A stretch of 37,638 nt of DNA from Candidatus Thorarchaeota archaeon (lineage in GTDB: Archaea > Asgardarchaeota > Thorarchaeia > Thorarchaeales > Thorarchaeaceae): assembly GCA_048884965.1 (NCBI GenBank), contig JBHLQH010000034.1, forward strand, positions 1 through 37,638, in the 5' to 3' direction. The notes beneath the pieces were generated by a model. The model was not told the DNA's origin, searched no databases, and saw only the letters and a list, made by a program, of their open reading frames with translations. The translations under genes and the position numbers were made by a program. Below are positions 1 to 37,638 of this stretch, one piece after another. Each line of letters opens with the position of its first letter. Position 1 is the first letter of the stretch.

Positions 1-25
1 GGTTCAAATCCCGTCTGGCCCGCCA
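1..25 (+). tRNA. 3' end of a tRNA gene (T-loop, T-stem 3' strand, acceptor 3' strand, encoded CCA), truncated by the window edge; possibly tRNA-Lys or tRNA-Arg
   Basis: GG-TTCAAAT-CCCGT-CTGGCCC-G-CCA: canonical T-loop, 5-nt T-stem strand, 7-nt acceptor strand, discriminator G, CCA. The implied GGGCC(A/G)G 5' end plus G73 fits archaeal Lys/Arg tRNAs; the anticodon is outside the window. Confidence 0.85.
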
Positions 26-56
26 TGTTATACTTGCGTTAGCCATATTTGCTATT

Positions 57-809
57 TCATTCTGATTTTCTGAAGATGTAAATAGCCCAGTTAATCGTGT
101 TTCGCCCCCATTTCAAGTAGATTTCTTTCGCTTTCCTGGTTCTTTCAAGTAATTCTTGATTGTCTGGATCATCTCGATGGGAATGAATGTAATCATCAAC
201 AGCCCACCACTGGAGGGTTTCATAATGGTCCCAATCATCCTTGTTGGATACAATTGTATAGATACAAGTAAGTCCCAAGTTCTCACCCAGACGTACATTC
301 TCCTCGTGTGGTCGAAAGGACTCGCGAGTCATACCAGTCAATTCGAGATATTCGGAATCCGGTTCTTGCAGCCAAAATGGCTCTCCAACGATAACAAGTC
401 CTCCTGATTTGGTCATTTTCATGAGTGCTTGGAGAGTTCCCACATGATCCTCGAAGACCCAGCTTGCTCCTAAACACATAGAAACGTCAAACAGATCTCC
501 GGAGTCGGGTTGATACATCGCTCCATCCATCTCAATGAATCTCAAATCAGTATCAGGAGTTCTCTCAGTGTGCTTTTTCTTACAATCCTCAATGCAATAT
601 GGAGAAAGATCGACTCCCACACCTGATATCTCATATTTCTCTGCCAACCTTACCAAAACCTCTCCCTTACCACACGCGATATCAAGAACTCGAGAACCAC
701 TAGGTAGATTGAGAATCTGGTAAAAACGTTCAATCTTCTCTTCGTTTAGAACATTGCATATCAAATGATGTTTATGTGTGATAGCAAAGTACTTCCATTT
801 ATCCATCAT
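57..809 (-). CDS. Class I SAM-dependent methyltransferase
   Basis: Motif I VLDIACGKGE, GVDLS, FDVSMCLGASW, KSGGLVIVGEPFW. ATG at 809 follows a GGAG RBS (the track starts at TTG 821). Confidence 0.9.
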   Translation of the reverse strand: MMDKWKYFAITHKHHLICNVLNEEKIERFYQILNLPSGSRVLDIACGKGEVLVRLAEKYEISGVGVDLSPYCIEDCKKKHTERTPDTDLRFIEMDGAMYQPDSGDLFDVSMCLGASWVFEDHVGTLQALMKMTKSGGLVIVGEPFWLQEPDSEYLELTGMTRESFRPHEENVRLGENLGLTCIYTIVSNKDDWDHYETLQWWAVDDYIHSHRDDPDNQELLERTRKAKEIYLKWGRNTINWAIYIFRKSE

Positions 810-857
810 CTCTCGCTCCAAGTATCCTAACTTCCTCCAACATTCTGAAATAGTTTG

Positions 858-882
858 GGTTCACATCCCGTCTAGCCTGCCA
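858..882 (+). repeat. Degenerate direct repeat of the tRNA 3' end (att-like site)
   Basis: GGTTCACATCCCGTCTAGCCTGCCA versus GGTTCAAATCCCGTCTGGCCCGCCA (1-25): 22/25 identical, same orientation, followed by a pyrimidine tract CTTTTCTATTCTCTCT. Confidence 0.85.
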
Positions 883-1018
883 CTTTTCTATTCTCTCTGA
901 ACCCACCATTTGGTGATTTTGAAACCTTGTTTTTCAGGAATCATAACTGAGATTCCGCTCTACACGATTATTGCTTCAATTATAGGGGTTAAAAGCTAGC
1001 ATTTCTGACATTATTGTC

Positions 1019-1759
1019 ATGGTATCGACAGACAATTATTATGTTCAAAAGAAGGACCACTGGCTGAAATTTTATCGCGACATTATGGAGAATAAAAGAG
1101 TTCAACGCTCTGTGTTTCAAAAATATCTTACTCCCGATAGAATAGTGGAACTGAAGTTGAGCATGAAACAGCGATTCGAAGAGTTGCTGCCACAAATCCC
1201 GGATTTCGGTAGAACGGAAATAAACCAATTTTCAACAGATATGATCAAGACTGCTCTCTCTTTGGCGTTTTATAGAACCCTAAAAGAAGAAGGATTTGAG
1301 CTTCACACGATTGGGCAGATGATCTTTGAGATTGGCGAGGCGTACTATGCAAGTATGAGTCCATTTGTGAAATTTATAATGCGCAGGGTTTACCTTTCTT
1401 CATCTACTCAGAAGAAGATCAGGAAGCGGATAGAAAACAGACGTCTTCCTGTTGATCCTCAGGACTCTCATTGCGCTTTTGTTGAAGGTGACCAAGAGAA
1501 TCTACTCTTTGGTATAGACTACACAAACTGTGCAGGTCTGCATTTCCTTAAACACCAGAATGCGCTAGAATTAGCTCCCTACCTTTGTTTGTGCGACTAT
1601 CCAATGTACAGGGGAATCAAAATCGGTTTCAATCGTAGCCAGAATCTTGCGATTGGTGGAACGGCGTGCATGTTTCGCTTCTATCGTACATATCCAACTG
1701 AGAGAGGCTGGCCTCCTGAAGAGGTGACTGAATACAAAGACTTCAAGTTCGAAGAATAA
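1019..1759 (+). CDS. L-2-amino-thiazoline-4-carboxylic acid hydrolase (ATC hydrolase)-like family protein
   Basis: C-terminal DYTNC...LAPYLCLCDYPMY...FNRSQNLAIGGTACMFRF pattern typical of this family. Confidence 0.8.
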   Translation: MVSTDNYYVQKKDHWLKFYRDIMENKRVQRSVFQKYLTPDRIVELKLSMKQRFEELLPQIPDFGRTEINQFSTDMIKTALSLAFYRTLKEEGFELHTIGQMIFEIGEAYYASMSPFVKFIMRRVYLSSSTQKKIRKRIENRRLPVDPQDSHCAFVEGDQENLLFGIDYTNCAGLHFLKHQNALELAPYLCLCDYPMYRGIKIGFNRSQNLAIGGTACMFRFYRTYPTERGWPPEEVTEYKDFKFEE

Positions 1760-1976
1760 GACTTGGAGGAAAGGAAGACACTAATCCAAACACCTCTATC
1801 TTCTCAGTTTGCAAGCAATCATCTCTCTCATTTTCATGTAATCCCTCCTAGTCCACCAACTTTGATTCTGAACTTCAGTCACCTTATCCATTCAACTATC
1901 GGTACCGTCATAGTACGGCAATTGACTTTTGAGTGAATATTCCAGTCATTAATCTAGACAATCTAGAGGGATTACA

Positions 1977-2807
1977 ATGTGTGATTATTGCACTAAACAC
2001 GGCGCTGGAGCACGATGGTATCAAAATGTCAGGAATTACTCGAAGGAACTAGCATCGAGCGTTCACATTCGTGATTTTTGCGAATCCTACTTCTCTAGAG
2101 ATGTTGCTGCTGGCCCTGATGGATTCACATCTATTGTGGAGAGAATCTCACAACCCTTTGAACAAGATGAGCGAGAACGCGTTGATTCCAGGTACAGGAA
2201 GTATCTTCACCATCAAGTTGTCACACTGCACGAAGCAAAGCAGGTGCTAGAGCTAGCAAGTAGACAGACAGATGAACATGAACGTACAGTTGTCCGACTC
2301 CCATGTATCTGTCGACACGTTGCATATGGAGGGGATAAAGATCTTCGTTGCTTTGGAATCGCATTTTCTGATACATACACTCGGAGGTTTCCAAGATATT
2401 TGGGTGGCAATCATCAGTATGTGAGCGCAGAAGAAGCTAGTAATCTGTTAGACGAGTGGAAACAGAAGGATACACTAGTTCATGCTGCTTCTGCATTGGG
2501 GGTTCCCTACATAGGTATGCTTTGCAACTGTGACATGCAGGTTTGTCGCCCGTATATCCATCGCCAACGTCTAGGTATCTCCTCCCCATGGTACAAAGGG
2601 CACCATGCCGCATTAGTAGAAGATACAAAATGCATAGGATGTGGAGTCTGTGAGGAGAAATGTCCTTTTCAAGTCATCAGTTTAGATCCGGAGAGATTGA
2701 TTGCAGTTGCGGACCCAGAGAAGTGTCATGGATGTGGTATCTGTGCTGATTTCTGTGAGGATAATGCGATAAGTATGGTCGAGTATCCTCGATCACTAGG
2801 GTACTAG
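1977..2807 (+). CDS. Cys-rich 4Fe-4S dicluster (ferredoxin-domain) protein
   Basis: C-terminal CIGCGVCEEKCP and CHGCGICADFC; further Cys motifs CDYC, CICR, CNCDMQVC; GAGGG RBS. Confidence 0.85.
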   Translation: MCDYCTKHGAGARWYQNVRNYSKELASSVHIRDFCESYFSRDVAAGPDGFTSIVERISQPFEQDERERVDSRYRKYLHHQVVTLHEAKQVLELASRQTDEHERTVVRLPCICRHVAYGGDKDLRCFGIAFSDTYTRRFPRYLGGNHQYVSAEEASNLLDEWKQKDTLVHAASALGVPYIGMLCNCDMQVCRPYIHRQRLGISSPWYKGHHAALVEDTKCIGCGVCEEKCPFQVISLDPERLIAVADPEKCHGCGICADFCEDNAISMVEYPRSLGY

Positions 2808-2872
2808 CCAAATCCCATCTTGCATACAATCTACGTTTTTGAATCCACTCAGGTCACAGACTGTGTCTGTTA

Positions 2873-3154
2873 CTATCTATAATGATTCTTTCGTAGGGCT
2901 TTCAGCGCTCTTCGGTTCGTTCTGAGTGGCCTTGGCGGCTGATCTATATCTGATATCCACGGTGCCACAGGACGCTCCTTTCCTTGCCAGATGCTGGTGA
3001 ATCTTGACCAGCTACTGCGCCGAAGTGAATATAGACGCTTTCGTTTTGCACTCTTCGATTTCCGATGCATTTTACCACACGCTCTCATTCGTGGGAAGCC
3101 TCTTTTACTTTCGCCTGAATGTAGTTCAACCTCAAATCCCTCTTGAATACTCAT
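2873..3154 (-). CDS. Small, very basic hypothetical protein (93 aa)
   Basis: Fills the gap right after the GNAT stop on the same strand, with GAGG upstream; Arg/Lys-rich; no recognised domain. Confidence 0.4.
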   Translation of the reverse strand: MSIQEGFEVELHSGESKRGFPRMRACGKMHRKSKSAKRKRLYSLRRSSWSRFTSIWQGKERPVAPWISDIDQPPRPLRTNRRALKALRKNHYR

Positions 3155-3168
3155 CCAATCTTGTTCCT

Positions 3169-3762
3169 CTACTTATCTTGAAATAGTATCCCCATTACAA
3201 GCAAATTGTGATATCTTCCATCTTCACCAAAGTATGCATCATGCAACACGCCCTCTATTTTGAATCCGAGCTTCGTATAGAGTGCTACTGCTGATTTGTT
3301 ATCTTCCACCACCTCAAGGCCAACTCTATGCAGTTTCTTCTTCTTTGCCAGAACTAGAAGATTTTCTGTCATCACAGTTCCCAATCCAACTCCATGGAAG
3401 TCTTGATGGATATAGATCATCATGCCTCCAATTCCTTTCTCTCTGGGACGAGTAAACTCATAGATTGCTGAGATTCCTACTAATTGCTCCTCGCATATCG
3501 CAACGATTGAGAGCCCCGATTCGGCACCACTCATCCATCGATCAATCTTTGCACTGTCATAGGGTGGATTGCTCCATCTCAATGCATCATTTGATAGAGC
3601 TGACATCATGCTCAGGAGTGAATCTCTGTCATCAGGTCTGAGTAGGCGAAGCACGACTTCTCTACCGTTTCTTAGCCTAGTAGTCTGTTCCTCCATAATC
3701 CCTTCTCTCCCAATTGGATAAACTTGGATTTTTCGGACCAAAACTTTCCCAGCTTGCTCCAT
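3169..3762 (-). CDS. GNAT family N-acetyltransferase
   Basis: Acetyl-CoA motif IHQDFHGVGLGT, NKSAVALYTKLGFKIEG; alternative start at 3696. Confidence 0.9.
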   Translation of the reverse strand: MEQAGKVLVRKIQVYPIGREGIMEEQTTRLRNGREVVLRLLRPDDRDSLLSMMSALSNDALRWSNPPYDSAKIDRWMSGAESGLSIVAICEEQLVGISAIYEFTRPREKGIGGMMIYIHQDFHGVGLGTVMTENLLVLAKKKKLHRVGLEVVEDNKSAVALYTKLGFKIEGVLHDAYFGEDGRYHNLLVMGILFQDK

Positions 3763-3773
3763 CCTAATAAGCG

Positions 3774-4748
3774 CTACTTTGCTATCCTCTGAAGACGTGA
3801 GATCACTTCTTCAGCTTCTCCCATGATCCTGTCCAATAGATCCTTGACGGTAGGTATGTCCCTGACCAAGCCTACACCCTGTCCACAGCTTACAACTCCG
3901 ATGTCGATATCTCCCTCATCGTACATCTTCTGCGCCTTTTCCCCTGAAGCAGCCTGAATCAGCTGGAAGAGTGCTGCTCCTTGGGATTCTAGCTCAAGTA
4001 CATGCTGTGCAGCCTTATTGTTCCATATTCTGTGAGTATTCCCAACAGAACGCAAAGCCAGACACGTGTCAGTTTCCGCAGCCTCGACAAAAGCCTGTTT
4101 GAGCTTATCATGGATGGGGCATTCTTGTGTGGCCATCATTCGTGTGCCCATAATCACTCCTTCAGCACCTAATGCTAGGATTGCGGCAATACCCCTACCA
4201 TCTGACACTCCACCTCCAGCAATAACAGGAACATCAAGAGCATCGACTACTGAGGGAGTCATCACCATCGTTCCAATATCCAGAACTCCAGTGGCACCTC
4301 CATTTTCATACCCAACAACAGTGACAATATCAGCTCCAAGAGAAGCGCCCTTGATTGCATATCTTACTCCTGCACATTTATGAATCCAGAGTGCCCCACT
4401 ATTCTTGAATTTCGGGACCAAATATTCAGGAGCCTTGTGACCACTTGTTTCAATGATCTTCACGCCTTCATCTAGAGTCGCATCAACATAGTCCTCTAGC
4501 TTGTCTTGAGGCATCAATGCGGGAAAGAGGTTGATGTTAACTGCAAATGGTTGATTCGTGAGGGATTGTGTCTTCTTGATCGCATCTCGAAGTGCATCTG
4601 GAGATTTGAAATTCGCACTGGCTAGCACGGCACATGAACCAGCATTACTAGCAGCTGCGACAAACTCAGGAGTAGTTATTCTCGCCATGGCACCTGTTAT
4701 GATTGGGTACTTGCATCCCAACATCTCTGTTACTCTGGTCTTTATCAT
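3774..4748 (-). CDS. Nitronate monooxygenase / FabK-like FMN-dependent oxidoreductase
   Basis: KTRVTEMLGCKYPIITGAM, PFAVNI, GYENGG, PVIAGGGVSDGRG, GAEGVIMGTR, SCGQGVGLV; GGGTGA RBS before ATG 4748. Confidence 0.9.
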   Translation of the reverse strand: MIKTRVTEMLGCKYPIITGAMARITTPEFVAAASNAGSCAVLASANFKSPDALRDAIKKTQSLTNQPFAVNINLFPALMPQDKLEDYVDATLDEGVKIIETSGHKAPEYLVPKFKNSGALWIHKCAGVRYAIKGASLGADIVTVVGYENGGATGVLDIGTMVMTPSVVDALDVPVIAGGGVSDGRGIAAILALGAEGVIMGTRMMATQECPIHDKLKQAFVEAAETDTCLALRSVGNTHRIWNNKAAQHVLELESQGAALFQLIQAASGEKAQKMYDEGDIDIGVVSCGQGVGLVRDIPTVKDLLDRIMGEAEEVISRLQRIAK

Positions 4749-5057
4749 TTGACTCACCCGCATCTCTTCACACTTGATGTGTTCTAGCAGATAAATGTCG
4801 TCATCAAATCGAGCGGCATATCAGAAGACCTTGGTATGCAAGGATCGTATTCTCCCGTGTCCTGAATCTGAAGATTAGTTGTATGTCTGTAATTGAGGAG
4901 TTAGCAACCGGAGGGCTGATCAAGTAACATGAATTCCCTTCTTCTGACATAAGAAGACCTGAACTACGCAACAAGCAGCCTATTTTTTGAAGTCAGATTC
5001 TTCGAAATTCTCTCTTATATGCATCAATCACCACTAATACGAGTGGAGGAATGTAGT

Positions 5058-5447
5058 ATGACAAATCGTCCTAGTATTCGTGTAGTATACAGCACCAAGT
5101 CGATAGGGAGTATCCGAGGACGAACAGGTCTGGAATCCGTTTGTCATAACTGCGACAGACAACTTGGCATAGTACGAGATTTTCAGAAGATTGTGGCAAT
5201 TCCTCAGGAGATTTCATCATTGATATTCTGTGTCCAGCTCGCTGCAGAAGCGCTTGATGTGGAACTTGAATTAGTGGATAGCAGTAGTATGTCAATAGTT
5301 CAGCGGCTAAAGGAGATGGTGAATGGAAAGCCGATTCCTCGTATTGAAATCGGCGAGGTATTCCTAACTGGTTTTCCAACCAAACAAGAGATAATCGATA
5401 TGTATAACACCCACGTTAAGGAACCAATCGGCCTTAGAACTTCTTGA
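5058..5447 (+). CDS. Hypothetical protein, possible thioredoxin/glutaredoxin-like fold
   Basis: GGAGG RBS before ATG 5058; CHNC motif; C-terminal IPRIEIG...GFPTKQEI resembles the cis-Pro region of Trx-fold proteins. Confidence 0.55.
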   Translation: MTNRPSIRVVYSTKSIGSIRGRTGLESVCHNCDRQLGIVRDFQKIVAIPQEISSLIFCVQLAAEALDVELELVDSSSMSIVQRLKEMVNGKPIPRIEIGEVFLTGFPTKQEIIDMYNTHVKEPIGLRTS

Positions 5448-6336
5448 TGAGCATATACTCCTTTACTCCATTAGGATAGCCATCCAGACATCCATACTCA
5501 TTGTAGCCTTGCTTTCTGAAGAAGTCTAGATTCTGGAATGTAAAGCAAGCTGTCTGTCCTGCAATGCACCCTTTTTCCTTAGCAAGCGACTCAGCAGTAG
5601 TTAGAAGGTCTTTTCCATATCCCTGGTTCTGGTACTTTTCATGAACCCAGAACGCTTCTATGTTCATGGTTCCGAGAGTAGTATATCCACGAAGTCCGCC
5701 GATGACTTGTTCTTCCTCATTCTTGATGACCATTCTGATTCCAATCTCGGGATAGATATGACGGAGATCTCCTAGCTTATCTATGCTGTCTAGTCGCATT
5801 CCTTCGTGGATTGGTCCTTCAGCTTCTTCCGGTGTCACCTTATGGACCGAAAAACGAGCTGGGTCTTTCTTCTTGGGTTCGATATCTGTTTCATCTAATC
5901 GTTTCATCAGGATGATCTCAGTAATTCCCTCAACATATCCATCATAGATGGCTTTGATCTTGTACCCTACTGCTTGGTAGAACTCAGGTCCTTGAAACGA
6001 GAAGGTGTAGGTCTGAGATACTACACATCCATTCTTCTTTGCTAGTCTTTCAGCTTCTAATAGGAGGTCTCTTCCATATCCCTGTCTTCTATATCTCGTA
6101 TCAACCCAGAATGTTTCAAGATATTGCGCCCAGTAGAGAGTGCTTGTTTGAATACCACCAACGATATTTCCTTCATGATCTTTGAGGATTAGATTTAGCC
6201 ATTCTTCTGGCTTGTTGAACTCCTCATTTGTCTGTTTCAAATTATACGATTCAAGACCCGCCTCAAAGTCCTCCAATTCTTCATTTGTCGGGTCAGTTAT
6301 AACTGAAAATCGGTCTGAATCGGCATGCAATTTCAT
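5434..6336 (-). CDS. Tandem two-domain GNAT N-acetyltransferase
   Basis: Two homologous halves: FWVDTRYRRQGYGRDLL...TFSFQGPEFYQAVGY and FWVHEKYQNQGYGKDLL...CFTFQNLDFFRKQGY. Confidence 0.9.
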   Translation of the reverse strand: MKLHADSDRFSVITDPTNEELEDFEAGLESYNLKQTNEEFNKPEEWLNLILKDHEGNIVGGIQTSTLYWAQYLETFWVDTRYRRQGYGRDLLLEAERLAKKNGCVVSQTYTFSFQGPEFYQAVGYKIKAIYDGYVEGITEIILMKRLDETDIEPKKKDPARFSVHKVTPEEAEGPIHEGMRLDSIDKLGDLRHIYPEIGIRMVIKNEEEQVIGGLRGYTTLGTMNIEAFWVHEKYQNQGYGKDLLTTAESLAKEKGCIAGQTACFTFQNLDFFRKQGYNEYGCLDGYPNGVKEYMLIKKF

Positions 6337-6496
6337 TGTACTACCTTCTTTTCTGATATCTTAGCTTGGCACTCTGTTCATCCTACTTAATATCTTACTA
6401 ACTACGCCATCTTTGCAGATACATACTCTGAGCCTATCGTAGCAACGAATAATCTGTGATATTCAATCCTTACCAAATAGAAACGATACTGAATTC

Positions 6497-7552
6497 TCAG
6501 ACGAATTTACCGTATCTGTAGAAGGTTTCTTCCCCCACTACAATCTCTCCCTCCGACATACTCTTGATCATATCCACATGAATGGCACTTTCATTGGTGC
6601 CATTGCACGCCTTGAGAGCTTTTCCTAGTGCACAGTGGATAGTATCTCCCATCTTCTCATCGAATAGCATATTCATACTGGATCTCTTAATGCCTCTATT
6701 CATCCCAATAGCGATCTCACCAAGGTGGCGTGAGCCATTATCAGTGTCAAGGATCGATTTCAGACTCCTTTCTCCTTGCTCGGCATCATAGTTCACAACT
6801 GCGCCCTTCTCAAATTCCAGTTTCACGTCCCTGATGATTCGACCTTGATACATGAAAGGAACATCAAAGAAGATCCTTCCCTCCACTGAATCCTCCAGAG
6901 GCGAGGTATACACCTCCCCACTTGGCATATTATATCTACCATCCTCAATCAGCCAGACTCTTCCAGAGGTCTTTGCATAGAGATCAGTATCAGGTCCCAG
7001 AAGGCGAATATCATCGTATTGATTGAGTCTTTCACTCAATATCTTCATCTCTCTCGCGATTTCCTTCCAATCGATGAGGATGGCCTCATACACGAAATCT
7101 CTGTACTCTTCGAGACTCATTCCTGCCTGTTGGGCGAGAATTTCACAGGGATGTAATGTGTCACACCATCTCTTGCTGAGGCTCAATTCAAAGAGTGACT
7201 CTCTTGTCCTTGCTCGTAAGGCAAGTTTCTCGGAGCTAGCTTCAGCCAGAACGTTCTCTCTTCTAGGAGCATCAATCCAGATTATCACATCACTGGCTTC
7301 GAGAGCCGCCTTGTAATGCCTTGGAAGTAGTGAGAGAGTCTCATTGTCTGCATACTTGAGATAGGTGCAAAGGGCTTCATCGCTTTCTAGTAACACAATA
7401 TAGTGGGCTTTCTTCTTGGCTATCTCTCCGGCCAAGGCGATTATCAAATCATCTGATTCCTGACCCGCACGAATCAGCACCATATCCCCTTCAGTGACTT
7501 GAGTTGACCAATTCACGATAACATCAGCATGTTGAGTGATTCTGGGATCCAT
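6497..7552 (-). CDS. Aminopeptidase, M29 (AmpS/AmpT) family
   Basis: NMPSGEVYTSP, LGEIAIG, LFDEKMGDTIHCALG, NESAIHVDMI. Confidence 0.93.
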   Translation of the reverse strand: MDPRITQHADVIVNWSTQVTEGDMVLIRAGQESDDLIIALAGEIAKKKAHYIVLLESDEALCTYLKYADNETLSLLPRHYKAALEASDVIIWIDAPRRENVLAEASSEKLALRARTRESLFELSLSKRWCDTLHPCEILAQQAGMSLEEYRDFVYEAILIDWKEIAREMKILSERLNQYDDIRLLGPDTDLYAKTSGRVWLIEDGRYNMPSGEVYTSPLEDSVEGRIFFDVPFMYQGRIIRDVKLEFEKGAVVNYDAEQGERSLKSILDTDNGSRHLGEIAIGMNRGIKRSSMNMLFDEKMGDTIHCALGKALKACNGTNESAIHVDMIKSMSEGEIVVGEETFYRYGKFV

Positions 7553-7665
7553 TTTCAGTTCGCCTACTTCTCTCATTGATACATACTTACCGAAGATGTA
7601 TTTAGACGTATACCCACCTCAAGTCTTAAGAGATATTTCAGACTTAACAATAGTAAGGTGAAAGT

Positions 7666-8142
7666 ATGACGAACAAGCTAAATGTAGGCGACAAAGCTCC
7701 AGACTTCACACTTTGGGAAGCCCCTGGAAAAAGTGTCACATTGACTGAAGAGCTCAAGAACGGTCCTGTTGTTCTTGTATTCTATCCCGGTGATTTCACA
7801 TCGGGTTGCACCAAGGAACTCTGTACCTTCAGAGATATGCTCACGGGCTTCAATGATATGGGTGCACAGGTTCTTGGGATATCGGTTGATGGCATATTCA
7901 GTCATGCAGCATTCAAGAAAGCTAATGATCTACAATTCCCCCTTCTTTCTGATTGGGAAAAGACAACCATTCGCGACTATGATATTGTATTTCCAGATCT
8001 CGCAGGGATGAAGGAAGTAGCAAAGAGATCCGTGTTTGTCGTAGATACTGATGGTACAATAGCATATATTTGGATAAGCGAAAATCCCGGAATACTACCC
8101 GCGTTCGATGAAGTCAAGCAAGCTGTAAGCAAATTAAGCTAG
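7666..8142 (+). CDS. Peroxiredoxin (AhpC/TSA; BCP/PrxQ-type CxxxxC)
   Basis: PGDFTSGCTKELC (PxxxTxxC with a second Cys five residues later), KRSVFVVD; AGGTGA RBS. Confidence 0.93.
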   Translation: MTNKLNVGDKAPDFTLWEAPGKSVTLTEELKNGPVVLVFYPGDFTSGCTKELCTFRDMLTGFNDMGAQVLGISVDGIFSHAAFKKANDLQFPLLSDWEKTTIRDYDIVFPDLAGMKEVAKRSVFVVDTDGTIAYIWISENPGILPAFDEVKQAVSKLS

Positions 8143-8149
8143 AAGAGTG

Positions 8150-8390
8150 TCACAGGGCTTTTCCAAGATAGTACTTCTTGATATCATTCGGATACCCTTC
8201 GAATACTCCAAAGACTTCATACCCGAGTTTTTGGTAGAATCCCGGTGCTTGAAAGGAGTAGCTTGAGGTCTGGCAGGAGATACAACCCTCTTCCTTGGCC
8301 ATGCGCTCTCCTTCGCGTACAAGTCTAGTGCCAATCACCATCGTTCATCTTATGAAGCAGGATATGACTAGAGGTTTCTATATCTGTCAT
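8150..8390 (-). pseudogene. Truncated/internally deleted GNAT acetyltransferase remnant
   Basis: 8150-8341 encodes only the C-terminal third of a GNAT domain (IGTRLVREGERMAKEEGC...SYSFQAPGFYQKLGYEVFG...GYP), homologous to both halves of 5434-6336. A GAGG RBS plus ATG at 8390 opens an out-of-frame 21-aa stub. Confidence 0.65.
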
Positions 8391-8450
8391 GGATATCCTC
8401 AGCACTCGTTGCAGCCTTTGCGAATGTCTATGGCATGATATCCAAGCACA

Positions 8451-8810
8451 TCATTCAGACTCTTCGTCATTCTTCTTGAGAAGTCGATAGGCTATGGCTC
8501 CTGCCGCAAGCGCTCCAACTCCAATCATGGCACCCAATACATGTGGTGCGTCTTCGACTAGGTGCTCTACTGGGTGTGTATGTGGATTACGCTTATCCTT
8601 GTGGATAATCCAGTGCTCTCCAAGGTCATAGGCATGTAGTGCCATGCATGCACATCGATACTGTCCCCTCATGCCTAGCTTTGGTTGTCCCCAGATAGAT
8701 GGTTCGAAGCAATCGGGAAGCTTTGGGAGCTGTTTCTTGGTGAACTTGATGTCCTTGTTGTAGGGAACATCCTTGAAGAATTCATGGATATCTAGCACGG
8801 CACTCACCAT
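8451..8810 (-). CDS. Conserved archaeal hypothetical protein, His-rich, with C-terminal membrane anchor
   Basis: GQYR...LHAY...HKDKRNP...PVEHLVEDAP followed by a hydrophobic helix and a charged tail. Confidence 0.75.
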   Translation of the reverse strand: MVSAVLDIHEFFKDVPYNKDIKFTKKQLPKLPDCFEPSIWGQPKLGMRGQYRCACMALHAYDLGEHWIIHKDKRNPHTHPVEHLVEDAPHVLGAMIGVGALAAGAIAYRLLKKNDEESE

Positions 8811-8867
8811 TTGATACTTCTTGACTTGGTCTGTAAGAATATAGAGTTTGAGCTTTGCACAACGGAA

Positions 8868-9791
8868 TCATTTTAGGTGGCTATCGATTATCTCTTGGCG
8901 AAAATCAGGGAAGTATTCCCATTCGCCCAAAATCAGCTGATCTGCTATCACGCTGTCTGGGATTATTTGAAGAATGCGTTCTTGCAGATTGACAACCTCC
9001 TTCGCATTTGGAGTCTGAAACACAAGTAGCAACTCGGGTCTATCTGCTATTCGCCAACTCAACCAATAGCTCTCTGGAAACTTCTCCAAGAGTAGACTCT
9101 CCACGGACAGCTGGGTCCCATCTGACATCTCTTCGACTCTCAAATTGAAGATTACAACTATTCCTTGGCTTACTGACCCCGGATTGATGAGCACAGTTTC
9201 GCTAACAAATCCGTTTGATCTGAGATAGTCAAGTCTTTTTCGTACACTTGGAACTGATGCATTGACTCTCTCAGAAAGCTCACTCAATTGCATTCTTCCA
9301 TTCCTTTGCAATGCTTGTAGGATTCTCCAATCTATTTTCTTCAGACTATCCAGTGGTTTCGATTTGGGTGGCATTGTGTATGACAATGGAGGAAGAAGTG
9401 GAACTATTCTCAGATTTGTTATGCTAGGAAATGTTCGGACATAGTCAATGACTCCCATCATTTCCGCATTGTTCCTGTAGACCATCAATGCTATTGCCTC
9501 TGATTGGAACCCCATAGACATGGCAAAGATATTCTGATGATTTCCAAGTCGATTTATCTCCTCTTTGGACCATTTCTGTGCTAACTCAAGAAAAATAACT
9601 CCGAAACTCGCACCAAGCGCCTCAAGAGGGATTTGAACATCGAAGGCTACGATGACATTCTCTTGAACTAGTTTCTCAACTCGTTTTTTGATAGTGTTGA
9701 CTGAAACATCATATTTCTCAGCAAGTTCTGTGAATGAAGCCCGACAATTCGCACTCAGTTCGCCAATGATGATTCGATCAAGAGAGTCCAC
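8868..9791 (-). CDS. Lrp/AsnC-family transcriptional regulator with two tandem HTH modules
   Basis: MDSLDRIIIGELSANCRASFTELAEKYDVSVNTIKKRV and LKKIDWRILQALQRNGRMQLSELSERVNASVPSVRKRL; GTG start. Confidence 0.88.
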   Translation of the reverse strand: MDSLDRIIIGELSANCRASFTELAEKYDVSVNTIKKRVEKLVQENVIVAFDVQIPLEALGASFGVIFLELAQKWSKEEINRLGNHQNIFAMSMGFQSEAIALMVYRNNAEMMGVIDYVRTFPSITNLRIVPLLPPLSYTMPPKSKPLDSLKKIDWRILQALQRNGRMQLSELSERVNASVPSVRKRLDYLRSNGFVSETVLINPGSVSQGIVVIFNLRVEEMSDGTQLSVESLLLEKFPESYWLSWRIADRPELLLVFQTPNAKEVVNLQERILQIIPDSVIADQLILGEWEYFPDFRQEIIDSHLK

Positions 9792-9930
9792 CTATCTTCG
9801 CCTTCTTTTTCCAATTTTGAATCTGCGAGTGCAAGAATAGTAATCATTCCTTATAGATATGTGAGGTTTTTGCACCTACTTCCTGCCAAGCTTTCTAGTA
9901 TTTCCGATGATCAATCATGCTTGACCTACA

Positions 9931-10170
9931 ATGTCAACGAAAAATAATACTTTGAATATTCCAATGGAACCTGATTCTGTTCAGAGTCAATCTCAATGGA
10001 AGCTAATTGCTATGACTTTGGTATTCTCAATACTAGTATGCTGGATCGCACAAGAAGTAGTATCCGCACTAGGACTGGTAATTCCTCTTCCAATCACAGT
10101 GATTTTACATCTAGTATACTTTGTCACTGTCACTACTTTCTTCATAATCCGACATTACAAGGAGATTTAG
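9931..10170 (+). CDS. Small two-TM membrane protein
   Basis: Two hydrophobic segments; divergent from the Lrp regulator; start may be 9964. Confidence 0.6.
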   Translation: MSTKNNTLNIPMEPDSVQSQSQWKLIAMTLVFSILVCWIAQEVVSALGLVIPLPITVILHLVYFVTVTTFFIIRHYKEI

Positions 10171-10174
10171 GAAT

Positions 10175-10339
10175 ATGGATCCTCTCTCAGGGTTTACCTT
10201 GTTTCTTGTGTCAGTCGTCATCTGTGCAATCGCAGGTGGAGCAGTAAAGAGAAGTAGCTACAGAGTAAACCGAATGGGACTCTTGGCATTTCATATACTC
10301 TATGTATTCGGAATGATACTAGCTATGATTTTCTTGTAA
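10175..10339 (+). CDS. Small two-TM membrane protein (54 aa, absent from the ORF track)
   Basis: Manual translation MDPLSGFTLFLVSVVICAIAGGAVKRSSYRVNRMGLLAFHILYVFGMILAMIFL*; AGGAG RBS at 10160-10164; starts 4 nt after the previous stop. Confidence 0.6.
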   Translation: MDPLSGFTLFLVSVVICAIAGGAVKRSSYRVNRMGLLAFHILYVFGMILAMIFL

Positions 10340-10374
10340 AACCAGATGTGCAGACTAGAAGGTCTGCACGATTT

Positions 10375-10806
10375 CTATTTTGTAACGCTCCTTAGAATCA
10401 TACTGGATAGGATTGAGAGAGCTCCTGCAATCAGATTCATCAAATTAGTATAGTCGCTGATGATTGCCATTGGATTGTACATTCCTTCTAGAAGGAATAT
10501 GAGAATAATCATTCCAATACCTGCGAGGAAACCAATTGAGCTTTGGTTTGCGACGCGTTTGGATGCTGTGACAATAATAAGATCATAGTCTGTATATCTA
10601 TCCACTTCGGTGTGATATTGTGTAAAATGCACATTTCCAAGTTCTCTAAAGGCCCAAACTGAAGCAAAGAGCCAGACCAGTGCAAACAGTCCTCCCATAA
10701 AGGGAATCAATGAGTAGGAGCTCGGATCACTTACGATTAGGCTTAGTCCTGAAAGAATCGCACACACAAGATACAATGTTCCACCGATTGCAGTCTTAGT
10801 CTTCAT
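10375..10806 (-). CDS. Hypothetical four-TM membrane protein
   Basis: Four hydrophobic segments; ATG at 10806 (track start GTG 10815). Confidence 0.65.
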   Translation of the reverse strand: MKTKTAIGGTLYLVCAILSGLSLIVSDPSSYSLIPFMGGLFALVWLFASVWAFRELGNVHFTQYHTEVDRYTDYDLIIVTASKRVANQSSIGFLAGIGMIILIFLLEGMYNPMAIISDYTNLMNLIAGALSILSSMILRSVTK

Positions 10807-11032
10807 TGGAACCACTCCAACATCACACTCGACGTGGCGGCTGTTGATATCACTTGCTTGTATATCATTTCCAAAATCGTGAATAGAATTCGGTTGTCAA
10901 GGTAGCTGGTCGACATTTGACGATTCTTTGACCAATTGATTTGCAAAGTATATATGCAGGAATGCATTCAAGGAAGGAAGCTTTGAACTTGCACTCTATG
11001 TTCCTAAATCAATTTCCTCTTGAGGCACGACA

Positions 11033-12682
11033 ATGAGCACAGTTAAGAAAAACAAGTTTGTCTTGGTTTCGCTCGTTATGACAATCATTCTGGCTGGGTT
11101 GACCTTTGGTAATCTTCCTGGGCCTACAACCCCCACTGGCATCCAAGTAATTGATGGTATCACGTACAATTTTGATCAGTATCGGTCCGTCAATCATGAA
11201 ATGCTAGCGATTTTTAATTACTTGGATACCATTGTCAGTAGCGATTACCAAGGATACGGTGAATGGAATGGATGGAATGCAGACCACTTTGCAGGACTTC
11301 ATCACTATGTTCTTGCATTCATGGCATATGCCACAGCACAGCTGTTCGAGTCCACTCCAGGATATAGAACAGACTTCTATCGAAATTTCGCCTTTGATTT
11401 GATAGAGAAAATGAACACATCTGAAACAGAATGGGGTACGAATAGCATCCAGTACAAGGAGTGGACGAATCCGAACTATGGCTTTGTCGACTACTACTAT
11501 GATCCAGCTAATCCGGCGAGTACATCAGACACCTCCAAACTGTACGTGGGCGACTTTAGAGGCCCTGCAAATATAATGTGGACCGGACATTTTGCTCTCA
11601 TGGAGGCTCTCTATGAGCGGAATTTCAATACCGGTGAGTTAACTGATGAGATGAGTTGGTTTATGAATGACTGGAACACATCCCTATTGACTGATGGCTA
11701 TGGTAATCCCAAAGATGGTGGAATCTGGGGCACTGGACTGATACCATGTGAGCCATACATCGTATTTGTCCAATGTAACTCAATTCCAATCTTCTTCACA
11801 GAGCTCTATGACAATATGTATGGGACAACCTACATGGAAGGTGGCATGTGGGACTATGGACTTGATTTTATCAATGATGACATGCAGGACGATTATGGTC
11901 TCTTTACTGATGGGTACTATGTCATGCAACCAGCTTCTTACGAGTATTCAGGTGAAGGTGCACACCAACAATTCCCCGGACAATCAATTGATCGTATTGT
12001 TAGAGATGGACGACCAAAGGTTTCATCCTATGGCACCGCATGGTCTCTAGCATTCCTAGAATACACTCAGCCAAATGCAAGTGCGACAGACTATCCAGTA
12101 TTCCTCCAACACTATTCAAAGGATATCTCCAAAGATATGATGTACATGATGGACTCATACAACAATCCTGGGGGATTTGGCACCTATGATATCTTGGGCA
12201 CTATGTTTTCCATCCAACTTGCCAAACAAATGGGCGACTTTGCCACAAGAGATAGACTGCAGAACTTCATGTATTCACTGTTCAACAAGGTATGGAGTCC
12301 GGATGGACGTATGTTATACTATGATACATCATCTCTTGAACCGTTCCTGCAACCTGTGCTTTCATTCGGTAAAATCTGGTCCGAATCGCAAGTGTCGATT
12401 AGGGATCTTGCGACTCCACGTTCAGCTGAATTCTGGGACTATCCTTACATAGGCTCAGCAGATGACGATCGTATATGGGTCTATCAGGCGGAATGGGATG
12501 AGCACCATGAAGCATTCATCTTGAGTATCAAGGTGGATCAGACCGCAACCCTTGTCTTTAGCAACTTCGAATCCACTCCAACAGCCTATGCAAGCGGCAT
12601 AAGTCTAGGGGACCTTACGCCATCTGGCGAGGACTATACAATGACCTTGAGTCCAGGAGTATACCAATTAGTGATCATGTGA
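11033..12682 (+). CDS. Linalool dehydratase/isomerase (LinD/Ldi)-family protein with N-terminal signal or anchor
   Basis: Colinear LinD-like motifs: HYVLAFMAY, DLIEKM, NIMWTGH, IPCEPYIVFVQCNS, LYDNMYGTTY, SSYGTAWSLA, LAKQMGD; hydrophobic N-terminus; GAGG RBS. Confidence 0.82.
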   Translation: MSTVKKNKFVLVSLVMTIILAGLTFGNLPGPTTPTGIQVIDGITYNFDQYRSVNHEMLAIFNYLDTIVSSDYQGYGEWNGWNADHFAGLHHYVLAFMAYATAQLFESTPGYRTDFYRNFAFDLIEKMNTSETEWGTNSIQYKEWTNPNYGFVDYYYDPANPASTSDTSKLYVGDFRGPANIMWTGHFALMEALYERNFNTGELTDEMSWFMNDWNTSLLTDGYGNPKDGGIWGTGLIPCEPYIVFVQCNSIPIFFTELYDNMYGTTYMEGGMWDYGLDFINDDMQDDYGLFTDGYYVMQPASYEYSGEGAHQQFPGQSIDRIVRDGRPKVSSYGTAWSLAFLEYTQPNASATDYPVFLQHYSKDISKDMMYMMDSYNNPGGFGTYDILGTMFSIQLAKQMGDFATRDRLQNFMYSLFNKVWSPDGRMLYYDTSSLEPFLQPVLSFGKIWSESQVSIRDLATPRSAEFWDYPYIGSADDDRIWVYQAEWDEHHEAFILSIKVDQTATLVFSNFESTPTAYASGISLGDLTPSGEDYTMTLSPGVYQLVIM

Positions 12683-12691
12683 GGTGTAGTT

Positions 12692-13324
12692 ATGACAGAA
12701 GAGCACGAAACAAAGATTGAAGAAATTCCAAAGACCTCTATCCTGAATAGACTTCATCTTGAAAATCGACCTAAGGCGCTCGGGACTCTCTTTTTTGGCA
12801 TCCTTGGCGCAATCATCTATGTAGTAGCATCGCTGATTCCAATGCCCTATATGATGATTAGCATTCTCAAGTTTGGTCTGCTTCTTGGAGTTGTTATAGT
12901 CGCACTTACTGGCGCAATCCGAGGTCCAGTCGCAGGTTTCCTTGCCGGGTATCTTGGAGAGATATTCTATGGTCTACTTGTCTATAATGTAGTCGTAGCA
13001 ATGACATTCCACGCAGCTGCATATGGCATTCTTGGACTTATCACTGGTCTTGTGACTTATGACTTCACGAATGGCAAATCGCTAGCAAAGCTCTCGGTGC
13101 TGTCTATAGTTGGATTCCTGTTCACAGTATTGCTGAGCGTGGTAGTCGGGATAGTCATTGAGGGCTACTCGGTCATGGCAGCGATAGCTTTTAGCATGCT
13201 TCCACTTATCACCTTGGGCTTACCAACTCTACTCTTTCTTACTCCCGTAATGGCAAGGCTCTGGTATGGATTCATGCAAAAGATGAAGGCAATCGCATCT
13301 GCAGAAATCGAGTCTTCAGAATAG
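12692..13324 (+). CDS. ECF transporter S-component-like membrane protein
   Basis: 5-6 TM helices; VALTGAIRGPVAGFLAGYLGEIF signature; GAGGTG RBS overlaps the upstream stop codon. Confidence 0.75.
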   Translation: MTEEHETKIEEIPKTSILNRLHLENRPKALGTLFFGILGAIIYVVASLIPMPYMMISILKFGLLLGVVIVALTGAIRGPVAGFLAGYLGEIFYGLLVYNVVVAMTFHAAAYGILGLITGLVTYDFTNGKSLAKLSVLSIVGFLFTVLLSVVVGIVIEGYSVMAAIAFSMLPLITLGLPTLLFLTPVMARLWYGFMQKMKAIASAEIESSE

Positions 13325-13330
13325 ATGAAT

Positions 13331-13363
13331 GAAATGGGGTCTATTCCCCATTTCTTTCTGTTT
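13331..13363 (+). terminator. Stem-loop plus T-rich tract closing the LinD-like/S-component operon
   Basis: GAAATGGGG-TCTATT-CCCCATTTC perfect 9-bp stem followed by TTTCTGTTT, 6 nt after the stop at 13324. Confidence 0.65.
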
Positions 13364-13411
13364 CCTATGTTTGGCAATCTTTTTTCAATCACTTCAACTT
13401 CACTGAACAAT

Positions 13412-13831
13412 ATGAGAAGTCATACCAAATATCTAACCCTCAATGTTCCTTCGCGAATGGACTTTGTTCATATCACTCCACAAGTTCAAGCAGCTGTGAA
13501 TGAGAGTGGCGTGAAAGAAGGTCTCTGCCTCGTCAACTCCATGCACATTACCTCCAGTGTATTCATCAACGACAACGAGAGCGGGCTCCACTCAGACTAT
13601 AAGCGATGGCTAGAGGATTTAGCTCCGCATGAGCCTACCAGTCGCTATGAGCACAATCGTACGGGAGAGGATAACGGGGATGCCCATCTAAAACGGCAGA
13701 TCATGGGCCGCGAGGTCGTTGTTGCCATAACAAACGGGAAATTGGACCTTGGCACTTGGGAACGTATCTTCTATGGCGAATTCGATGGTCACCGGAACAA
13801 GCGATTGCTCATCAAGATAATCGGTGAGTAG
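13412..13831 (+). CDS. yjbQ: YjbQ/UPF0047 family (secondary thiamine-phosphate synthase)
   Basis: [42 protein letters not shown]; real start most likely ATG 13412. Confidence 0.92.
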
Positions 13832-15035
13832 TATCTTGTAGTTCGGCATAGATCTCAAGCAATCGAGGGACATGAAGTCTGATATCGAATCTCTCGGCTG
13901 TCGCTCTTGAGTTCCGACGAATCCTATCATACAACTCACTGTCTGTGAGAAGTCTATCGACTGCGTCAGCTAGAATTCTTGGATTGCCGGGTGTGATAAG
14001 GTATCCATCCTGCTCATGCGTCACTACTTCGCTTGGTCCATAGACATTTGCTGTTATGACGGGCACCTCACAAGCCATTCCTTCCAAGACTGAGAGACCA
14101 AACGGCTCTCTACGAGAAGGATAGAGGAATATCCTACTAGCATTGATGACGTGTGGCACTACCTCTGCAGCGATGACTCCCAAGTATTCGACAAGGTTTG
14201 CTACTTCATACGTGTCAAGGTCCTGTAGCATGGATTGCTTAAGAGACCCTTCACCTGTCAATACCATCTTGAGAGATGGGTGACTGACTTGTAGGAGCTT
14301 GAGCATCTCAGGGAAGATGTCTACTCCTTTCATTGGTTCAAGCCTACCAAGGAAGGCTATATCCCACTTCTTCTCAATGTTAGGTTCTGGTTTGAACACA
14401 TCGAGGTCTATTCCTATGTAGAGGCGTTGGACGCAATCATCCTTTCCTCTATTTTTGAGCAAATCACGTAGCGCCATAGCGACAGTTTCACTTACTGCAA
14501 GAATTCTATCGAATGGACAAAACTCTGCGAGCTGCTCGTAGTCTGTAGTGTTGGCACCTCCTGGCAGAATCAAGGATTTTGAAAGGCCATGGATTGTCGC
14601 TACCATAGCAATATCTCCCAGAGCACCTGTATGCAGGAGAGACTGAAGCACCCGATTGAAGACGATATATGTGCTGTGGGCGTGGATGATGTCAGGTTGC
14701 AGCTTCTGAATGACCTTGGACAATTGGGTACAAAGCGCCCTCACATTTTCTTCAAGGTCGTCATCGGTGAACAATTTGCTTACTTGAGAGGATCTTTCCG
14801 TTTCTGTGAGAGCTAGAAACTCCCATTTTCTCGCTTCGAGATAGTTGCCCGGAAGCGTCCATATCTCATATGCATCTCGGTTCTCTCGTGGCAATGACTC
14901 CCTGCTTGATGCTTGCGTGACTATGAATGACTCATGTCCATGTCGACTCATCTCTCTTGAGAGATAGTGTAAGTAGGACTCATAGCCTCCAAGACCGGCA
15001 GGGTTAAGGCTATCACAGAGATGCAGAATGCGCAT
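13812..15035 (-). CDS. Glycosyltransferase family 4 (GT-B)
   Basis: MRILHL...[43 protein letters not shown]; start 15035 avoids overlap with the divergent gene. Confidence 0.92.
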
Positions 15036-15102
15036 AAGTACAGATTGTATCTTTCCGTCTTGTACCTTGTGGATGCTTACCATTCTCATCCGGTGAAAAG
15101 AG

Positions 15103-16155
15103 ATGTCTGATAGTCTACCCTCGCAGTTCCGTGATAGGGACATCATCAGAGACACCGATGGACGCATCTTTGTGGTGCTGGGACACATTCAGCCTCATGA
15201 TAGAGTACTAGCATTCCTGAAGTATGTGCCTGATCCGAATGGGAAATGGCTGTCTGAAGGCCAGAGATATAGACGCACGTTCTGGGGGGATGTAGGTTCA
15301 GTCGTCAACGGGCTTCTGAAGGTGCCTACTGAATATCTGGCTGATGACCTGCACTTTGGCACAGAGCTTCTTGAGGTTCCTTTGAGTCATATTCAAAGAC
15401 ATTTCATCCCTGAGAGTCGACTTGATGAGATCAGGAAAGATGGTCCTGCTGACAGACTGGAGTCATTAGCAGCTGGACTTGCAGACGCTCTGCATGATAC
15501 ATTGGGCGTATCATATTCCGACATGGGCGTGGCAGGAAGTATCCTCTGGAAAGGCCATAGTCCAGAGTTCTCAGACATCAACATGAACATCTATGGATTC
15601 CAGAACTCCTGGGCGCTGAAGGAAAGCTACGAATCGGTAAGTGCTGCAGAGAAGGTTCGGCTCAGGACATCCGATGAGTGGGTACGGGGAGCCAATAGGA
15701 TACTTGAACGTGTCCCAGCCCTCACCCAGGATGATATTGACAAGCTCTTCGAGCGAAGATTCGCCTTCTATTATGATAATCAATGCATAGGGGTAACCCC
15801 CGTGCTTCGACCCGCGGAATGTCCTATCCCGTATGGATCTGAGTCCTATCATCAGGTGTCAGTAACTCCAATCAAAGTCCGATTTGAAGTAGAGAATGTA
15901 AGCTATTCCCTTTTCAGTCCCAGTATCGTTGAGGGAACGACTCCCTCTTTACAGCAATTCGAAGGAGTCAAAGCATCTCGTCTTCTGATATATGAGGGGA
16001 TATACAGTGGTCTCTTCAATGTGGGCGACCATCTTGAGGTCACTGGCATGCTACAACGGGTACATCCGATGAGTGACAATCGAGAGGACTTCTATCAACT
16101 CATGATAGGTACAAAGGATGGGGCGGGAATAGAGTATATTCGAATCCTGACTTGA
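15103..16155 (+). CDS. Predicted archaeal nucleotidyltransferase (COG1665-like)
   Basis: RDRD...FVVLGHIQP...AFLKYVP N-terminus; GVAGSIL...SDINMNIYG Pol-beta-type motif; OB-like C-terminus. Confidence 0.78.
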   Translation: MSDSLPSQFRDRDIIRDTDGRIFVVLGHIQPHDRVLAFLKYVPDPNGKWLSEGQRYRRTFWGDVGSVVNGLLKVPTEYLADDLHFGTELLEVPLSHIQRHFIPESRLDEIRKDGPADRLESLAAGLADALHDTLGVSYSDMGVAGSILWKGHSPEFSDINMNIYGFQNSWALKESYESVSAAEKVRLRTSDEWVRGANRILERVPALTQDDIDKLFERRFAFYYDNQCIGVTPVLRPAECPIPYGSESYHQVSVTPIKVRFEVENVSYSLFSPSIVEGTTPSLQQFEGVKASRLLIYEGIYSGLFNVGDHLEVTGMLQRVHPMSDNREDFYQLMIGTKDGAGIEYIRILT

Positions 16156-16202
16156 CACCTTGAGAATCGGAATTGTCTTAGGCAGATAGTAGAGTAGCAG
16201 AA

Positions 16203-17267
16203 ATGATGTCTGAAGAGATCCCTTTCCTGAGCGTTCCATCAAAATATGGTGAATTGATCCGAAAAAGGCTCTTAGCGCTAGCCCTGTTCGATACGAACTA
16301 CAAGATAGTATCAGAGGAGAAGGTCCTCTTCTTCCCCCTCAGAGAACACATCGATATCGAACAAACATTCCCAGAGCTACCTACTTCTGAGTACTCTGTT
16401 GGAAGAAGGAACTTTCCTGAAGCATTCGATGGACCAAAGACGCTTTCAGATGCCCTCAAGGGGAGATTGACCGAGAAGGAGGTAGAGCTTCTTCCTCGAG
16501 CATACGATTTAATCGGTGATATTGCTATACTAGAGATTCCTGAGGAGCTCGTGGAACATAGGTTCGAGATTGGCCACGAGTTTCTCAAACTCCGCCCGAA
16601 TTTCACAACAGTTCTGGGCAAGAATAGTGCGATATCTGGAACTCTTAGAATCCGAGAGTATGAGCTCTTGGCAGGAGCCGATAAGAGAGATACAATTCAT
16701 GTCGAATATGGTTGCCGTATTGCAGTAGACCTCTCAAAGGCATATTTCAGTCCTAGGCTGCTTGAGGAGCACAACAGAATCGCACGGCAAGTTGTGGAGG
16801 ATGAGCACGTCGTCGATATGTTCTCGGGCGTAGGTCCATTTGCACTCCATATCGCAAAGCGGACGAGGGCTACCATCACTGCAGTAGATATCAATCCTGA
16901 CGCGTCTAACCTGTTGAAACAGAGCATCCCTCTGAACCGCTTGGAGGGCACGATAGTTCCAATAACGGCTGACATTAGAGATTATACAGAGTCAAGCAAG
17001 TCTGGTTTCGCGGATCGCGTCATAATGAACCACCCGTCTGGTGCCTTCAATTTCATTGGCGAAGCATGCAAGTTGCTCAGAGAATATGGTGTGATGCACT
17101 ACTATGATTTCATGGGCGGCGAAGATCCTGAACAGGCACTATATGAAAAAGTCAAAAGGCTCATCGAAAAGTCAGGTCGAGCGATTAAGAAAACACTCCT
17201 GATACGACGGGTCAGAGATAGCGCGCCTTATGAGTATCACATGGTTCTCGATGCTATCATCTCATAG
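16203..17267 (+). CDS. trm5: tRNA (guanine-37-N1)-methyltransferase Trm5
   Basis: AYDLIGDIAI, TIHVEYGC...DLSKAYFSPRL, DMFSGVGPF, DINP, DRVIMNHP. Confidence 0.9.
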   Translation: MMSEEIPFLSVPSKYGELIRKRLLALALFDTNYKIVSEEKVLFFPLREHIDIEQTFPELPTSEYSVGRRNFPEAFDGPKTLSDALKGRLTEKEVELLPRAYDLIGDIAILEIPEELVEHRFEIGHEFLKLRPNFTTVLGKNSAISGTLRIREYELLAGADKRDTIHVEYGCRIAVDLSKAYFSPRLLEEHNRIARQVVEDEHVVDMFSGVGPFALHIAKRTRATITAVDINPDASNLLKQSIPLNRLEGTIVPITADIRDYTESSKSGFADRVIMNHPSGAFNFIGEACKLLREYGVMHYYDFMGGEDPEQALYEKVKRLIEKSGRAIKKTLLIRRVRDSAPYEYHMVLDAIIS

Positions 17268-17682
17268 TAAATACAATCTGGCAGATTATCTCCTGCTTGG
17301 GATTTCGCAGTTTCTCGATGAAATCTCGTCCAAGGTTTATGGCAGCCTTATCTGCATTGATCATGAGGGTCCGTGGACACTCGAAGGAACTGGTCCTAAC
17401 TACCATACTGGTACGATCTGAATAGGTAAGCCCTGGACTACCATGCCCGACGATTTCTTCCTTCATATCATCTATTGTCAATACAAAACGGATCTCAGTC
17501 TTTTCCAAGCGTGCCATGGCTTTGATGTCTTCTTCCAGCCTATCGAGGGTTAGCTCTGACCGTATGCCAATGATGCAGGTACCTTGAGGTGTAAGGAAGC
17601 CCTCACTCGTCACCTCTAATGTAGTCCTATGATCACCAACTACATTCTCATGACCAAATGCTCGGAAAGAAACAGAGCGCAT
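17257..17682 (-). CDS. DUF371 (COG2090) protein
   Basis: GHENV...HRTTLEVT...LTPQGTCIIGI, SMVVRTSSF..RTLMINADKAA. Confidence 0.88.
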   Translation of the reverse strand: MRSVSFRAFGHENVVGDHRTTLEVTSEGFLTPQGTCIIGIRSELTLDRLEEDIKAMARLEKTEIRFVLTIDDMKEEIVGHGSPGLTYSDRTSMVVRTSSFECPRTLMINADKAAINLGRDFIEKLRNPKQEIICQIVFTMR

Positions 17683-17740
17683 GAACTGACAGACCTCTCA
17701 ATGCTTTTATGACTGCATGTAATATAGACATTCGGTTCTA

Positions 17741-18418
17741 ATGTCCGATGATCGTCTCCATCAAGACAAGGAGCGGCTCATAGAGAGTCTAAAGGCTAGA
17801 GGATATCTTGTGAGTACGAAGGTCGAGAATGCGCTTCGGGTCGTCCCACGAGAAGAGTTCGTTCATCCTGAAAGTCGTAGCTATGCCTACCGCGACACGC
17901 CTCTATCAATTAGGCACGGACAGACAATATCTGCGCCGCACATGTGCGTAATCATGTGTGAGGGTCTTGATCTTGACGTTGGGATGAAGGTTCTGGAGAT
18001 CGGTGCGGGTTCCGGATACCATGCCGCGCTATGTGCGGAGATCATCGCACCCTCTGGAGCTGAGAATCCCGGACACATATACACGATAGAAATCGTTGAG
18101 AATCTAATCGAGTTCGCCCAAATGAATCTAGAGCGGACGGGATATTCCGATAGAGTTACGCTTGTTCATGGTGATGGCGGACTCGGGTTAGTACAAGAAG
18201 CACCATTCGATAGGATTTTCGTGGCTGCTGCTGCTCCATCTATCCCAGAGCCATTGCTTGACCAATTGGCTCCCGGGGGGATTATGCTCATTCCAGTTGG
18301 TTCTCCGGGGTTATATCAGGAACTGATGCTCGTTCTCAAGTCCCAAGAAGGTCAGATTACCAAGAGGCGATGGGGTGGAGTTGCCTTTGTGCCTTTGACA
18401 GGCAAATATGGATATTGA
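17741..18418 (+). CDS. pcm: Protein-L-isoaspartate O-methyltransferase
   Basis: VPREEFV, AYRDTPL, GQTISAPHM, VLEIGAGSGYHAA, APFDRI, VAFVPL. Confidence 0.96.
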   Translation: MSDDRLHQDKERLIESLKARGYLVSTKVENALRVVPREEFVHPESRSYAYRDTPLSIRHGQTISAPHMCVIMCEGLDLDVGMKVLEIGAGSGYHAALCAEIIAPSGAENPGHIYTIEIVENLIEFAQMNLERTGYSDRVTLVHGDGGLGLVQEAPFDRIFVAAAAPSIPEPLLDQLAPGGIMLIPVGSPGLYQELMLVLKSQEGQITKRRWGGVAFVPLTGKYGY

Positions 18419-19099
18419 TTATGTTGCGAGATGCAACGGGATTATGGTCAGTGTAACTGTATCCGAATCTGAGAGCTTGAGCTTCTTCCGAATATTCACA
18501 GGTGCAATGATCTCTAGGATATCCTCACTATGATGCGTACGTTGTGCAATTACGACAGCCGCCTCGACCTTATCATTGACCTTGACTCTATAGCATATCA
18601 CATCACCAAACGTCCTTCCCTCATGGGTGAACCCAGTAACGACCTGCGGAGGAGTGTGTTTCATGCGATTGATAGCCTTTCTTGAATCATCGGTTGTCAC
18701 TCTCACGTTCAGAGTACCCGGATAGGGCTCAAATCCAAGAGCCTTCCTGAAGCGATCAGAATACACCTCGACATAGTATGCTCCTTCTCCGATCCCATCA
18801 ACTATCACACCATGAATCTTGATCTCATCCTTTGGAGGTGCAAATGCAATCTCAAGTGCGCTGAATACCCGTAGCAGTTCATCTCTCCCTTGATTTGTGA
18901 TTTTCAATTGCATTCCATTGACGGTGTGTGCACGAATGACATAGCCCTTATCGACGCACTCTGCGATTCGGCGAGACGCTGTCTGTTGACTTATTCCGAG
19001 ATTCTTACCTAAATCGCTAGTCTTCAGCAATACGACTTCATGGAGGGCTCCATGTCGAGCAAGTGACAATAGGGTGAACCAAGTTTCAGGCTGAACCAT
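18419..19099 (-). CDS. ribK: CTP-dependent riboflavin kinase with N-terminal HTH (RbkR type)
   Basis: HTH LGISQQTASRRI; GIGEGAYY, GFEPYPGTLN, RTHH..ILEIIAP; start 19099 or 19108. Confidence 0.92.
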   Translation of the reverse strand: MVQPETWFTLLSLARHGALHEVVLLKTSDLGKNLGISQQTASRRIAECVDKGYVIRAHTVNGMQLKITNQGRDELLRVFSALEIAFAPPKDEIKIHGVIVDGIGEGAYYVEVYSDRFRKALGFEPYPGTLNVRVTTDDSRKAINRMKHTPPQVVTGFTHEGRTFGDVICYRVKVNDKVEAAVVIAQRTHHSEDILEIIAPVNIRKKLKLSDSDTVTLTIIPLHLAT

Positions 19100-19112
19100 C
19101 AGAATCATTCTC

Positions 19113-19754
19113 CTACGATGAATCCTTCTCCTGCATCCGCTCTTCGAATTCCCTGAGCTCATGTATCATCTTTGTCTGACGGACTGCATTAGTCACATCT
19201 CCTCTAGTTCTCTCAATTAAATTCCTCGCCACGTCACACTTCCTTCGTAAGTCTGGGACCAGTGCATTGGGGAAATCAAAGTCGTTCAGATTTTCTAGTA
19301 TGTTTTCCATAGAGGACAGTAGATTCACAGCCTTTGTGACATTATCCTCTCTCAAGCTCTCCAATACGGCTCTTCTCAGCTCTCCGACAGTGTCACCTAA
19401 TCCTGTCAAATAGGGCCTTGATGGGATATCGTAATCTACCGGAGGCGTTATCTCGCCCCGTTCAAGAATCGAAAGGATGTTAGCTGCTTCAGCAAGCTCC
19501 TGATACGCAGTATCCAAGATGTGCGTTTTCATCAGGAATTCGCTCTTCAAGAGCTCGTCCTTTGCTTGGATGATGATTGAATTGGCTTCTGCAAGGGACT
19601 TCTTTGCCTTTTCAAAATCTCCACGGTGCGACATCTTGATCGATTCAGAGCAATTCCTAACAGCAGTCCTGGCCAATGGAAGGACCTTCTCTCTAACGAG
19701 ATCATCTGCCTCAATCTCCTCTCTGATTCTATCCAGAACTCTCTCAAATCCCAT
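19113..19754 (-). CDS. Translin/TRAX family protein
   Basis: AYQELAEA, YLTGLGDTVGELRR, LRRKCDVAR. Confidence 0.9.
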   Translation of the reverse strand: MGFERVLDRIREEIEADDLVREKVLPLARTAVRNCSESIKMSHRGDFEKAKKSLAEANSIIIQAKDELLKSEFLMKTHILDTAYQELAEAANILSILERGEITPPVDYDIPSRPYLTGLGDTVGELRRAVLESLREDNVTKAVNLLSSMENILENLNDFDFPNALVPDLRRKCDVARNLIERTRGDVTNAVRQTKMIHELREFEERMQEKDSS

Positions 19755-19773
19755 TATCTTTCGCCTTCCTTCA

Positions 19774-20751
19774 TCATTTCAGTCGCTTTATGTGTTTTCT
19801 ACGAGCCAAGAGTATCACTCGGCTTTCAGCTTGTTCATCAATGAAGTAGTACCCAGTAAGTGCTGCCAGCTTCTCGCCAAAGGCTCTAATCTCCATTTGC
19901 GAGGGCGCGTTATCTGCATTAAGTCGGCCTCTTGACGATCCGAGGTACATATACCCTTTCACTTCAACAAAGTCTGGCTCGCCTCTTGTAATCATTTGCG
20001 CATAATTCCTGATATCATGCATATTGTGTCCTGCGACCATGGTCAGTCTGTTGACGGTTCTACAATCAAGGGACCTCAGGAGTTCCTGTGATTCCATCAA
20101 TTTCTCCCACGCGTCCTTTATCCCTGGTCTTAGTAGCTTGGAATGGGTTTCCTCGTCTGGAGCTGCCAATGTTATGTACAGCTGAGTGGGAAGTGACATC
20201 TTAGAAAGCACTTCTGGTCGTGTTCCATTGGTCACAAGAAAAGAAGTCATTCCCCTATTATGCACTTCATCTACCAAGTCACTCAGAAGTGGATACAGAG
20301 TTGGCTCTCCCGCTAATGAGATAGCCACATGCTTTGGCTCCCTTGCCTCAAGATACCTCTCTCTGTTCACCTTTGCTCCCGCATCTGGATTATAGCCTCC
20401 CAATGAACGTAGATTGGCCATTAGTGTTTCATCAAGTAGGTCTGATGGTGGGAGTACATCCTCAACATCCACTGATAGTTGGTCCCAGCTGATACCGATA
20501 TCACTTGGCGTCACTCGCCAGCAGAACTCACAATTCTGTGTGCATTTATCAACTACAGGAGTCATCTGTAGGCATCGATGCGACTCGATTCCATAGAACT
20601 TCTGCTTATAGCATACATCTCCATACAACAGGCTCTTCTTTTGCCACTGGCAGGCTTTGTATCCACCTCTAGATCCCAAGAGATGATAGCCCTGTCTTTC
20701 GAGCTTTGACTTAAGTTCAAGTGGCAAAGGATTTGGCAAGGTACTAATCAC
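19774..20751 (-). CDS. taw1: 4-demethylwyosine synthase Taw1/TYW1 (radical SAM)
   Basis: CYKQKFYGIESHRCLQMTP, CTQNCEFCWR, HVAISLAGEPTLY, FVEVKGYM. Confidence 0.96.
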   Translation of the reverse strand: MISTLPNPLPLELKSKLERQGYHLLGSRGGYKACQWQKKSLLYGDVCYKQKFYGIESHRCLQMTPVVDKCTQNCEFCWRVTPSDIGISWDQLSVDVEDVLPPSDLLDETLMANLRSLGGYNPDAGAKVNRERYLEAREPKHVAISLAGEPTLYPLLSDLVDEVHNRGMTSFLVTNGTRPEVLSKMSLPTQLYITLAAPDEETHSKLLRPGIKDAWEKLMESQELLRSLDCRTVNRLTMVAGHNMHDIRNYAQMITRGEPDFVEVKGYMYLGSSRGRLNADNAPSQMEIRAFGEKLAALTGYYFIDEQAESRVILLARRKHIKRLK

Positions 20752-20796
20752 GGATGCCCTCCGAGCATCCTCTTATCAGGATTTGGCAATGATACA

Positions 20797-22053
20797 TTAG
20801 TTAGATTCGAGCCTTTCTCCAAGCGATTCTTGATATCCCCATGAACCAGTGACTTTCTTCTTTCTTGCCAGCTCTCCTAGTATCTTCCTAGTCCTAGAAT
20901 CCAATCTCCCTGTTGGCATGTACTCCCATTCGCTACCCGGGAGTGGCATGAATACATGCGCATGAATCTTTGCACCAAGTCCTACAAGCTCCTCGCACAC
21001 ATCCAAGCTCGCTTCAATGTCCTTTTCGCTTTCCTCAGGAAGTCCGAAGATCATGTCAACGTGGGGTATGAAACCTGCATCCTTCGCCATAGCAATTGCA
21101 TCCTTTCCTTCTTGGACAGAGTGATGTCTGTTTGCAGCCTTTAGGATATCATCGCTACCTGATTGTAGGCCAATTTGGAGCGTCCTGTTCGCGACGTACT
21201 GCCTGAACATCTCTAGTATCTCTGGAGTGACGAACTCAGGTCTAACCTCGGAGGGGAATGAGCCAAAGAAGATGTCAATTCCTGTGCGCTTTGTTACCTG
21301 CATTAGGAGCTTTTCCAGTTTCTCAGGTTCAGCTCTTCTTCCTTTTCCCCCATAGCAAAGAGCATTGGGCGACAAGAACCAAGTTCTTTCGAATCCCCGT
21401 TGTTCGACTGCCTGTTCAAGCCAATAACCTACAGAGTCCACTCCTCTATGTCTAACGATCCCTCCTGATAGAAAAGGAGTTGCACAGAACTTACACTTGA
21501 ATGGGCAGCCTCTCGTCACCTCTACAGGCCCTACGACATTCAGGCCAATCGCAAAAGGGGGGTAGTCATCTAGGGCAACATAGCCGGTATTTCTAGGGAC
21601 CGGAATGGAATCGCTATCAGGTCCTACTATTCCCATGATGGACGTTGGATCTTTGTCGTTACCCAATTTCCAAAGAAGCTCCCTAATACTCGACTCGCCC
21701 TCTCCAATGACAACATAGTCGAATCCCATATCTATCAGGTCCATGGGTCTTGCGCTAGCATGAGGTCCGCCCCCAACTATAGTGACCCTCTTCCCAAAAC
21801 GTTGTCTGACCGCTCTGACCTCATCTCTCACTCTCTCCAATTGCGTACTCATCACAGAATGTGCGAGCACAACCTTTCCATGTTGTATCCCTTCTTCTAG
21901 TTCTTTCTCAATTGAGTCTAATGGAGCAAGAACTCGAATCGATTCAAGTCTAGGATCTGTTTCAATTGACCCGAGAAGAGCAGCAAGACTGTATCTTGAA
22001 GAGCTGTGTGCACGAAAGATTAGCGAATGTATGTCCAACGATTGCACGCGCAC
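20797..22053 (-). CDS. B12-binding domain/radical SAM protein (TIGR04013, MJ1487-like)
   Basis: VGGGPHAS, VVIGEGE, EVTRGCPFKCKFC, FFGSFPSEVRPE, QSGSD, FMPLPG. Confidence 0.88.
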   Translation of the reverse strand: MRVQSLDIHSLIFRAHSSSRYSLAALLGSIETDPRLESIRVLAPLDSIEKELEEGIQHGKVVLAHSVMSTQLERVRDEVRAVRQRFGKRVTIVGGGPHASARPMDLIDMGFDYVVIGEGESSIRELLWKLGNDKDPTSIMGIVGPDSDSIPVPRNTGYVALDDYPPFAIGLNVVGPVEVTRGCPFKCKFCATPFLSGGIVRHRGVDSVGYWLEQAVEQRGFERTWFLSPNALCYGGKGRRAEPEKLEKLLMQVTKRTGIDIFFGSFPSEVRPEFVTPEILEMFRQYVANRTLQIGLQSGSDDILKAANRHHSVQEGKDAIAMAKDAGFIPHVDMIFGLPEESEKDIEASLDVCEELVGLGAKIHAHVFMPLPGSEWEYMPTGRLDSRTRKILGELARKKKVTGSWGYQESLGERLESN

Positions 22054-22646
22054 TAGTTCTCGATGACTCGTTCAGTCACGCCATCCTTAGTGACGGTCAT
22101 CACACGTATCTCTCCGCCCGATTGAACGTCTCTTGCGATACCTGCGCGAACTGCTTTGATTGCGATTTCCTCAGCAGCTTTGACGGTTAGATCTGGAGCA
22201 TAATCCTTCTCAAGGACACCATATGCAGTTCTAACGCCAGTACCAGTTGCTGTGAACTCGTCTGGAATAAGCGAGCCACCCATATCCAGCGTGTATAAGG
22301 AAGGCCCATCCTTGTCAACGCCGATAATCACAGTTTGCACATAGAGCGGCGCAAACCTTCGTGAATAGAGGGTATTTGCTACCATCTTTGAGAGGGCCTT
22401 TACAGAGATGGGTTTCTTGTTATCTAGTTCATAGAGCTTGATTTGAGCTTGTAGCCTATTGACCAGCATTTGATAATCAGAAGTCAAACCTGCTGAAGCA
22501 AGCACGATCGTATCAGTGAGCTTGAATGCTTTGACACCCTTTTCGCTTAGGACTAATGTTCCCCAGCTGATGAGGGAGTCAGTAGCTACTACTGTTCCAT
22601 CTGTACACTTGATTCCTACTACTGTGGCACCTGTTGGAAGACTCAT
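22053..22646 (-). CDS. psmB: Proteasome beta subunit, predicted non-catalytic (Thr1 replaced by Ala)
   Basis: G-ATVVGIKCTDGTVVATDS, K33 retained, AGLTSDYQML, ATGTG, RDVQSGG. Confidence 0.93.
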   Translation of the reverse strand: MSLPTGATVVGIKCTDGTVVATDSLISWGTLVLSEKGVKAFKLTDTIVLASAGLTSDYQMLVNRLQAQIKLYELDNKKPISVKALSKMVANTLYSRRFAPLYVQTVIIGVDKDGPSLYTLDMGGSLIPDEFTATGTGVRTAYGVLEKDYAPDLTVKAAEEIAIKAVRAGIARDVQSGGEIRVMTVTKDGVTERVIEN

Positions 22647-22828
22647 TTTTGGCCCATCCTCCTGTGGAGCATGTTCATATTATAGTGGTCCAGATTCTTC
22701 AATCCTTTTAAAAGATATGACCTGTACACCTGTCGAGTGAATAGCTAGGGAGAAGTGAAACGTCCATACAATAGTTGCTAAAAGGCATTCTTTTGACGTC
22801 CTATCGTTAGCTTGGGTGTGATATTATT

Positions 22829-23908
22829 ATGAGCGCTCTGAATCCTTTCAAACGAATTTCGACCATTATGAGAGCAGAAGAGATCATCGAGTACGCTCAC
22901 AGCAAATCAGTGAAAGTTAGTATGAAAAGTTCGAAGATGATTGAGAAAGTAGAACGAGCTCGCATACGAGAAATAGCTCGACTAATGGAATTCTCAAAAT
23001 TGGTAAAGACCAAGCTCAAAGAAGCAGTGGAAGGATTTCCAACACTCGACCGATTGCATCCATTCTATATGGAACTCACAGATATCCTCGTGGGCTTGGA
23101 CAAGCTGAAGCAATCCTTGGGTGCGGTGTATAACTGTATCCCACCTATTGATGAGGTCACCAAATCTCACATGGAAGCTCTCAAGCTAGGGCAAGACTAC
23201 AAACAGATGAAACGATCCCGAAGTGCTGCCAAAGGAAGAATCGCTTCCATCGTACGGTCCACTTCAAAGAACCTTGATTTCATCATTGATGCCAAGATAA
23301 AACTCGAAAGACTGCCAGGGATACTTCCAAACTCTCCTACCATAGTGTGCGCTGGCTTTCCAAATGTTGGCAAATCTACTCTTGTCAAAACTGTTTCAAC
23401 TGCAGAACCAGAGATTGCCTACTATCCCTTCACAACGAAGCATGTGATTATGGGACATCTCAAGATCCGAGATTATAGGGTCCAGATCGTAGACACTCCG
23501 GGTATCCTTGATAGGCCTATGAGCAAGCGGAATGACATTGAGAAGCAGGCTATCACTGCATTGAAATATCTTGCACATGTAATTATCTTCATTCTTGACC
23601 CGTCTGAAGCATGTGGATGGTCCATTTCTGACCAGATGAACCTTCTTCGCGAAGTTCAAAGGATGTTCCCCATCATTCCAATCCTGGTCGCCTTCAACAA
23701 GATTGACATAACTCTGCCAGAGAAGATGGTCGAGGCTAGAAAAATGGTGCCAGACGCCTACGAGATCGTTGCCGTAGAAGGGAAAGGAGTGGATGAGCTT
23801 CTTCAAGATGCAGTTGATGAGGTCGACCTCAAATCTCTACAGGATGAGATTGATGAGCATGTGGAATCACTGGGCCAAAGAAAGGCCGACGCCTCTTATC
23901 CTGACTAG
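22829..23908 (+). CDS. NOG1-family GTPase
   Basis: FPTLDRLHPFY, GFPNVGKST, YPFTTK, DTPGILDRP, NKID. Confidence 0.94.
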   Translation: MSALNPFKRISTIMRAEEIIEYAHSKSVKVSMKSSKMIEKVERARIREIARLMEFSKLVKTKLKEAVEGFPTLDRLHPFYMELTDILVGLDKLKQSLGAVYNCIPPIDEVTKSHMEALKLGQDYKQMKRSRSAAKGRIASIVRSTSKNLDFIIDAKIKLERLPGILPNSPTIVCAGFPNVGKSTLVKTVSTAEPEIAYYPFTTKHVIMGHLKIRDYRVQIVDTPGILDRPMSKRNDIEKQAITALKYLAHVIIFILDPSEACGWSISDQMNLLREVQRMFPIIPILVAFNKIDITLPEKMVEARKMVPDAYEIVAVEGKGVDELLQDAVDEVDLKSLQDEIDEHVESLGQRKADASYPD

Positions 23909-24934
23909 ACCTGGACTACCAACCTGCCCCTGAATATCTATCTCAGCGCCTAGGATATGATGTGCAACCCAGATATTCGTTGTGAGATGTGATGTGACCT
24001 CTGTCACTCCCATCAGACTTTCTCCCTTAGCGAGTGCCATGTATGGAATGAGCATGTCACAGAGATGCGAGTCGATTGCTTTCGTTGTCGACAGATCTTG
24101 CACGAGCCGTCTTGCCGCTTCAGAGCCAACTAGCTCCGCACGTTTTCCCTTCGAACCAAGGACATCAGCTCCAAGCCTGTTTCCTGTGTCAGACTCTGCC
24201 CAGAGCACGATTCCGCTTCCTGGACCAAGATGCGGGTCGTTATGCCTTTGGTATGATTCTCTAACTATGCTCTGAAACGATAGCCCTCTTTCAGAAAGGA
24301 TGTCTTCGGCGCTTTCTGCCTGACGTTCCGCGACATGCGGTGGCAGTTTGACGCAATGCGAGATACCAGATACGGTCTTCAAATTCCCAAAATCCACAAA
24401 TGATGCAGGTGATATCTTTTCACAAGGGGTGGTATCTACTGATACTTTTCCTCCTCCTTTGGGATAGTGTCCTCTTCGTTCTTGGATGATGGCTAGCCTT
24501 GGTCCCATCCTTGCAAGGATTGGAACAAAGACTTCTCGCAAATAGTCCACCGGAGGGCTCCAAGAAACGTCCGTTCCTCCCCGAAGGCGGAATCCGACGG
24601 GCTCATCTGATAGTATTGCTGGAGGCAAGACTGCTTGCAGGACCAAGGAAACTGAGCCAGCCGTTCCTATATCATAATCAAAGATTCCTGCTCCTCTCTC
24701 ACCAGGCTTGAACTCGATTGTTTCACTACCAATCTCAAGCCCCTTGATCTCTGCGTTCACCAGCCGCCCAGTGAGTTCTATACCTGCTATATGCTGCCTC
24801 TTGAGACCTGGCTTTGGTCTTCCTGCGCGGATTTTTGTGATTCGAATGGGTTGTAGAGTTAGAGCTGAGAGGGATACTGCAGTCCTGAGGATCTGTCCTC
24901 CTCCTTCTCCATAAGAGCCATCGATTTCTATCAT
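23867..24934 (-). CDS. rtcA: RNA 3'-terminal phosphate cyclase
   Basis: IDGSYGEGGGQILRT, RPKPGLKRQH, GGTDV, RRGHYPKGGG, catalytic His in TSHLTTN. Confidence 0.96.
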   Translation of the reverse strand: MIEIDGSYGEGGGQILRTAVSLSALTLQPIRITKIRAGRPKPGLKRQHIAGIELTGRLVNAEIKGLEIGSETIEFKPGERGAGIFDYDIGTAGSVSLVLQAVLPPAILSDEPVGFRLRGGTDVSWSPPVDYLREVFVPILARMGPRLAIIQERRGHYPKGGGKVSVDTTPCEKISPASFVDFGNLKTVSGISHCVKLPPHVAERQAESAEDILSERGLSFQSIVRESYQRHNDPHLGPGSGIVLWAESDTGNRLGADVLGSKGKRAELVGSEAARRLVQDLSTTKAIDSHLCDMLIPYMALAKGESLMGVTEVTSHLTTNIWVAHHILGAEIDIQGQVGSPGLVRIRGVGLSLAQ

Positions 24935-25040
24935 AGTCCGACCCTATCACTAAGAATCATCACTATGTTAAGAACCTCTCTCATTTTTGTCCTTGCCCAA
25001 TCCTTATTTACCAGCTACTTTTCATTTTCAGATGATAACG

Positions 25041-25565
25041 ATGCGCTCAATATTCATTGGAAGGTTCCAACCCATTCACTTGGGACACCTACACACCATC
25101 AAGCAGATCCTTGACAAGGAAGAAGACCTCATTATTGCGGTCGGAAGTTCCCAGTACTCGCATACCCCCAATAATCCTTTCACCGGCGGAGAGCGCGTTA
25201 TGCTAATCAAGCGAGTTCTAATCGACGAAGGTCTTCCTCTGGATAGGATCGATATTGTCCCTATCACAGATATCAACATCAATCCCTTGTGGATTGCCCA
25301 TCTCAAGAGCTTTGTTCCCTATTTTGACAAAGCCTACTCTCATAATGCTCTAGTTCAACGGCTATTCAGGGATGCAGGTATCCAACTTGACGAAACAGCC
25401 TTGCTTGAACGCACATCATATAGTGCGAATCATATCCGTGATCTGATTCGATGGGGCAATGATGAATGGAAGACCTTAGTCCCTCCTGGAGTGGTCGAGC
25501 TGATGGAAAAATACGAGCTTGATAAGAGGATCAAGGCAGTCGGTAACAATACAACCAAGCGATAA
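25041..25565 (+). CDS. nadM: Nicotinamide-nucleotide adenylyltransferase
   Basis: FIGRFQPIHLGH, GSSQYSH..NPFTGGER, WKTLVP. Confidence 0.94.
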   Translation: MRSIFIGRFQPIHLGHLHTIKQILDKEEDLIIAVGSSQYSHTPNNPFTGGERVMLIKRVLIDEGLPLDRIDIVPITDININPLWIAHLKSFVPYFDKAYSHNALVQRLFRDAGIQLDETALLERTSYSANHIRDLIRWGNDEWKTLVPPGVVELMEKYELDKRIKAVGNNTTKR

Positions 25566-25715
25566 ACGCTTACAGCAGACTTTAAATAAGAACTGACTAG
25601 GACAGTATCTTGGTGAACGATAATGCTAGGTGACTGCGTTCCGAACAATTAACAGTCTGATTCTATGTCCTAGCCAATGCTATATAATCCAGAATAAACA
25701 TAATGAGATGATATC

Positions 25716-27200
25716 ATGAACGGTAGTGAAACGAATAACGATGCGAAACAAGCCATTTTCAATATCAGTAAGGAAAATGACTTCCCAGAATGGTACAGTG
25801 AGATCTGCAAGGTCGCTGAGCTAGCAGATATTCGGTACAATGTCAAGGGATTCACGCCGTTCCTACCTTGGAGTGTCATGTCAATGAACCTCATGTTTGA
25901 CTATCTTGAGGTCAACCTCCAAGCGAAGGGGCATCTGCCCATGCTATTTCCAACGGTGATTCCTGAGAGCAACTTGACTAAAGAGGCTGAACATGTCGAA
26001 GGATTCACACCTCAGGTCTTCTGGATTAGGGAGATTGGCGATGGACAGCAACTTGAGGAAGCATTGGCACTGAGGCCTACAAGTGAAACTGCGATATATC
26101 CTATGTACTCTTTGTGGGTGCGAAGCTGGCGTGACCTTCCCATGAAGAGGTACCAGCGTTGCTCTGTGTTCAGGTCAGAGATCAAGAGCACTCGCCCCTT
26201 CCTCCGAGGTCGGGAGTTCCTCTGGATTGAGAGTCATAATGTCTATGCCACTCATCAAGAGGCTCTGGATCAGGTCATGGAAGATCTTGAGATCACCAAG
26301 GAGGTTGTCACAGGGGATTTCGGTATTCCTGTCATGGTATTCAAGAGGACCCAATGGGACAAGTTCCCTGGTGGGTTCAATACCTATGCAGCTGATACCT
26401 TGATGCCTGATGGAAAAGTGATTCAGCTTCCTTCGACCCATGATCTTGGAGATAATTTCGCAAAGGCCTTCGATGTCAAGTATCTCAACGAAGCTAATGA
26501 AACGGTCTATGCTTGGCAGACCTGCTATGGTCCTGCCATCTCAAGAATCTATGGAGCATTGATATCTGTCCATGGAGATGATAAAGGGCTTCGGATACCC
26601 TACAAGATCGCTCCTTATCAGGTCGTCATCGTGCCTATCTACAAGGAGAAGACCAAGACCGAGGTATTAGGATATTGTAGGAATCTAGAGAAGACCCTGC
26701 GGAAGGAAGGAGTCCGAGTTCATCTAGACGACCGTGATCAAACTCCTGGCTGGAAGTTCAACTACTGGGAGATGAAAGGAGTTCCTATCAGAATTGAGGC
26801 TGGTCCACGTGACATCAAGGATCAGAAGGTCGTAGCGATGAGAAGGGACACCCTTGAACGCCAGAGCCTTGAGCTAGCATCCATCAAGAAGAGCATTCCC
26901 AAGTTGGGTGAGGATATCGATGCCAATCTGCGAGCGATTGCTGAATCGAAGTTCGAAGGCTTGATAGTCGACGCTGATTCCATTGGTACCATTGACGATG
27001 CCCTTAGCAAGGGCAAGATCGCACGAGTGCCCTTCTGTACTACACAGATGGATGGTCTTGCATGTGATGAGGAGCTCAAGGAAAAGACAGGTGGAGAGGT
27101 ACGCGGCACACGAATAGATGTGGAAGAAACGGCCTCGGGTGTATGTCCTGTCTGTGGAAAGGTCGCAAAAGAAATCGTCTACATCGCACGCTCCTATTAG
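25716..27200 (+). CDS. proS: Proline--tRNA ligase (archaeal/eukaryotic type)
   Basis: KEAEHVEGF, LRPTSET, PFLRGREFLW, PGWKFNYWEMKGVP, C-terminal Zn site CPVC, ending ARSY. Confidence 0.97.
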   Translation: MNGSETNNDAKQAIFNISKENDFPEWYSEICKVAELADIRYNVKGFTPFLPWSVMSMNLMFDYLEVNLQAKGHLPMLFPTVIPESNLTKEAEHVEGFTPQVFWIREIGDGQQLEEALALRPTSETAIYPMYSLWVRSWRDLPMKRYQRCSVFRSEIKSTRPFLRGREFLWIESHNVYATHQEALDQVMEDLEITKEVVTGDFGIPVMVFKRTQWDKFPGGFNTYAADTLMPDGKVIQLPSTHDLGDNFAKAFDVKYLNEANETVYAWQTCYGPAISRIYGALISVHGDDKGLRIPYKIAPYQVVIVPIYKEKTKTEVLGYCRNLEKTLRKEGVRVHLDDRDQTPGWKFNYWEMKGVPIRIEAGPRDIKDQKVVAMRRDTLERQSLELASIKKSIPKLGEDIDANLRAIAESKFEGLIVDADSIGTIDDALSKGKIARVPFCTTQMDGLACDEELKEKTGGEVRGTRIDVEETASGVCPVCGKVAKEIVYIARSY

Positions 27201-27300
27201 TCGTATCTGTCGGTCAGAGATGAGAGCTATCGCTCTGACCATATCTTTTTCTTGATACGTCAGAGTGACTACTGAGAACTACTTTCGGAGTCGTAGCCAG

Positions 27301-28287
27301 ATGAAGATCCTTGTTCCCTATCCTGAAGAAACTGTTGAGAGTATTAGGAAACTTGTAGGCAGTGAGGCTGAGGTTGCTAGATCAGACAGAAGCGTAGAGG
27401 ACATGCTTGCGGTAGGGCATGATGCTGAAATCATTGCTTCCGGAAGAGTTCCTGACGAGTTCATTCGAAAGGCAAAGGCACTCAGGATGATACAATCCTT
27501 TGGTGCTGGAATCGATAAAATCGGTATGGATGCAGTTATCGAACGCGGTGATGTGGTTGTCTGCAACAATCATGTCAATGCGGCAGAGGTCGCCGAATAC
27601 GCAATTATGCTCCTTCTAGCGGCAGCCAAGCATATTCTTCACTCGGATCGAGGGATTCGATCTGGTGATTGGAGCATGACCTGGGGCGGCCCTCGTCCAA
27701 ACCATGAGCTTAGAAAGAAGACCGGCTTGATTATCGGTTTGGGGCATATCGGAAGAGAAATTGCCCAGCGACTAAGGGCTTTTGATATGAATCTGGTCGC
27801 AGCAACAAGGTCTGGAGCCTCGGAGGCATCTCATCTTGTCGATACTGTGACGCATATCGATACTGTGGCCCCTTTTGTAAAAGAAGCTGACTTTATTGTC
27901 CTGTCTCTTCCTTTGACAAAGGAATCTGAGAATCTAGTAGACAGAGAATTCCTCTCTCTCATGAGCGAGAATGCCATTCTCGTGAATATCTCCCGGGGTT
28001 CGATCGTAGATGAAAGTGCACTTTTTGACGCTCTGAAGGAGAGGAAGATTGCAGGAGCTGCACTGGATGTCTGGTGGGACTACCCCGCTACCTGGGGAGG
28101 TTCTGGAAAGCTTCCATCGGAGAACTATCCTTTTCATGAGCTCGACAATGTTGTTCTATCTCCACATCGAGCTGCGTATTCTGAGAATATCGTACAGGAT
28201 CAGCTTCGTTTTGTTGGTGAGAACATTCTGCGGTATATTCATGGCGAACAGCTGCTTAACATCATAGATACAGACCTTGGATACTAG
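27301..28287 (+). CDS. D-isomer-specific 2-hydroxyacid dehydrogenase
   Basis: GAGIDKI, VAEYA, IIGLGHIG, LVNISRG, AALDVW, SPHRA. Confidence 0.93.
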   Translation: MKILVPYPEETVESIRKLVGSEAEVARSDRSVEDMLAVGHDAEIIASGRVPDEFIRKAKALRMIQSFGAGIDKIGMDAVIERGDVVVCNNHVNAAEVAEYAIMLLLAAAKHILHSDRGIRSGDWSMTWGGPRPNHELRKKTGLIIGLGHIGREIAQRLRAFDMNLVAATRSGASEASHLVDTVTHIDTVAPFVKEADFIVLSLPLTKESENLVDREFLSLMSENAILVNISRGSIVDESALFDALKERKIAGAALDVWWDYPATWGGSGKLPSENYPFHELDNVVLSPHRAAYSENIVQDQLRFVGENILRYIHGEQLLNIIDTDLGY

Positions 28288-28481
28288 TTTCGCGCCCTTT
28301 GTGATTTTCTGAAGGGGTTTTTCAGGGGTATTCCTCACACATTACTGTACTATAGGAGTCATTATGACCCTCTCTAAGAATCTACAAGGAGGCAGGTGAA
28401 ATATCTCATTTCGTCCGAGAGTCAAACCTTTTAGGGCAGCCGATTGACGAAACACCAGATTGCTACTCTGAGGAAGCTAAA

Positions 28482-30671
28482 GTGAGCATAGAAAACATCT
28501 CTGATATCCCAGGAGTCGGTGAAAAAGTACGAGGCGCTTTGATCAGCCATTTTGGGTCTGAGCCAGTTGCGCTAAAGGTGATCCTTGATTCTAGAGTGGA
28601 CCTTGTCGCTGCTGTTCCGGGGATTGGAGCAAGGCAAGCAGTCAATATCGTGAAAGCAGCATATGAATCACAGTTCGGTGTAAGCTCGAATATGATTCTC
28701 CGGAGTCCTGATGTCCGAAAGATATTCGAAGAGGTAGTTGACATCATCCGGACATACGCCAACACGGGATATGCCAAGGACAAGCTTTTCCTCTACTTTC
28801 CATTACCTCCGGACAGATTGGATGAGATAGAGAAGCGCCAAGGCTATTTTGCCCACGCCTCCGCTATGGCTAGTGGTTTGACAGCTGAACAACGAGAGGC
28901 TCTTCGAAGTAATCTATCCCAAATACGCGGTCTCTTCAGAAAGATCAAACCTCGAAGAATCGAAGGAAGAGTAGTGATCACCAACGATGACAAGGTCTTC
29001 GATGCGCTGATTGACGAGGGAGTCGAGAAATGGTGCCCTGTCTATGTCCTCTCAGAAGGAGAGAACGCAGCTGACTATGCCCAAGGATATGATCTTGTCT
29101 TCTTCATCTCTCCCTTTGGTCTCTATGATAGTTCAATCGACATGCTAGACAATGTCGAGCCATTGGGCAAAGATTGGACAATCGCAGATGTCCTTCCAGA
29201 GCTAACGGTAGGATTCTATTCACGGAACTATCGAGTGATCGATGCTGCATGCAAGCTCGCTGATGAATTCAAGAAGATTCCCACCAATGATGCTGTTGAT
29301 CAATTCATTCAGGATATTGACTTTGATGAGCTATTGAAGGTTGGTCAGATTCTGGGGAACCTGAATGAGGAAGGTGACATCGCCTCAGGTGTCGATCCAG
29401 AGCTCGATCGCTTCAGAAAGGCAGTAAAGGCATACCCAACCGCTATCGCGGAAACAGAGGCATGGCTCAACGAAGAAATCACCTCTCGCATCGCGAAGAG
29501 CCAGATAACTCTTGGTGGGCAGCAGATCATCAGCATCTTGCAATCCGCTGACATGGAAGGTGCAGAAACCGGTGCTATGCGCAATATGCTGCCTGCTGAA
29601 ATCATTGAAACTTTCACTAATACCGTCCAAGAATCAGAGGAAAAGCTGGTCAAGGAGCTAGGCCTCACACCCCGAGAAGCTGACTGGGCGACTGGTATCG
29701 TTAGCGAGGAAATCGCTTTACCAGTCAAACTGGTACTCACCCAAGTCAATGACTTGGAGGATAAGCTCAGACGGAAATTCGCAGACCGTCAATTCAAGCT
29801 GATCAAGAAGTATGCTGGCGATTTGGAGAAGCTACGAGACTCGGTCAGCAAGGCTGTTCAGACCCTTCTCGAATTCGATCTATTCCTTGCAGTTGGCCTT
29901 TTCTCAACAGATTATGAGCTAAAGCGACCCGCACTATCGAGAGAATATTCAGGAGTCGGTGTTAGAGGTGCACGGAACATATTCCTTGTGGAGAGCATGC
30001 TAAGGGGTCGTCATTCCAAAGTACAGCCAATCGATTACTCGATAGGGAACACTCCATTGCAACCCTCAGGAACCAATGGTGAGAACTGCGCGATTCTTTC
30101 AGGTGCGAATAGTGGTGGAAAGACGACGACCATTCAAACCCTCGCTCAAGTCGTAACTTTGGCACAGGCGGGTTTTCCAGTCCCCTCCACAGAAACCAAT
30201 CTCAGTCCCTTCGAAGAGATCTACTTCTTCTACAAGAGCAGGGGAATGGTGAGCGCTGGAGCGTTTGAAACTACCCTCAAGCAGTTCGCAGATATTGTTG
30301 TATCAGAGAAGGCAAAATTAGCACTATTCGATGAGGTCGAGGCAATCACTGAGCCTGGAAGTGCCGCCAATGTCATTGCTGGTCTGATTGAGATCCTTCA
30401 ACGAGACCCCAAGAGCTGTACAGTTCTCTGTAGCCATCTGGCAAAGGAAATCGAGGAAGCAACCGATGTTCAAGTCCGAATCGATGGTATCGAAGCGCGA
30501 GGACTTGATGAGAACCTTGAACTTATTGTGGACCGTACTCCCCGTTTTGGCGTTCTGGCAAGGAGCACACCCGAGCTCATTGTTGAACGACTATCAAAGC
30601 TTGCGAAAGGCAGGAAGAAAGAGGTCTATGATAAGATTCTTGAGAATCTAAGCAAAGAACGGGACAAATGA
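28482..30671 (+). CDS. Archaeal MutS5-like ATPase with N-terminal helix-hairpin-helix
   Basis: HhH motifs IPGVGEK and VPGIGAR; Walker A GANSGGKTT; AGAFE; Walker B LFDEVEAITEPG; no mismatch-recognition or Smr domain seen. Confidence 0.85.
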   Translation: MSIENISDIPGVGEKVRGALISHFGSEPVALKVILDSRVDLVAAVPGIGARQAVNIVKAAYESQFGVSSNMILRSPDVRKIFEEVVDIIRTYANTGYAKDKLFLYFPLPPDRLDEIEKRQGYFAHASAMASGLTAEQREALRSNLSQIRGLFRKIKPRRIEGRVVITNDDKVFDALIDEGVEKWCPVYVLSEGENAADYAQGYDLVFFISPFGLYDSSIDMLDNVEPLGKDWTIADVLPELTVGFYSRNYRVIDAACKLADEFKKIPTNDAVDQFIQDIDFDELLKVGQILGNLNEEGDIASGVDPELDRFRKAVKAYPTAIAETEAWLNEEITSRIAKSQITLGGQQIISILQSADMEGAETGAMRNMLPAEIIETFTNTVQESEEKLVKELGLTPREADWATGIVSEEIALPVKLVLTQVNDLEDKLRRKFADRQFKLIKKYAGDLEKLRDSVSKAVQTLLEFDLFLAVGLFSTDYELKRPALSREYSGVGVRGARNIFLVESMLRGRHSKVQPIDYSIGNTPLQPSGTNGENCAILSGANSGGKTTTIQTLAQVVTLAQAGFPVPSTETNLSPFEEIYFFYKSRGMVSAGAFETTLKQFADIVVSEKAKLALFDEVEAITEPGSAANVIAGLIEILQRDPKSCTVLCSHLAKEIEEATDVQVRIDGIEARGLDENLELIVDRTPRFGVLARSTPELIVERLSKLAKGRKKEVYDKILENLSKERDK

Positions 30672-30678
30672 ACATCAA

Positions 30679-31266
30679 ATGGATGTGCGCTCCTTGAGAG
30701 TACTTGTCTTCGGGGATACCCATATACCTAACAGACGTGATGCCATTCCAAAGGCGTTTCACGAGCATATCGCCGGTCAGAAATATGATATGGCTCTGGT
30801 GACTGGCGATCTTGTTAGGGAGCATGAGATGCGCAAGGCACTCCCCCCTCTTCCTCGAACATTCATCGTTCGAGGGAATATGGACTACTCCTTAAGTGAA
30901 CATAATCATCATGAGCAGATCCAGCTTGGAGAATTCAACATATTGCTTCTTCATGGTACCCAGCTTCGACCACGTGGCAATATCCACCAGCTCTGGGAGA
31001 TAGCAACGAACATCGGTGCAGATATTGGAGTCCATGGACACACCCATAATGCAACAGTTGACCTGTACAATGACAAGCTCTTCCTGAATCCCGGCACCAT
31101 TACCGGCGCAACAGGTGGATGGAGCGGTCGGCAAGAAGCTAGCTTCCTGGAGATCGAGATTGATACACTCAAACTAATGGTAAGGCTTCATCGGAGCAAC
31201 TGGGATGTATTCAAGACCTCAGAAATCGAGTTTGTCAAAGAAGATGACATCATCCGTGCTGCATAG
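30679..31266 (+). CDS. Vps29-like / YfcE-MJ0936 family metallophosphoesterase
   Basis: GDTHIP, TGDL, VRGNMD, HGTQ, HGHTH, NPGTITGA. Confidence 0.9.
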   Translation: MDVRSLRVLVFGDTHIPNRRDAIPKAFHEHIAGQKYDMALVTGDLVREHEMRKALPPLPRTFIVRGNMDYSLSEHNHHEQIQLGEFNILLLHGTQLRPRGNIHQLWEIATNIGADIGVHGHTHNATVDLYNDKLFLNPGTITGATGGWSGRQEASFLEIEIDTLKLMVRLHRSNWDVFKTSEIEFVKEDDIIRAA

Positions 31267-31274
31267 TTGTCGTC

Positions 31275-31796
31275 TTAGCACTCATCCATAGATTGCCAAG
31301 GGTCAGGGCTCAATAGACGAAGGTAGACTGCCATGACGATGGTGCCAGCCAATTCCAGTGTTCCTGAGACTACACTCGCCTCGTTCCCTGATAGTCCAAC
31401 GGATCTATAGGCTTTGGCGATCTCTTCCTCCGGATATATGTCACGTGTAAATCTAAGCGCGCCCAAGAATCTCTCGGTCGTTCTAACTACTTCTTGCTGT
31501 TTTCCTTCCTTAATCTTGTCCAAGGAACTTAGACAGCTCTTCCTCAAGCATTCCGATATGACACCTTGGATAGTATCGGCAAGTTGTCGATTTGATGCAC
31601 ATGCAATCCCTATTCCCATAAGGAGAATCCGGATTCTATCTAGAAGCACCCCGATATGGGTATTCACTACTTTCTTCGTTCGCATTGATGCTCTCCAATC
31701 ATCATACCTATCATTCACTCGTTCAAGCTCGACGATATGATGTGATAGTGTACTGATTTTACTCGCAGGGATCAGAGGACACCAGACCTGTAACAT
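31275..31796 (-). CDS. Hypothetical helical protein
   Basis: Fills the intergenic space; GGAG RBS before ATG 31796 (alternative start 31823); no recognised domain. Confidence 0.6.
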   Translation of the reverse strand: MLQVWCPLIPASKISTLSHHIVELERVNDRYDDWRASMRTKKVVNTHIGVLLDRIRILLMGIGIACASNRQLADTIQGVISECLRKSCLSSLDKIKEGKQQEVVRTTERFLGALRFTRDIYPEEEIAKAYRSVGLSGNEASVVSGTLELAGTIVMAVYLRLLSPDPWQSMDEC

Positions 31797-31973
31797 ATCA
31801 TCTCCGGTATCCTTGGAATGCATTCTCTAATCTAGCTCCTTTTGTATCGTTTCTTGGCGTATTCCAGAAAGGTTTCCTTTTGAAAATAGCTTGCCTGTAA
31901 TTCAAGCACCATTTCCCATGCTTCGTTAGGACAATTTAGATAGTTCTATTCATCATTTAGATTCGTGCTTTCA

Positions 31974-32240
31974 ATGACTACAATAATCACAATCGAAGTT
32001 TTGGACATTCTAGGTACAGGTAAGTGCTCTATAGGTCAGAAGATCGGCACTATCTACAAGTATCCCGAGGATAGAGGGAAGCTCTGCCCTAGTTCCTATC
32101 ATATTCTATATCCGTGGATTCTAGTCTTGCAATCAGGTGGGAAGTTCTCATTCATGGAGGATGACAGCATCACTCTAGGTTGCTCTGACTATCATCATCA
32201 AGTCGTCTACAAAATAACTCGGAAGGAGATTGAGGAATAA
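31974..32240 (+). CDS. TIGR04076-family small Cys protein
   Basis: GKCSIGQKIG, LCPSSYHILYP, GCSD...VVYKITR. Confidence 0.78.
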   Translation: MTTIITIEVLDILGTGKCSIGQKIGTIYKYPEDRGKLCPSSYHILYPWILVLQSGGKFSFMEDDSITLGCSDYHHQVVYKITRKEIEE

Positions 32241-32278
32241 CCTCCAGCTACGAATAGTACACTCTCTCCAGAAATCAG

Positions 32279-32482
32279 CTAGCAAGAGAGCTCCTGAGAG
32301 ATTTCCTTTTTCCGTCTGAGGACTCCAGGTCCTGAAGCTATCAAGCAAATAGCTACGATACCGAGCACTCTTGCAAATCCTGTGACATCTTCTCCTAGGA
32401 GGCGTCCATTGAACATCAGAACTGCCGAAACAAGTGCTAATGTAATCCCAAGAAGGAAATATGCCTTCTCAATTTTTCTCAT
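32279..32482 (-). CDS. Small two-TM membrane protein
   Basis: GGTGA RBS before ATG 32482; two hydrophobic helices and a basic tail. Confidence 0.6.
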   Translation of the reverse strand: MRKIEKAYFLLGITLALVSAVLMFNGRLLGEDVTGFARVLGIVAICLIASGPGVLRRKKEISQELSC

Positions 32483-32618
32483 GAATATTATCACCAACTG
32501 AGATAATGACTACTTTCTATATAACGAACTGTGGGAAAAAGGTCCATAGTTGACATCATCCTGAAATAGAGGTAAATTGAAATTCGAGCTTCACAGACAA
32601 TCAACCCGAGTGATTGCT

Positions 32619-32990
32619 ATGGACCTAGAGGAAAAGTACTCAATCAACCGAGAGATCCTATTCGATTCATTGACCCTCATCGATATTCCAAAGGTCATTG
32701 AGTCTTGTACAAAAGATTGGCAAAATCACTCCCTGTGCGTGGTAAATGATTGTGTAGTCCGTATTGGAGTGATACATGGAGAGTTCCATTGGCATAAGCA
32801 TGACAAAGAGGATGAGTTCTTCTATGTGATAGATGGGCAGTTGCTTATAGACTTCGAGGACGTGTCCGTCGAAGTGAACCCAGGTCAAGGTTTTATGGTG
32901 CCAAAGGGTATCCAACATAGAACAAGGGCGCCAAGGAGGACCTCGATCCTCATGGTTGAAGGTAGTGGGGTAAGAGCGACTGGGGACTGA
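32619..32990 (+). CDS. Cupin domain protein
   Basis: GEFHWHKHDKEDEFFYVIDG, FMVPKGIQHRT. Confidence 0.92.
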   Translation: MDLEEKYSINREILFDSLTLIDIPKVIESCTKDWQNHSLCVVNDCVVRIGVIHGEFHWHKHDKEDEFFYVIDGQLLIDFEDVSVEVNPGQGFMVPKGIQHRTRAPRRTSILMVEGSGVRATGD

Positions 32991-33000
32991 AAAGAAGGGT

Positions 33001-33022
33001 AGGAGGCGTCGATGCGCCTCCT
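33001..33022. terminator. GC-rich hairpin between convergent genes
   Basis: AGGAGGCG-TCGATG-CGCCTCCT, 8-bp perfect stem between the stops at 32990 and 33038. Confidence 0.6.
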
Positions 33023-33037
33023 TGAAGGTATACTATA

Positions 33038-33988
33038 CTATTTCTTGAGCTTCAATGCGATAGCGATGATTGCCACCAGTGCAACTCCACCAATGATCAA
33101 CAGTGTTGTCGAATCCAAGGGCAGAGTATCTGCAGATGAGATGCCGAGAATGGGGTCATAGACCATGGTGTCGTTCCCAAAGTACTCGAAGGCAAGATAA
33201 ACGGACTCTCCGTTCTCACTGCCGACGCCTTCGCCGTAGCTTGCCTTGACCTGTAGTGCGTTCTGAGCCTCTAGGGAAAGAGCCTCCTCCTCATAGTGCA
33301 TGTATGCATTGTTGAAGTTGAACTTGGTACCGGTCTTGTGGAATCCGCCAGGGGAGGTTTCAGGCATTCCGTTGCCGTGGTTGCTCTCAGTGATTGTAAA
33401 CTGCAATACGAGAATCGAATCATCATATGTCCAGTTCCAACCATCGATGACAACATCGAATTTCACCTCATCTGGGTTGTCCATGTGCAGGTGTACGCGA
33501 ATCTGAACCATGAGATCAAACTCCTCAACATCAGGTAGGTGACCATAGCTTCCCATTGGACCACCAGGTCTTGGATCAAAGGCTGCGGTCGTCGTGAAGT
33601 TGAAATGAACTGCTGTCACATTCTCACCTTCCATGTCTGTTTCGAAGCCACTGAAATCCCATCCTGCTGTTGGAAGCATGAAGCGAGGACCGACTACAGT
33701 ATCAAGTCCTCGAGTGAAGACGCCATCGGAATCGGTGTCATTGACCTCGAAGAGGCTCACAAATCGCATATGATAGTCAATTGATTCATTGTTTGGGTCA
33801 TACCAGAGGAAGTTAGGTGACTGATTGGCTCCAGTGACCTTGACCTCCAAACTATCCGTGCTTAGGGTAACAATCCCTGCGGAGTAGTTGTATTGCAAGG
33901 CAGTGCTCTGCGCGGCTACTGCTGGAACTCCTATGCCCAGCATAACTACCGCCAACATTGAAAGTAGGATCTTTGTATGATTATTCAC
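33038..33988 (-). CDS. Secreted acidic beta-rich protein with C-terminal membrane anchor
   Basis: Signal peptide ending AVAA; several N-x-S/T sequons; C-terminal TM followed by KLKK. Confidence 0.85.
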   Translation of the reverse strand: MNNHTKILLSMLAVVMLGIGVPAVAAQSTALQYNYSAGIVTLSTDSLEVKVTGANQSPNFLWYDPNNESIDYHMRFVSLFEVNDTDSDGVFTRGLDTVVGPRFMLPTAGWDFSGFETDMEGENVTAVHFNFTTTAAFDPRPGGPMGSYGHLPDVEEFDLMVQIRVHLHMDNPDEVKFDVVIDGWNWTYDDSILVLQFTITESNHGNGMPETSPGGFHKTGTKFNFNNAYMHYEEEALSLEAQNALQVKASYGEGVGSENGESVYLAFEYFGNDTMVYDPILGISSADTLPLDSTTLLIIGGVALVAIIAIALKLKK

Positions 33989-34317
33989 ATTATCACCAAG
34001 AAATCCCTGTGAATTTAGTTAATATAATGACTCTTAGAAAAGGTCACCATTATCCTACAAGAAACGGCGCTCATAGCCCTCTAATTCTTGGTAGAGGATT
34101 TATGAATCGTTTCAATGATTATTCATCCTCGTTCGAGATGATGACTTCTTTGTTCCACTCTCCAGTTTCCACATTCGGAACCACGTGGTTCCCATGACTT
34201 GTTATAGCAAGCTCGTTTCTTGAACTCACAGCCCCTATGAAAAAATAGACGCATCTGCTGTGAACTATACTCATAATATAGATTGCAAGTCCTTTTGCTT
34301 CTAGAGAGGCGATACAA

Positions 34318-35985
34318 ATGCATCATGGTGAACAAGAAGACATCAAGAGTCATTCAAAACTCAGTTTGATCTGGAAAGTTGGGTTCGTTGCCGCAATTAG
34401 TGCGATTTGGTTCACATATAGAACTGGGACCAATCCCTCACGTTTATCCTATCCTTGTCAACAAGCCGCCTTATCCAATATTGAGACCTTCAAAATAGCG
34501 CTACTCGCAGCTACGCCCTCAATTGCTAGCTTGAAATCACATTGGGATTCTATCAAGCCCATCGCCGTGCTTGTGGCAATTGTCACAGGTTCTCTGCTAG
34601 TGACAAGCAATTCTGTGGCACCTAGCGACACTTTTGTTCTAGCTGAGGATGATTATTCTCGCGTTCCGATAGACCTGATGTCCAATACCGCATTATTCCC
34701 TGAGAGTGCTTCTGATCTCTTCTTTGTGGAGAATGCTTCTGGAGTTGAAGGCAATACTGATGGTGCTATCCACGCATTACTAGAACTGATGCATTCCAAT
34801 GGTCTTGATTTCTATCAGAATTCTTCAACACCATCAGGACTGATTGGAAGTAATGATGTGATTCTGCTCAAGATCAATGGACAATGGAACTACAGAGGTG
34901 GGACAAACACTGACCTAGTCAAGAGCGTGATAGATGCAATAGTCAATCACCCTGACGGATTCACTGGGGAAGTCGTTATTGTAGACAATGGACAAGGCTT
35001 GGGTGATATGGATTTCACAAGTTGCAATGCATTCTATCACAACCAATCCATGGAAATGGTCGCAGGCTCTTTTACATCTTACAATGTGTCAACTTTCCTT
35101 TGGGATGACCTACGAGGAACCACTGTGGACGATTATGACGAGGGTGACTTCACAGATGGTTATGTTCTAAGCGACACTTGGAACTCAGACACTAACATCT
35201 ACGTATCATATCCCAAATTCAGGACTGCTCATGGGACCTATCTTAGCTTCAAGAACGGCATCTGGAATGACGATACAGGCTTTGATTCTGATAGATTGAA
35301 AGTCATCAACATGCCCGTAATGAAATCTCACTTTCGCTATGGTGTGACGGGGTCCGTGAAGAACTATATGGGATTGCCTAAGGGTCATATCGTGCCAGAT
35401 GTCAGCTACAGCATCCCTCACGAGCACTTCTCTATTGCATTGGGTGGAATGGGTACGTTGATGCTTGAAACTCGTGCGCCTATCCTAAACATCTTGGATA
35501 TGATATGGATAAATGCACATCCAATGGAAAGCTCCACACGCAGGGGTCCTTGGTCCACCTATTCAAATGCCAGGTTCACAGATATTATTGGTGCGAGTCA
35601 AGATCCCGTAGCCTTAGATTACTGGGCATCTAAGAATGTTCTCTGTCCAACGGCAGAATATCTCAATTATACTGAATACTCATCACTTGACCCTGATTAT
35701 GCACCACTCAGTGACCAATACTATGGATACGAACCTATGGATGAGTCATTCCACAACTACCTAAACCGAACAATGACCGTGCTTAACCATGGGGGAATGC
35801 AGGCCACAATGAATCTGGATGAGATGAATGTACATATCACAGCTCTCGATGAGCATCCTCTCGGACAACCATCGCCGAGTATTCCCACTGACGTGGGTGA
35901 TATTTGGCTTCAAGCAACGGTGATAGTGGTATCAATAACGATTGGCGTGATTGTACTGCTTGCCCTATTTCGGTATCGGAGATGA
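34318..35985 (+). CDS. DUF362-domain protein, membrane-anchored
   Basis: DVILLKIN, GGTNTD, INMPVMKSH..GVTGSVKNYMG, ASQDPVALD; N-terminal hydrophobic segments and a C-terminal TM followed by RYRR. Confidence 0.82.
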   Translation: MHHGEQEDIKSHSKLSLIWKVGFVAAISAIWFTYRTGTNPSRLSYPCQQAALSNIETFKIALLAATPSIASLKSHWDSIKPIAVLVAIVTGSLLVTSNSVAPSDTFVLAEDDYSRVPIDLMSNTALFPESASDLFFVENASGVEGNTDGAIHALLELMHSNGLDFYQNSSTPSGLIGSNDVILLKINGQWNYRGGTNTDLVKSVIDAIVNHPDGFTGEVVIVDNGQGLGDMDFTSCNAFYHNQSMEMVAGSFTSYNVSTFLWDDLRGTTVDDYDEGDFTDGYVLSDTWNSDTNIYVSYPKFRTAHGTYLSFKNGIWNDDTGFDSDRLKVINMPVMKSHFRYGVTGSVKNYMGLPKGHIVPDVSYSIPHEHFSIALGGMGTLMLETRAPILNILDMIWINAHPMESSTRRGPWSTYSNARFTDIIGASQDPVALDYWASKNVLCPTAEYLNYTEYSSLDPDYAPLSDQYYGYEPMDESFHNYLNRTMTVLNHGGMQATMNLDEMNVHITALDEHPLGQPSPSIPTDVGDIWLQATVIVVSITIGVIVLLALFRYRR

Positions 35986-36072
35986 TGACTGAAAGGAGCG
36001 ACCAGAAAACCCAAGGAGCATTCTATCCAAAATCTTGATTTGATATCGAATCAAGTATGTGTGGGTGTTCTA

Positions 36073-37617
36073 GTGGAAGGGAGGAAAGTCAGTACCCTCT
36101 GCATTCTCATAATACTCATGGGAATTGCTGGCAGACCAGTAGCTGCACAATCAAACGAGCCTTCAAATCAGGAGTACATTCTTGATTCAGCCCTTGGCGA
36201 TGCTGTCTATTCTATGGTCATTGATGAGCAGAACACACTCCTGCTTGTTGGGGATCGTAATCCTGCCGATGCAGACAATTCCTTTGAGCTGGACGGAATG
36301 CTCCTTAGGGTGACCAGTGAAGGTGAAGTTTCAGAGATATATGTCATGGATACCCATGAAGTGAATTCCTTCACTGATGTCGCATTGGATTCTGATGGTT
36401 GCATTCTACTGGCAGGAAAAGGAGGCATGCGCGAAGGAAATCAATCCGCATACTTGATCAAGATAGCTCAAGATGGAGAGGTCATGTGGTCACTTGAGTT
36501 TCCAAACATCGATCCCATGAGCTATATTGGAATCGAGATGAATCGTACAACTGATGAGGTCTTCTTTGTATGCACCACTCTAAATCCTGAGGGTATCTTT
36601 CTTTGCATGGTCAACACCACAGGAACCATCCAGTGGTCCGATATATGGTATGAAGAAGGGTATTTGGGCAGATCCTATACCACATGTAGTCTTCACCCCT
36701 ATTCGAAAGGGTTCCTATTAGGAGTGAGCACTGGTCCTCCTGTTTACTATTTCTCATCTCTTGCTGAGCGAACGGTAGCATTCTCCTCCAATGGGACTGA
36801 ACTTTGGTCCCTCCAGACGGGCTATGAAGCACTCTACGAGCTAGACGATGGGGCATTTCTTTGCTCTGGAACTTCTTCTGTTGCAGAATATAGCTCCAAT
36901 CGCGAGCTTCTCTGGGCAACTGATGTAACACTACATTGCGATTATCATCCTACTATCAATGGCTTTACTGTCAATGGAACTGAGAATATCATTGCCTTTG
37001 GCTGCGTCACAGGCGCAGGACAGAGTCCAGTGAAATCTAGCTTCTCTTTGGCATTCACTCCTGCTATCATCCCTCAAACTTTGATCGTGAGTTTGAACAA
37101 GGATGGAGAAGTAGAGTGGTATGACTTCTATGTTCATGGCGACCATTCATCACCTTGTGGTGCAGCTTTCGACCAAGATGGAGAGTTAGTCATTGCAGGA
37201 TACAGTAGAATCTACCCAATGGAACCAGACACACCGAATATTTGGGTTGTCTGGGACTTCCATCCCACACCTTTTCCGGATATCATCATATGCGATTGGA
37301 TACCTATTTTCCTTGGCTTGGCATTGATACCTGTGTCACTGGTGCTATCATGGGGATTGCATCGAGCACACAGTGGCATCCATGACAGGGCATTGAAAGG
37401 TATGATTGACAAATTCAGGAGATTTGGAGCCGTATCTGGAGTCATCTTCTTTGTGTTCACAGGTATGACACCATTGACTTTCCCCATTCCTTGGTATGGT
37501 GTTTTTGGGCTCCTTGTTTCTCTCGCGTTCTTCATCACTTCTTACATAATGGAGTATATAGTGAAGCATCGAGAGCAGGAATCTGTGATCCCCCAGTCTA
37601 ATGCCTATCGAATGTAA
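36073..37617 (+). CDS. Secreted beta-propeller-like protein with three C-terminal TM helices
   Basis: Signal peptide ending PVAA; repeated blade motifs (DVALDSDGCILLAG, AAFDQDGELVIAG; DGEVMWS, TGTIQWS, NGTELWS, DGEVEWY); start uncertain (36040 or 36073). Confidence 0.78.
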   Translation: MEGRKVSTLCILIILMGIAGRPVAAQSNEPSNQEYILDSALGDAVYSMVIDEQNTLLLVGDRNPADADNSFELDGMLLRVTSEGEVSEIYVMDTHEVNSFTDVALDSDGCILLAGKGGMREGNQSAYLIKIAQDGEVMWSLEFPNIDPMSYIGIEMNRTTDEVFFVCTTLNPEGIFLCMVNTTGTIQWSDIWYEEGYLGRSYTTCSLHPYSKGFLLGVSTGPPVYYFSSLAERTVAFSSNGTELWSLQTGYEALYELDDGAFLCSGTSSVAEYSSNRELLWATDVTLHCDYHPTINGFTVNGTENIIAFGCVTGAGQSPVKSSFSLAFTPAIIPQTLIVSLNKDGEVEWYDFYVHGDHSSPCGAAFDQDGELVIAGYSRIYPMEPDTPNIWVVWDFHPTPFPDIIICDWIPIFLGLALIPVSLVLSWGLHRAHSGIHDRALKGMIDKFRRFGAVSGVIFFVFTGMTPLTFPIPWYGVFGLLVSLAFFITSYIMEYIVKHREQESVIPQSNAYRM

Positions 37618-37638
37618 CGATAATGCTCATTTCAGAGG

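Follow-up and report, generated by a model that had tools for sequence, protein, structure and literature searches.

What would a protein resembling linalool dehydratase/isomerase (LinD) do in an Asgard archaeon, and what would it work with? Enzymes of the LinD type hydrate unactivated C=C bonds, or form them by dehydration, and need neither a cofactor nor oxygen for it. This chemistry is valued in biocatalysis and bears on the anaerobic turnover of terpenoids, and to our knowledge only two members of the Ldi family have been characterised, LinD and Lis, both of them betaproteobacterial. The locus examined here lies in a 37,638-nucleotide stretch of Candidatus Thorarchaeota DNA, the whole of which we refer to as the window; its features are collected in Table 1.

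An Ldi-family protein in Thorarchaeota

The 549-residue protein is a genuine member of the Ldi/LinD family. It scores 63.8 bits (E 2.5e-17) against the Pfam Ldi model, whose cut-off is 26.1, and LinD from the PDB matches a profile of the ortholog family with an E-value of 1.4e-16, the two proteins being 23-24% identical. Its AF2 model (pLDDT 90.5) matches LinD structures in Foldseek at E 1.2e-14 with a TM score of 0.80 on LinD length, and VIA-align superposes 347 of 363 LinD residues on model positions 24/27 to 467/470 with an rmsd of 2.5 Å and a Z-score of 39.5, compared to 22.7 for the runner-up fold. Both the Pfam search and the structural comparison to the (alpha/alpha)6 barrel of LinD had been proposed as checks on the original prediction, made from the sequence alone, and both bear out its family assignment. 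That prediction had also set four motifs against LinD, in the same order, and the LinD strings it gave, NIMYKGH, CEPDNYFVQCNS, AYTTAWTLA and LAREMGD, are those that phmmer aligns in 5i3t and 5hlr; the resemblance of the quoted motifs, and of the protein, to LinD is far beyond chance.

The Met, His, Cys-Glu and Gln-Cys active-site residues that the prediction considered retained are so by alignment to LinD. Met182, His186, Cys239 and Cys248 are unchanged in 31 of 31 orthologs; the protein has no cysteines besides these two, and no other cysteine column is conserved in the ortholog set. The 2.5 Å superposition, together with the matching C-x8-C spacing, implies that both cysteines would point into a single pocket. 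Conservation extends to the family as a whole. Across 44 family representatives, which include bacterial proteins of 390-770 residues, the N-x-M-x3-H motif retains its Met in 42 and its His in 42, the C-E-P-x6-C-N motif retains both cysteines in all 44, and Trp337 and Asp402 are each found in 42. In LinD, the two reduced cysteines are needed for all of its reactions (PMC6600392), and the conserved tetrad argues for thiol acid/base chemistry of the LinD type. Because it is family-wide, however, the tetrad speaks for the chemistry and not for linalool, or any specific isoprenoid, as the substrate. The earlier proposal of an isoprenoid (de)hydratase/isomerase draws support for its chemistry from the retained residues, which occur in 42-44 of the 44 representatives; phytol, geranylgeraniol and farnesol, the substrates it suggested, would be conjectural.

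The gene is present in one copy in this 4.09-Mb genome. Its named orthologs nearly all come from 'Candidatus Thorarchaeota archaeon', in agreement with the Asgard origin that had been suspected from the letters of the sequence. Of 76 sampled genomes from the same Thorarchaeota-type family, 42 have a detected Ldi-like gene, as do 6 of 24 from two other Asgard families; elsewhere among Asgard lineages it was hardly ever found. Thorarchaeota are a phylum within the Asgard kingdom Promethearchaeati, and some of the orthologs already carry the label "Ldi domain-containing" at NCBI. A literature search for linalool dehydratase in archaea or Asgard returned no paper, consistent with the earlier statement that no characterised archaeal member was known.

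Table 1. Features of the Ldi-family gene and its downstream neighbour, with positions in the window (res, residues of the 549-aa protein).
Feature	Position	Strand	Basis or remark
Ldi/LinD-family protein gene (P0001)	11033..12682	+	Open ORF, 549 aa; Pfam PF18566 match
N-terminal hydrophobic helix, res 9-28, probable signal-anchor (N-in, C-out)	11057..11116	+	AF2 helix 8-25; Kyte-Doolittle peak 10-28
(alpha/alpha)6 barrel catalytic domain, res 27-468	11111..12436	+	VIA-align vs LinD Z 39.5; Foldseek TM 0.80
NIMWTGH motif, res 180-186	11570..11590	+	Met182/His186 = LinD Met125/His129 by alignment
CEPYIVFVQCNS motif, res 239-250	11747..11782	+	Cys239/Cys248 = LinD Cys171/Cys180, identical C-x8-C spacing
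SSYGTAWSLA motif, res 331-340	12023..12052	+	Tyr333 and Trp337 invariant
Barrel surface, res 363-435 (beta-hairpin, PGGFG loop, helix 403-415)	12119..12337	+	Predicted seat on the partner's outward loops
LAKQMGD motif, res 396-402	12218..12238	+	Orthologs all keep Gln399 and Asp402
C-terminal beta-sandwich-like domain, res 470-549	12440..12679	+	AF2 strands 472-548, pLDDT 93-97
ECF S component-like membrane protein gene, 210 aa, six helices	12692..13324	+	Starts 9 nt past the Ldi stop; PF07155, Foldseek, synteny

Anchoring, architecture and relation to LinD and Lis

The single hydrophobic segment found in the protein by Kyte-Doolittle analysis lies at its N-terminus, where it is preceded by a lysine-rich flank (K5, K6 and K8), and conservation among the 31 orthologs reaches at least 90% at N7, K8, T24, N27 and P29. 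Together with the modelled helix, this agrees with the N-terminal signal or anchor noted in the original prediction and suggests that the segment is probably an uncleaved signal-anchor. Signal peptides, lipoboxes or MYXO-CTERM anchors are present in almost every bacterial relative, and LinD itself is periplasmic (PMC4791888, PMC6600392). Because of these exported relatives, the periplasmic location of LinD and the lysine-rich flank of the hydrophobic helix, the catalytic domain is predicted to face outward. We also considered N-glycosylation sequons as a marker of orientation and found them uninformative, as their count is near expectation (three observed versus 3.8 +/- 1.7 expected) and only those at N128 (31 of 31 orthologs) and N215 (26 of 31) are conserved.

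The archaeal protein shares with LinD of Castellaniella defragrans 65Phen (PDB 5g1u, 5hlr, 5i3t) its Pfam family, its (alpha/alpha)6 fold, the Met/His pair and cysteine spacing, the AYTTAW and LAxxMGD motifs and, as far as its predicted topology goes, an extracytoplasmic location. It differs in size (549 versus 397 residues), in having a probable uncleaved anchor in place of LinD's cleaved Sec signal, in an insert before the Met/His helix that is 20-30 residues longer, and in an 80-residue C-terminal beta domain. The latter, whose existence had been anticipated and is reproduced by the modelled strands, falls outside the range aligned to LinD, is kept in all Asgard orthologs and has no Pfam match.

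Further differences concern the active site. LinD, which converts myrcene, (S)-linalool and geraniol, is a homopentamer, or at the least a dimer, with its active site at the subunit interface. A disulfide between Cys49 and Cys102 (Cys48 and Cys101 of the mature protein) caps this site and is essential in LinD (PMC6600392); the Asgard protein, with no cysteines besides 239 and 248, lacks its equivalents, and the disulfide cysteines are restricted to LinD's own cluster. By a weak N-terminal alignment, the positions of Asp39' and Tyr45', which lie near the active site of LinD, correspond to D65 and Y72, which are occupied by Asp in 14 of 31 orthologs (Asn in 10) and by Tyr in 14 of 31 (a gap in 15); other members of the short clade lack Asp39'/Tyr45'. 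Since the capping disulfide is missing, and conserved equivalents of Asp39' and Tyr45' appear to be, the pocket architecture, and perhaps the oligomeric state, would differ from that of LinD. In a FastTree phylogeny of the family, the Asgard proteins group in a clade of their own with support of 0.999, apart from the LinD-size clade (support 1.0), of which one member, P0183, scores 635 bits to 5i3t. The claimed likeness to LinD therefore holds for family, fold and tetrad but not for the capping disulfide or for clade membership and, judged by its sequence, the Asgard protein would not be LinD sensu stricto.

Lis of Thauera linaloolentis 47Lol offers a second point of comparison, as it is a membrane-associated Ldi-family enzyme with a catalytic domain of similar size (PMC4791888). 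Lis is active only when reduced and indicates that the family can work at the membrane, but in Lis the enzyme is fused to four N-terminal transmembrane helices and its catalytic domain is predicted to lie in the cytosol (PMC4791888), whereas the Asgard enzyme has one transmembrane helix, a predicted outward domain and a separate six-helix partner. The idea that this partner is a detached four-helix domain of the Lis type was rejected, given an hhalign probability of 0.3% against the four-helix block of P0150. The sister group of the Asgard clade consists of uncharacterised, exported bacterial Ldi-domain proteins of 520-610 residues (for example the Polyangiales MYXO-CTERM proteins P0147/P0149) that possess the same motifs and are 27-31% identical; these carry C-terminal sorting signals or lipoboxes and have no S-component neighbour.

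A co-inherited S-component-like gene

The most informative feature of the locus, which the original prediction did not mention, is the gene that directly follows the Ldi gene. LinD-type bacterial loci lack such a neighbour. The product of the archaeal gene exceeds the cut-off of the ECF-ribofla_trS model PF07155 marginally (27.6 bits versus 26.7; 31.4 for the distant ortholog L020 and 23.5 for L021) and scores 19.8 bits against TIGR04518, for which the cut-off is 60. In Foldseek, the top 22 PDB hits to its model (pLDDT 80.6) are all S components with a probability of 1.0, but at E-values of 0.02-0.8 and TM scores of 0.5-0.7, and the best structural matches are ThiT, RibU, FolT, PanT and BioY. 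Like these ECF S components, the partner is a small six-helix membrane protein; unlike them, to which it is 14-21% identical, it has no adjacent EcfT/EcfA and is coupled to an extracytoplasmic enzyme.

The partner gene adjoins the Ldi-like gene on the same strand in every fetched locus (11 of 11 and 12 of 12), and lies at most 75 nucleotides downstream of it in every complete locus from about 50 genomes in which both genes share a contig. This pairing holds in tandem copies (G176, G296) and second copies (G108, G124, G209), and also in homologs of 33-38% identity from the two other Asgard families, where the flanking genes are unrelated. In a scan of the phylum, strong matches to the partner (E<1e-48) were essentially confined to genomes with an Ldi-like gene, the two exceptions being a truncated hit in G185 and 75-residue fragments in G212. 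A search for longer partner homologs recovered no fused enzyme-partner protein, which is weak evidence. Collectively, these data show that the S-component-like gene is strictly co-inherited with the Asgard Ldi gene. We know of no other S component that is strictly coupled to an extracytoplasmic enzyme.

We predicted the structure of the enzyme and its partner together and obtained an ipSAE of 0.79 (0.77-0.80 over three runs). Of solved complexes, 58 of 80 attain this value, and of mismatched pairs 2 of 110, counts that apply roughly because we supplied our own alignments. The best control scored 0.00, the controls being unrelated natural proteins, not necessarily membrane proteins; the alignments of the enzyme and of the partner were unpaired. 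At least 89% of contacts were common to the runs, in which the partner had a pLDDT of at least 82. Enzyme residues 9-29 are predicted to pack on TM5 and TM6 of the partner, and the interface fits the topology expected of an S component, with loops 47-63, 97-108 and 157-168 facing outward. As we know of no enzyme-S-component complex, recall of a solved structure is an unlikely source of this result. The Ldi-family enzyme is predicted to bind its S-component-like partner. A domain of about 520 residues seated on an S component may conflict with a toppling transport mechanism.

What surrounds the pair varies. In five of eight wide Thorarchaeota-type loci, a gene for isopentenyl phosphate kinase (NF040647, 161-177 bits) is found no more than about 3.5 kb away; in this genome the kinase gene is elsewhere, on contig C1, and it is not near the pair in distant loci, so that the synteny stays within one family and offers a weak hint of isoprenoid metabolism. 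A YjbQ/UPF0047 gene follows the pair in this genus only. Exporters of the ABC-2 or MacB/FtsX type, which are not ECF systems, come after the pair in one distant genus. An EcfA-EcfA'-EcfT module is present in the same genome as a stand-alone unit on contig C3, and none was found beside the pair in 23 loci. A 1-Cys peroxiredoxin is a neighbour in many Thorarchaeota-type loci but absent from distant loci and from the locus in this window; as a redox helper for the catalytic cysteines it was rejected, being cytoplasmic and accompanied by its own Fur/PerR regulator.

Function of the pair

The explanation that best accommodates these observations, to which we assign a probability of about 0.6, is that the membrane-anchored Ldi enzyme and its S-component-like partner form a two-part machine, with an isoprenoid as the leading guess for its substrate. 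The uncleaved N-terminal helix would tether the barrel to the cytoplasmic membrane, on its outer side. From the retained Met-His and Cys-x8-Cys residues, we infer that cofactor-free, thiol-dependent acid/base chemistry is the most likely, by which the enzyme would carry out a (de)hydration, a 1,3-hydroxyl shift or both on an alkene or allylic alcohol. Its anchor helix would contact TM5/TM6 of the partner and its barrel the outward-facing loops. The direction of hand-over can be guessed in two ways: the partner may import the product, perhaps with the stand-alone EcfA-A'-T module as its source of energy, or it may instead feed a membrane-dissolved substrate to the enzyme. In a more specific and distinctly tentative form, which we think more probably wrong than right, an extracellular, cofactor-free hydratase/isomerase would have recruited an ECF-type S component as its obligate membrane subunit; at the cell surface it would act on hydrophobic isoprenoid alcohols or alkenes, such as phytol, isophytol or phytadiene from chlorophyll decay, and pass them directly into or out of the membrane. 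If true, this would be the first enzyme-S-component machine, in Asgard archaea of anoxic sediments.

The same scaffold and chemistry might serve a substrate that is not an isoprenoid, namely an extracellular precursor of a vitamin, cofactor or micronutrient that is converted and then bound and imported by the partner. We consider this unlikely, if worth keeping in view. Every characterised S component takes up a vitamin or micronutrient, those that the partner matches best among them, the genome has its stand-alone EcfAA'T module, and the occurrence of the tetrad in many uncharacterised bacterial proteins of varied contexts would allow other substrates in the family; yet the sole two characterised family members use monoterpene alcohols or alkenes (PMC4791888, PMC6600392), and no conserved vitamin-pathway gene stands beside the pair, YjbQ/UPF0047 being confined to this genus.

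Quite unlikely, in our estimation, is a machine that modifies isoprenoids of the cell's own membrane (unsaturated archaeol precursors, for instance, or polyprenyl or dolichyl carriers, or the side chains of quinones), with the partner extracting or presenting the lipid, and that serves neither catabolism nor uptake. Such a role would suit a membrane-anchored enzyme whose anchor is predicted to contact the partner's transmembrane helices and whose barrel is predicted to contact its outward loops, and a docked domain so large that it seems hard to square with toppling transport; the exporters found in one distant genus, which handle membrane-embedded substrates, and the isopentenyl phosphate kinase synteny of some loci point the same way. 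The gene was found, however, in little more than half of the sampled genomes of its own family and hardly at all in other Asgard lineages, a distribution that suggests an accessory rather than a core lipid function, and the ABC and kinase neighbours vary between clades.

A third alternative, that the barrel is a non-catalytic, enzyme-derived binding protein that captures substrate as an extracellular lid on an S-component transporter, draws on its predicted seat at the mouth of the S component and on the loss of LinD's capping disulfide and neighbour-subunit residues, but is very improbable, as the invariance of Met182, His186, Cys239 and Cys248 down to 31-38% identity is hard to explain without catalysis. 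Finally, a carbohydrate-active (alpha/alpha)6 enzyme merely resembling LinD (a GH105-, GH88-, GH76- or GH127-like hydrolase or epimerase) is barely credible: the predicted extracellular location and C-terminal beta-sandwich do recall many glycoside hydrolases, and GH105, GH76 and epimerase barrels superpose at Z-scores of 20-23, but these fall well below that of LinD, as do the corresponding Foldseek E-values (at best 4e-5, against 1e-14), the sequence matches the Ldi family only, with no GH family HMM matched, and LinD's catalytic residues are kept.

The locus defines a coherent archaeal clade of Ldi-family proteins, distinct in architecture and strictly co-inherited with a membrane partner to which the enzyme is predicted to bind. 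Should the complex prove real, it would extend the known role of S-component proteins, give a handle on how Asgard archaea of sediments process hydrophobic isoprenoids, and provide new hydratase scaffolds that are probably gated differently.

Family membership and catalytic residues

The original prediction had linked the enzyme to the linalool dehydratase/isomerase (LinD) of Castellaniella defragrans through four motifs, NIMWTGH, Cys239-x8-Cys248, SSYGTAWSLA and LAKQMGD. All four are found in that order in the enzyme ORF, and a phmmer comparison with PDB sequences pairs each with exactly the LinD string named in that prediction. The enzyme scores 63.8 bits with the Pfam Ldi model (PF18566), whose gathering score is 26.1. 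In an AlphaFold2 model built on a 31-ortholog alignment (mean pLDDT 90.5, pTM 0.90), an N-terminal helix (residues 8-25) precedes a barrel made wholly of helices, and nine strands (472-548) at the C-terminus form the extra beta domain that had been anticipated. LinD chains make up the first 27 Foldseek matches in the PDB (E about 1e-14, TM 0.80 by LinD length), the first non-LinD match following at E 4e-5, and VIA-align superimposes model residues 24-468 on 347 of 363 LinD residues (Z 39.5, rmsd 2.5 Å), compared to Z 22.7 for the best non-LinD barrel, YteR/GH105. Pfam, Foldseek and VIA-align all support membership of the Ldi family.

LinD requires two reduced cysteines, 170 and 179 (171 and 180 in PDB numbering), in all its reactions; the active site, capped by a Cys48-Cys101 disulfide that is likewise required, lies at an interface between the subunits of a pentamer (PMC6600392). 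The enzyme contains two cysteines in all, Cys239 and Cys248, which together with Met182 and His186 are invariant in 31 of 31 archaeal-family sequences, as expected from the claimed retention of the Met, His, Cys-Glu and Gln-Cys residues; the 31-ortholog alignment has no further conserved cysteine column. Across the whole detectable family, 42-44 of 44 full-length representatives, among them bacterial proteins 390-770 aa long, have N-x-M-x3-H and C-E-P-x6-C-N, and because these motifs are common to nearly the whole family, the Met/His/Cys/Cys tetrad is a sign of family chemistry and not of a given substrate. With the retrieved protein P0183 (635 bits to LinD chain 5i3t) as a stand-in for LinD, Cys49 and Cys102 are limited to LinD's own immediate cluster and are missing from the Asgard clade, and the same appears to hold for Asp39 and Tyr45; the Asgard proteins also have a longer insert directly ahead of the Met/His helix. 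The LinD-like reading thus stands at family level (Pfam, fold, tetrad) but not at the level of LinD type, from which the missing disulfide cysteines and a separate clade divide it: the enzyme is an Ldi family member, yet outside the LinD type proper.

Only 65 proteins matched at E<=1e-3 when 1.84 billion representatives were searched exhaustively, and the family is therefore rare. The best 120 of 219 clusters from a word-indexed search are all about 545 aa long and 52-78% identical; their named members are almost all 'Candidatus Thorarchaeota archaeon', some labelled 'linalool dehydratase/isomerase domain-containing protein' by NCBI, and remoter members (31-36% identity) bear Hodarchaeales and Helarchaeota names. 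FastTree unites all Asgard sequences in a single clade (support 0.999), sister to long bacterial proteins and apart from the LinD-size clade (support 1.0). Across 301 sampled genomes of the phylum, the gene occurs in 42 of 76 from the window's own family (a single copy in the window's own genome) and in 2 of 3 and 4 of 21 from two further families, and was found in none of the about 200 remaining. Full-text searches gave no paper tying linalool dehydratase to archaea or Asgard, consistent with the claim that no archaeal member had been characterised. The bare homology is not new, because databases already carry the domain annotation; what is new is the architecture of the archaeal clade and its obligate partner.

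A predicted membrane partner encoded beside the enzyme

By tblastn and ORF comparison, a partner ortholog lies directly 3' of the enzyme gene, on the same strand, at 11 of 11 and 12 of 12 fetched loci. Four loci with the pair belong to two other Asgard families, where enzyme identity is only 33-35% by blastp (35-38% in the scan of the phylum's genomes) and all other neighbours differ. When the partner profile was run over the same 301 genomes, matches at E<1e-48 were essentially confined to enzyme-bearing genomes, and wherever both genes share a contig the partner is within 75 nt of the enzyme 3' end, second copies in genomes G108, G124, G209 and G296 included. Exceptions are G185 (truncated partner match, enzyme not detected), G212 (partner as two 75-aa fragments) and G158 (genes on two contigs, apparently split by a contig break). 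Weaker profile matches elsewhere are other S-like proteins of about 360-aa ORFs, and no S-component-like neighbour is present beside bacterial relatives at the loci examined. Tandem copies of the entire pair occur in G176, one of the paired loci, and in G296; in G108, G124 and G209 the second pair is on another contig.

The partner barely passes the Pfam ECF-ribofla_trS cut-off (27.6 versus 26.7 bits). Its model (pLDDT 80.6) has six long helices, and its best 22 PDB matches, though weak (E 0.02-0.8, TM 0.5-0.7), are all ECF S components (ThiT, RibU, FolT, PanT, BioY). Co-folding of the enzyme and partner alignments gave an ipSAE of 0.79 (runs 0.79, 0.77, 0.80), whereas the best of three controls, which were not necessarily membrane proteins, scored 0.00. 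Of 80 solved complexes, 58 reach this ipSAE mark, and of 110 mismatched pairs, 2 do; both counts are rough because the alignments were self-made. At least 89% of contacts agree between runs, with partner pLDDT at least 82. Contacts are predicted between the enzyme anchor (residues 9-29) and partner helices 5 and 6, and between barrel residues 363-373, 379-383, 404-418 and 431-435 and partner loops 47-63, 90-108 and 157-168. S components usually adopt an N-in topology, in which case these loops face outward and form the ligand mouth; the model is then topologically self-consistent. Judging by up-down helix alternation, loop 362-383 should lie on the same barrel face as the catalytic helix N-termini. 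The modelled complex is support for, not proof of, binding between enzyme and partner.

The predicted N-terminal signal or anchor is recognisable as Lys5, Lys6 and Lys8 followed by a hydrophobic helix of 17-20 residues, an arrangement that by the positive-inside rule would place the barrel outside the cell. Conservation among the 31 orthologs is at least 90% at N7, K8, T24, N27 and P29, which is unusually high for a signal peptide; because of this conservation and the predicted contact with the partner, a retained anchor seems more likely than a cleaved signal. Signal peptides, lipoprotein boxes or MYXO-CTERM anchors are found in nearly all bacterial relatives, and LinD is periplasmic (PMC4791888, PMC6600392).

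Genomic surroundings

Features of the window and of related loci (L, fetched loci; G, sampled genomes, G000 being the window's own; C, contigs)
Feature	Location	Strand	Remark
Enzyme gene	window 11033-12682	+	single long ORF, 549 aa
Partner gene	window 12692-13324	+	210-aa ORF; starts nine nt past enzyme stop codon
UPF0047/YjbQ ('secondary thiamine-phosphate synthase') ORF	window 13325-13831		starts at first base past partner stop codon
Multi-pass membrane protein	window 10375-10815	-	146 aa; divergent from enzyme gene
Archaeal-type cluster	window 16203-20751		Trm5/TYW2 methyltransferase, DUF371, PCMT, CTP-dependent riboflavin kinase with MarR domain, radical-SAM wyosine-formation (Taw1-like) enzyme
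Isopentenyl phosphate kinase near pair	L014 10664-11482; L015 10444-11262; L016 9570-10388; L018 3120-3938; L019 4258-5076		
Isopentenyl phosphate kinase, own genome	G000:C1:150698-151483		another contig
Fur-family + 1-Cys peroxiredoxin module	L014 8363-9652; L015 7671-8990; L017 4308-5636; L019 8476-9675		
Tandem pair	L019 (G176:C16) 6038-11962; G296:C361 7236-11883		
ABC exporter-type genes after pair	L020 2419-5022; L021 8798-11159; L023 3816-6147	pair's strand	

An archaeal isopentenyl phosphate kinase (NF040647, 161-177 bits) is encoded one to four genes and at most about 3.5 kb from the pair in five of the eight wide Thorarchaeota-type loci, adjoined in those five genomes by an unannotated 268-273-aa ORF; distant Asgard loci lack it in the pair's vicinity. 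This vicinity is a weak isoprenoid hint, because the loci share synteny by descent. Many Thorarchaeota-type genomes have a divergent Fur-family regulator and a 215-229-aa 1-Cys peroxiredoxin (AhpC-TSA + 1-cysPrx_C) adjoining the pair, which look like a PerR-type oxidative-stress module. It sits between the two tandem copies in G176 and is absent from the corresponding position in the window; though often adjacent, it is not part of the pair.

Partner followed by UPF0047/YjbQ is an order common only to the window and the same-genus locus L007, and the true UPF0047/YjbQ start is probably later than 13325, since conservation sets in only around residue 30. The 146-aa membrane protein matches no Pfam family, reaches NCBIfam 'FILTED domain' only sub-threshold (24 bits versus 40) and is not conserved beside enzyme orthologs. 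In one distant Asgard genus, the exporter-type genes 3' of the pair are an ABC ATPase and ABC-2 permease in one genome and a small unknown ORF, MacB/FtsX permease and ATPase in the other two. Among bacteria, the 532-aa Ldi-family protein P0144 (Logan contigs L027/L028) is encoded amid genes for a flavin monooxygenase, enoyl-CoA hydratase, acyl-CoA dehydrogenase, aldehyde dehydrogenase and Fe-alcohol dehydrogenase, a cluster that looks catabolic and resembles acyclic-terpene utilisation.

Proposed role of the pair

The best-supported reading is that of a putative surface-exposed, thiol-dependent hydratase/isomerase in complex with an S-component-like membrane protein. Contig C3 of the window's own genome encodes a stand-alone EcfA-EcfA'-EcfT module, and the genome also has two dedicated Cbi-type systems; given that module, the orphan S-like partner might serve in energised uptake. 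Hydration or isomerisation would take place at the cell surface, with the enzyme acting in complex with its partner, which would either import the product or supply the enzyme with membrane-dissolved substrate; isoprenoid alkenes and alcohols are plausible, putative substrates.
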